Assembly: GCA_951406725.2 (NCBI GenBank)
Contig: OX597816.1
Span: 119,846,001 to 119,910,000 of the forward strand
DNA: 64,000 nucleotides
From: Octopus vulgaris
Lineage: Eukaryota
Direction of reading: 5' to 3'
Translations under genes and position numbers: made by a program
Shown: piece by piece, positions 1 through 64,000 of the stretch
How the letters are laid out: each line of letters opens with the position of its first letter
Numbering within the stretch: position 1 is the first letter of the stretch
The notes under the pieces: generated by a model
What the model was told of the DNA's origin: nothing
The model's input: only the letters and a program-made list of their open reading frames with translations
The model's database searches: none

Positions 1-732
1 CTTCATACTGAAGTCTCTATGTAGTCACTGAAGTTGCAACAAATTGCAACCAAACCTCATCTCCTGAAACCCTTCCTATCTTAAACAGCAATATAAAAAA
101 AAAATCATAGAATGATAGAACCACAACCTTTCACCAAAACACAGTAATATAATAATACAAACATGAATAACAACAATACAAAATAACTTCCAACTGCACT
201 TAAAATAGTACTTATGGCAACATAAAGAACAACTTCAAAAGAATATAATGTCAACAGAAAGTGAACAAGAAATGAAGAGGTTTAAAAGATGGAAACAGGA
301 ACTAGGTCACATTGAATGAGAAACTGGATTGTTTGATAAGAGTGAAAAGGGTTAAGAGCCAATGAAAATGCATTGCAAAAAAAACATTTTGCTGACTATA
401 TCAAACAGGAACTGTAAAAATGTTGCTATTCATCCTAATACATGTGAAAATTACATATATATATATACCTGTATACACGTGTGTGTGTTATTATGAGAGA
501 ATTCTGGAAGTTTTGAGGATTTTTTGTCTGAGTCAGCAGGTATTACAGTATATTTATCAATATATCTATTTTACTATTTCCAAATTCTGCCAGCATTAAC
601 CTTACCTTACATCCATCTGCGGTTGATAAAATAAGTACCAACCAGAAACTGAGGTTGGTTTTCATCAACTATACAATTCCCCAAACTTTGAAACCTTGCT
701 TTCATGTTAGAAACCAATATCATTTTACTTAC

Positions 733-877
733 CATAGTGCAAGTAAAACGATAAACATAGAATGAAAATACAAAAACAAAATTTTAAACCAAAAAGTGAG
801 TTTTCTTTCCTTCCTTTACAATCCTGCCCACCTTTCAAAGACCCGACAGAAGAAATCATTGACTCTGGAAATACTTT
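733..877 (-). CDS. Candidate DP exon 11 (reads ESISRVNDFFCRVFERWAGL*, stop ending at 816, if the acceptor at 878-879 is used)
   Basis: TTTCAG acceptor about 200 nt below exon 10 and a strong G|GTAAGT donor at 732; no recognisable homology. Confidence 0.35.
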
Positions 878-1078
878 CTGAAATGTAATGATAAAGAATC
901 TAAAACTCATTACAACCATCTTTCATAATGGAAGTTGGAAGGAAATCAATGCAAATTTTTGTAATTTAGTAAAAAAGATTTACTTCAAAAATTTAGAAAG
1001 AAAGCATATACTTGCTCTCTTTAGAGATTAAAGCAAATTTTAAAAATGTCAAGTCAGTGATAATTTCAATTTAGTTAC

Positions 1079-1215
1079 CCTTAACATAAGGCTCTAAAGC
1101 TTTTGGCACCATATTCACAGCCTTTTCTAAATCTTCTGCCATACCCATGCGCTTGAGAACTTCAATATCATCATGGATCTCAAATGTGTTGTCGAAAGTA
1201 AAAAGGTATTCACAT
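1079..1215 (-). CDS. TFDP1: DP coding exon 10 ([45 protein letters not shown])
   Basis: Conserved DP sequence; CATAG acceptor and GTAACT donor; phase 2 to 1. Confidence 0.96.
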
Positions 1216-2131
1216 CTATGAAAATTAGAAATAAAATCAGGACTTTTTTTTAGACATAATATTGAAGAGCAAATAATTAAATTACAAAACTATATCTTTT
1301 ACATTCAAATCCGTTGCTTGCAAGCTGCAGAAAATTTGGTCCAATTGCTTTAATACATACATTCATTTTTGTTTCACAAAATAGACAGCAACATCCAATG
1401 CTATAAAGTTTGCCCTATGTTAGCCTTAACAGAGCAGACATCTAATCAAAGGTATTCAAGCTGTGATATTTTCTTTTTTCCATAGACTCAAAAAAAAAAA
1501 AATTCTGAGAGATAAGTTGAATGTTTTTTTCTCTTTTTTTTTTTTTTATTATAGCACTATCAAAATCAAGGATTGTCCAAATCACTTCTGTAATAGAAAA
1601 ATATATTCCCGAGTCCTATGCAAACATTTATCCTTTGCAGTTTTCCCTTTTAATTAACCAACAATGGTGGTTTTTATGTCAAATGCACACTTGTGTATAC
1701 ACTGTATTTTTGTTGGGAATAAAAATCCAATATATGGTACAGGCCATCAGTTCCGGTAAATTGTTTATATGGGCCAGCTCAACAGAAATAGAGTCAAAAC
1801 AGAAAGAAAAAAAAAGGACATGTAATTCAAACCATCCATAAAAATGTTTAGAGTTATTAAGTTTATGTTTAAGCAAAAACAATATAAAATTCCTAGACTA
1901 AAAAAAATTACAAGGATGTATCCCATCTCCTGAAGCACAACCTAAATGACACTATCAGATTTTTACAATAATAGGAATTTACATAGTTGAAGCAATTCTG
2001 TTGCTGCTTCATCACAACAATGATGTATGTAATGCTGAAAACACCTCTAAATCATTGTCACAGTGAGAAGCTGGAAAGGAGCAGTGAGAGCAAAGCAAGA
2101 GCATAGGATCTAACATGGAATAAAGTGAAGG

Positions 2132-2191
<60 letters not shown>

Positions 2192-4092
2192 ACAGGATGC
2201 ATAAGGTATTTGAGGACATACCTTTTTGGGGTCATTGCTGCATTTTTTGCTCTGTATAATCTTTCAGAAAATAATAACAGCAGACCCTCAGCTTACTTAA
2301 GAAATGAAGAGGCATGCTGTTATTGTGGTTGTAAAGGCTGAGCATAGAGACTTAGAAATATCTCAAGTTTTAAAAGTTGCCAGATCTTTCGTCAACAAAG
2401 TTTATAAGGAGCAAGTGAATGAAGATGGAAACATGAAATCGGAACACCTGAATTTATCCAGTCCATTGATTACAATCCCAGAAAGTTCATGAGGTCAATT
2501 GCATAACATCTCCAGAAGGAAGTCAGAAATGTTGTCCACAAAGACATCAAATATAAGTTTTATATGATGAGGAAAGGTCAACTTATCAGAAAAGACAGAA
2601 GAAAATCACTACATCAGATCTAAAAGGCTCTTAACCCTTTAGTGTTTAAACTGGCCAAATCCGGCCCAATATATTCTACATGTTTTATATTCAAACTGGC
2701 AATGTCTAGCCTCTCACATCTAACCTACAATGCCATTCTGAAAATAAGTAATCACATCATTGAAACCTCAAAGCTGTAAGATGATCCAGGATTAATTCAA
2801 AACAATTTGAGTGAAAAAGTATTACATTTAACAGAGTAATCTGAACACTAAAGGGTTAAACAAACTGAAAAATCCAGCAGAAGATATGATTTAGTTTTTC
2901 TCAAACAAGAAAAACTTCGACCAAGACCAAAAAGTTAACAGAAGAAATGAGACGGTTATGTGCAGACAAAATTTCCTGCAACTGTCATGGTTTTAGGGGT
3001 TGTCAGCAATGAAGGACATGTGATGCCTCCTTATTTCTTTCCACAAAGCCTTAGAGTTAACTCTGCCAGCTACATTGAGGTCAAGGAAATAATTAAGACT
3101 TGAATAGATATGCAATGGAAGGCCATGTGTTTCAGTAAGACACTGCACTATCACATAAGGCTCTAATAACAGAGGAATGGATGGCTGAAATTTTATATGA
3201 TCACATCACATAACTCCTAACATTTGGTCTCCTAATTCCCCAGATCTCCATCTATGTGGAACGCTGTTGAGAGAGAGATCAATGAACATGCCCATAACAC
3301 CAAAGATCCTTTGAAAGCTGCCATAGCCAGAGTAATAATGAACCAAAACCATTTAATTCAAGCATGTAGATGATTTAGATCTCATATAGAAACAGTTGTT
3401 GAAACTGAAGGTGGCTTTATTGAACAACATTATAGAAAAGAAGGTTTATTTTTATCCTCATAGAGTTTTTTGATAAATAAAGTTACCTGTTATTATATAG
3501 CAGTTTTTTTTATAAACATAAATCTGTCCTCAAATAGCTTATGCAGCCTGTATGTATGTATGTATGTATGTGTGTATATATGTATATATATCTTTATATA
3601 TATAAAACTGAGAATGTGGGTTTGTCTGTCTGTGTTTCCCTAAAACTTGAGAACTACACAACCAATTTCATTCAAATTTTACACATGCCTTACTTAGGGT
3701 CCATGTAGTTTTATGGGCAAAAAAAATGTTCAACTTCTTGCCTAGAGCGAGCCCATAGCAATATCATATCTTCTCCACTATTTCAGTATTACGTGTTAAA
3801 AGTGAAACAAAAACATTTCTCTATTTTATGTCAGATACTTTAACAATAAAAATTGAATTATATGTAGTACTATTTACTATTTTACTTGTTTCAGTCATTT
3901 GACTGCGGCGATGCTGGAGCACCACCTTTAGTCGAGCAATTCGACCCCGGGACTTATTCTTTGTAAGCCCAGTACTTATTCTAACGGTCTCTTTTGCCGA
4001 ACCGCTAAGTGACTGGGACGTAAACACACCAGCATTGGTTGTCAAGCAATGCTAGGGGGACAAACACGGACACACAAACACATACACACACA

Positions 4093-4127
<35 letters not shown>

Positions 4128-7100
4128 GACAGGCTTCTTTCAGTTTCCGTCTACCAAATCCACTCACAAGGCATTGGTCGGCCCGAGGCTATAGTAGAAG
4201 ACACTTGCCCAAGATGCCACACAGTGGGACTGAACCCGGAACCATGTGGTTGGTTAGCAAGCTACTTAGCCACTCCTGCGCCTAGTAAGTAATAATTAAA
4301 ATCAAACTAAAGTATAATATTATCGTAACATAACAAAAGTAAAAATCGCAATTGGTATAAAATTGCATCAATGACTTGAACTTGAATCAGTGGTTTCACA
4401 TGAATGGGAATAAATAAAAAATAAAATTAGCGTGCAGAAATGGAATAGTCCAGATGGAGGTGTGCATGGCTTTTACATTAGATTATTTGCTAATTAGCTA
4501 GCATTAAGCATTCTACTGAGTACTGCTGTTAGTTTATTTCTGATCCATAAAGGCCTATAACTTCAACAGAGTACTGCTTTTTGGTTTACCATAAGGTTTG
4601 TTATTATTATTTCTGTTTAACCATTGTTATCACGTTTGTTGGTTCCTCGTAAGGGAAGCGTCGTTGTGTTGCATTTGTTAAATAATTGTAAACCGTAACC
4701 CTCCCCCTTTGGGAGAAGGAGCTTTGGTTATTGTTTAAAAATTGAATTGTGTCCCTGTTTGGGGAAATTGACAATATTTTCATCGTTTACACGGAAGTAT
4801 TTTTGTTAAAATGTCTTCGATAGAAGAAAGTCGAAAAATGAATTTCGCTGCAGCCGTCGGATTTTAGCCACACTTCTATACAAGAGGGAGGACAAGATAC
4901 AATTGATAGAAATTACAAGAGATGGGCTAACAATTCCAGTCTGTTATATATTTTGAGTATTGTTATCACTAGCAATATCAAGATATAACTTTGTATTTTG
5001 TATTTTATGTGTAGATGTATATATATAGATGTACATGTAATATGTACACATATATATACACATATATACATGCACTAGCACTATGACCCGGCAACGACGG
5101 GTCTTTAATGCTAGTATATATATATATATTATCCGGGCAGATACTGTATTAGCTCTCAGTTAAGTTCCAGTTAACGGCTAACCACAACAATCAGTATTTA
5201 GCATTTGTGATTATAATTAGTTAATTGCTCCGTGAATTCTTCCAATGGGTAATTCCATGTACTCTTTGCTGCACAGTAAAAACTGTCTGGAGTATATATA
5301 ATAATAAAGAGTATGGGGACTCGTTCTTTCACAAAATTTATCTATACAGCTTATTATAATGACCTACACATGTTTCCACAGCAGCAACTACTCACTGTTG
5401 CAAATGCAACCTTGTAATATTGTTGGTGTAGCTTCAAGGATGACAAAATGGACAGATTCTGATGAAGCTGCACTGATAATACTGCAAGGTTACATACATT
5501 TGCAACAGTGAATAGCTGCAGTGGAAATACATGTAGGTCATTATACTATGCTACATACAACTATAAAATAAATTTTGTGGATGTACAAGTTTCCATAATC
5601 TTTATTACTTTTATTATACATACATACATGTGCACACACATACACAATAAATTAGAAGCTTCTCAAATTGATGTTTACAAAACTCACATAAACAACATGT
5701 GAAGGAGAAAACTATTTTGAAAGTATTTACAATAATGATAACATAGTGTGTAAATTTTTAGACCAAAGTTACAAAAACTTCCTAGAGAGAAAAATCATAC
5801 ATAATGGTATTATCAATATTAAACCTTTTCATACCAACCCACTTGAGACTGCCCCCAATTCCATCGTACAAACTTCCAGTTACAAAGTGACAAATTAAAA
5901 CGTTCCATCAAGATTTCATTCCAAACATCAGTTAATGATGTTTGCAATGTAAATTATTTTAATCATTTTTACATTATTTTCAAAATTAAACTAAATCAAA
6001 AGTAGTATATTTCAACAAACATATGGTAACAAAAGACAGAATATCAAATTTTTAGCCAAAGAAGAGACAGCTGACAATGACTCAACATTGTTTTGCATCT
6101 GTAGCAGACAACTTTTAAGTTCACTTAAATATTTATCTGTATCTTGTGTAAGTAAAGCTTATTGCCATGGTGGGAGCACCATACAATTAATTAGTACTTC
6201 ACGTGTTTGTAGTACTGATAAACATTTCTTCTACTAAACTGTTCAATGCAAGATACAGTACAACCCCTATTATGACCAAGAGAATATTAATGGTTTCTAA
6301 TAGAAATTCACATTTCGGAATGGTGTTTAGTGTATTAAATCAACTCCAATACTTGACATAGTAAACAATTTTATAAAAGTTTCAACAATTTAGGTGGGAA
6401 AAACAAAACTTTGCAAATAAATATAAGGAAAAAGAAATGATAAAATTGTTTAAAACGTACTTATCATTAGAAATGCTGCAATCAATCACAGTTTCCTTAC
6501 TTGTATTTACAATAATAAATGGAAGATGAATGGAGGTGTGCTGCGGTGGTCGGCCCATTGTTTGTTCACAGTACCTATTCCTTTCAACCAAATTTTTGAA
6601 AGCAATTTGCTGTAATTTTCAAAAAATACACAAGATTTGATTTTAAAATTCCTTTTCAGGCTCTACAAAGACTTTCACAACTATGTTAAAAATTATTAAT
6701 GCAGTTGCCATTTTTCTGACACGGCGCCTTGTTTTGTAAGCATAAAAACGTAACCATCTGATCTGCTGGATATTAAAATATTTTTCTTGTTGCAAGACAA
6801 GGAGCCAGCATAGAAAAATTGAAACAGCATTAATCATTAGTCTTTGTAGAAGAACAAGTTTTCTTAAATACAAAGAGAAAATTTACACAAATTATATAAA
6901 ACTCATATTAAAAGATAATTCTGAAACATTCCAAAGTATAGACAACAAGTGAAAAAAAAACATGATCATTTGCTAAAAATTTTGCCAATACATTTGAACA
7001 GATTTGATATTTCATTTCTTTGAAATTCAGTAACATATCATTAGTTTGACTACTAAGTGAGAGGAAAGGCAAAAGCAGTTCCATAACTTACTATACAAGA

Positions 7101-10100
7101 ATACAGAAACAACATAAACAAAGTCAATAACTATTGAAAGTCATAACTGTGTCAATATGTACTGCAAAACATTACAAAATTCCAAAGTATGTATCAATCA
7201 TAAAGCAGATTTTCTATTGGACTCTCCACAAATTATTGGCTTTTCAGATTTACTCTTTTTTAATCTACTCATACTTTTAGAATCAAATATCTAAATGCAT
7301 AGGCCATAAAATATCTATTTGGATCATAAGTTGCATGTCACTTCATCATATGTCTATTATCCATGCTGGCATGAGTTGGATGGTTTGGCACAATCCAAGC
7401 TATGGGGTGCACTGGACTCCAATGTCCACTTTGGCACGGCATGGTTTCTACCACATTACACTGAGTACTAATTACTTTTTTGCTTTTGCAATACCAGCAA
7501 TGTGGTTGCCAAGTAACTTGCAAGACAAAGAAAAGAAAATGAAAAAAACCCTCTTGACTGAGTGAGAGTGTGTTGAAGAAAGAGAAGTGGCTTTATGCCA
7601 AGCGTTGAAGGCTAACATAGAGGGACAAGCAGGTGTCTTGCTACAGAATAAATACATGGCTACCTGTATATGAGGGCAGGTGAAAATAGCTGATAGTGAT
7701 ATTATGTTCCCCAAAAAAAATATAGTGAAAAATAGTAGTAAAATCTAAATTATGTCATCCAGAATACACTTTAAATGACAGGTAATTCTCAAAAAACTTA
7801 ACTAGAATTTACTAACAAGGTTCCAGGTTGTTTTAAACAGGTATTCAAATCCATAAAAGTCTGTCCAGGAAGACTAAAAAGTAACTTACTTGCAAAATTA
7901 ATTCTTGTAATTGTTGTGTTTTGTGTTTGATACGTTCTATCTTTCTTCGATTTTCTGCCTAAGAATTCAGATGTTTTATAAAAAGAAAATTATTTCATTC
8001 AGACTGTACAGAAAAAAAATTACAATGAAAGTGAACAAAATTATTTTCAGAGCATTTATTCTGTATCTATTGCTGAAAATGTTATCTTCTTGGAGCTTAG
8101 AAATTTGAATTACAAAACAAGACAACTACAGAAACGTTAGCACGCCGGGCGAAATGCTTAGTGGTATTTCGTCTGTCTTTATGTTCTAAGTTCAAATTCC
8201 ACCGCGGTCGACCTTGCCTTTTAGTTGCATACTGGAGTCAATCTAATCAACTGGCCCCCTCGCTAAAAATTTCAGGCCTTGTGCCTAGAGTAGGAAAGAA
8301 TATCTATCAAATCAATATTGCTCAACAACTATATCTAAATAGTTTTATCATTGATGTTATAACTCTTATAAGAGCATTTAGAAATAAAAACCCAACAGGG
8401 TTTTAACCAGAGTTATGCTAATAAGTATTTTTGGAAGATGTTAATTTGTTTTTAAACTTAAGAACTATAAAATAAGTATGATCCCAGAAATGACGTACTT
8501 CAATATTTTGGCATTCTTGAGCTGAATTTGTAGGTAATCCAATCCAACGAATTTCTTTTTTTTCTTTTGAAATAATATTCATAGCCATAAGGACATTCAA
8601 AGCATCGTAGACACGCCGCCTGATATTCTTTTGGTCATATGCCTAAATAATTAAAAAAAGTATTCACAAAAATATAATTGGTTCAGTTTCCAGGTTGTTT
8701 ATGAAATAATATTAATAGCTACTGAAAATTAGATAATATCTGGTGTCGTGAAGCAGTAGTAAAGTTAGAAACCCTAAGTGTCTAAACAGGTTTCAATCAC
8801 TTCTTGAAATCACAATTGTTTGTTATGGGAATCACACAAAAGACAGAAAACTAAATGCAATAATTTACAAATTAAGTTAAGTGAATATTAATGGGCATTA
8901 GCTTTCAATATTAAAAATATCTAAATATCAAAAATGCTTAGCAGCATTTCATCCTTATATTTTGAGTTCAAATTCCACCAAGATCGACTTTGCTTTCCAT
9001 TCTTTTGGGGTCGATAAAATAAGTACCAGCCAAGCATTAGGGTCAATGTAATCAACTTACCCCATCCCCTGAACTTGCTGGTCTTGTGCCAAAAATTTGA
9101 AACCAATATTAAAAATAGCTGGCAAGTACCACAGAATAAGAAAGTTTCTAGTTAACAAAAATTCCCAAAACTTGTACTGTCTTTAAGTAAAGTATGAATA
9201 TCACATTCATCCCAGCATGTTCAAATCATTTTGCATTATAATTCATTTAGCTTACATCATTAATATAAAATCAAAGTAATAAATGCTTAGTACTGATAAT
9301 AATTGCTATTTGCAAAAATATATTTTTTATTAACCACTAAATTGTAGAGTTTAGTCAAGAAACTATAATAAATCTGCAGCAACACAAATATTAAAAATTC
9401 AATGGATCTTTTTTTTTAATCAATAATTGTTCAGTGGCAAAAAATATATATACTTGCTTACTAATAACTTTAAAATGGAAAGGCATAAAATTAATAAAAT
9501 ATACAATATCTGAAACTGCCAATGATATTTGATATAAAATTAACATTTAATATCACAGAATTGAGGAATAATATCAACTACCTGCTCTGAGGGTGACAAG
9601 TTTCTAGGATCACTAAATTCTGCAACTAATTCATCAGCAACTTCATTATAAGACGTAATTCCTTTTTTCTGAACCTTTTCACACACTTTCATAGAAAAAT
9701 GCCGCAAACCTTTACCACCTTTCTCTCCTTTTTTATTCCTCTTACTATGAAAGGAAAAACAAAGAATATCATAAGTATCACTTTACAAACTGACACGTTA
9801 ATCAGAGGATGAATGAAAAGACCAATACAATGAAAACTAAATTACCTATCAGTAAAATCTGGTTCAATAGAAATCTCTGACCCTCTTTTCCTATTTCGCC
9901 ACTGTGAATCTACATTCGTCGTATTTCTCTGAGTTGGCAACGTTACTACCTATGAATGACATTAACAAACTTAAATAGACATTGGAAAGTAGCATTTAAA
10001 AGGCTTCATTTTTTTTTTTATGAGTAAATATTTCAGAAATTCACACACATATGCACAAAATAAAATTAGTTTTTTCTAAGTTTGTTTAAAACTGAATGTT

Positions 10101-13100
10101 TCAAAAATATATTTCTTAGTCTATGCAAATTTTAATAATATATACTCTTCATTCTTTGTATGTCACAAGGCCATTATACCAGTCAAATGCATGATTGCTC
10201 CCATATTCTAGCAAACTGTATAACAACTAATATCATGCTCTTTGTTTATAAACCGCTAAAGGATCATATTTCTTGTCATATTGCAATGCATGGATAACAA
10301 ATTTTCTGCAACCTTGGGAAGAATAATATCTGGATATTTTTAGACGGACATCCTCACACCATGTTAATGAAAAAGATATATGAATTGACAATGTGTGGGC
10401 TATGTTGATATAACTGGAAAAGAAGGTACAGATGACCTACAGAAGTGAAATGACATCAATCCAAGCATTAATTATACTACATCAGAACGAGAATGTCAGA
10501 ATATGCCAACTATGCAAGTAAAGATGGCATTTAAAAGATTACAAACGTTCTTTTGAATACAATGTCACTTACTGAGTGTAGATAAGATGGCTGAATGTTT
10601 ATTAATTCAAATACAATGCTTGTGTTTTGCTGTTTCTGTGCAGAACACCATTCTACATTGCCACAAGTCACCTAGTAACCAAAAATAGGAAGTAGCTTAT
10701 CTGGGAATATTACTATCATGGATAGATATCTTGAAGACATTTCATTCATCTACTTGACACTACTAAACTAGAGCAAATTACTAACTCTTGAAGTTAAGAT
10801 GGTATTGTTTGCATAAAACTGTGCAAGCATATTGTTATGGAATATATTGGTATATATTATTTCACACAATAGTCATCTCAATTTATGTTAGCTTGCCAAG
10901 ACCCAAGAATATATAACTCAATAAGAAATGATAGAATCTTATTAAATCTGACTGAAAGAAAAGGACAATAGACAAAATATTTGTTTTAATATTTGTGGAA
11001 AACAAACACCTCATCCACCTAAAAGACTTTTATTTCTTTTTGTAAATAAAATTTTCATTATTTAACTGTTACTCTGGCCGTGACTTTCGTGCTTTCTTTC
11101 CTGGTATGTTATATCCAAGACTACTTTCTGTAATATAAGCACCCATTTAAAAACTTTTAGAAAAGTAACATTTGAAAGAGATTTAGCAACTACTTCAAGC
11201 AGGTTAAGAGATCTTGTAGAGTCCACCATGTTTTACTTGGTGGCTCACTCAACTGGTTGCATTTTTGACAAGGGCTGACCCAGAGCTACATAACTTTACC
11301 TCTTTCTCAACAATTGTAAGTAACTGAATTTAAATATCCAAGTTAATGTTTAGTCCAAGACACTACTGGCCAATATTTAACTGAGACTACAAAACCATGT
11401 TCATTATTAATTTTCTTTCCATTTCATTTTAGAAATAACTAAATGTTTGAGAGTTGCAATAAATCTTTCACCCAGTTTAACAAAAACACCTACAGATGAG
11501 TGTCTTTAGCAAAGCCACTTTGTTCTCAGCATTCAAGCTAGGCCTTTAGTCTGAGAAAAACATCCTTGAACTAGTCTTGGAGAACCTGAAAAACCATGAG
11601 GCTGCCCTTCTCTAATATACTTCCCAGTCTTCAATTATTACCATATAACTATTCAAAGTTATAGAGCAAAAAGTGCCAATGGGTGCACAAATACCAGCTT
11701 AAAATGAGAAAAAAATGGCAAAACTGGAAGCAAACTGATACAAAAATATTAGATCATTTGATGAAATGTTTTGACTTGACATATAAACATACCAAAATTA
11801 AATGTTATAAATTATTCAATAATTTACTTACCCCTGAGGGCATGGATCCTGTACTGGGCAAAAATATTTTAGGTTCTGTTTTTGGTGGAGAGGCAGGAAT
11901 TGGAAATGTTACAAACTGGAAGGCTGTAACAAAATACAATGAAATTCTTACCAAATAACATAAGAAGCAAAGTAACTTTCTTGCTAATTAGCAAAAGTTC
12001 AAATAGATTCAGATACATTATTCTTATATTACATATAAAAAAATTCTATAAAGAAATGTTCCATTTCCAATAATTACTCTTATTTAAGTACCTAAGGAAC
12101 CCAAAGTTTTTACACTCTTCTTTTTTCTATTTTACATTTTAACATATGTAACAAGAGTTAATCTTATATACTAGGATTATATGGACAGTAGCCAGCCTTA
12201 CTTTCATAATGAATCAGCAAAACAACCTGCTCCTTTCCCTAAATCTGAAGTTTCAAATTAACTGATAGCCATTCCACCTAATTGCTATTTCCAAAAGATT
12301 GAGTGACTACATTAGCTCATCCACACAAAATCTTTGAAAGAGTTATTACTACAATACCCAGTCATGGTTTATGCCACAGAAGTGCCAAGCTTTATCTAAA
12401 GAATATGATTACAGAAACATACAAAAAGGATGAAGACCTTTTCCATGACACAATTTTAAATTTGTGTAGAAGGACAAGAAATATTTCTAAATTTTATCCA
12501 TTTTGAAAACCATGGAACTTACTTCCAACAGATTAATTTACCAAGATAGCTGAAAATTAGCACATTTTAGTTAGCTACTAATCTCAAGTGTAAGGATTGG
12601 AATATTGAAATAGCATTCTTATAATTACCAATCAAAGACTAATCATGAGAACATAGGTTACCATGCCAGATTAGATTTGATTGGCACTGTTTCTTTGATG
12701 CCCAATAGATTCAAATTTGTTTTGACTGTTTCTTTCAGGTTTTTAGCCCAACTCTATGAGTATATTCCACTACCATTATACAACAGGTATATTGCATCAT
12801 TTATTGACTAAAATCCCCACCACCCCTCCTAAATTAGGTTTTTCTTGTGATGCACAGTAGTTTTTGAAAGAAGTTGTACTTCTGAAATTTTATTTCATTT
12901 CCATTCATTACAATCACAAGCTAAAAGTTAGTGTGCAACAAGCATTTTGCATTCAATATAAAAATTGACAAAATGTTTTTCATCCTCCTTAATTTTATTT
13001 ACAATACTATCTCTTGTCCCATCCCCAATACTAATTACATCACCTAGATACCTGTCTACCACCAGCAATTCATCTACAAAAGCTATGCTTTCAGTTCACA

Positions 13101-16100
13101 GCTCCTATTAGAAAGCACTTTAAGTAACAGTTCCCTTAGTCCAGAGGGGAAGCATTATTTCATCCTTTGTGCATCAATTAATTACTTCTTTATTGACTGA
13201 TTTCTTCACTACATTACTGCATGCAACCATTTTCCTGAGTGGTGCCATGAGTATGTGAAAGTAGCATCCTCCTCCAATGTCAACAAGTACTCCAGCCTCC
13301 CTAGAAGTGCTCTATCTAGAGGGTGCCATCAGTTTCATTTGATTGAAATGGGTAGATTTTTGTTAATGTTTTCAAAGGAACTAATGGTTTTATGCAGCAG
13401 GGCTACAAATCATATATCCAGCTTCCAACCTGGAAGACCATTAATTTTACATCTAGATATATAAAGGTTTGCTTCAAGCCTTACTCACAAAAAAGGGAAA
13501 AGCTGCTAAAAACGATTAGTTGTAGAAGATTAAAAAATATGTTTAACCCTTTAGTGTTCAGATTACTCTGTGAAATGTAATACTTTTTCACTCAAATTGT
13601 TTTGAATTAATCATGCATTATGTTATATCTTTGAGGTTTTCAATGATGTGATTGTCTATATTTAGAATGTCAATGTAGGTTAGGTGTAAGAGGCTGGATA
13701 TGGCCAGTTTGAATATAAAACATGTAGAATATCTGGGCCAGATATGGCTGGTTTAAACACTAAAGGGTTAAAACCTCAAAATGTAGATAAAATAACTTTA
13801 GCCGATATGCTAAAGACTAAATTATTAGAAATATCACAAAAATCATTTTGACCCCCATTTCCTTTCACATCCCAGTGAAATTATAAAATAAAATCAATTA
13901 CCAAATTATGAAATTGGAGAAAAATCCTCAACACATTTACCACTGGTGAATCAGTTTTTCTCGTTTCTAGTATTTCTAGAATTTTTTAACAGTTTGTATG
14001 TGTTAGTACACGGTCTGATACTGAACATAGCAAATTATACTTGCTGACATGGGCTGAACACATCTCAAAGCATCCTGCCATTAGTAAACAATCCAATGCC
14101 TGGCATACTTAGCAACAGAAAACTGTTATAGTATGTCTTTTTTTTTTGCATGATTTTTATGCCTGGATGACCGTATTATTGAAAACCACTTTACAACAAA
14201 GACTGGATGTACTTTATGTCATCACCACAAGACAGGCTCTCTGCAGCAACACTAGTCCCCTCCAACTTGTATTGGCTATCATTCAGGGTAAAAAGCTCTG
14301 ATAGCTGAGCTGTGGCTCACAGAGGTCACATAATCATTTATTTACACCCAGATGCCCAAAACATGAAGGAATAACCAAGAAATTGAATTGATGACAGTAA
14401 TATTTTCGTCTTTTACATTTTCTAACGAAAAAATACAAATCAGATGCACCCAAAACTATGTGAAAACCATTAGAGTGCAAGCATAATTGACATTAATAGC
14501 TAATGGAATGGTGATAAAGCTTTTAACTGGATTCCTCTTACTTTGAAGAAATTATGATTGTAGTTAAGAATGAAGTATATAACATATAGAACGAATGAAT
14601 GTGATTAGTCATGTTTCAAACACTAAACAGAAATATTCTTTTACAGCAAGAAATAACTGGAATGATTTAAAACTAGATAACTTGGACAGCTGAGGAATAA
14701 GATGAAATCTTCAATATTTTTCTGTAAGTGATTGGAAAATCATGGGAAAGAAATAAGAGCAAGTCATTAGAACTTGCTTTTATCTTCAAGTAACACCCAC
14801 ATGCTACCTACTTTGCTTAAGTTTAATGGTTATACCCAAAAATAGATTCAATATTTTATCACCCACATACTAAATGTTCCAAGACACTTTTATAAATACT
14901 CTAAAAACAAAATAAGAATATACAAGTGTAAAATTAGTAACAATATGGTTATAATTTTTATAACCCTAAAAAATATAAAATAACCTGAAACAAGTTCAAT
15001 AAGTGATTACCAATACAAATGTAGTAAAATTAAAATTAATGCAATTACATAATAAATATTGGTTTCACAGTTTAGCACAAGACCAGCAATTTCAGGGGAG
15101 AGGGGTAAGTCATTTACGTCAACTGGTATTTATTTTATCAACCCCAAAAGGATGAAAGGCAAAGTTGACCTTGGTGGAATTACATAAATATTGATATGAG
15201 TTGAACAGGACAAAAAAATATTGTCCATCCAGATTGTATAGAATAATGAGGTTACTGAAAAGATAACTTAATAATCATTCACTGACAACTTGTTTTATCT
15301 ATGTAAAGCAGATGATGGAAACAATAAGCTAAAACAACTTGATAAACTTTCTACTTTCAGTATACTGAAATGAATTGGTTTGATTTTTAACCTGTTATTG
15401 TCTAAGAGTTATGCTGTGATGGTAACTATTAACTGTAAAATCAATGGAAAAATCTTCAGCCAATTTTGTTTCTGAAAACCAACAGAAAGATATCCCTTGA
15501 GTTGAATTCATATGAAATGGTATATATAGGGCTCGAAGCTAGTCAGATATAAGCAGCTAATGATGTTATGTTCATAAACAAATTCATCAATAAAGTTGAT
15601 ATATAATTTATTGTAGTGCTAGTCTTTGGTTATACCAGGTCTGTCATGGAGGTATACTGAGTAAAATGTGAAAGCAGTTTATTCAAATACTTGATGGATA
15701 AAATCAAATATCAGTCCACAAATATGCATTAAAAAGCTTTCTGAATTTTATATTAAATAAATGATAATTATCGTTTTTCAAAATATTCTTGATGTTACTT
15801 GACATAAGAACACTGGAAAGGTCAGCTGAATTGTTGAAAGAATTGAACTAGATTCCACAAAACCAAAACATCTGCAGCAAATTTTCTAAACATATCCCAG
15901 AAAAATGTGATATTTGACAAGATAAAAAAAAAAATCAACACAGTAATCATTCCATATATCACCTTCAAAAATTTCTTGTTCCAATTAATTTCTATAAGAT
16001 ATATCTTTCTTCAGATGAAGAAAAGATCAGAATAACACAAATGTACCAAAATGAAAGAAAAACATCACTATATTATGACTTGAACCAGCAATGGATTTCT

Positions 16101-16644
16101 TTCCAATGAAGGTTAAAAAGGTACAGGTTCTATTTATACAATACGTTAATACCAGGCTTAGAATACTTTTGCAATGTGCAATCTGATGATAGAGAGATCA
16201 TTTATAACTCAATAGTTTGAGAAAGTAACAAATGGTATAAAAGAAACAAACTTACGAGCTTTAGGAACATTTCCATCTTTATAATTAGCCAAGTCACCCT
16301 GAGCATCAAGTACTCCGACCTACAGATAATGAAAAAAAGAAATATGAAATTCTGTTTCTAGATATTAAATCAACGAAAAATACATGATATATACTACTGA
16401 TCTTAAATGAATCTTTTGCAAAGATATAGATTAATGTGTTAGCCATAAAACCTAAAGAACTAGATAGATGAGATATAACAGCAGTAAAATATCTCAAAAG
16501 AATTTCTGGAATTAAATTATAAAACATGCCCCTTATAAAACGAATCAAAGCAATAATAAATCAAAATAAATTGTTAAACTTTTCTTCATCACATGTTTAA
16601 CTCCTGTATTTTTGAGATTTGATCTAGTGATATTCATACATCCC

Positions 16645-16683
<39 letters not shown>

Positions 16684-18459
16684 GTATTGAAATTGTGATA
16701 TTTGGTCAATAACTGATGAGAGGCTAAGCATTCTAGTGTTCTTGTATTAGCACACTTTAATAGGATTCTAAATCATTTCCACTTCTAGAAGATAGAGGGT
16801 TAGATAAAATATATAATTATATATTTGTTTCAGGCTATAAATAATTAGTTTAGCATAGCCAAATCACCATTATAAGGCGAATAGGAAGCATGCATACATA
16901 TCATAGCTTATAGGAAATAGATTTAAAATCGATCTACATGAAATTGTATGACCTGAGTTGAGATTAACCTTAAAATATTTTCACTTTAGGCTATCCCAAT
17001 ACCTTATCTATGTCACTTGTTGCTTTTTTTTTTTTCTTTTCGTTTCTTTAACACGTACTTGGCACCACGATATGACAGAACTGCTTATTATCCAGCAGAG
17101 ACAATAAACCAAGCACTTTCCCTGATATATTTTTTATCAGATATGTCAATCCCAGATTGACGCATAGATTAAAATACAACTTGAATAAATGAGTATACAC
17201 GCACGCGAATTCTTACACATGTCCAAGTTTCGATCAAAAGAAAAAAAACCAATTACCCAAAACGCGAATATTAATGGGACTTTACCGGTGGGGATATGCT
17301 TATAAATGGATTAATAAACTCAAAATCTAATGGGAACGAACTTTAAAAGGAAATATATATCTCATACACTTGTATAATTTAATCTTAGTGCGTTAAGTTA
17401 TCTAGAGTGGAGAGCTGTGGCTTCCAAGGATCGTTTGTAAATTAGTATATCCCCGGGGGGGGGGGTACAAATGGAAGTCTTGCCTTAGTTTCTATTAAGG
17501 GACGTAAAATGCCAACCAGGTCACACTACTAAAATACCATATAAAAATATTTCAACCGCAATAAAGGTGATATATGAAAAATATATATCTAGTATGAAGA
17601 CAAAAAAATATAAACACTTTCAAAAGTAGCGGCTCAAAATTACAGATTAAAAGAAAATGAGTTCCTTTCTCGATTGAAGCATGAAGAAAAACGAATTGCT
17701 AAGAGCAACAAGTTTGTGAGGATTATCGCTTTCTTTATATATATATATATATATAATATATATATATCATTTCAACACTAATGATGAAGTAAAGAGCAGT
17801 ATGACAAAATGGTATCGGTTAAAAGATGTCAAATTAGCAACCTTTATGGCACGTATATTATATATATAAAATCTTCATCGTATCTATTTCCACCCAAAGA
17901 AATAAACACAATCTTTAGGTAACTTAAGATCTCATAAGTAACGATAACAATAGCGCATCAGCTTCTAACCTCGACATCATTTGGACAAATTTAAAAATAA
18001 GGATCGTTTTTCAGATGGATATGCACACACACACACACTAATATATGTAGTATGTGTATATATCCATTTGAAAAATGATCCTTATTTTTAAACATTCATA
18101 TAAAACGAAAAGAAAGAAGTAACGAACGAATCTATATGACAAACTACAGACCGGTTTCTAGTTTCTGAAAAATTCCTCTAGAGTTCTCTATATATTACAC
18201 ATGTAATTTATCTCGACCAAGCTGCTTGGGCTTAGACATTTCCGGGGAGGGGGGGTTAAACAAGAGTCATTTATAAAATATACATTTCTGCAAATCGTAG
18301 ACTGGATTTAGGTGGGAGCTGAGTAATGTTGCGGATTTAGTAATCGTAACTGTTGCACAAGGAATAGTGGACAATTATTATAGAGAGAAAGATATTAAGA
18401 TTTATTATTCTCTCAGATCGATTAAGTCAGAAAGAAGGTCCCTTCGGTTTAAATTATAA

Positions 18460-18491
<32 letters not shown>

Positions 18492-19276
18492 TTATACACA
18501 CATATATTCGTGAGTTTGGCATATATGTGTGTATATGTATATACAGAGTACCTATGAGAGAGATGTGAACAAAGTTTTTTAGCTTCTCTTTATCTTTGAT
18601 TAGCTTTAGACTATTTCTGATAGTTGTTCCTTGGGGTAGAGAGAATGAAGTAAATACGGTGAATAAAATGATGAATGGGTGGTAGTGATCATACAAATAG
18701 TAGTAAATATTAACAATCATCATCATTATTATTATTAAGTGGCGGGTGAAGAAGAAAAGCAGGAAGGCCTCTATCGACAACATTAGGGAGAATACATCCG
18801 GTCTTACGTGAACAAAGAAAGTAAACATTTGATATTACAGAAGAAAATACGGAGGTATAGTAGCTTCAGAATATGAAATAATTTCCACTTGAACCAGCCA
18901 TACCTCTTTTGCTATTGAATCCAAGCCGTTCTCTTTATAATGGCGTAAAATCTCAAATTCAGGGCCATTTTTCTGTCCCCTGGAAGTCGTAGGAATCTTA
19001 TGAGGACTTCCTTGACCTAAAATTGTAGAAGAAAAAAAAACCACAAGCAATACAAATGCACGTTTCTTTTTTCTATTAGTAAAATAAATTGATAATGAAT
19101 TAAATGCATAAATAATAATAAACATATCAGAAATTAGAAAGTATAAGGTACTGAGATCATAAATACTGAGGGGATATTAATGATCTTATATATGCATAGA
19201 TAAATATGCATACATATAAATTATAAAAGAGAAAGTTTGTTTACAAATGAAACGATTTTCATACATCAGGGGTTAT

Positions 19277-19309
<33 letters not shown>

Positions 19310-19845
19310 TATATATGTGTATATATATATATGTGTGTGTGTGTGTATATATACATACACACACATACATACATATATATATATAAGTGCATACAGACTA
19401 AAATATAAACTGGAAAAGAAGTCAAGGTAAATAAATCAATGATCATGCACGTCAAGCATTTAAACTAGAAAGAAATATTCACATTCGATTATTCAATTAA
19501 CTTATTGTTAAGGCATGAAAGAGAACTTGAGTGTTCGATCAACATTAAAAAGTGGATCAGATCACTATTGTGACTTTATATACTGCAAAATAAATCAGTA
19601 AAAGAAACTCTCGTAACTTTTTTTTTAACAAATAAATAATTTCGTAAACACTTGGGGAAAAAAAGACATTTTCTATTGATGTTATGATAACCTGAAATTA
19701 TACTGGATGGTTCCCCGAGAGAGGGAGACGTATTCATTCTAAAGCTATCGCTTATAAGACAATCTGGATTGTTTATAATACATAGAAATAAATATTCACC
19801 ATCGTCCGGCCATAAGCTTGATAAAGTTGGACTGGAGTTAGCCAT
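1079..19845 (-). CDS. TFDP1: Transcription factor DP (E2F dimerisation partner, TFDP1/TFDP2 family); spliced gene with 10 coding exons resolved (1081 nt, 360 codons + 1 nt); 3' end unresolved
   Basis: Exons 19800-19845, 18904-19016, 16256-16319, 11832-11923, 9846-9949, 9582-9744, 8499-8642, 7890-7958, 6461-6609 and 1079-1215 are joined by GT-AG introns with matching phases. The translation contains [14 protein letters not shown], the DEF box [55 protein letters not shown] and [14 protein letters not shown]. Confidence 0.96.
2193..3550 (+). mobile_element. Degenerate Tc1/mariner (maT/DD37D-like) transposon in a DP intron
   Basis: ~26-bp TIRs CAGGATGCATAAGGTATTTGAGGACA / TGTCCTCAAATAGCTTATGCAGCCTG followed by TA; broken transposase from 2304 with [19 protein letters not shown] and WSPNSPDL motifs. 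Confidence 0.88.
2635..2855. mobile_element. 221-bp piggyBac-type MITE (copy 1, nested in the mariner)
   Basis: TTAA|CCCTTTAGTGTT ... AACACTAAAGGG|TTAA. Confidence 0.9.
3591..5114 (+). mobile_element. Non-autonomous Helitron-like element
   Basis: A|TC 5' end followed by TATATAAAA and a GTCT microsatellite; 3' hairpin GACCCG-GCAACGA-CGGGTC (5085-5103) followed by CTAG|T; no TSD. Confidence 0.75.
3880..4282 (-). mobile_element. tRNA-derived CORE-type SINE (family A), nested in the Helitron
   Basis: Minus strand has GGCGCAGGAGTGGCT, a B-box-like GGTTCAGTCCC, CORE-like CTTGGGCAAGTGTCTT, a central microsatellite and a GAAACAAGTAAAA tail; many copies in the window. Confidence 0.88.
5819..6036. 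mobile_element. Decayed TTAA-type MITE (second family)
   Basis: TTAAACCTTTTCATACCA ... TGGTAACAAAAG degenerate inverted ends, about 220 bp. Confidence 0.4.
6461..6609 (-). CDS. TFDP1: DP coding exon 9, dimerisation/marked-box domain ([50 protein letters not shown])
   Basis: Conserved DP sequence; TACAG acceptor and GTACGT donor; phase 0 to 2. Confidence 0.97.
7890..7958 (-). CDS. TFDP1: DP coding exon 8, coiled coil ([23 protein letters not shown])
   Basis: 69 nt, phase 0-0, CTTAG acceptor and GTAAGT donor. Confidence 0.96.
8130..8300 (+). mobile_element. tRNA-derived Nin-domain-type SINE (family B), internally deleted
   Basis: GAAACGTTAGCACGCCGGGCGAAATGCTTAG..GTTCAAATTCC..GTCGAC and a CCTTGTGCCTAGAGTAG tail; further decayed copies near 590-720, 8935-9105 and 15060-15180. 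Confidence 0.8.
8499..8642 (-). CDS. TFDP1: DP coding exon 7, DEF box ([48 protein letters not shown])
   Basis: 144 nt, phase 0-0, RRVYD motif. Confidence 0.98.
9582..9744 (-). CDS. TFDP1: DP coding exon 6, winged-helix DNA-binding domain ([43 protein letters not shown]...)
   Basis: Near identity to the DP DNA-binding domain; canonical splice sites. Confidence 0.97.
9846..9949 (-). CDS. TFDP1: DP coding exon 5 ([35 protein letters not shown])
   Basis: CATAG acceptor, AG|GTAATT donor, phase 0 to 2; VV..P.QR start as in vertebrate DP. Confidence 0.9.
11832..11923 (-). CDS. TFDP1: DP coding exon 4 ([31 protein letters not shown])
   Basis: TTACAG acceptor, GGG|GTAAGT donor, phase 1 to 0, open frame. 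Confidence 0.85.
13547..13767. mobile_element. 221-bp piggyBac-type MITE (copy 2, inverted relative to copy 1)
   Basis: TTAA TSD, CCCTTTAGTGTT TIRs, internal sequence reverse-complementary to 2635-2855. Confidence 0.9.
16256..16319 (-). CDS. TFDP1: DP coding exon 3 ([21 protein letters not shown])
   Basis: CTGTAG acceptor, GTAAGT donor, 64 nt, phase 0 to 1; resembles the vertebrate AGLIEANGELK exon. Confidence 0.85.
17990..18092. repeat. 33-bp inverted repeat (hairpin) in DP intron 2
   Basis: TTTAAAAATAAGGATCGTTTTTCAGATGGATAT (17990-18022) vs its reverse complement at 18060-18092, 2 mismatches. Confidence 0.9.
18904..19016 (-). CDS. TFDP1: DP coding exon 2 ([38 protein letters not shown])
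   Basis: Poly-T tract ending TTTTAG acceptor; GAG|GTATGG donor; ends in IAKE, matching the vertebrate MAKD| exon end. Confidence 0.8.
19800..19845 (-). CDS. TFDP1: DP coding exon 1 ([16 protein letters not shown])
   Basis: ATG at 19845 with an in-frame upstream stop; donor G|GTGAAT; phase 1 matches the next exon; lies directly below the promoter-like island. Confidence 0.7.
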
Positions 19846-20079
19846 TATCCGTTTGAAAGAATTAATCGGCAACAAAATTATTTTTTCTTCGGGCAACACT
19901 CTGGCAAGAGAGCCCGACTGAGAATCTGTAGGGACCGGACAGGGTTGCGGCTGCTATTCAGATGCACTCTACTGATAGGTTCAATGGCAGTAGCTGCTAT
20001 AGACACTGTTATTGTTATATTATATTATTGGAAGAGGTAATAAAAAGCAAGATGATTAGGAATGGGTTTTTTTAAATGA

Positions 20080-20450
20080 TATACACAAAATGGCGACGAC
20101 GGCGATTTTTCTAAAGTCTTACACGGTGCCGTCACTTTTTCCCCCTTTCTCTTCTTGTGATTGGGAGGGGTTACCACAATTTCGCAAGGGCGGATCGTCG
20201 TGCGGCGGCTCTATGTACCCAATTGTTCATTACCAGCGGTTCTTTCGTGGTACAAAGAGAGCCGTGCAGACCGCCAGAACACGCCATCATAAAGTCATGT
20301 CCATCTTCCTGTTACGCTAGAAACTTTTCAAGTCTCGCTGCAAAACGCGCTTGGCGGTGACCACTTCCTTTAGCGTAAAATGATTGGTTAAAGTGAGCCA
20401 CGTGACAATCCAGAGTCTGCGCATGGCGCAAAGAAAAGAACGGGAAAATT
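20080..20450 (-). promoter_or_regulatory. DP promoter / 5' region
   Basis: GC/CpG-enriched island containing YY1 CAAAATGGCG (20086-20095), CCAAT boxes (ATTGG at 20160 and 20383), a GC box (20188), ETS-like ACTTCC (20363), E-box CACGTG (20399), NRF1-like TGCGCATGGCGCA (20418) and E2F-like TTGGCGG / GGCGCAAA / CGGGAAAA. Confidence 0.75.
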
Positions 20451-20946
20451 GATAAAAGTATGGAATCTCATGAAGGCAAAAATAAGCCTTACCGAATTTT
20501 GCTTCAATTCCAATACGTTACAGAAAAGTCCTGCATCAATTATTTTACAATATTTGACACTTGACCACTTCAGATTTTACAATTTTAGCTTTCATAACAC
20601 TATAACTGTATTTCTTATCAGTAAGTTTATCTGATTTGTTGATTAAACTGGATACATCTTAGTATACTATCTTGAACAATTTTATACCATAATTTATATA
20701 GCCTTACAACCAACGATATGTAACCCATTTACTGCACAATGTAGTTTAATGTTTCAATTTGTAACACTTAAAATCATACTGAATATTTTTGAGGCAATGG
20801 CTGAGGTGTGGCTACCAGCTCAGAGTATCACCTGCTACTTAGTAAACATGTAAAAACTGACTGCTACATGCAAAAGCAAAAGGCTTCATTTGCTTATAAT
20901 GAATTCCAAGATTAATATATAAAATATACAGTAATAATACATACAC

Positions 20947-20985
<39 letters not shown>

Positions 20986-21116
20986 TGTGTGTGTATTTGT
21001 AACAATATGTATATATATATGCATATTATATATATATATATAATCAATGATAAAATCTATATAAGATATTATCAAGGAGCCAGCTACCTATATATATATA
21101 AGTGTGTGTGTGTGTA

Positions 21117-21164
<48 letters not shown>

Positions 21165-21166
21165 TA

Positions 21167-21445
21167 TGTGCCAGCCTCACCTGGCCTCCATGCCAGTGGC
21201 ACGTAGAAAATACCATCCGAGCGTGGCCGTTCGCCAGCCTCGTCTGGCACCTGTGTCGGTGGCACATAAAAAGCACCCACTACACTCACGGAGTGGTTGG
21301 CGTTAGGAAGGGCATCCAGCTGTAGAAACACTGCCAGATCTGACTGGCCTGGTGCAGCATTCGGGCTTCCCAGACTCCAGTTGAACCGTCCAACCCATGC
21401 TAGCATGGAAAGCGGACGTTAAACGATGATGATGATGATGATGAT
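21167..21445 (+). mobile_element. 3' UTR/tail fragment of an RTE-clade LINE, ending in (GAT)n
   Basis: Same sequence as the 3' end of the RTE at 24001-24200 (GGAGTGGTTGGCGTTAGGAAGGGCATCCAGC..CAACCCATGCTAGCATGGAAAGCGGAC + GAT repeats). Confidence 0.8.
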
Positions 21446-21784
21446 ATATATAGTTGTCTGAAAATCCATAAGTCAGAAATTCTCAGTAGTGTCGTTATAT
21501 TAATCAAAGCTTTCAGTATCATAGACCTTACTAATTTGGGTTCACACTACATATTTGATAACTGGATATTAAATAACAGGGCAGTTAACAAATGTACATG
21601 CTCATCAGGGTAGTAGGTCAAGGGGAAGCCATTATATTTCTTCCATACTTGTCATCCCTAAAGAGCACATTTATTAGATAGCAGCCCTGTAATCTAATAT
21701 CCAGTTATCTAATATCTGGTGTAAAACCAGTTGATAAGATCAGCTGTAATGGATCTATAATATTGTAGACTTTGATTGATAGTG

Positions 21785-21829
<45 letters not shown>

Positions 21830-22396
21830 CGGGAGACTGACATACATATACAAGTCATGGCTGTGTGGTAAGAAATTAGCTTCCCAACCACATGGTTCCA
21901 GATTTTCAACCCACTGTGTTGCACCTTAAGCAAATGTCTTCTACTATAGCCTCAGACTGACCAAAGCCTTTTCAGTAACCAAAATCTAAAACTTATTTTA
22001 TGATAAACTGAATGATGGGCAAATATATATGTTGTACCCAATATATGTATGTGTGTATGGATGGATAGATGTACATATGTATGTAGTTAGGTTGGTAACT
22101 AGATATATGTGTGTGTTGTGCTGGTATAGTCATGTGATGTGGATGGATGCTGAAAGTTCCAAACAGAATTGTTGATCCCTCAAAGTAAATGGAACATGTG
22201 GAAGTGGGAGACTGAGGAAGACATGGCACAAAATACTGAAGAATGACGTTAGGACACTGAACCTTTCAGGTGAGATGACAAAGGACCAAGATGCCTGGTG
22301 CCTTGTGGTAATCAAGAAGACCTTTATGTCGACAGGTCAGTCAGTCCTAAGAAGCAGGCGAAGGCTTCCATGAAAGGTGCCAGAAAAAACACAAAA

Positions 22397-22795
22397 GGCA
22401 GCGAGCTGGTAGAAACATTAGCACACCGGGCAAAATGCTTAGTGGTAATTCGTCTGCCGCTACGTTCTAAGTTCAAATTCCGCCAAGGTTGACTTTGCCT
22501 TTCATCCTTTCGGGGTCGATTAAATAAGTACAAGTTACACACTGGGGTCGATATAATCGACTTAAGCCGTTTGTCCCCTCTGTGTGTAGCCCCTTGTGGG
22601 CAGTAAAGAAATAGGTATTTCGTCTGCTGCTACGTTCTGAGTTCAAATTCCGCTGAGGTCGACTTTGCCTTTCAACCTTTCGGGGTTGATTAAATAAGTA
22701 CAAGTTACACACTGGGGTCAATGTAATTGACTTAATCCCTTTGTCTGTCCTTGTTTGTCCTCTCTATGTTTAGCCCCACTGAAGGAATAGGTATT
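22397..22795 (+). mobile_element. Tandem multimer of family B SINE
   Basis: Head GGCAGCGAGCTGGTAGAAAC, then two repeated body units restarting at GGTATTTCGTCTG. Confidence 0.85.
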
Positions 22796-22804
22796 CAGAA
22801 TATG

Positions 22805-23895
22805 CTCTCATCTAAATTTGCTAGTTCGCAGTACACCTGCCCTCAAACCCTCCCACCCCTCCACCCTGCTGTCCCCCGTCCCAGGATTTCACAGGCCCAT
22901 ACTTCCCAGACCCTCAAGGTTGGCACTCTCAACTTCAGCACACTGAAAGGTAGGTCTGGTGATATTGTTGAGATGCTTGAACAGAGACGTGTTGATATGC
23001 GCTGCCTCCAAGAAGTAAGGTGGAGAGGAAATGCTGCTAGGTTCTTCACAGGCAAAGAACACAGGTGCAAGATTTTCTGGGCAGGGAACAATGACAGGAT
23101 CGGGGCGTGTGTATACTTCTTGCAGAGAAATGGGTGGATAAAGTAACTGAGGTAGTCATAGTATGCAACAGATTACTTAAGATTAGATTAGTGCTTCATC
23201 ATGGGTTAGCAACCATTATCTCGGCCTATGCCACTCAGCCGGGGTTACCCGATGGACAGACTACCGCACTGACAAATGACAGGGTCCTTCTCTTTGTGGC
23301 TGGTGACTTCAATGGAAATGTTGGACAGCATACAGAGGACTTCCATGGCATACATGGAGGCTATGGGTTTGGTTCCAGCAATGAGGAGGGAACCAGGCTG
23401 CTGGAGTTCTGCAATGCAAATGATCTTATGGTTTGCAATACTAACTTCAGAAAACCTGCCAGTCACCTAGTCACCTACCATTCTGGCAGACACACTAGCC
23501 AAATTGACTACATCCTCACCAGAAAAAGGAAAATTACAGAGGTATCAAGTTGTTGGATCAGGTAATGAAGGTCACAGAGAGGGTCATAGCCCAACTAATT
23601 AGGGAGAGAGTCAGTATAGATGAGATGCAGTTTGGGTTCGTGCCAGGGAAAAGCACCACTAATGCTATATTTCTGGTAAGACAGCTGCAGGAGAGACACC
23701 TAGCCAAAGATAAACCTCTGTACCTGGCTTTCGTTGACATGGAGAAAGCCTTTGACAGGGTCCCCCGATCCCTTATCTGGTGGTCAATGAGGAAACTAGT
23801 TAGTGAGAGCTGTGCAAGTCATGTACAGGGATGCTGTCAGTAAGGTGAGGGTTGGCAATGAGTACAGTGAAGAATTCCAAGTAGAGATAGGGGTT
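22805..23895 (+). mobile_element. RTE-clade LINE fragment: APE endonuclease plus start of RT, frameshifted and internally deleted
   Basis: LKVGTLN, CLQEVRWRG, VAGDFNG, SQIDYIL, then MQFGFVPGKSTTNAIF and AFVDMEKAFDRVPR. Confidence 0.95.
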
Positions 23896-24000
23896 GAAAT
23901 ATAAAAGACTTTCTCACTTTCTTGAGCATCAAACTAATACTCTTGCTAGTTGTTTATACACCTGTCTTTATCTTTGTAAATTTCAACTATATATATATAT

Positions 24001-25723
24001 CATTATCATCATCATCATTTAATGTCCGCTTTCCATGCTAGCATGGGTTGGAAGATTTTACTGAGGACTGGCAAACCAGATGGCTGCACCAGGCTCCAAT
24101 CTGATCTGGCAGAGTTTCTACAGCTAGATGCCCTTCCTAACGCCAACCACTCTGAGAGTGTAGTTGGTGCTTTTATGTGACACCAGCACGAAAGCCAGTC
24201 AGGTGGTACTGACAACAGCTATGCTCAAGTGGTGTTTTCTACGTGCCACCTGCACAGGAGCCAGTCCAGCAGCACTGGCAATGACCTCGCTTGAATGTTT
24301 TTCATGTGCCACCGGCACAAATGCCAGTAAGGCAACGCTGGTAACAATCACGTTTGAATGGTGCTTTTCACATGCCACCACCAGCTGAAGTCAGTTAGCC
24401 GCTCTGGCAGCGATCATGCTCAGATGGTGCTCTTAGCACTCCACCGGCATGAGTGCCAATCATCGAATTTGCGAAGTTGATTTGATTTCGATTTCACTTG
24501 CCTCAACAAGTCTTTGCAAGCAGAGTTTAGAGTCCACTGAAGGAGAGGTACGCATAGGTGGGCTGGTTACACCCCTGGCACAGGCCACAGGTTAAGGTAT
24601 CACTTGGCTTCTTGAGTCTTCTCACGCACTGCATATTTCCAAAGGTCTCGGTTGCTAGTCATTGCATCGGTGGGGCCTAATGTTCGAAGGTCGTGCTTCA
24701 CTACCTCATCCCAGGTCTTCCTGGGTCTACCTCTTCCACAAGTTCCCTCAACCACTTGGGTGTGGCACTTTTTCACACAGCTATCTTCATCCATTCTCGC
24801 CACATGACCATACCAACGCAGTCGTCTCTCTTGCACACCACAACTGATGCTTCTTAGGTCCAACTTTTCTCTCAAGGTACTTACACTCTGCCAAGTATGA
24901 ACACTGACATTACACATCCATCAGGGAATACTGGCTTCATTCCTTGCAAGCTTATGCATGTCTTCAGCAGTCACGACCCATGTTTCACTGCTATGTAGCA
25001 TGGCTGTTCGTACACATGCGTCATACAGTCTACCTTTTACTCTGAGCGAGAGGCCCTTTGTCACCAGCAGAGGTAAGAGCTCTCTGAACTTTGCCCAGGC
25101 TATTCTAGCAGCTACACTTTCAGTGCATTCTTCCCCGCTACTGACTTGGTCACCTAGGTAACAGAAGCTATCAACTACTTCTAGTTTTTCTCCCTGGAAT
25201 GTAACAGAAGTTGTTCTCTGCACATTTTCAGCGTTTATTGCTCCTGACCATCTGCCACATGCAAAAACTATCTTCCCAATTAGCCTTCCTTTGATATTAT
25301 TGCACCTCTTATGTGTCCATAGCTTACACTGGGTATATCTTATAGAGTTTCTACCTATGCCTTTTCTACAAATTGAGCAGGGCCATCTACCTGAAGGGAT
25401 TTGTGGTTTGTCTGCCTTCCTACTTATTAGGACTTTGGTTTTAGCTAGGTTGACTCTAAGGCCCTTCGATTCTAATCCTTGTTTCCACACCTGAAACTTC
25501 TCTTCTAGTTCTGATAGTGACTCAGCAATTAGAGCAAGGTCGTCAGCATAGAGGAGCTCCCAGGGGCATCCTGTCTTGAATTCCTCTATTATTGCCTGGA
25601 GGACCTGGAGTACTATGATAAATAGGAGGGGGCTGAGGACTGAACCTTGGTGGACACCTACCTCTACCCGGAATTCTTCACTGTACTTGTTGTCAACCCT
25701 CACCTTACTGACAGCATCCCTGT
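24001..25723 (-). mobile_element. RTE-clade LINE 3' half (RT core, Cys-rich insert, C-terminus, 3' UTR, GAT tail)
   Basis: GVHQGSVLSPLLF, LLYADDL, GLRVNLAKTK, YLG, RLRWYGHVARM and GRGRPRKTW; 3' UTR with internal repeats. Confidence 0.96.
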
Positions 25724-26396
25724 TTCTCTGTCTTCATACTCTTAATTGCTTTATCTACCAAGGTATTGTCAACTCGGATAGCTGGTCCCTCTGTTGGGTC
25801 GACATTCGGCAGACTCTCTTTCTCCCATTTGTTTTCTTTATTGAGCAACCTTTCATAGTGGCATCTTCAAACCTCTCTCTTTGCAGCCTCATTTAGTGCA
25901 TCATCCATGCAATATATATTATATTTTTTTTATTCTTTTATGCATTTCATCCCAAAGGATGAGACCATGCTAGGGCACACCTACTATCATCATCTTTTCA
26001 ATAGCCATTCTCATATGATTGGCTTTTGAGGAAAAGGGAACTTGATATTGCTGCCCTCTTTTGAATTTCTTACTACAAAGGAGGTTCATCCGGAATCTTC
26101 AGCAGTAGAAGGTCAAGTTGCTTCTTGAAAACATGTACCCCATTCCATATAGATCTTTCGGATTTTTTGGCAAGATATTAAATTGTATTGTAACCTGTGT
26201 GGATGTTAAAGATTGCAAGATGACAGAAAATCAATTGGCTTGGGTGGCAGTGATGTACAATGAAAAAAATTCAGAGAGTTATTACCTCTACTGGAAAGAG
26301 CAGTGCTACATGGTAATTAGACATGAGGCCTGAATGCAAAGGCTGGAAAGAAATAAGGGGAACATATTTCACTAGATGTGTAATGTCATTGTATAT

Positions 26397-26697
26397 GAGG
26401 GGTCAGGGAACTTTTTTAACCAATTACCCCAAAATATATTTATTTACACTGACGTTACCCCCATGATTTGAAAAGAAGAAAATCATAGATTCTTTGAATT
26501 TAAAAGGTTTATTGAATCTATATGAATCTATTCACACATTCATTACATTGGACAGATGCAGTGTTGCCAGAAGAAAAATTACTGTTGCAACAAGGAACAC
26601 GTTTTTTATATAATTTTACTTATATCTGAGACCTCATTACACAAGAATTTCATTTTTACCCACTTTGATGTAATTTACCCCGGTTCACTGACCCCTA
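26397..26697. mobile_element. hAT-type MITE inserted in a decayed RTE fragment
   Basis: TIRs AGGGGTCAGGGAAC / GTTCACTGACCCCT; 8-bp TSD TTGTATAT / TTGTATGT. Confidence 0.75.
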
Positions 26698-27844
26698 TTG
26701 TATGTGAAGAATACAGTACAAATGACCAGAGAGTATAGCTGTGTATAGGAGGAATGTGATGTAGACTGCAAGAGAGAAAAAACTGCATTAGCATGGGCTT
26801 GTAATGCATATAGATGAAAACAGATGCAAAGAAGATTGTTGAGCAATCAAGTAGAAAATGAAGGTCTAGAAAGGCATGGGATGACGCAATGAAACACAAT
26901 CTCAACAAGCTGAGCCTCACAAAGGTGACATGCTGTAATGCAGAAAACCCAGTCTCTAAGGCAAACATGACAGAAGAACACTAAAGGGGAGAGCGCTGTT
27001 GCCTGGGATTCTGTCACCGCATTCACTCATCACTCCTACCCTGCCTCTCTCTCACTGTCCTCTTTCCACAACCTCTACATCCAGAATGTTTTTCTGATTT
27101 TATCCTCTGCTCTTCCCCTCACCACCACCTCTGTGATACTCTCCTCCCTCTAGTCTCTCTTTATCTCACTGCTCACACCCCATTGACATCTATATCCCAT
27201 CTCCATCTCTATGGTACTCTTCCCTCATTCTTTCTCTTTCAGCTTTTGTATTAACCCACAGCTCCACTCTTACTTCTCTCTCACCATCCTCTCTCCACAG
27301 CTTCCCAGCCCAGGATGCTTTCTCTGCATTCATTCTCAGTTTTCCCACCCAACATCTATGATACCTCCCAGCTTCTCTTTCTCTCAAAATACTTTTATGC
27401 TACCCTCCAGCCGCTAACTTGCTCTTACCATATTCTTTGTGTGGGGCATTTTCTCTGCTTTCATATTCTACTCACTCCCAGCTCTATGGTACCCTCCAGT
27501 CTCTCTCTCTCTCTCCCAGTTTGGGATACTTTTTCTGTATTCGTACTCTGTTTCTTATCATCTCTCTGGTAACTTCCCACCCCTCTTTCCCTTACCACTC
27601 TCACTACATTCTCCTACTGCTCACCACTTCTGCTTCTTTTTCTCTCCCTGTCTTCTCCCCACAGCTTTCTGACACCTTAGTGTCCACTCTGGCCTACCTT
27701 CACAACACCACACACTATACCCTTCTTCTTTCAATGATCTTCAGATTCCTCATCACTCTCACATTTATTTATTTCATGTTCCCTTCCCCCATGCCTTCTC
27801 ATACTCACCCTCATAATGTGTAATAGTTCTGGAACCCTCTGGAT

Positions 27845-28103
27845 CAGAAGTTTTCAACCACTGGGCTGTGGATCAGTTGGTGCCTGCTCACACAGAAAGA
27901 GTATATAGTTAAATTTTATTATTATTTCATTGACTATTGCAGTTTTCAGGGTGTTTTCAAATCATATATGAATTATATATGTAGTAACTAAACTATATAT
28001 TATGTACTTTATTGTGTTTTGTTATGCACATGACACAACAGTCTGTGGAAAAATTATCATACATAAAACTGGTCTGTGGCATAAGGAAGGTTGGGAGCCA
28101 CTA
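27845..28103. mobile_element. Decayed hAT/Charlie-like MITE
   Basis: CAGAAGTTTTCAACC ... GGTTGGGAGCCACT degenerate TIRs. Confidence 0.45.
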
Positions 28104-29143
28104 ACATGATGCCCTGCTCTTTCTTAATACTCCCTTCCGTCCTCTCTAGTCCCTTCCACTGAACCTCCCCAACACTGTCTTCCCTACCTCCCTCCTTCAC
28201 ACCAATAAATTCTCTCATCATCTTACCTCAAATCATTACTCTCTCTTTTCTGTTCTCCTACCAACTGTGGAACTCCCTTGGATGTGTCACAAAAAATGCA
28301 CCCAGTACACCCTGTAAATTGGTTGGCATTAGGAAGGACATCTAACCATAGAGATCATGCCAATACAAAAATATTGGAGCACAACAGTCCTCCAACTCAT
28401 TAGGTCCTGATTGGGTCCTGTCAAACATTCCAGTCCAAGCAGACATAAAAGGATAATGATAACAATATATGCATGCATGTATGTATGTATGTATGTATGT
28501 ATGCATGCATGCATAGATATATAACTAAATTTCTTTCAGAGGCTCTGCCTCCATGTACATCAGAACAGCCATAATGATGTTATCCAACTTGTCAATTAGA
28601 GTAACCAATCATGATAACAACATTGCTGTTCACTCTTATCATATGTTATCAATATCACTGCAATAGAGCCTCATTGAGACTGTCCTTTTGCTCATCTGAC
28701 AGTTCTGATTGTACTGCATGTGCAGAGATAACTGTTGCCATCGTGAGTTATATAACTAGTCTAAGCTTAATTTTTCTGCCACAAACTTTGACTAATTATG
28801 CAATTTTATACCTGCTTCCAACTCTAGCACTAATATCTATCCAAAGGAATTTATACCTGTTTTCTTACACTTAAGGATTACATCTGAGGCTTCCTTCCAC
28901 CTTACGTCTTGTACACAGCAAACAACCACACTATGCCACAGATCTACCTTTCATCTTCCCTAAAAAGATGGTGACAGCCTTGAAGTCTTTACCTGAGAAA
29001 CTGAAGAATATTTCTAGCATGGTTCTAATTGTTTAATGCTTATTATCTCTAACTGAAAGAGGAAGACAGTACAATATAATATGATATAATATATGTATGT
29101 ATGCATGTGTGTGCATGTGTATATGTATATTTATATATATATA

Positions 29144-29361
29144 AGGTGGCAAGCTGGCAGAATCATTTGCACACCAGGTGAAATACTTAGCAGTATTTCA
29201 TCTACCACTATGTTCTGAGTTCAAATTCAGCTGAGGTCGACTTCATCCTTCATCCTTTTGGGATCGATTAAATAAGTACCAGTTACGCACGGAGGGCAAT
29301 GTAATCGACTTAATCCCTTTGTCTTTGTTTGTCCCCTCTATGTTTAGCCCCTTGTGGGCAA
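29144..29361 (+). mobile_element. Family B SINE
   Basis: GGTGGCAAGCTGGCAGAATC head, GAGTTCAAATTC, GATTAAATAAGTACCAG. Confidence 0.8.
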
Positions 29362-29907
29362 TATATATATATATATATATATATATAATGATGATGATGA
29401 TGATGATGATCATCATCATCATCATCATTGCCAGCAACATCATTTTAACATCCATGTTTTCATGCTTACGTGGGTCAGATAGAATTCATCAAGACAAATT
29501 TTCCACAGCCAGATGCCCTTCCAGTCACAAACCCTTAATTGTTTCCTAGTTTGGTAATATTTCCCCATGACCTGACATGTTTTCATGGAAGACTGGAAAT
29601 GAATGATTGACATTGCTTGAACAATAGTGACACTCGTTTACAAAGATCACATGCTGTCATTACAAGAAGGCAGAAACACACACACACACGCACACTGCAC
29701 ATGTTTATATATGTGTGTACACACACACACACACATACACATACACGCACACATCACAGACAGACAGATAGATAGATACATGCGCGAGTTTCTTTCAGCT
29801 TCCATCTACTAAATCCACTCACAAGGCTCTAATTGACCAGGGTCAATTATAAAAGGCCCATATCACATGGTTAGGGAGCAAACTTCTTAACCACACTACA
29901 CACAACA

Positions 29908-29945
<38 letters not shown>

Positions 29946-30343
29946 TAGCTCTACCAAACTTTGTCTGAGCTTATTATTACCTAAAGTACAAGTGTATGAA
30001 TTTATTCTCTTTTGGATGAGATAGTTAAGAAAAATGCTAGCAGTTTTCAATTAGTCTAAAATGTTCATTTATTAAGAAATGTTGCATCCAAGCGATTCTG
30101 AAGATATACAAGTTGAGCTTTAAAATTTATCAAAAATAACTTAAATAAGGATATGCAGAATTTAAAATAAAATCTGCATAGATTAGCAACGCAATGTGCT
30201 GCAAAAGCCCTAATTTCCTACGTTATACTCATTAAAGTAATAGAGTAATGCACACATCTGTTGCCTATTGTCGAACTGCTAAGTTACGGGGGAGACTAAC
30301 ACATCAATACATACATATGTGTATACATACATACATGCCTATA

Positions 30344-30720
30344 GGCGTAGGAGTGGCTGTGTGGTACGTAGCTTGCTTACGAACCACATGAATCCGGGTT
30401 CACCTTGGGCAAGTGTATTCTGCTATCGCCTCGGGCCGACCAAAGCCTTGTGAGTGGATTTGGTAGATGGAAACTGAAAGAAGCCCGTCGTATATATGCA
30501 TATATATATATGTATATTTGTGCGTCTGTGTTTGCCCCCCCCCCCCCAAATATCGCTTGATAACCGATGCTGGTGCGTTTACGTCCCCGGCAAAAGACCG
30601 ATAGAATAAGTACTAGGCTTACAAAGAATAAGCCCAGGGAGCGATTTGCTCGACAAAAGGCGGTGCTCTAGCATGGCCACAGTCAAATGATGACTGAAAC
30701 AAGTAAAAGAGTAAAGAGTA
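30344..30720 (+). mobile_element. Family A (CORE-type) SINE, near full length
   Basis: GGCGTAGGAGTGGCTGTGTGGTA head, CACCTTGGGCAAGTG, GACTGAAACAAGTAAAAGAGTAAAGAGTA tail. Confidence 0.88.
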
Positions 30721-32279
30721 CATACCTACCTACCTACATACATACATACATACCTACCTTACTATATCATATGTTATATAAAACAGGGTTTGAGTTCATC
30801 TGCTAATTTTTGCGATGATGATAAAGTCCCAGTTACAGAAAGTCTTATGGTTTTCTATTTCCAGTTTGTATAACTGCAAGCTATCTTAAAAGTGTAAGCT
30901 TTCACTAGGATTATCGCTTAACACCCATACGCACGCACACAGGAAAAGGAAAGACATATATACATACAAACACACACACACACATTTCCTACATGAAGGA
31001 ACACAATACACACACTAATATATTTTAATTTTTGTTTCTCAACCTTTCAACCTCAACATAAAAGCACATAGAGGCTCTTAAACGTCCATACATACACGCA
31101 CGCGCGCATACACGCACACATATTCACACACTCACTTTCTTTCTCTCAATTTATCTGTCTGTTTTCTTTCGCTATATCCCTTTCTTAATTTATTTATTTC
31201 TCTTCTACTTTTATATCATTCTTTCTCACAATTTTTTTTAATACCTTTCTCCTACTTCACCCCATTATTTTGTCTTTCTGCTTCTCTCTCTCTCTCTCTT
31301 TCTTTTTTCTTTTTCCCCTCTCTCTTTCTGTTTTCCTTTTTAGCTCTGTTCCCTCTGTTCTTTACCTCTCCCTCTCTCCTTTTATCTCCCACGCTCATAA
31401 GAACAGACAAATTTTTTTTTTAAATTATAGACGACATGCAATTGTAACGTACACGCATGCACGCACCAGGCAAACAAAAATAAATACATAGATAGTCAAC
31501 CATGTACACATGCAAATACACTCACATACACAGAGTAGAAAAAAATATGCACACTTTCGTAATGAAATAAGACCATACATATACACACGCAAAGACAAAA
31601 AGCCTGCACTCAGTCACAATACACAAAAAAAATTCTACTCCCCCCCTCTCTCTCTTCCTCTCACTTTCTCGGCGCCTTTCTATTTTCTCTTACTCTCTAT
31701 TATTATCTTCTTCACTCCCCCTCATTATCTCCGATATTCATAGATCGTTTGCAGCTGGTGTGTTCCAGAAGAGTGGAGCAACAAACCTCTTTTGAAAAGG
31801 GGAGTCCGTACTTCTCCAATTCACTGAGCTTATTCTCTGAGAAACTCTGTGATAATGGTTTCTTACGAGCGAAACTGCTTGGAGGTCGCTCTGCCTGCCT
31901 GCTAGAAACAGCAGCCAAATCTTCTTCAAACCACACCCTATGGTCTTTTAAGGAACGTGTGAACACGTTGGATAAAGCTGTTCTGCTATATACTATTTCT
32001 GGTGAGAAAAAAAAGAAAAAGACAGTTATGGCGGGAAAGTCTTTGGTTGTAGGTCTGCTCTGCAACAACAGCACAACAGCTTTTCAAATCGGAACAACGC
32101 TGTATATTTGCAATCGATTTAAATCAACCTCAATGTATTACTGTTATTAATAGACTCCAATGAGAAAGTCTTTGTGCAGTCACTCGATCTGCTAGAAATA
32201 GACGCTAAATCTTTTCCATATTACTATTTATTTTCTCAAAAAAAAAGTATACACGTATATATATATATATATATATATA

Positions 32280-32818
32280 CTGGTGGCAAAAGAATTCTAC
32301 AAAAATTTTTTTGCCACCCTATATTGATTAATTATGAATTTTCTGGTTAGTTCCGTAATGGAATCGGAGGCTTATATTTATTTGCTGCCGATAAATTTGG
32401 CGCGAGTGCGACGATTTGAAAATTTTAGGTCAGATATTGCCGAGGTAGCAAGAGGAATGCCTCGTGAAAAATATCTGTTCCAACTTGGCTATTTCTTACT
32501 GATGAGTCTAAGGGCCTATGGTGGATTGGCTTGATTTAATTTAATCAGGTTAGTTTACCATTAAACGGTAGATGAAACGGTGCATCGTCTAAGAAATTAC
32601 AGGGTAAAAGTTTTTCAATTTTCTCCTGGTTTACGGAATTAATGTTATTTTGCGGTTAAAGCTTTTGGCTGTTATTTCTAGTGGGTGAATGGCCTATTAT
32701 GGCCGTTCCTTGATTGTGATGTTGAACGTAAAAATAGTTTATGACTATTTAATTTTTTCCTACTAGGCCGCTGGTGGCAAAAGAATTCTACAAAAATTTT
32801 TTTGCCACCCTATATTGA

Positions 32819-32826
<8 letters not shown>
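32280..32826 (+). mobile_element. Terminally redundant, hammerhead-containing non-coding retroelement (retrozyme- or Penelope pLTR-like), 491-bp unit + 56-bp repeat
   Basis: Identical 56-bp direct repeats at 32280-32335 and 32771-32826, flanked by (TA)n on both sides; internal hammerhead ribozyme; no recognisable coding sequence. Confidence 0.75.
32491..32597 (+). ncRNA. Type I hammerhead ribozyme
   Basis: Stem I ATTTCTTA / TAAGAAAT; core CTGATGA (32499-32505); stem II GTCTA / TAGAT; GAAA (32574-32577); stem III CGGTGCATCG; GTC cleavage triplet (cut after 32589). Confidence 0.85.
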
Positions 32827-32851
<25 letters not shown>

Positions 32852-32857
<6 letters not shown>

Positions 32858-33748
32858 GAAGTTTCGCATGTCGTAGCGCAGATTTCCGTCGATTTCCGTA
32901 AAAAACTTTTATTTTTTTACATAAGTAATGAGAGCGAAAGAGACTAAGAGGAAGCGATTTTATGACGAGAAGGTTTCACTTTGAAATCGGCCTGTGTGTG
33001 TTTGATGGGGTGTGGGAGACAGACAGTATGTTGTGTAAGTGAAGTGCTTCTGTTAGTGTGTGCGAAGAGACAGAGAGAGTAATGTGTGAAAGAGAGAGAT
33101 AACTGATTTTTTACTCGGTGTATGTGTATATGTATGTATGCATGTATGTGTATATGTATGTATGCATGTATCTATGTATGTGTGTGTGTGTAAGTATGTG
33201 TGTGTGTATGTATGTATGTATGGCCGATTCATCGTAATTTTTTACTCGGTGTATGTGTATATGTATGTCTGCATGTATGTGTGTGTGTGTATGTATCTAT
33301 GTATGTGTATGTATGTATGTGTGTATGTATGTATGGTCGATTCAGTGTAATTTTTTACTCGGTGTATGTGTATATGTATGTGTGTGTGTGTGTATGTATC
33401 TGTGTGTGTGTGTGTGTGTGTAAGTATGTGTGTGTGTATGTATGTATGTATGTGTGTGTGTGTATCTATGTATGTGTGTGTGTGTATGTATGTATGTATG
33501 TACTCGGTGTATGTGTATATGTATGTCTGTCTCTTCGCACACACTAACAGAAGCACTTCACTTACACAACATACTGTCTGTCTCCCACACCCCATCAAAC
33601 ACACACAGGCCGACTTCAAAGTGAAACCTTCTCGTCATAAAATCGCTTCCTCTTAGTCTCTTTCGCTCTCATTACTTATGTAAAAAAATAAAAGTTTTTT
33701 ACGGAAATCGACGGAAATCTGTGCTACTACAACCGAAACTATGCCATA
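32852..33748. mobile_element. Foldback / long-TIR MITE with ~223-bp inverted arms around a minisatellite
   Basis: 32852-33074 is the near-perfect reverse complement of 33526-33748; ends TATGGC..GCCATA; spacer of ~115-150-bp units starting TTTTTACTCGGTGTATG. Confidence 0.85.
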
Positions 33749-34760
33749 CGGAAATCGACGGAAAGGTCTACTAGAGACGAAAGATCGCCAAAAAATGTAA
33801 AGGGTGGTCACAGCTGGAATACATTTGAACAAAGCTAACCTGGAGTTAGTACTTGATATTTTGTTCTATCGGAACCTGTGCGTTTAAAAGCAAAACTCCA
33901 GCGTGATTTGAACTCCGATGTAGAGGTTGTGCTTAAATATCGCAGAAAGTAGTTGTAGTTTAGCCCCTTGACATCCCTCGCAGAGCAAGACCTGTGAAGA
34001 AAGACATAAGACGGTTGTTTGATTTAAGGAAAATTTATTTTCAAAGTTGAGTGACCCTGTACTGGTTCCACCGTTGGCTCTTACCGTGAGATGTTGCTAC
34101 TGTCGTTTAGCATCGGTTCTAATAATCGAAAACATTAAAAGAAAAGTCAAAGTCACATTTTGTTATTAGTTTTACCCTCAGAACCAGAACACCACTGTTT
34201 GAAACTGTTCTGTAACACTACGCTATTGTTCACTATTACACTGAAACACGACGCTATTGTTCACTATTGCGCTATAATACGATGCCTGAAATTTGGGGGA
34301 AGAGGTTAGTTGAATACACGACCCCAGAATACATCGACCAACGTCACAATACGACGCTCTTGTTCACATCTGCGCTATAAAATAAATGTAAACAAATAAA
34401 GAAATATGACCCACAATGGTATACTCCCACATCTGGGATAGTGTTGCTACTATACAACACATTGTACACATTCTAGATCGCATCCCCCAAATATTCGCCC
34501 GACAAATAGGCACGAAGTCGCTCACAGACATGGCACCTATTTATTTTAACGTAGGTTTACTTCTTTTTTTTTTTTACCCTGCATCCCTCTCGTGTTTATA
34601 TTACGCGTTCTTTAAAATAAAAAGGAAAAACGTCTTCGGATTCTTGTTTTGAACATCATGGTTTCAGAATCTGCCTAAAAATATATCAATTATTTTAAAA
34701 ATTAATTATATTTTTTTTTTTAGCAGAAACTGATAAGATTAGAGTATTTACATCTTCATT

Positions 34761-34851
<91 letters not shown>

Positions 34852-35257
34852 TGCATGCATGCATGCATGCATGCATGCATACATGCATACATACATACAT
34901 ACATACATACATACATACATACATACATACATACATACATACATACATACATACATACATACATACATACATACATACATACATACATACATACATACAT
35001 ACATACATACATACATACATACATACATACATACATACATACATACATACATACATACATACATACATACATACATACATACATACATACATACATACAT
35101 ACATACATACATACATACATACATACATACATACATACATACATACATACATACATACATACATACATACATACATACATACATACATACATACATACAT
35201 ACATACATACATACATACATACATACATACATACATACATACATACATACATACATA
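34761..35257. repeat. Compound microsatellite (CT)n(CA)n(CATG)n(CATA)n
   Basis: Direct reading; about 380 bp of pure ACAT. Confidence 0.98.
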
Positions 35258-35393
35258 CTTATAGTTTACATTTAGAATGTTAAAATGTATAAATATAACG
35301 TGACTTGCATCAGAAAACAGTTTCACTGCAAACTTAAAGTCCGGTCCTTTCAGTTTCAATATATTAATTATTGAAAGGGAATTACAAATACAA

Positions 35394-35396
<3 letters not shown>

Positions 35397-35473
<77 letters not shown>
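35397..35473. repeat. (TG)n microsatellite
   Basis: Direct reading. Confidence 0.97.
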
Positions 35474-35478
<5 letters not shown>

Positions 35479-37109
35479 CACACTAAGCAACGATGGTTAA
35501 ATCAAAGTCTGCATGCATTAGTATTTGTACATTCGTATACACAAATGTGGAAAGATTTTTGCAGCAGTAACTCGAAAGACAAATTATCTTTATTGACAAG
35601 ATATTAAAACACACCGAATTGGGTCGTGAATGATGTCATCAGCCAGTAGGTCACGTGTTTCTGCGTTGTTACGCTTCATCAGCTGCAGACACAGAATAGG
35701 TCGTTCATAACCCACCAAGAACTGCTGTCCTTACATGTCAACAGCAAACAATAAATTTGCTGGCATATGCAAAACTTTGTCAAACTGGAATTATCTAATT
35801 AAAGATGAACTCGCCTCTCCTTTCGTCGCTTATATTGTGGCCGCACTAACCATCATACTCGGTTATTCCTCCCAGAATTTCAATCCTCGGGAGTTCCCTC
35901 CCTATCCATGTTTTCCTGCAACCGTCAACTTTCAACAGGTCAAGAACACCGACCACAATTTCATTGCTCTCAGAGAACTTATTAAAGCTATGGGTACAGT
36001 ACTATCTTCAGACTAAACCATAAAAAACAAATAACAAGCAGACCTATGGTTAAAGGCGTTCCAGTCGTGAACATGCCTTCTTTTTGTATATTGTTGTATA
36101 CATTGGACAGTGAATCCTTTTATATTTAAGACAGTAGGCCGAGGTTTGAAGCAGAACTAGCTGCTCCGTTGGTTCGTACCGCAAGATGTTAATTACTCCA
36201 TCAGCATATCGCTTCAACAAACTGCGCTGCCCTTATAATAAAGGCAGAATGTCACACATTTTTGAAAAGAAAGGTATAATAAACGATTATTGAATTTACT
36301 CCGCCTGAGAACTTCATTTTTCGTATTTCCAACTCCTTGAATCAACAGAATAATTATAAAGGAATAAGATACCCCCAAATTATCATAAAAACCTTCCTTC
36401 CATTACAAACGAAAGCTCATCGCAGGATTTTAACTCAGAATATTTCTTCATACTGCCGAGACATTTTGTCTATTGTTCAAACAATTCAGCTCTAATAATT
36501 ATTTTCTTGTAGTTTATCTTGCGAGTCAGTCCTGATTGAACAGATATATAGTGAAAGACGTTCCGCTCAAGACTATATCATGTTTTTGTCCATTTAAAAG
36601 ATATTTTTATTTATGCCATGCATTGAGGCAGTGCACTGGCAGAATCGTTACCGTTCTTGCTCTTAACGTTCTGAGTTCAAGTTCATCCTTCTGGAATTGA
36701 TAAAATAAAGTACTAGTTGAGCACTAGGAGCAATGTAATCGACTTTAATACCACTTCACTCGCTTAAATTGCTGATTTGGGCCCAAATTTGCCAGAATTT
36801 ATACTATGCTTTTGTGAAAAACGGTGTAGTTGGTCAAAAATTCACTACGGGGACTACATTTTTTAATGGGTTCTTTTAATTCCTATTAAAGACGGTAGGG
36901 AAGGAAATAGGGTTGGTTATATGACACGAGTTGACGAAGTCGAAGAGAAACATAAAACTAAATAAAATATTACTGATTTTAATTGCACCAGTTCTAAAAG
37001 AATGTCAGGCTAAAACAAATTGAACTCAGAATGCAGAGAGTGAAATGAAACCTAAGATTGTAAGGCACTTGATCCCCGTGCAATAAATTCTACCATTCCA
37101 TTACTTTAA

Positions 37110-37323
37110 TAATCCGTTCCACTATAGGCACAAGGCCTGAAATTTGGGGGAAGAGGTTAGTTGAATACATCGACCCCAGTGCCTGACTGGTACTTAATTT
37201 ATCGACTCCGAAACGATGAAAGGCAAAGTCGATCTCGGCGGAATTTGAACTCAACGTAAAGACTGATGAAATGCCGCTAATCATTTTGCCCGATGTGCTA
37301 ACGATTCTGCCAGCTCGCTGCCT
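37110..37323 (-). mobile_element. Family B SINE
   Basis: Reverse complement of the family B head, body and tail. Confidence 0.85.
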
Positions 37324-37454
37324 TATGCTACTTTCATAATAACGAGTTGAAATTTACCCAGGAACACTCGCTGCATGAAAACTGAATGGTAAACTGGGAA
37401 CTAACTTTCTTGATGTAGACATCCAAGAAGTTTTAACTTAATATTACACCCTTA

Positions 37455-38005
37455 AAAGGCGGCGAGCTGGCAGAAACGTTAGCACGCCGGGCGAAATGCT
37501 TAGCGGTATTTCGTCTGCCGCTACGTTCTGAGTTCAAATTCCGTCGAGGTCGACTTTGCCTTTCATCCTTTCGGGGTCGATTAAATAAGTAGCAGTTAGG
37601 CACTGGGGGTCGATATAATCGACTTAATCCCTTTGTCTGTCCTTGTTTGTTCCATCTGTGTGTACTCCCTTGTGGGCAATAAAGAAATAGGTATTTTGTC
37701 TGCGGTTACGTTCTGAGATCATATTCCGCCGAGGTCGACTTTGCCTTTCATCCTTTTGGGGTTGGTTAAATAAGTACCAGTTACGCACTGAGGTCGATAT
37801 AATCGACTTAATCCGTTTGTCTGTCCTTGTTTGTCCCATTCTGTGTTTAGCCCCTTGTGGGTAGTGAAGAAATAGGTATTTCGTCTGTCTTTACGTTCTG
37901 AGTTCAAATTCCGCCGAGGTCGACTTTGCCTTCCATCCTTTCGGGGTCGATAAATTAAGTACCAGTTGCGTACTGGGATCGATCTAATCAACTAGAGTAG
38001 AAAAG
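37455..38005 (+). mobile_element. Trimeric family B SINE with 15-bp TSD
   Basis: Three body units; AATATTACACCCTTA at 37440-37454 and 38006-38020. Confidence 0.9.
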
Positions 38006-38346
38006 AATATTACACCCTTAGTAATGAGAACAAAGCTTATCTATCGTTATTCACACTGATTTTGATAGATTGATTTTCTATAATGAAGATATTTGAAGAT
38101 CCTAAGCTCGTTAATGTCATGTTATAAAGAGTACTGTATATAAGACTACTCTTTATCTTATCATATGTATTGAGAAATCTAGATAGTGAACTGAAAAAGT
38201 GGGGGAAAACACTGAAACCGTTAAGAAACGCAGGTATAGAACTACGAGTTCCCAAGTAACTGTCAGAAATTTGAGTTGATGCTTTATCAATGAGTAGTAG
38301 AAGTGGTGGTGGTGGTGGTGGTAGTAGTAGGAGTAGTTGTAGTTTG

Positions 38347-38400
<54 letters not shown>

Positions 38401-38646
38401 TTCGTAAAAAAACATAAATCCTAAAGAAGAAGCTCACTCTAAGGTGTAGAACAGTATATATTTAAAATGGAGAAAGTTAAACCTTCTATGGACGGGAAAC
38501 CTAAAGTAATCCCATAAACTAGCCTTCCCTATTTGATATATATATATATACAATTAATCCAAACAAGAAAGCACAAAAAAAAAAACACAACAACGCGAGG
38601 ACGTGGAACAAATATAGTATTATTGGACGCTAAGGAAAGAAGGAGG

Positions 38647-38681
38647 GTTTAACGTTTCGAGCGGAGCTCTTCGTCGGAAAC
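38647..38681 (-). ncRNA. Minimal hammerhead-like motif (U4C variant) in a probable Penelope-like fragment (~38551-38752)
   Basis: Minus strand GTTT-CCGACGA-A-GAGC-TCC-GCTC-GAAA-CG-TT-AAAC. Confidence 0.55.
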
Positions 38682-38928
38682 ATAGCAGAAGGAAAGATCC
38701 AGAGAAGGGAAGACAGAGGAAAAAAATCGCCAACGGTACACACGAGGTCACACTCGCACAAAATATGGGGGTTTAGTTCACAGATGATCTAAACGACTAG
38801 GCACGCTAGGTAAGTGCTGTAACGGTTTACTAGGACTCCAAGGTTATAGCCGAGACGGTAGTTATGGAGCCATACCAGATTTCCGATATATCGGATATAA
38901 ATTTGTTTTTTTTAATACTAGCTTGTTT

Positions 38929-39009
<81 letters not shown>

Positions 39010-39064
39010 TATATATATATATTTATATATATATATATATTTATATATATATTGTTGCTATTGT

Positions 39065-41730
39065 TAGTCGGTGGTGCCTATACAAAATTCGAAGGCTGTG
39101 TGAACCTTATCTCAAGCCTCTGCCTGCTTCATCTCTTCTTAGATATCGCTGTCTCTGAAGTTTCCTGTTGATGTCAAGATCTTGCTGATTTTAATATCTA
39201 TGGGGTGGATTTTCTTTACAGATCCTAAATGTTGGTATTAGCACTGGTACTGCAAATACATTGTAAGACGAGAGCTCCAACTGCTACATTTTTCTAGGTC
39301 TAGTGTAGTTTCCTCTTAAGGCGAAGGTCCTTTACCTTCGCTCCTCTTTATTCACAGCACCTTCGTATTATATATTTTCATCAATACCAAGGCATTTGTA
39401 GCATTCATTGTGTGGAATACTAGATATAAAAAGACCATTGATACATACACGGGTTGGACAAAATAATGGAAACACCTAGCATCATAATTTTGAAACCGTC
39501 AAAAGCTTGTTTATTTTTATACTTTTTTTTTATTTATTATTAGTGTTGCTTACTATGTTTTGCTAAAATTGCTGTTTCTTTTCAGATATCATCAGAAAAG
39601 AGTAATTAAAATTTATTAAAATGACAGATCAATCGAACTTTCAAAGAGGTCAAATTGTTGATGCTCGTATGGCAGGCGCTAGCGTAACGAAAACAACCGA
39701 AATATTTGGTATATCAAGAAGTACTGTCTCGAAAGTAATGACAGCCTTTGAGAAAGAGGGAAAAACTTCGTCGAAACAAAACTCCGGAAAAAAATCCAAA
39801 ACTTTCAGATAGGCACCGTCGGACTCTTACGCGAATTGTTAGAAAGGATCACAAAAGTACAGCTCCCTAAATTACTGCAGAGCTTAATGACCACCTCGAG
39901 AACCCAGTTTCCACAAAAACTGTTCGCCGGGAGCTGCACAAAGCCGGATTTCACGCGAGGGCTGCAATCATGAAACCACCACTTTCACGGGAGGGCTACT
40001 TTCAAAAACGTTGCAAAGCGTTTAGAGTGGAGTAAAAACCCACAGAATTGGTCCCTAGAGCAGTGGAAGAATGTTATTTTCTTGGCCGAGTCATCCTTTA
40101 TCTTATTTCCGACCACCGGCTGAGTATACCTGTGGAGACAGCCAAAAGAAGCATTTGACCGAGACTGCCTTCTTCCAACTGTTAAACATGGAGGAGGATC
40201 TGCGATGATCTGGTGAGGTTATATCTTGGAAATCCGCCGGCCCAATGGTTTCCCATCATGCCAGAATTCATAGTCAAGACTATTTAAGCATTTTATCTGA
40301 TCAAATTCATCCTACGGTTGTGGGACTGTTTCCAGAGGGAAACGCAATCTTTCAGGATGAAAATGCACCAATTCAACAGCTAAAGTTGTTACTGAATGGC
40401 ACGAGGAACATTCTAGTGAAGTTGAACATCTTATCTGGCCACCACAGTCCCCAGATGTCAATATTATTGAATATTTATGGTGCATTTTAGAAATACAAGT
40501 AAGGAGTCGATATCTTCCACCATCATCACTACAAGAACTGGAAGCTGTTTTAGCTGAAGAATGGACAAAAATTATTTTGGAAACAACTCAAACTTTGTAC
40601 GAGTCCATACCTTGTAGAATTCAAGATGTAATTACTGTCAAAGGCGGTCCTACCCCATTTTGAAATAAATTTGTTTGAAATTTTAAGGTGTTTCCATTAT
40701 TTTGTCCAACCCCTGTAGGTTTGGGGTTTGAAGAGACTGATTTTTCCATATGAAGGCTTCTTTTGGTCAAATTCCGCTCCTATGTTAGCTAAAGATGTTA
40801 ACACCAACTGTTTTCGGCTTTTTAAACATTTTAGCATAGATCATCCACAAATAAAATGAGTTACACTGATATCTCTAACAGTTGTAGAGTCCAGCATGTA
40901 ACAACTGTATTTTTGTAAAAAGAAATGGTAATGAATTTAATGCCCAAATAAATAAACTTACAAGGAGAGTATTCCCTTTGAAATATTTCTAACATCGGAA
41001 GATTGCCTTGTGGGTTGTTGTCTAGTAGTTGTGAGTGTCTCAGGGGCAGCGACTAAGGTAGTAGGTACTTTTGCAAAGTACAGAGTCATCAGTAACCATG
41101 AGTGGGTCCATAAAGTCGAATGCTTTCCTATAATCAAAGCATATTGTCATACGGCTTCTGTGATGTTTTCTTACTTCGCAACACAGCCTTGCTCAGAAAC
41201 TGTCCGGCACATCCCCATACTCCATTCTTTCTACTTGCTAGCACATCAGTCATTATGTTGTTGGATTCACAATGAGTCTGGAGTAACTGGTTGAAGCAGC
41301 TTGTTTAGTTGTACATAACGTTTAGGAAAGCAATGTGTCTAAAGTTTTCTGCCAACTCAGTAATTTCATTCTTGGCTACAAGATTCGTGCATGCCAATTT
41401 GGTATGTCCATCTGACTTCACACAGTTCCTTTGAATATACAAATTAATGGCTTTCTGTAGAAGGTTGTCAACTTCTTTTACCAGTGTCCAACTATTAGAT
41501 CTCTTTATAAGATGTAGCTTGTCAACGGCTATGGTGAAGGTTTCAGGGTCGATTGTGCATGTTTTACTGTCGATGTTGGCGCAGTATCTTTTCCTACTTG
41601 TATTTCGCTGCGATGCATTCTGGTTAAAATCTCTTTTCGTTCTATAACTTAGACCAGAGTAAGTCAAATCTTTTTCAGTAGGAGTATCTTAACGGTATTA
41701 TCTTCCTTCCTCATCTTCTTGTGCAATGCC
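39065..41730 (-). pseudogene. Decayed R4/Dong-like non-LTR retrotransposon RT, interrupted by a Tc1
   Basis: Broken frames give NFRHIAFLNVMY, HCESNNIMTD..KNGVWGCAGQ and ILFVDDL (~40840-40860), then beyond the Tc1 CYKCLGIDENI, FAVPVLIPTF, IDIKISKILT and AGRGL. Confidence 0.8.
39448..40715 (+). mobile_element. Tc1-family (DD34E-type) transposon, full length, transposase disrupted (39621-40663)
   Basis: TA|CACGGGTTGGACAAAATAATGGAAACACCT ... AGGTGTTTCCATTATTTTGTCCAACCCCTG|TA; HTH start MTDQSNFQRGQIV, PTVKHGGGS, FQDENAP, WPPQSPDVNIIE, GGPTPF*. Confidence 0.95.
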
Positions 41731-43115
41731 CGTGGATTAAAAGCAAAATTGTGATTTATAGTGACCCACTTAAATTTTTTGTTTGTTTAGGATAACGGAG
41801 CTTTTTCACTCAGCGTCCTGAGTTCGTGCTTTAAATTAATTACCTTTTCCTCTGGGGGCTTGGCGTGAATAGTCGCCATAAAGCAGTCTGTCTGTCTGTA
41901 TATATATATCTGTCTGCATGTATGTACGAACGTACGTATGAATGTATTATGTGGGTAGGTAATAAGGAAGGTATATAGGTAGAGAGGGTGGGAGGAGGAA
42001 GGGATGATGGGATAGAGGTATATGTGTGTGTGTACCACAATGTAGGCGCAGTATGGCTGAATGGTGAAGAAGTCTGCTTCGCAAGCACGAGCTCCAGGGT
42101 TCGAACTCATTCCATGGCATGCTGGGCTGATGTCATTTTTTTTTTTTTTTTTGCATCCTGTCGGCCCATACCTTGTAAGTGAAAATAGGTAGTGAGAAAG
42201 TACACAGAATCCCCTCAGATTCATTATATCCGTTATTCAAAAGATGTAGCCTTGCTTACACACTGTGTCATGCTGACTCTACCTGAGAAACATATTAAGG
42301 CTGCATGTGTTTGTGCAATGCTCAGCAACTTACACGTCAATTCAGGAGCAGATAATTTAGTCGATCAAACAACTGAATCCTCATTGCCGAAAGATGTGTG
42401 TGTGTGCGTGCGCGCGCGCAGTCGATCACATCGACCCCACTACTTTTTCCTGTCTGATAATTATTTTATCAATTTTTATTTCTCGAACTACCACATAATT
42501 AGGAACAAAGAAACACTACATAAACGAAACCAGTTAACCAATGTAAACATGAAGTAAATTGATCTCTTGATTTCTACAATGAGGACTCCATCAACTGAAC
42601 TACCTACTCTTTAAATTAGTATAAAAGTGACTGAGTATTTCGTATGTGTACCTTTACTATAATATTCCGACACCATGCGATAAAACCAGAACTTTGAATT
42701 ACAGATCTAATCGATCTCCCTCCAATTTATAGTTTGCTTTTAAACGACCTTAAGAGACGTTATTTTGGACCAATACCGCAGTAACTTGTATTTCAACGAT
42801 GTATTTACATTAAATATACAAAGATGGCAATTTTAATTTAATATTGCTGCAATTGCATATACCGGATTTTTATTCAGCTGGAAGGTTATTCGTCATATCA
42901 AAGGATTTTTTTTTTATTGTTTCTTATACTGGAGGCGACAAATTTCGTCTTGGTATATGGCTAAGATGCATCTGGCATTCTCACTAGCCACTGCAAAGAT
43001 GATTTTTCGAATCTCTCTCCAATATATAGTGTTTTTAAACGTTCATAAAGGATGATATCTCGGACCAACACTGCAGTAACTTGGCTTTCAACGACATTAA
43101 GTACAATATATGGAT

Positions 43116-43346
43116 GGCGTGTGGCCTAGTGGTTAGGCTGTCGTGGATTCAATTCCCAGACCAGGCGGCGCGTTGTGTTCTTGAGCAAAGCACTCATGTC
43201 TCCCATTTCGATCAGGGGGTAAATGTTGGCCTGCTCGCCTATCTAGCAGGGTGACGTCATTCGAAGGCTAAACCAATGCGAAGCGCATTGTGACCAGCGA
43301 TGTGTATCAGCATCTGATAGTCTGGTCGGTCACGTGATCACGTGAC
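43116..43346 (+). mobile_element. tRNA-derived SINE (third family)
   Basis: A-box-like GTGGCCTAGTGGTTAG, B-box-like GATTCAATTCCC, TGTTCTTGAGCAAAGCACT core, and a tail of repeated TCACGTGA. Confidence 0.65.
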
Positions 43347-43809
43347 ATGGATGGCTATTCTAATTTAAGACTACTTCTATTGCGTATACCGGGCTTCCAG
43401 TTTCCGACAATCCAGTTTCACTCACAAGAGTTGTTTCAATCTGAGGTCAGACTTAAAGATACTCGGCCAAGATGCCATGCAACGATATCAAATCCAATGC
43501 CATGCGATTATGTAGCGAACTTCTTAACCATTTGCCCATGCTGTGGTGACAGTGAAACATAGGCACAAACCGTTCAGTTTCTGGATAACTCGAAATCAGA
43601 GTAGAAGGCTTTTCTAAGGTACCGCACAGTGGGATCAAACCTAGAACCACACGGTTGCAAAACAAACTGTTTAACCTCATGACTATAACTAAAGAAATGG
43701 TTCACTAAAAATGTTGAAGTTTTCTAGAAATTAGTTAAATTCGAACCCATACACGCAAGTCGTATCAGTAATCAACGCTTGCCCACACGACCATCAAGTT
43801 CTACACATT

Positions 43810-44190
43810 CTTTTATTCTTTTACAAGCTGGAGTACCCCCTTCAAGGGGGTACTGACTCCTGTAGTTTTTTTTTAAAAAAAAAGTCTGGTACTTATTCTC
43901 TCGGTCACATTTCTTGAATCGCTAAGTTATGGGGATGTAAATGAATCAACGGGTGACCAGTGGTGGACGAGCGAGGGACAATTACATAGACGCCCGCAAA
44001 CACACACACACATCCGCGTGCGCACGCGATGGGCTCTCAAGCTGTTTCCGTCAAGTAAATCCACTCACATAGCATTGGCTGGCCCGGGTTTATAGTAGAA
44101 GACACGTGTCCAAGGTGTTGAACAGTAGGACTGAACCTGAAACTACATAATTACGAAGCAAACTTCCTAACCATACAGTCATGCCTGCTC
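43810..44190 (-). mobile_element. Decayed family A SINE
   Basis: Similarity to 3880-4282. Confidence 0.7.
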
Positions 44191-44798
44191 CATATGCATA
44201 TTAAAAAAAAACCAAAAACCCCAAAAAAAAAAAAACACATTAATAAATTATTCTGAGATATCATACACGTTAAACCTATAATTAAGTTAGTGTTAATTTA
44301 CTTTATATTTCTACCCAATGAGAAATATGTGTTTAAAAAAATTGATATTTCAATCTCTTCGACAATTACGGGAGACAACCTAAAACATGTTTTGGTCTTA
44401 TTAGATCTCTTCACTGAATCATAGATTTCACCGTACTTGCTAAAGTAGCAATGAGAAACACTAACAGTATTATATTGTACATGACTAGGCGGGAAAAATT
44501 CACATATTTTAAAAACTAAGTAACTTAGTGTATATATTACTCATAGACACCATTCACACAATAAAGAATAATAATGTTGGGTTTAGATATATTTAATGTA
44601 TTATTATCATGCATTGTTCCTAAACCACAAAACCAACATTCTGGCTTCCGATAGGAGTGTTCCAATAGTGAAAGTTGTAATAAAGATAAAAAATTATTAT
44701 CATTATTGAGGCCGACGTTTTCTTTCATCCGTTCGAGGTCGATGTAATCGACTAGTCCCCTCACCCAAAATTTCAGGCCTTGTGCCTATAATAATATT

Positions 44799-44827
44799 TA
44801 TAATGATAATAATAATAATAATAATAA

Positions 44828-44858
<31 letters not shown>

Positions 44859-44888
44859 TATTATTATTACTATTATTATTATTATTAC

Positions 44889-44920
<32 letters not shown>

Positions 44921-44933
44921 GTAGTAGTAGTAG
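44799..44933. repeat. (TAA)n/(TTA)n microsatellite between opposed SINE copies
   Basis: Direct reading. Confidence 0.9.
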
Positions 44934-44934
44934 T

Positions 44935-45320
44935 TAGCACACTGGACGAAATGTTTAGCGGTAATTCGCCAGTCGCTGCGTTCTGAGTTCAAATTCCGCC
45001 GAGGTTGACTTTGCCTTTCATCCTTTCGGCTCGATAAATTAAGTACCAGTTGAATACTGTGTCAATGTTATCGATTTAACTCCTCACTCCAAATTTCAGG
45101 CCTTGTGCCTATAGTAGAAAGGATTATTATTGCTGGCAGAATCGTTAGCTAGTCGGACAAAATGTTTAGCGGTATCACGGTTTCGAGTTCGAATACTGCC
45201 CAGGTTGACTTTGCCTTTCATCCCTTCGGGGTCGATGAAGTAAGTACCAGTTGAGCACTGAAGTCGGTGTAATCGACTAATCCCCTCCCTATGAAACTGC
45301 TGGCCTTGTGTCAAAAAAGG
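44935..45320 (+). mobile_element. Two adjacent family B SINE copies
   Basis: GACTTTGCCTTTCATCC..GATAAATTAAGTACCAG body occurs twice. Confidence 0.8.
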
Positions 45321-45672
45321 ACTATTATTGTTGTTGATATCATAAGAAAAACCACAAACATACTGAACTATTCTGAAAGATTTGTATTTCCCTACAGCTC
45401 AAATGTTACGTCCTATAAATTAAATCAAACTTGGATGTTAATTGAAAAGAAAACGACCACAGCAACAACAACATTTTTGCTATCAAACCACTTCATTATA
45501 ATCACAATTTACTGTGAGAATAAATTTTTTGTTTGCTTTAATTTCGAAATTCTTTCTGAAATACAATTAATCAATTATACTTTCATTTCCCCTTTCACTT
45601 CCCACCTCATAAAGTAAATTATATAGGACGTTCATTGCTTTTGTTTTCATATTCCTCGTTGTGTGTGCGTGA

Positions 45673-45686
45673 GTAGATAGACAGAC

Positions 45687-45740
<54 letters not shown>

Positions 45741-45746
45741 GTAGAC

Positions 45747-45811
<65 letters not shown>
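45673..45811. repeat. (TAGA)n microsatellite
   Basis: Direct reading. Confidence 0.97.
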
Positions 45812-45812
<1 letters not shown>

Positions 45813-46054
45813 GCGACAAAGGAAGCGATGCAGATATGCATTGTATACACACATTCACATATACGTATCCATACATACATACAAACATACATACATGCAT
45901 ACAAAGAGAGTAAGTGAGAGAATCTGCGTGTGTGTGTATGCGTGAGGAGTTCAGCGTCAAAAGAGAATGCAGTAGATTTCTTCCTTTTATTATATTTTTG
46001 TATTTGTTTCAAATTTGCGCTTTCTTGTCTTTCTTCGTTTTGTGTCACTATTAG

Positions 46055-46203
46055 CTTACCATAGTTCAAATCACCTAACATTAAGGCAAGTAGTTGTGGT
46101 TCGGTTTGCCCAACACGAAATTGTTCAGCTGTCGATAGCTCGCCCCGGCTGTGTATTGAAATTTGGTGAGCAGGTGGCAGCGGTTCAACCAACCCTCCTA
46201 TGA
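46055..46203. other. Orphan GC-richer exon-like island of unknown strand and frame
   Basis: Non-repetitive, open in several frames, with splice-like signals on both strands. Confidence 0.4.
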
Positions 46204-46625
46204 CTGCAACTATTCATATTAAAAAAAAAATTTAAATCAGCCCTCTCTCTGTCTCTATCTATCTATCTACCCACATACACTATATATATATATATGTTTC
46301 TTTATTTGTTAATATCTGTATATCTGACTCAATCTTTATTGCTTTCTTCCTCTGTCCTTCAGTCTTTGTTTAATTATCCTCTCTTTCTCTGTTTATATTT
46401 TATTTCCAATTTTGATACTCTATCTTTCTATCACTGATCTTTTCCTTTTTCTCCACACTATTTGATTTATACTGTCACTCTGTGGCCCAATCTCTCTCTT
46501 TCCCTCTCATATCTCGGTCTTTGTTGTTGCTTTTTCCCTTCATGCATTTTTCTTTTTATTTCACCCTCCCTCATCGCTGGATTAGTTTCTCAGTCCTTGT
46601 CTTTTTGTCTTTCACTCACTCCCTT

Positions 46626-46667
<42 letters not shown>

Positions 46668-47479
46668 CTTCATGTCACCTCCACCTTTTTTGTTCAACAC
46701 CTCTTCCTTGTGAGTGTGCGTACACCATAGTCTCTCTCCCTCTCTTCTCCCTTTCTCTCGGCTGTCTTCTTTATATCTCGCTTTCTGGCTCCTCTCATTC
46801 ATAAACTCCTACCTTCGATTATATTTGCCCTTTCACTTTCGCCAGTAGACAAAAAATAGCTTTTTTGTATTGAAAAATAAGTGAGGTGTGTGAAATAATA
46901 CTTTCTGCAGCAGATTGATTTTTCGCAAGAAAAATATTATTTAAATATTAAAATATCATTAATTATTATTATTATTATTAAAATATTATTTAAATATAAA
47001 ACTTTGAAAATTAAATCTAAGACTATTTTTGCACGACTTTATACCAGGAAGTTATCAAGTTTCTGATCGATTAAGCTGGGATGATATAATTTGAGGAATA
47101 TTTTGTTACTATTTCTAACCAGATAAGTGACCGCTTAGTTGCACTTTTCAGGGGCTTTGTCTGAGAGCGTATATTTGAATTTTCTCACAAACTTCAGTCT
47201 CGAAATAAAGGAAACAAAAATGTAGCTATGAGACTACGAGTATAATTCCTTTTATAATGTCAATACTGAAATATTTAAAGCCATGCATATAAAAATGTAC
47301 CTACGTTTGTTGACAGAGAATTAGTAACAAGGAGAGAAGAAAGAATACAGATGTATGTACATTAATGTGTGTGTGAGCGTGTACTTTTATTCTTTTACTT
47401 GTTTCAGTCAGCCATACTGGAGCACCGCCTTAAAGGGTTTTAGTCGAACAAATCGACCCCCAGGACTTATTCTTTGTAA

Positions 47480-47527
47480 TTTATATATTTACACACACAT
47501 ACATATATATATTCATATACACATATA

Positions 47528-47595
<68 letters not shown>

Positions 47596-47605
47596 TGTGT
47601 GTGAG

Positions 47606-47639
<34 letters not shown>

Positions 47640-47853
47640 TATACATATATATTCATATATATATACATGTGTGTGAATATATATATATTCATATACATAT
47701 ATACATATATATTCATATATATATATATATACATGTGTGTGAATATATATATATATATATATATATTCATATACATATGTATTCATATATATATATATAT
47801 GTGTGTGTGTATGTGTGAATATATATATATATATATATTCATATACATATATC

Positions 47854-47887
<34 letters not shown>

Positions 47888-48192
47888 ATGTGTGAATATA
47901 TATATATTCATATACATATATATGTGTGTGTGTGTATGTGTGTGAATATATATATATATATATTCATATACATATATCATATATATACATATATATATAC
48001 ATATGTATTCATATATATATGTGTGTGTATGTGTGAATATATATATATTCATATACATATATATGTGTGTGTGTGTGTATGTGTGTGAATATATATATAT
48101 ATATATATTCATATACATCTATACATATATATTCATATATATATTTTTGTGTGTGTGTGTGTGTGTGTGAATATATACACACACACACACAC
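47480..48192. repeat. TA/TG-rich minisatellite (units such as GTGTGAATATATATATTCATATACAT)
   Basis: Direct reading. Confidence 0.93.
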
Positions 48193-48974
48193 ATTGGAAA
48201 AGACTGACAAACAGTTTCACTGAAATATAAAGATGCGAGATACAAAATAAAATAGAATACAAAGAACGGGAAACAAAAAGAAAAAAAAACAGACGCAGAA
48301 ACATAAGACAAAGTGTAACAAAGTTAGACAGGCAAAGAACCAAGGAGAAACAAAAAGAGACTGAAATAGATAAAGAAAGAAGTGGGGGTTGAAGTAGAGA
48401 GAGAAATAATGATTTAAAGAAGATGTGAAATAAATAAAAAGAAAGTTTGTATGGCTTAACTAGAAAACCAACTAACAAAAGAGGATAAAGATATCTATCC
48501 TACAGAATTCTGTTTTGCAATGTATACAGGTCACAGAGATTAAAGATAATCTCGTTGTCTTCAAATATACATACTTAAAGAAAAAACGGGTGCAAATAAT
48601 ATTTAAGATACATTTCTATAGATATACAGAGGTATACTCCAATTAAGTGAAGGGTATGGTCGATTACATCAATCCTAGTACACGTGCTATCTTGTACTTA
48701 TTTTATCAATCCCTATCGAACGGATAAGTAACTTATGACAGGTAGTGTCAGAACTTGACACACTTGTGGTTTGCACAAACACAAACATTCACACGCACGC
48801 ATTCTCACTGATACACACACATCGACGAATACAGCAACGAATTTAGGGTACAGATAGTTCACTAGAGCTTGGTTCCCAGATTTGCTCCTATTCATCATAA
48901 TTCATATAAGAAGAATTTAAGACCAGTATCCCATGGGTACTATTGTATGTTTTTGGTGGATTATGTAGCAGAAC

Positions 48975-49620
48975 AAGGAAAGAAGTTCCAGATATGGAAG
49001 CAAAACCTGGAATCAATGGGCCTTAAAGTTAACTTAGCACAAGCCAAATTTCTAGTTAGCAGGAAAACAGACAGGACTTTACACCCATCAAGAAAATGGC
49101 CCTACTTGATACATATGAACAGTGTAGGTATAAATACCATATGGTATACTCAGTGCAAGCTATAGACACAAGAGGTGTAGTTGTAGTAAAATCACAAGAA
49201 GGTTAATGGGGAAGTAGGTTTGTATGAGGAAGACATGCCAATGCAATAAACACTAAGAAGACATTAAAACTAAAATACTCTCAAATGCTCAGGAAGTTTC
49301 CTAGAAGTAGAAGATAGTTTCCATTACCTATATGACCTAATTATCAATGGAGGAGGATGTTCTGCAAGTATAGTTGCTAAAATAAGAATAGGGCATAGAA
49401 AATTCAATGAGTTAATACCACTGTTAGTAGCAAAAGGTCTCTCTCTCTCTGAGTAAAAGGCAAACTGTATGATGCTTATGTATGAACAGCAATGCTACAT
49501 GGTAGTGAGAAATAAGTCCTGAATGCAGAGGTCATGTGAAGATTAGAAATGAATGAAGATAGTATGCTCTTCTGGATAAGCAACATTAATGAGCATGTAT
49601 GACAAAAGGTGGACCCTAAA
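48975..49620 (+). mobile_element. Old decayed RTE RT fragment
   Basis: KKFQIWKQNLESMGLKVNLAQAKFLVSRK, homologous to the 24921-25703 ORF. Confidence 0.85.
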
Positions 49621-52177
49621 AGCATTATATTTATGCCTATGCATTCACCAGGCCCTGCTCCTGTACCCAATATGTTACTGTCAAGCTTTCAGCTAACACT
49701 CATTTCTCTATCACCTAACAATGGTATTGTTCAGCTACTGTAATCTTATGATAGCAGAATCTGCACATATTTGTTCCCCTTAGTGCTGCTAGTTTCCTAC
49801 TTCTTTTTCTTGAACATCTATCCAACATTCTCAATATTATCCTTTTCCATTTTAGTTTTTATTGATCATCCCTTTCATTGCCTTCAGACATCTCCTTCTC
49901 CTCTGAGTTATATCTTAGAACTGTTATTCATCACCTTCAACATCTGCTATCACTCTCAACAACCGCTCATATCTGCTATCATTTCAACAACCTCTTGTGT
50001 CTGCCATTGGTGGGATGACCCCTCTCACTATAGCTACCACTATGTACCTTTGATCTCCATCTCTGTCCCTATACAACACTCCCTTCCTTACTCTCCCACC
50101 CTGCACACCGTCTCCTTATTTTCTGATTTATCTAAAAATTTATCATACTGTTGCTCTCCACCATTCCTGTTGTGCCACATATCATCACCTACTTACTGAG
50201 CTATTTAATTTACCTTCTCCCAGTACTGTTATTTACAATCAACCATATATCCACCCATGAACATCATTCCCTACATTAACCTCTACCTTCATCTCTAACC
50301 ACCAGTCACTCTACTCTCACACTCCTGTGAATTTATTCACCCCACCATCTAATCATCAGTTTGTATCCTTTCATGCTCACCTTCTTGTTCATTGACAGTT
50401 TGCTCTGACACCTTGTCACTAACATCTTTATCTTCTTTCTAGTTACTCATATCCACTGCTAAATAATACAAGGTAGCCACATATTTCATCTAAAGCTGGA
50501 CACCTATGCCTGTCCCTCTATCACAGTCTAGTCTCTCACAATCTGGCCTCTATTTCACCCTCACTCAGTTGAGGGGCTTCTTTTTCTTTGTCTTGTAAGT
50601 TACTTGACACTGTCAATTGTGCCAGTGTCAGGATAAAAAAATACCTAGTATACTTTGTAATGTGGTTGATGTTAGGAAGGGTATCTGGCTTTAGAAACCA
50701 TACCATAACAGATACTGGAGTTTAACACAGCAAAATCCATTTTGTTGGATCCTGTCAAACTATCCAATCCATACCAGCATAAAAAACAGATGTTAAATGA
50801 TGATGTCATCTGACACTTCTTACTTGTCATCAATGTCAAATCTCAGCTGTGCTATTCCACACTTTCCATCAATCACTAAAAGTTCAGACATCACATACCT
50901 TCAAAATTATGCAAATTTAACATATTCAAAGTTTTATGTTTCCACAACTGATCAACACTATCCAAATAACTTCCTCTTTATTCTTTCAACATCGATTTTA
51001 TTTGTTAGCTCTCTTGTCTCACTCCTCATTTCAAATAATGCTATCAGCTTTGACATTAGGATTCAATGGAGTCTGCATGTGTATGTGTGTATGTTTATAC
51101 ACACATGTGTGTGTTTGCACACAGACACATACATACATACATGCATGGATGCATATAAGCAAGTGTAAAAACTAACTCTTTCTTTTTCTGAGCTGAGATT
51201 CAAAACTGAATCTAAGGATTCTTGCTTGTCTGATCTATTACTGGCCAAACAGGTGCGAAAGAAATTTCTTTGTCCTGTCAAAAAGTGTTGGATGGTTTTC
51301 TCTTCGACCTACAACCTGAGCTGGGACAGGAGGCGACCTACATAGATAGAAATTACTTCTGTGGTATGTCTGTCCTTCTAGCTGTCATGACCATTATAAA
51401 TACAGTCAGACATACGACAGGGGCAGATAGCCACAGGCGAGACAGCCAGCAAGTAACTTGCACTAGTTAGGCAGCCAACAGAGAACCACACACTCAGCAT
51501 GAACAACCCAACACAGTAGCAGATGCAGAACATAAACAGACACCACCGAATGACCAATACACACAGAGACACAAATCATGCCTGGTTCTACCTCATCACA
51601 TCGACACAGTATTTCCCCTGTTTATTTTATTCTTCACCAACTCGAAGCAAGTTGGTAATGTCACGTAGTGAATTTTTTGGTGTATACAATACGTAAATAC
51701 AAGTGTTGTTTATATAAATTATTTAAACCACAATCCGATGCTTTCCCATTGTTTTACTTTGGTGTTATCCACATGCCTATTTCATCTGCTACATCAGCAT
51801 CTTTTGCTACACCTTTCCCACTACACATGCATGATGGCTGTCTGCTCCTTGCAGAGCTTTACCTCTTCTTGTACCTACAATTACTCTTTCCTAGCATGAG
51901 ATCTTAAATTACTTTTGAGCCCTGAAATGTGTTTGAAGAGCTTATCACATATTCAGCATTGACTCCATTTTCTGCTAGTTTATTATGAATATTCAAGTAC
52001 TGTGTCATTCCTCCACATGACTTGCAGGTTTTAAAAATTTTTTGATAGACAATGCATTAAAACTAGTCATCCAGAACAAAATTTCAATAGTTCAAATATG
52101 CCTTATCCACATGGGCATGCTAGTGCAACCTCATACAGGCATAAAATATGCATATTTTGTGCATAAAGAGCATTTAA

Positions 52178-52398
52178 CCCTTTAGCATTTAAACCGGCCA
52201 TATCCGGCCAAAAGTATTCTGCCTGTTTTATGTTCAAATTGGCCAGATCTGGTCTCTCACACCAGCCCTACAATATTGTTTAAAAAATTAACAGCTACCT
52301 CATCAAAATCTCCTAGCTACAAGATAATGCATGATTAATTCAAAACAATGTGGATAAAGAAGCATTAATTTTGGCAGAATAATGTGAACACTAAAGGG
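52178..52398. mobile_element. 221-bp piggyBac-type MITE (copy 3)
   Basis: TTAA|CCCTTTAG ... CTAAAGGG|TTAA; same internal sequence as copy 1. Confidence 0.9.
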
Positions 52399-52455
52399 TT
52401 AAAGAAGGAATGAGAAGAATTTGTGGGGGATAGATACATACATACATAATTAGAT

Positions 52456-52486
<31 letters not shown>

Positions 52487-54127
52487 TAGTTAGATAGATA
52501 AACAGACAGACACAGGTGAGGGGTGTGATTAAGAAGTTTGCTTCTTAACTCAATGATTATGTGTTTATTCCCAGTGCATAATACTTTGAGCAAGTGTTTT
52601 CTCCCATAGCCCTGGGTGAACCAAAGCCTTGTAAATGGAACTGGTATATGGAAACTGAAAGAAGCAAATTGTGTGTGTGTGTGTGTATATACACACATAT
52701 ATTATCATCATCATCATCATCATAATCTGATATCCATGTTCCATGCTGGTATGGGTTGGACAAAAATGCTCTGGTAGCAGTGTGTGTGTGTTTGTGCCTC
52801 CTTGTCTTGACATCATATGTTAGTTGTAATGAGTGTCACAGTTATAGAAGCAGTGTTGTTCATTTCCAGAATTCAATAAAAGCAAGTCTGGCCATGGGAA
52901 AATATTGTCTTGCTTGGAAACAGGTAAGGACTAGCAAGAAGGAGGAAGGCTGTCAGGCCAGAGTAAATCTGCTGCAATAAACTTCCTCTGATCCATCCAA
53001 GCAAGGAAGAGACATTAAAATGATGATGAAGATGATGGCATACATACTTACATACATACATACACAAATACATACATACAAGTATACATACATGCACACA
53101 AACACACATCACTAAGTTTAACACCACCACATTGTGTACCTTTAGCTGAGTCAACATTCAGGCCAGGTCTCCAATCTGAGTGTAACTTCCTCCCTTGTTT
53201 CCAACAGTTTTGGCAGCTCTGAAAAAGAGTCATGGGCACTGCATTGTCTCCTAAGTGAAAAATTAAAAACACACACACACACACACAATGAGGTATCCTA
53301 TGTACTGATATAAATGAATCTATATATAAATATGCAGATGCTTAGAGAGAGAAAGAGGTTAGAGACAGACAGATAGGCATGCAGATGGATGGAAGGAAGG
53401 AAGGAAGGATGGATGGCCAGACAGTCAAATACAAAAGCATACATGTAGATAGATGGCTAAGTAGCATGATAGACAGACAAAAAGATGATGTAGATAGGTA
53501 ACTTACTTGCTAGCTAGATATATTAATAAACAGTTAGATAGGAAGATTAAAAGCTAAAAAAAAAAAGAAAAAGAGAGAGAGAGATTAAGCCTGCTTTATA
53601 ATTCCCCAAAGAACTTGATGGTGTATAACAAGATCAGTGACCTAAATTCTAGGCTGGAAACTCAAAATATTTTTAGGGCTTTCTAGTTCAAACTTTCTAT
53701 GTCAGCAGTAGACAGGTCGGTCAGTCAAGTTTAATCTGTAACAGCTAGCTGAGTTTGAAAATAATACCACAGCTCAATTAACTCGCAGTGCATTAATATA
53801 CCAACAACTGATCTCTACACAGTAAAATTGTACATGATAATTCATTTTTCTTCACAGAAGCTCAAATGTTGCCAGAGAATACTAAAATCAATTGAATCAT
53901 CACCTACCAGTTCACCAAGTATACTATATATATATATAACTGGTTGTATTATATTAGTACAGTTACCTCATTTCTCCTTGTCACTGAGGAGACAACAGAT
54001 AATGTTGAAGCTTTGTGTAATTCAACTTTTACATTGTGCTGAAATGAAATTTATATTGTAAAGCATTTACTCTGCAACTCTATTGTCACCTCCACTGCCT
54101 TCACATCATTTATACTGATATAATTAA

Positions 54128-55016
54128 TAATCCTTTCTACTGGAGGCACAAGGTCTCAGACTTGGGGGAGGGGACTAGTCGATTACATCGACCCTAGTGT
54201 TTCACTGGTACTTAATTTATCGACCGCAAAAGGATGAAAGGCAAAGTCAACCTCGGTGGAAATTGAACTCAGAATGTAGCAACAGGTGAAATACTGCTAA
54301 GCATTTCATCCAGCATGCTGCCGATTCTGCCAGCCTGATATAATTAATAATAGTAATAATAATTTCTAACTTAGGTACAAGGCCAGAATTTTGAAAGAAG
54401 TAATTTAATAAAATGCATTGACTCTAGCTCTTGAGATGTGGTTAAATTTTATGGACTTCAAACAGACAAAAGTAAAGTTGACCCTCAGTAGGATTTGAAG
54501 TCAAAATATGAAGAGCTGAAAGAAATAACACACAGCATTTCTTCTAACTCTCTTAAGCACAGGACCAGCAATTCTGAGGGAAAGGGGAGCAGTTATTGCC
54601 ATCAGCTCCACAACTTGGCTGGTTCATTATTTTACTTAGCCTTAAAGGATGAAAGGAAAAATTGAACTCAATGGGATTCAAACTTTGCTTTTCATTCTTT
54701 TATGGGATGGGATCAAGCGCTAGAGTTTAATGTACTGATTTAACCCTTTCTCTTAAAATTGCAAATTTTGTGCTTAAATCAGAAACCAATAACAATAATA
54801 ATTCTATCTAATTTTTGGCACAAGGCCAGTAATTTTTAGGGGAGGGTATAATTGATTACACTTACCCCAGTGCTCAACTGGTACTTATTTTATTGAACCC
54901 AAAATGATGAAAGGCAAAGTCTATCTTGGTCATATTTCAAGTCAGAACATAAAGACAGACAAAATGCCACTAAGCTTTTTTCCTCATGTGCTAACAATTC
55001 TGACAGCTCACTGCCT
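54128..55016 (-). mobile_element. Cluster of family B SINE copies of different ages
   Basis: Clear copies at 54128-54336 and 54810-55016 with decayed copies in between. Confidence 0.75.
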
Positions 55017-55302
55017 TACCAACAACAATATTAATAAAAGCAGATTATTTTAATTAAAGAGAAGCTAATTTTGTGTAGTGGTTGATTACCATATGCAGCA
55101 TATATTTCTTTGTAGATATTTGCAATAACAAGTCCTCCCATGCTGCATTGTTATGTAAATTTCTAAACATGGCAAGGACTTACATATAATAAAATATTAG
55201 ACTTTCGCACATCAGTCACGTTTCTGCTCTCAGATAATAGAAAGTCTTATTCATATTTTAACCACAACAATTTTTTTTTTTTTTTTGAAAATGTGGTAAT
55301 TG

Positions 55303-55700
55303 AGTGCAGGTGTGAATGTGTAGAAAGAAGTTTGCTTCCCAACCATATGGCTCTGAGTTCAGTGCCACTGTATGGCACTTGGGCAAGTGTCTTCTACTAT
55401 AGCCTCGATGATCTAAGCCTTGACAGTTGATTTGGTAGATGGAAACTGGAAGAAGCCTGACAGATATATATTTATACATACATGTGTGTGTGTGTGTCTT
55501 TGTGTTTGACACCACTGCTTGACAACCAATGTTAGTTTGTTTATGTGTCAATAACTTGGCAGTTCAGCAAAAAGAAATGATAAAATAAGTACCAGGCTTC
55601 AAAAAATAAGTACTGGAGACAATTTGTTCAGCTAAAACCCTTGAAGGTGGTGCCTCAGCATGGCCATAATCAAATGAGTGAAACAAGTAAAAGATAAAAG
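55303..55700 (+). mobile_element. Family A SINE
   Basis: GGCACTTGGGCAAGTGTCTTCTACTATAGCC core and GAAACAAGTAAAAGATAAAAG tail. Confidence 0.8.
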
Positions 55701-56081
55701 ACTATATATATGTATTGTAAATAGCTTAAATATTTTATTTCTAAGAAGTATTATAACCCCTTCAAAGACCCAGCAGCCCCACAGTGGTTCCTTGATATTT
55801 ACTGCCCCCATATAAGCTTGTAATACCCCAAAGGGGCCCTACACTTGAATTCTGAACCACTGCTTTAGGTGCATAAAACCTTAAGAATGTTATCCATGCA
55901 ATTTCCCTCTTTGCCTCGAGGGCTACACAAATAGAATATCACAATAGAGTACAAGGAAACTAAATGCACATGACATTAACATGTACGCATATAAATTTAT
56001 ATATACATACATATAAATATATATGCATTTCTATCGGGATGCAAAGGGTAGGTTCCTAGCATTTTCAGATTTATAAATTCT

Positions 56082-56112
<31 letters not shown>

Positions 56113-56217
56113 TGTTATATTTCAGGATGTTCTTTTGTTTTGTCAAATAAACACATGCACTACATATTTGTTCTGCACTTATTTATTACTTTTCTTATTT
56201 CAGCTTATGCCCATTGT

Positions 56218-56257
56218 CCAGAAATCTTTCGTCACACATCTGTGACCTCTTCAGCGG
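56218..56257 (-). ncRNA. Minimal hammerhead-like motif between diverged inverted repeats
   Basis: Minus strand CCG-CTGAAGA-G-GTCAC-AGATGT-GTGAC-GAAA-GATT-TC-TGG. Confidence 0.5.
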
Positions 56258-56437
56258 TCCTTTTCTGCCCACATGTATCCTCCTGCTCCACTTAGTCCAA
56301 TAAAAACAGTGATAAATGATTGAAGAACAAATATATAATGCGTGTGTTTATTTCACACACAAAAAACAAAAAACATTGACTATCCCAAAATATAACAATA
56401 TCTGTTTCAACACACGATTTCACATCAGGCATCTTGC

Positions 56438-56680
56438 AACACACACACATGTATATATATATATAAGTATATGTATGTATGTGTGTGTATATATGTATGT
56501 ATGTGTGTGTGTGTGCATGTGTATGTGCATGCATGTGTATGTGTGCATGCGGGTATGTATGTGTGTATATATATATACACATACATATATATATATATAT
56601 ACATGTGTATATACATACATATATATATATATATATATACATGTGTATATATACATGTGTGGGTGTGTATATATAGTATA

Positions 56681-56755
<75 letters not shown>
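56438..56755. repeat. (TA)/(TG) compound microsatellite
   Basis: Direct reading. Confidence 0.95.
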
Positions 56756-56757
<2 letters not shown>

Positions 56758-57483
56758 TATAAATACATGTAAACATCTATCTACACACACAAACGTAATA
56801 CTTCCGTTATAATTAAAATAAAAGACATAATAGTGAAGTAGATTTATAAGCCTTGAATCATACTTTTAAGCCTATTACTCAAACTTTACTGCATCAGTAA
56901 TTCTACAGAAACTTTCTTATGTACATCGTATAAGAGACCTGACATTGTTTTTGACAGAGTCGACTTAGCTGAAATCTAGTGATGAATATATACACAAGCA
57001 TTTTAGCAGCAGCACCCATGTGATTTTTTCAATGTTTGCGTTATTCCAACTAAACACAAGGCGACTATATATCGACATTACTCAGTTGGAAATGACTCAC
57101 TTAATTCTAGCCAAAAGAAACTTTTACAAACTTGATTAGAAATGCGATTAAAAAATAATTTATATTGCAGATGAGGTATTCTAGTAATCTCAGTAGAATG
57201 TGGTGGGTGACTAACAAACTTTGAAACGTACATAAAAGAGTAAAAGCGCTAAAATGAAAGGAAACCTACTTATAAAACGAAAAAGAAAGAAGATAGGAAG
57301 GAAATAGTAAATACAGCAGAGATACGGAAAACGCCCAAATAGACACATTGACAATCTGGTTAGCTCAGCTATACGAGGCTACTACAGTTAGACGAGAACC
57401 CTATCTACCTATCTTGATACACACACGCATGCACGCACACATACACGTACGCATATTATCTTTTACTTATTTCAGTCATTAAA

Positions 57484-57885
57484 ATTTTTTCTGCTCTAGG
57501 CAGAAGGTCCAAAATTTTGGGGGAGGGGTCCAGTTGACTAGATCGACCCCAGTACGCAACTGATACTTAATTTATCGACGCCCGAAAGGATGAAAGGCAA
57601 AGACGACCTCGGTGGAATATGAACTCAGAACGTAGCGGCAGACGAAATACCTATTTCTTTACTACCAACAAGGGGCTAAACATAGAGAGGCCAAACAAGG
57701 GCAGACAAACTGATTAAGTCAATTATATCGACCCCAGTGCGTTACTGGTACTTATTTAATCGACCCCGGAAGGATGAAAGGCAAAGTCGACCTCGGCGGA
57801 ATATGAACTCAGAACGTAAATACAGACGAAATGCCGCTATAAGCATTTTGGCCGGAATGCTAACGTTTCTGCCAGCTCGCCGACT
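57484..57885 (-). mobile_element. Dimeric family B SINE inserted into the tail of a family A SINE
   Basis: Two body units; host SINE tail at 57460-57480 resumes near 57920 and runs to about 58210. Confidence 0.82.
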
Positions 57886-58312
57886 TAAACTGTAAATACA
57901 GTTTATTAAATACAGTTATTAAATTGCGGCCGCGGTGGGGCAGGTCCTTGAACAATTTTTAGTCGAATGAATCGCCCCCAGTACTTATTTTTCTATACCT
58001 GGGTACTTATTCATTTGGTCTCTTTTGCCGAACCGTAAACAACAATAGGTGACACCACAAAAGGTGAGACACACACAAATGTATATACGACGATGGACTT
58101 CTTACAGTGGTCGGTCCGAGGCTATAGTGGAAGACACTTGCCTAAGGTTTGTCCCGCAGTGGGATTGAACCCGGAAGCATGCGGTTGACAAGCAAACTTA
58201 GCACACAGCTACGCGTGTATACACACACATGCGTATATAATACAAATTGTGTGTGTGTGTGCACACACGCACATATGTATATTGATGTGTCTGTGTATGT
58301 GTGTGTACACAT

Positions 58313-58505
58313 TCTTTTATTTGTTTCAGTCATTTCACTGCGGTCATGCTGGAGCACCGCCTTTAGTCGAAGATATCGACCGCAGGACTTATTCTTTGTA
58401 AGCCTAATATTTATTCTATCGGACTGCTTTGCCGAATTCGGGGACGTAAACACACCAGCATCAGTTGTCAAGCGATGGTGGGTGGGTGATACAAACACAC
58501 ACATA

Positions 58506-58571
<66 letters not shown>

Positions 58572-58950
58572 ATATATATATATATATGTATGGAAATTGT
58601 AGCTGTGTAAAAAACACCCACTACACTCACGGAATGGTTGGCGTTAGGAAGCGCATCCAGCCGTAGAAACATTGCCAGATCAGACTGGGACTGGTGATAT
58701 ATATATATGTATATATATATATATGTGATATATATATATGTGCGTGTGTATTTGTCCCCCCCCCCATCATCGCTTGACAGCCGATGTTGGTGTGTTTTCG
58801 TCTCCATAACTTAGCGCTTAGGCAAAAATGACCGATAGAATAAGTACTAGGTACTTATAAAGAATAAGTCCTGTGGTCGATTTCTTCGACTAAAGGCAGT
58901 GCTCCAGCAAGGCCGCCGCATTTAAATGACTGAAATAAGTAAAAGAATTA
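58313..58950. mobile_element. Two opposed family A SINE 3' halves around microsatellites and an RTE tail piece
   Basis: 58313-58500 (minus) and 58740-58950 (plus) are mutually inverted; RTE tail at 58610-58695. Confidence 0.75.
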
Positions 58951-61627
58951 GCCAAAGTATACAGTATCATAGATTTATTTCAACCAATTTTAACAATCGG
59001 TTTCGCATCTGATATTAAGATAATCAGCCGATTACCTAATAATTGCACTAGTCAGAGATGATAGGCATAGAAAAGAGAAAAAGTACTATATGGATACACT
59101 AGATTTATTTATTTGGAGCTAGGGTGTTACTGTGTCGCTTCTCCAAGTTTTCCTTTATAATTACTTTCCTCAAAGTTATGTATGTTCTCATCTATATTTA
59201 ATTATTTGAAATCTTCTGCAAGGAAGGGGCTGGTTTCCAACAACGATACAAAAGCTCTAACGTGGGAATGTAGATAACAAAAACAGTGTCACGTGTTCTA
59301 CTTGAAAAATGTCTTACATATTTTTACTGTTCTGTTTACAGATTGTATTTGTAAGGCACAAGTTAGCTGGGCGGTTCCTTTTTCTGAAAACCCTAGCCTT
59401 TCCAGATTGTTACATAGACATTTACTTATGAAACCAAGTGTATGAAATATCAATAAGAATGTGAATTTATAATGTATAAGCTGGTATCGAAGCAATTGTT
59501 CATAATTATTCCCCCCCCCCCACTCTCTCTCTCTCTCTCTGTAATTATGTATATATACTCCTTGGGTTTCGGTTCCCACAAACAAAATTTGAGTGCAGGT
59601 TACTCACATGAATAATTAAAAAATGAATGTCAAATAAAAAGACAAACTAATTTCATTTTTAATAAAAGGAAATATTTCCTCCCATGATTTTCACAAGCCA
59701 GTTCAAAGAAGATTTACCACGCTAACCTGCCATCTGACAGAATTTCTATATTGGCCACTGTATTGATAGAGGTGCAGTAAATCAGCTCAATGAACAATGT
59801 CCGTGAGAACTTCTATGTGATTTATCGCCTGCCAGAAACAACAGCCAAATACCATTCAAATGAAAATCCTTGTCTAAAAGAATGAAAAGAAAAGAAGTAA
59901 AGCTATGGAATTGAAAAGCAAAAGAAAACATGAGACAATAGTGATGACAACGTTTTCCAAAGAAGTATACAATGTCGCCATTATTCTTGCCACTGTCACT
60001 CCTGTCTTAATCGCTCTCTCTCTCTCTCTCTAGTGTTGCTCGTACCCCAATCGCTCTCACCTTTACCGTTCATGCCTCTATGCCTTATTTCTTTGTATCT
60101 CATGTCTCGATCATCATCTGGTCCACTTAATATCAACAGCCATCATTTGCTCTTACAATTTACCAACTTCTTGCAATTTCTTTTTCCATGCCTCTTCCAG
60201 CCTCTCACTCCATTTTGCTTCTACCATCACACTCTAGCTTCCCTTTCCCACCCTAGTTCTACTGCCTGTGTGTTTGTTAAATCATACTCAGCTCCTCAGC
60301 TCGAACACACAGTGACAAGGTCTCTCTAAACTTACAGGGTACAAGACAAGTCCATTAGCGTGGATAACACCATTAGTGCTGGTGTCACTATAAATTCACC
60401 CAAAACACTCTGTAAAGTGGTTACTAGACGAGCGGAGTCGTAGGGTCGAGAGGATCCTGTACTCTTGTGGAGGAGATGCAACCTCTGTGGAACTAGTGCC
60501 GTGATAAAATACACTCAGTACACCACGTAAAGTGTAGAGTCGAGAAGAATCTTTAATCTTGTCGAGGACATGACAACTGCTCTGGAGTTTATGTCACGAT
60601 AACACGCACTCAATACACTCTGTAAAGTATTGTTAGAAAAGGTATTAAACTGTAGAAATCAAACCAAAAATGAAATGTACGAGCGACATGTTCTCCAAAA
60701 CATCTAAAGGGCAAAACCTCGGAATAAGAACTCTCTTAAAGATCTCTGTCTTGGACTGAAATGACCCATCCAACCCATGCCAGCATAGAAAACAAATGTA
60801 AAATGTTTATGAAATTATGCATACATACATTGTGAAATGTGTGGTCGCTTTGACGAATGAGAGTTCAGCAAGACACAGCTGCACATTGTTCTGTGGAAAC
60901 GACCATCATCCAATGGTTATGCAAGGTTAAAGCTGAAGATTTCCTGTAGCATCCTCTACCTGTCCCCGTTGCCTTTTCCCTACCGCTAATGGATATATGA
61001 AGAAAGTGTGATAGTGTTGGTGCTCGTGTCTTGGTTTGCTGAACAACCGGCATAATGAATACTTATTGTAGTGAGCATGGTTTATATAGAACCAGTCTCA
61101 CTCTCTCATTTTCAAATTTCTAATGGTCTGATGCAACAAGTGCCATGAGCTCAAGTTAACGGGATATAGGATCTGTATGGAGTTACTGTCTCTTAGATGA
61201 ACAGCTAAAGAGCTGAAAGGACCTCATCTGCCATGGGTCCTTTGGGGCGCCTGTAGATGACCTTCTTCTAGAGGTAATTCCGTGACGTACTAAATTAACC
61301 CATAGCTGGGATCCTGCTACTACTGCAGGTCAGAGTAGATCTGGGAACAATAGTGGCTAAGAGATGTCTTCCACATTCCTCTAAACTCTAGAAATCCCAA
61401 ACCAGGACCCCACTAACGGATGCAGTTTAAAATAATACTTAAGACACACACACACCTTTCATAATATTATTATTTTTTAATTATTAATTTAAGCTTTCTA
61501 AAATTTCTGATTTCTATGTTTAAATATCGCAGATTACGTTTCTTTAATAACAAGGAAGTTAAAAATTTCTATTGCTCTTTCAATTTTCGTTAGAACTCAC
61601 CTTTTCCGTTCAGAGTTGGCTGTAACT

Positions 61628-61848
61628 AAGGCGGCGAGCTGGCAGAAACGTTAGATAGCCGGGCAAAATACTTAGCAGTATTTCGTCTGTTTTTACGTTC
61701 CGAGTCCAAATTCCGCCGAGGTCGGCTTTACCTTTCATCCGTTCAGGGTCGATAAATTTAGTACCAGTTGCAAACTGTGGTCGATCAAATCGACTGGCTC
61801 CCTCCCCCAAAATTTTGGGCCTTGTGCCTAGAGTAGAAAAAAAAATTA
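61628..61848 (+). mobile_element. Monomeric family B SINE with 16-bp TSD
   Basis: AGAGTTGGCTGTAACT at 61612-61627 and 61849-61864. Confidence 0.92.
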
Positions 61849-61942
61849 AGAGTTGGCTGTAACTTTTACCTTTTTTATTCTCAAGTCGTTTTTTCTGAAT
61901 TGTGTTTTTAAACTCAGGAGCGAGATTCCATACACACTCACA

Positions 61943-61977
<35 letters not shown>

Positions 61978-64000
61978 AGATTTGGTGCCTTGCAACTACC
62001 TGTCCATTAAAAAAAATGTATACGTTATATATAATTTTATGCCTTACAACTGCATGTTTATATTTTATTCTATCATGTATTAGACACAAACGGGATAAAC
62101 AATCGTATAGAGTCTCTCCGCATTCTCTAAGAAGATGCTTCCTTGTAAAGAGACAAGAAAAGCAATTATAAACATTTTTTAGGCGTAGAATTCTTAAAAT
62201 TCAACTGGAAAAAAAGAAAAATGATATATTGAGTCTTAAAAAATATTATTATTTTAACGCTAGCAACATATGTAAATAGATTTCGAAATCGTAATATCAG
62301 CTTGCATTAACTAAATTGAATGAAAATCCTTAATACAAAACTGCTTAGCGACTAGCAACGAACGACTCTGTAGAAATACAATAGTGTTAATGAGGAAAAC
62401 ATACATGGTTCATAAAAAAAAAGAGCTAAATAAATAAATAAATGAAAAATATTGCAAGAACAGATGTATAATGGTATTACAACTGAGAATTAATATCAAC
62501 GTGGTTGAAATAGGTGAGCCCTCTAACGTATGACGTGTGTTCTTATTTTGACAATAGCAATAATGATTTCTTTTATTGGCCTCAAGGGCCCAAGACATGG
62601 AGAACAAATCGATTTTATTGCAAAGCTAAAGCGTATCGTGATGTAATTTAACAGGATTAAGGGGGAATTTACTAAGCGAATTCCAAAGACAAACAACAAT
62701 GTCACCAATAATTTTGTTCCTGTACAAGCTGCGTAATCTAACTATTAATTATTGAATTTAAAGAATTAAATTTTGTCCATAATCAAAAAGTGGCAAACTG
62801 AAAGATTAGACAGCGTGTTCATTCGCGTGTATATATTCTTTCGTTGGCTACTGGTTCGAATTCGAGAAGTTAAATTACTATTTAACCCAACACTAATACA
62901 TTTCAAAAAAATTTATTATCTTATAATCAGGGGAGGGAAGGCAGTACCTATGACCCTTTGCGGAGCATCTGAGTCAGACGGGAGGGAGGTATTCGCAGAT
63001 TGGAGACCTGACCCGAATGTTTGCTACAGCACTCTAAGTGTCAGTTGGTGATGTGGAACCGGGCGACAGATAAAGTAAAATAATGTTTCTAACACTAATA
63101 CAATGGAATGAAATAGATTAAATCGAATTCGGTAATTACCTGACAGGTATTATCAACGACCCTTCTCCACCGATAAGAAAAGTCAAGTCGATCTCGGGTC
63201 GGATTTGAACTCAAAACGTGAAGAGACGCAACTAGAAAATTAGAGGTAATTAGTCCGGCACACCGCTGATTTTGATATTCACTGCCCTCAGTATAAAATA
63301 TCGTAAGGAATCTTACGAGGCAATAAAATTTACTTTCACTGTGAATAAAGGTTTCTTATGCACAGGACGGCAAATCTGTAAGAAAGGGGAATGGATGTTA
63401 TCACAAAAAATTAGCAGTTTAGGGTTCTTGGAATCAGCTAATCAATGTATTTTCGTCTTTAAATCATTTGTCAAAAACTAAATATAAATTCGTCCAGCAA
63501 ACTAAATCAATCTATACAAATCTAATCAAGAAATTAAATACTTAAATTTAGATCAATCGAGAAGTAATAAAGTGATTGAAAATAAGTTTTTTTTTCAATT
63601 AAACTAAAAAGAAAAAAGAGAAGAGAAATGAAAATGAAAGATAGGTATTCGTAACTTTCCCATGCGCATTAATGGCGAAAGTGAAATAAAATAGCGCAAA
63701 TGAGAAACAAACTGTGCTGCGAGTTCAGCTCACTGAGCTTTATAGTTTTATCTGAAATTAACAGTGAAAGTATTTTTAAAAAATCTAAATTTAGATTTCA
63801 AATATGTTTTATTATACTTGTTTATACTAAAAGAAATATATACAAAACGGATTTTTTGCAGTAGAGTTTTCAAACGAAAACTAATGAGTTCTCATCGACC
63901 ATATCACCGGCGGTGTCAGCTATAAATTTGTTCATTTTATTAAAAAAGGCCAAATTTGGTTCCGCATCAAATTTCATTTCTGTTTCACTCGTTTCGCTAG

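Follow-up and report, generated by a model that had tools for sequence, protein, structure and literature searches.

A young hammerhead repeat family of Octopus vulgaris with paired, unlike 3′ ends in TA microsatellites and a probable origin by Penelope-like copying of an RNA circle

Non-LTR retrozymes of metazoans, as described by Cervera and de la Pena (2020, PMC7229834) and by Li, Clavereau and Pollet (2026, bioRxiv 10.64898/2026.07.22.740005), are non-coding, AT-rich tandem units that each carry one type I hammerhead ribozyme with a short stem III and a palindromic loop, have no LTR, PBS or PPT, and lie dispersed as monomers to multimers in genomes that also hold Penelope-like elements. 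The family reported here resembles them in all of these respects. Rolling round a circular template was proposed for such elements by Cervera and de la Pena (PMC7229834), and eight of nine Xenopus retrozyme dimers were found uncleaved in vitro (bioRxiv 10.64898/2026.07.22.740005).

The other close comparison is with insertions of EN+ Penelope-like elements (Neptune, Poseidon and Naiad; Craig et al. 2021; Arkhipova et al. 2013, PMC3846280), which the family resembles in 5′ truncation, partial tandems and an inverted 5′-truncated arm, and also in a tail that is usually at one end, two internal reverse transcriptase (RT) start sites and AT-rich or (TA)n targets (PMC3846280, PMC11167929). Frangieh et al. 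(2024, PMC11167929) showed in vitro that one Penelope-like protein, a predicted dimer, cuts both DNA strands and extends each, and that its RT begins synthesis at two RNA-internal positions, which mark the limits of the tail. As the cited literature stands, the mobilisation of animal retrozymes, the use of circles as template and the cause of the tandem, inverted and tailed ends of Penelope-like elements are open.

At the level of sequence, the family has the features by which a metazoan non-LTR retrozyme is defined, a class that is already published. Its unit measures 491 nt, against 150–450 bp units and circles of ~170–400 nt in one account (PMC7229834), and lies inside the 51–972 bp of the other (bioRxiv 10.64898/2026.07.22.740005); its stem II bears a 19-bp extension; and its fixed paired 3′ ends, tail, 5′ inversions and (TA)n targeting are not described in the cited portions of those two reports. 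Circular RNA has been demonstrated for metazoan retrozymes and is predicted for this family. Compared with EN+ Penelope-like elements as they are described, it has no ORF, the whole element is the repeat, and the tail is 97–106 nt rather than 30–40. In the literature we searched, neither this family nor retrozymes with paired fixed ends are described, although supplements or repeat libraries may list the family; the main text of a 2026 octopus repeat annotation (PMC13282606) contains neither ‘ribozyme’ nor ‘retrozyme’. The copy analysed here is a 5′-truncated, single-armed member of a hammerhead family, and we consider it probable that it was made when a borrowed Penelope-like RT/endonuclease copied a predicted 491-nt RNA circle into (TA)n.

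This copy lies in a 64-kb window (the whole stretch of DNA analysed), where a preliminary description had proposed a non-coding 491-nt unit with an identical 56-bp terminal repeat, set in a (TA)n tract. Both proposals hold: the 547-base insert is bounded by a direct repeat (32280–32335 and 32771–32826, 100% identical, spacing 491) with TA tracts on both sides, and its longest stop-free frame in six frames is 68 amino acids. The layout is as follows.

32280–32826, plus strand: whole insertion, a single-armed copy of 1.11 units; its 5′ end is at a truncation hot spot and its 3′ end is fixed site E1.
32280–32770, plus strand: one 491-nt repeat unit, phased on the 5′ end of the window copy; the spacing of 491 is the tandem period in sister arrays.
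32280–32335, plus strand: first copy of the 56-bp redundancy, a direct repeat.
32771–32826, plus strand: second copy of the redundancy, the final part of the 106-nt tail from E2 to E1.
32256–32279, no strand: left part of the (TA)n target, directly 5′ of the insert.
32827–32854, no strand: right part of the (TA)n target; the whole tract is 32824–32854, and in a dinucleotide run a target duplication is unreadable.
32710–32720, plus strand: fixed 3′ end site E2, TTGATTGTGAT, read through in the window copy and serving as an end in sister copies.
32815–32826, plus strand: fixed 3′ end site E1, TTGATTAATTAT, joined to (TA)n.

In the unit numbering used below, q1 is 32280, q311 is 32590, q441 is 32720 and q547 is 32826. 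GC content of the unit is below 50%, an LTR layout is absent, and the end repeat is a consequence of tandem phase. A plant LTR retrozyme, with a type III hammerhead in true LTRs and a 4-bp target duplication, was rejected, the motif here being type I, in mid-unit and outside the end repeat. With its single hammerhead, the window copy cannot itself release a monomer or circle by double self-cleavage; it is an ordinary, probably inert monomer.

Directly past the right TA tract (window 32852–33748) lies a MITE-like element with 223-bp inverted repeats, 97% complementary, around a core of (TGTA)n and a 113-bp tandem; it is deep in public contigs. Public contigs of runs presumed to be RNA also cover the hammerhead unit, and the MITE-like repeat is equally deep in run X3, so that the coverage is not taken as a sign of expression.

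The preliminary description had proposed a type I hammerhead with an 8-bp stem I, and we find one on the plus strand with a complete core. Stem I pairs ATTTCTTA (32491–32498) with TAAGAAAT (32590–32597); the core pieces are CTGATGA (32499–32505), GAAA (32574–32577) and GUC (32587–32589), with the cut predicted at 32589/32590. Stem II has a 4-bp base, GTCT/AGAT, that closes a 19-bp hairpin (32518–32561), and stem III consists of four pairs, one of them G–U, around a palindromic UGCA loop. The RNA features are listed below, with helix numbers as in the consensus structure described afterwards.

32491–32597, plus strand: type I hammerhead motif, with its core kept in 18 of 18 aligned units of groups A–C bar single stem III changes.
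32518–32561, plus strand: G–U-rich 19-bp hairpin extending stem II (helix 11), with 10 one-sided changes and 1 two-sided change and 99% of cells paired.
32282–32318, and again 32773–32809, plus strand: hairpin GGTGGC..GCCACC (helix 3), just 5′ of E1, its 5′ base being the truncation hot spot; 2 pairs show two-sided and 3 pairs one-sided changes, with 100% of cells paired.
32652–32771, plus strand: predicted multi-branch domain with E2, closed by helices GCGGT/GCCGC and CTAGTGGG/CCTACTAG (helices 1, 2 and 15).

A hammerhead pattern scan of the 64-kb window gave two matches, one of them the insert motif. The other (window 40546–40690, at 40554) is a weak hammerhead-like match with a 1-bp stem II and is probably due to chance. 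An Rfam search did not detect the insert hammerhead, either at the gathering score or at E ≤ 10, a miss that likely reflects the long stem II.

Folding favoured the plus strand. The linear minimum was −146.9 kcal/mol (z = −5.75) for the plus strand and −94 kcal/mol (z = −3.07) for the minus strand; as a circle, the plus strand reached −142.9 kcal/mol with 64% of bases paired (z = −5.4, 40 shuffles) and the minus strand z = −3.3. For the hammerhead motif alone, the active fold (−27.8 kcal/mol) lies 6.4 kcal/mol above an alternative at −34.2 kcal/mol. Four plus-strand hairpins had been claimed, with mixed outcome: GGTGGC..GCCACC and GAATGGCC/GGCCGTTC are both in the fold and kept across subfamilies, and the long-range helix TTAGTTCCGTAA/TTACGGAATTAA occurs in the fold of the window copy but not in the consensus structure. 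The helix TTGCTGCC/GGTAGCAA was rejected, being missing from both and having an unconserved 3′ arm.

Across 18 aligned units of groups A–C, the consensus structure has 98.4% of cells paired, against 34–50% in slid controls, with two-sided changes in 13 of its 102 pairs and many switches between Watson–Crick and G–U pairs. This covariation gives good support to selection on the unit as plus-strand RNA, though the support is not independent, because the structure was derived from the same 18 related sequences and 13 two-sided pairs were reached in 24 of 500 shuffles. We infer that the multi-branch domain may be the region bound by the RT.

A search of the 2.8-Gb genome with the insert gave 184 matches in the 40 scored of 774 candidates, and full-length copies were 98–99% identical. 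Exact matches to one 27-mer at the cut site number 369, of which 360 follow the native C and 9 another base, so that there are at least 369 near-identical units, this count being a lower bound; exact intact core-junction 28-mers number 360. Copies form head-to-tail arrays of 0.1–18 units, nearly all within (TA)n. The multi-copy family with tandem arrays in (TA)n that had been foreseen is thus real, and the identity among copies supports the recent activity claimed for it; the identical 56-bp repeats, which had been read as a sign of youth, instead show a single template, and 56 bp say little about age. We conclude that this is a young, protein-free hammerhead repeat family, inserted hundreds of times into TA microsatellites.

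Sister groups extend the family. Group B is 72% identical to the window family (group A), group C is ~89% identical to B (40 of 1830 candidates scored), and group D, at 70–80% identity, has 223 exact motif matches, of which 30 loci were read; groups B, C and D (70–80% identity) show compensatory changes. One group D locus (L262, 1000–2300) has its C3 core after ACCGATGA instead of ACTGATGA and carries short stutter duplications at its inversion junction. The longest array, 18 units in L088 (592–9568), has a non-TA 5′ flank and a higher-order variant pattern pointing to secondary, DNA-level expansion after insertion.

The preliminary description had expected freely permuted copies. Only the 5′ ends vary: the 3′ ends of the family fall at two sites 106 nt apart, E1 (q547, 32826) and E2 (q441, 32720). 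Ends were read at 104 loci (the 40 scored in the genome search, 7 further, 27 among the first 100 pattern matches listed on contigs C1–C4, and 25 + 5 reached through 5′ end patterns), counting E1 over 47–60 and E2 over 434–451 in unit numbering; 7 of the 104 ran off the locus edge and were left out of the count, as were separate side fragments in L137 and L159. Single-armed loci numbered 34, with 23 ending at E1 and 11 at E2. Two-armed, head-to-head loci numbered 63, and 56 of them paired E1 with E2, 7 had one odd end and none had like ends; L014, among the seven, has E1 and E2 with an internal deletion on a separate reading. The same arrangement was seen in groups B/C, where 15 of 28 distinct loci were two-armed, all with unlike ends (three share a junction and may be duplicates), and in group D the 3′ ends are at the two equivalent places.

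A hairpin stands 5′ of each of E1 and E2, and both sites have the motif TTGATT (group A) or CTAAATTG (groups B/C) in common; the predicted fold of the end region, a multi-branch domain plus hairpin, is much alike in groups A, B and C, and the tail between the fixed ends is 97–106 nt. Taken together, 5′ truncation, an inverted 5′ arm, a tail at one end and an AT-rich target are the insertion pattern of EN+ Penelope-like elements, and, judged by pattern, the strictly unlike paired ends are the Penelope ‘tail’ signature. In vitro the two strands were not seen to differ in the start sites used (PMC11167929), whereas the ends of this family are strictly unlike.

At the 5′ side, the pattern q491–q3 gave 36 matches, and 20 of the 29 distinct loci read had true 5′ ends. 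The form seen in the window (q1–3 to E1) recurs in six loci, L143, L147, L148, L155, L156 and L168; the 56-bp redundancy is therefore the sum of the fixed 3′ end at 32826 and a favoured 5′ stop at ~32280, the base of the terminal hairpin. It had earlier been taken for the trace of reverse transcription just over once round a circle. Copying round a monomer is supported by the sister arrays, but the window copy’s redundancy lends it no such support. We favour an RT stop over a transcription start at 32279/32280, because paired arms differ in turn number and because other helix bases stop copying too.

All nine non-C matches at the cut site, in seven loci, were true 5′ ends lying exactly at q311 (32590), four of them single-armed; a GTC/TAAG control at q230 gave none of two at a similar number of intact copies (214 vs 196). 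In 120 ends unselected by position, 5 ends in 4 loci fell at q310–311 against 0.49 expected. Hammerhead cutting in vivo is suggested by these ends. As proof of cleavage, however, they are weakened by a second control at q325, 14 nt downstream of the cut site, where 5 of 6 matches were true 5′ ends, and by a scan over all unit positions, in which no window of 5′ ends was significant, the cut site included; in the unselected set, q130–132 was reached in five loci against four for the cut site.

Across the family, 5′ ends cluster at q491–3, q94–97, q130–132, q315–332 and q472–477, for the most part close to where a predicted helix begins on its 5′ side. In some two-armed loci the junction has a common hairpin or palindrome, which suggests that the two cDNAs anneal there.

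Each insertion appears to descend from one template. With ends, gaps and two homopolymer tracts masked, we compared 353 units from 73 loci. At seven common variant sites, the units of a locus disagreed in just 3 of 420 locus-site cases; in 200 shuffles the number of mixed cases averaged 232 and never fell below 206. Locus-private variants were present in all covering units in 18 cases (13 across both arms), in a single unit in 112 and in some units in 10. A new variant fixed over a whole array requires a one-unit bottleneck followed by repeated copying, and such haplotype uniformity is what rolling round a circular monomer predicts. Separately, CpG sites at q76, q110 and q374–375 (window 32355, 32389 and 32653–32654) show recurrent single-unit changes at unrelated loci, as methylation-driven decay after insertion would give.

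The same element and a Penelope-type enzyme could instead have copied linear RNA of several units, transcribed from an array and either partly cleaved by hammerheads or begun near 32279/32280, with homogeneous arrays arising from homogeneous sources; such a multimer may explain any single insertion. The one mosaic variant of L003 lies in register in its two arms, which is what a linear multimer or a fold-back would leave, although it is a CpG transition and may have arisen after insertion, and the mosaic variants of L087, L093 and L201 are out of register. In L143, L158 and L192 both arms extend to one 5′ point close to 32280 after the same number of turns, which would be expected if their template RNA began there; elsewhere, arms with a common 5′ point often differ in turns (1 and 3 in L004; likewise in L144, L148, L151 and L156). 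Copies that end at the cut site after 1–3 full units need uncut sites downstream, and uncut RNA is described as the main in vitro substrate of the Anolis element (PMC11167929). Against a linear template stand the many haplotypes, each fixed over whole arrays and 18 of them locus-private, which need a one-unit bottleneck at some generation. We regard a linear template as unlikely, but as an account to be kept in view.

Where the protein would come from was approached by searching for a coding partner. A six-frame search for abutting RT/endonuclease sequence found none contiguous with the unit among the sampled loci (159 family, 30 B/C and 30 D). The nearest same-strand RT/endonuclease fragment, in L246, is separated from the unit by a TA tract; inspected fragments near units all lie beyond the TA tract, and 5′ of a unit there is another unit, an inverted arm or target. 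No coding partner was found in the non-TA 5′ flanks of family loci, or when the genome was searched for GIY-YIG sequences (150 of 6136 candidates scored), in 20 longer stretches or by comparison of their termini with the unit.

The genome does contain a young autonomous Neptune-type element, with a 781-aa RT and GIY-YIG frame and many open copies; its clade name rests on a CxxxxCxxC linker as described by Craig et al. (2021). In this element (L061 1430–6672, L064 1768–5471 and L062–L077), an upstream 479-aa frame overlaps in the −1 frame. It has a 456-bp pseudo-LTR and a 40-bp tail; its copies join (TA)n at two sites separated by 40 bp, and the one inverted copy checked (L066) pairs unlike ends. 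Its hammerhead is of the minimal U3–A8 type, whereas that of the window family has a C3–G8 core and a real stem III. Neither its terminal repeat nor the 3′ regions of the other coding elements compared showed similarity to the unit. Non-autonomous Chlamys elements (MRC1, Chlamydomonas) are described as resembling their autonomous partners at the 3′ end (Craig et al. 2021), a kind of partner not found here, and they belong to a clade without hammerheads, unlike the window family.

The unit might also be the pseudo-LTR of an undiscovered autonomous Penelope-like element, its copies being truncated solo or stacked pseudo-LTRs. Pseudo-LTRs do bear type I hammerheads (PMC4209133), show the same pattern of tail and inversion (Craig et al. 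2021) and are of similar size in the Neptune-type element (456 bp); vertebrate retrozymes are reported to be related to them (bioRxiv 10.64898/2026.07.22.740005), and the genome was searched as a sample rather than a full census. Set against this are the absence of contiguous coding sequence at all the loci searched, the dissimilarity of the unit to the 3′ regions of the coding elements compared, and four groups diverged to 70–80% identity that all have the ORF-free layout, which together make a pseudo-LTR origin improbable. That single insertions grew later as DNA, through unequal exchange or extrachromosomal DNA circles, with the hammerhead a passenger, is very hard to credit: the L088 array indicates that secondary expansion occurs and local amplification has been proposed by Li et al. 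(bioRxiv 10.64898/2026.07.22.740005), but the arrays are short and dispersed, with two fixed 3′ ends on (TA)n, ragged 5′ ends, multi-unit inverted arms that have private variants in common, and a hammerhead core and plus-strand helices kept across groups.

Copying of a circular monomer by a borrowed Penelope-like enzyme, the origin we consider probable, would run as follows. A multi-unit array elsewhere would be transcribed from the plus strand; the hammerheads of successive units would cut out monomers, perhaps dimerising via the palindromic loop of stem III; and the monomers would be closed by a host ligase, by analogy with coral, mussel and axolotl retrozymes. A Penelope-like protein, presumably, would nick (TA)n and start cDNA at E1 and E2, 106 nt apart. 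Where both strands were primed, one would start at E1 and the other at E2, perhaps because two enzyme molecules sit as a dimer on one RNA, and the product would be a pair of head-to-head arms that differ in their outer ends. Each enzyme would then round the same monomer, putatively a circle, for 0.1 to about 6 turns with variable stops, favoured ones being helix bases and the cut site; for the window copy this would mean a start at E1, one full turn and a further 56 nt, with the stop at the foot of the terminal hairpin. More tentatively, and with confidence slightly short of an even chance, we propose that a Penelope-type dimer docks on one ribozyme-made circle at the duplicated signal (hairpin then TTGATT, or its B/C counterpart), with each subunit using its own site to prime one strand of the cut (TA)n and both then rolling round that circle.

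The family offers countable evidence on these questions, in paired ends that are strictly unlike and in a single haplotype for each insertion; its 491-nt unit, with two candidate start sites mapped, is a substrate suited to the published in vitro Penelope assay. If a dimer does work on a circle in this way, the Penelope tail, the head-to-head inversion and the tandem arrays would be explained together, and these ORF-free arrays would be a genomic record of rolling-circle reverse transcription of a circular RNA in the animal germ line.
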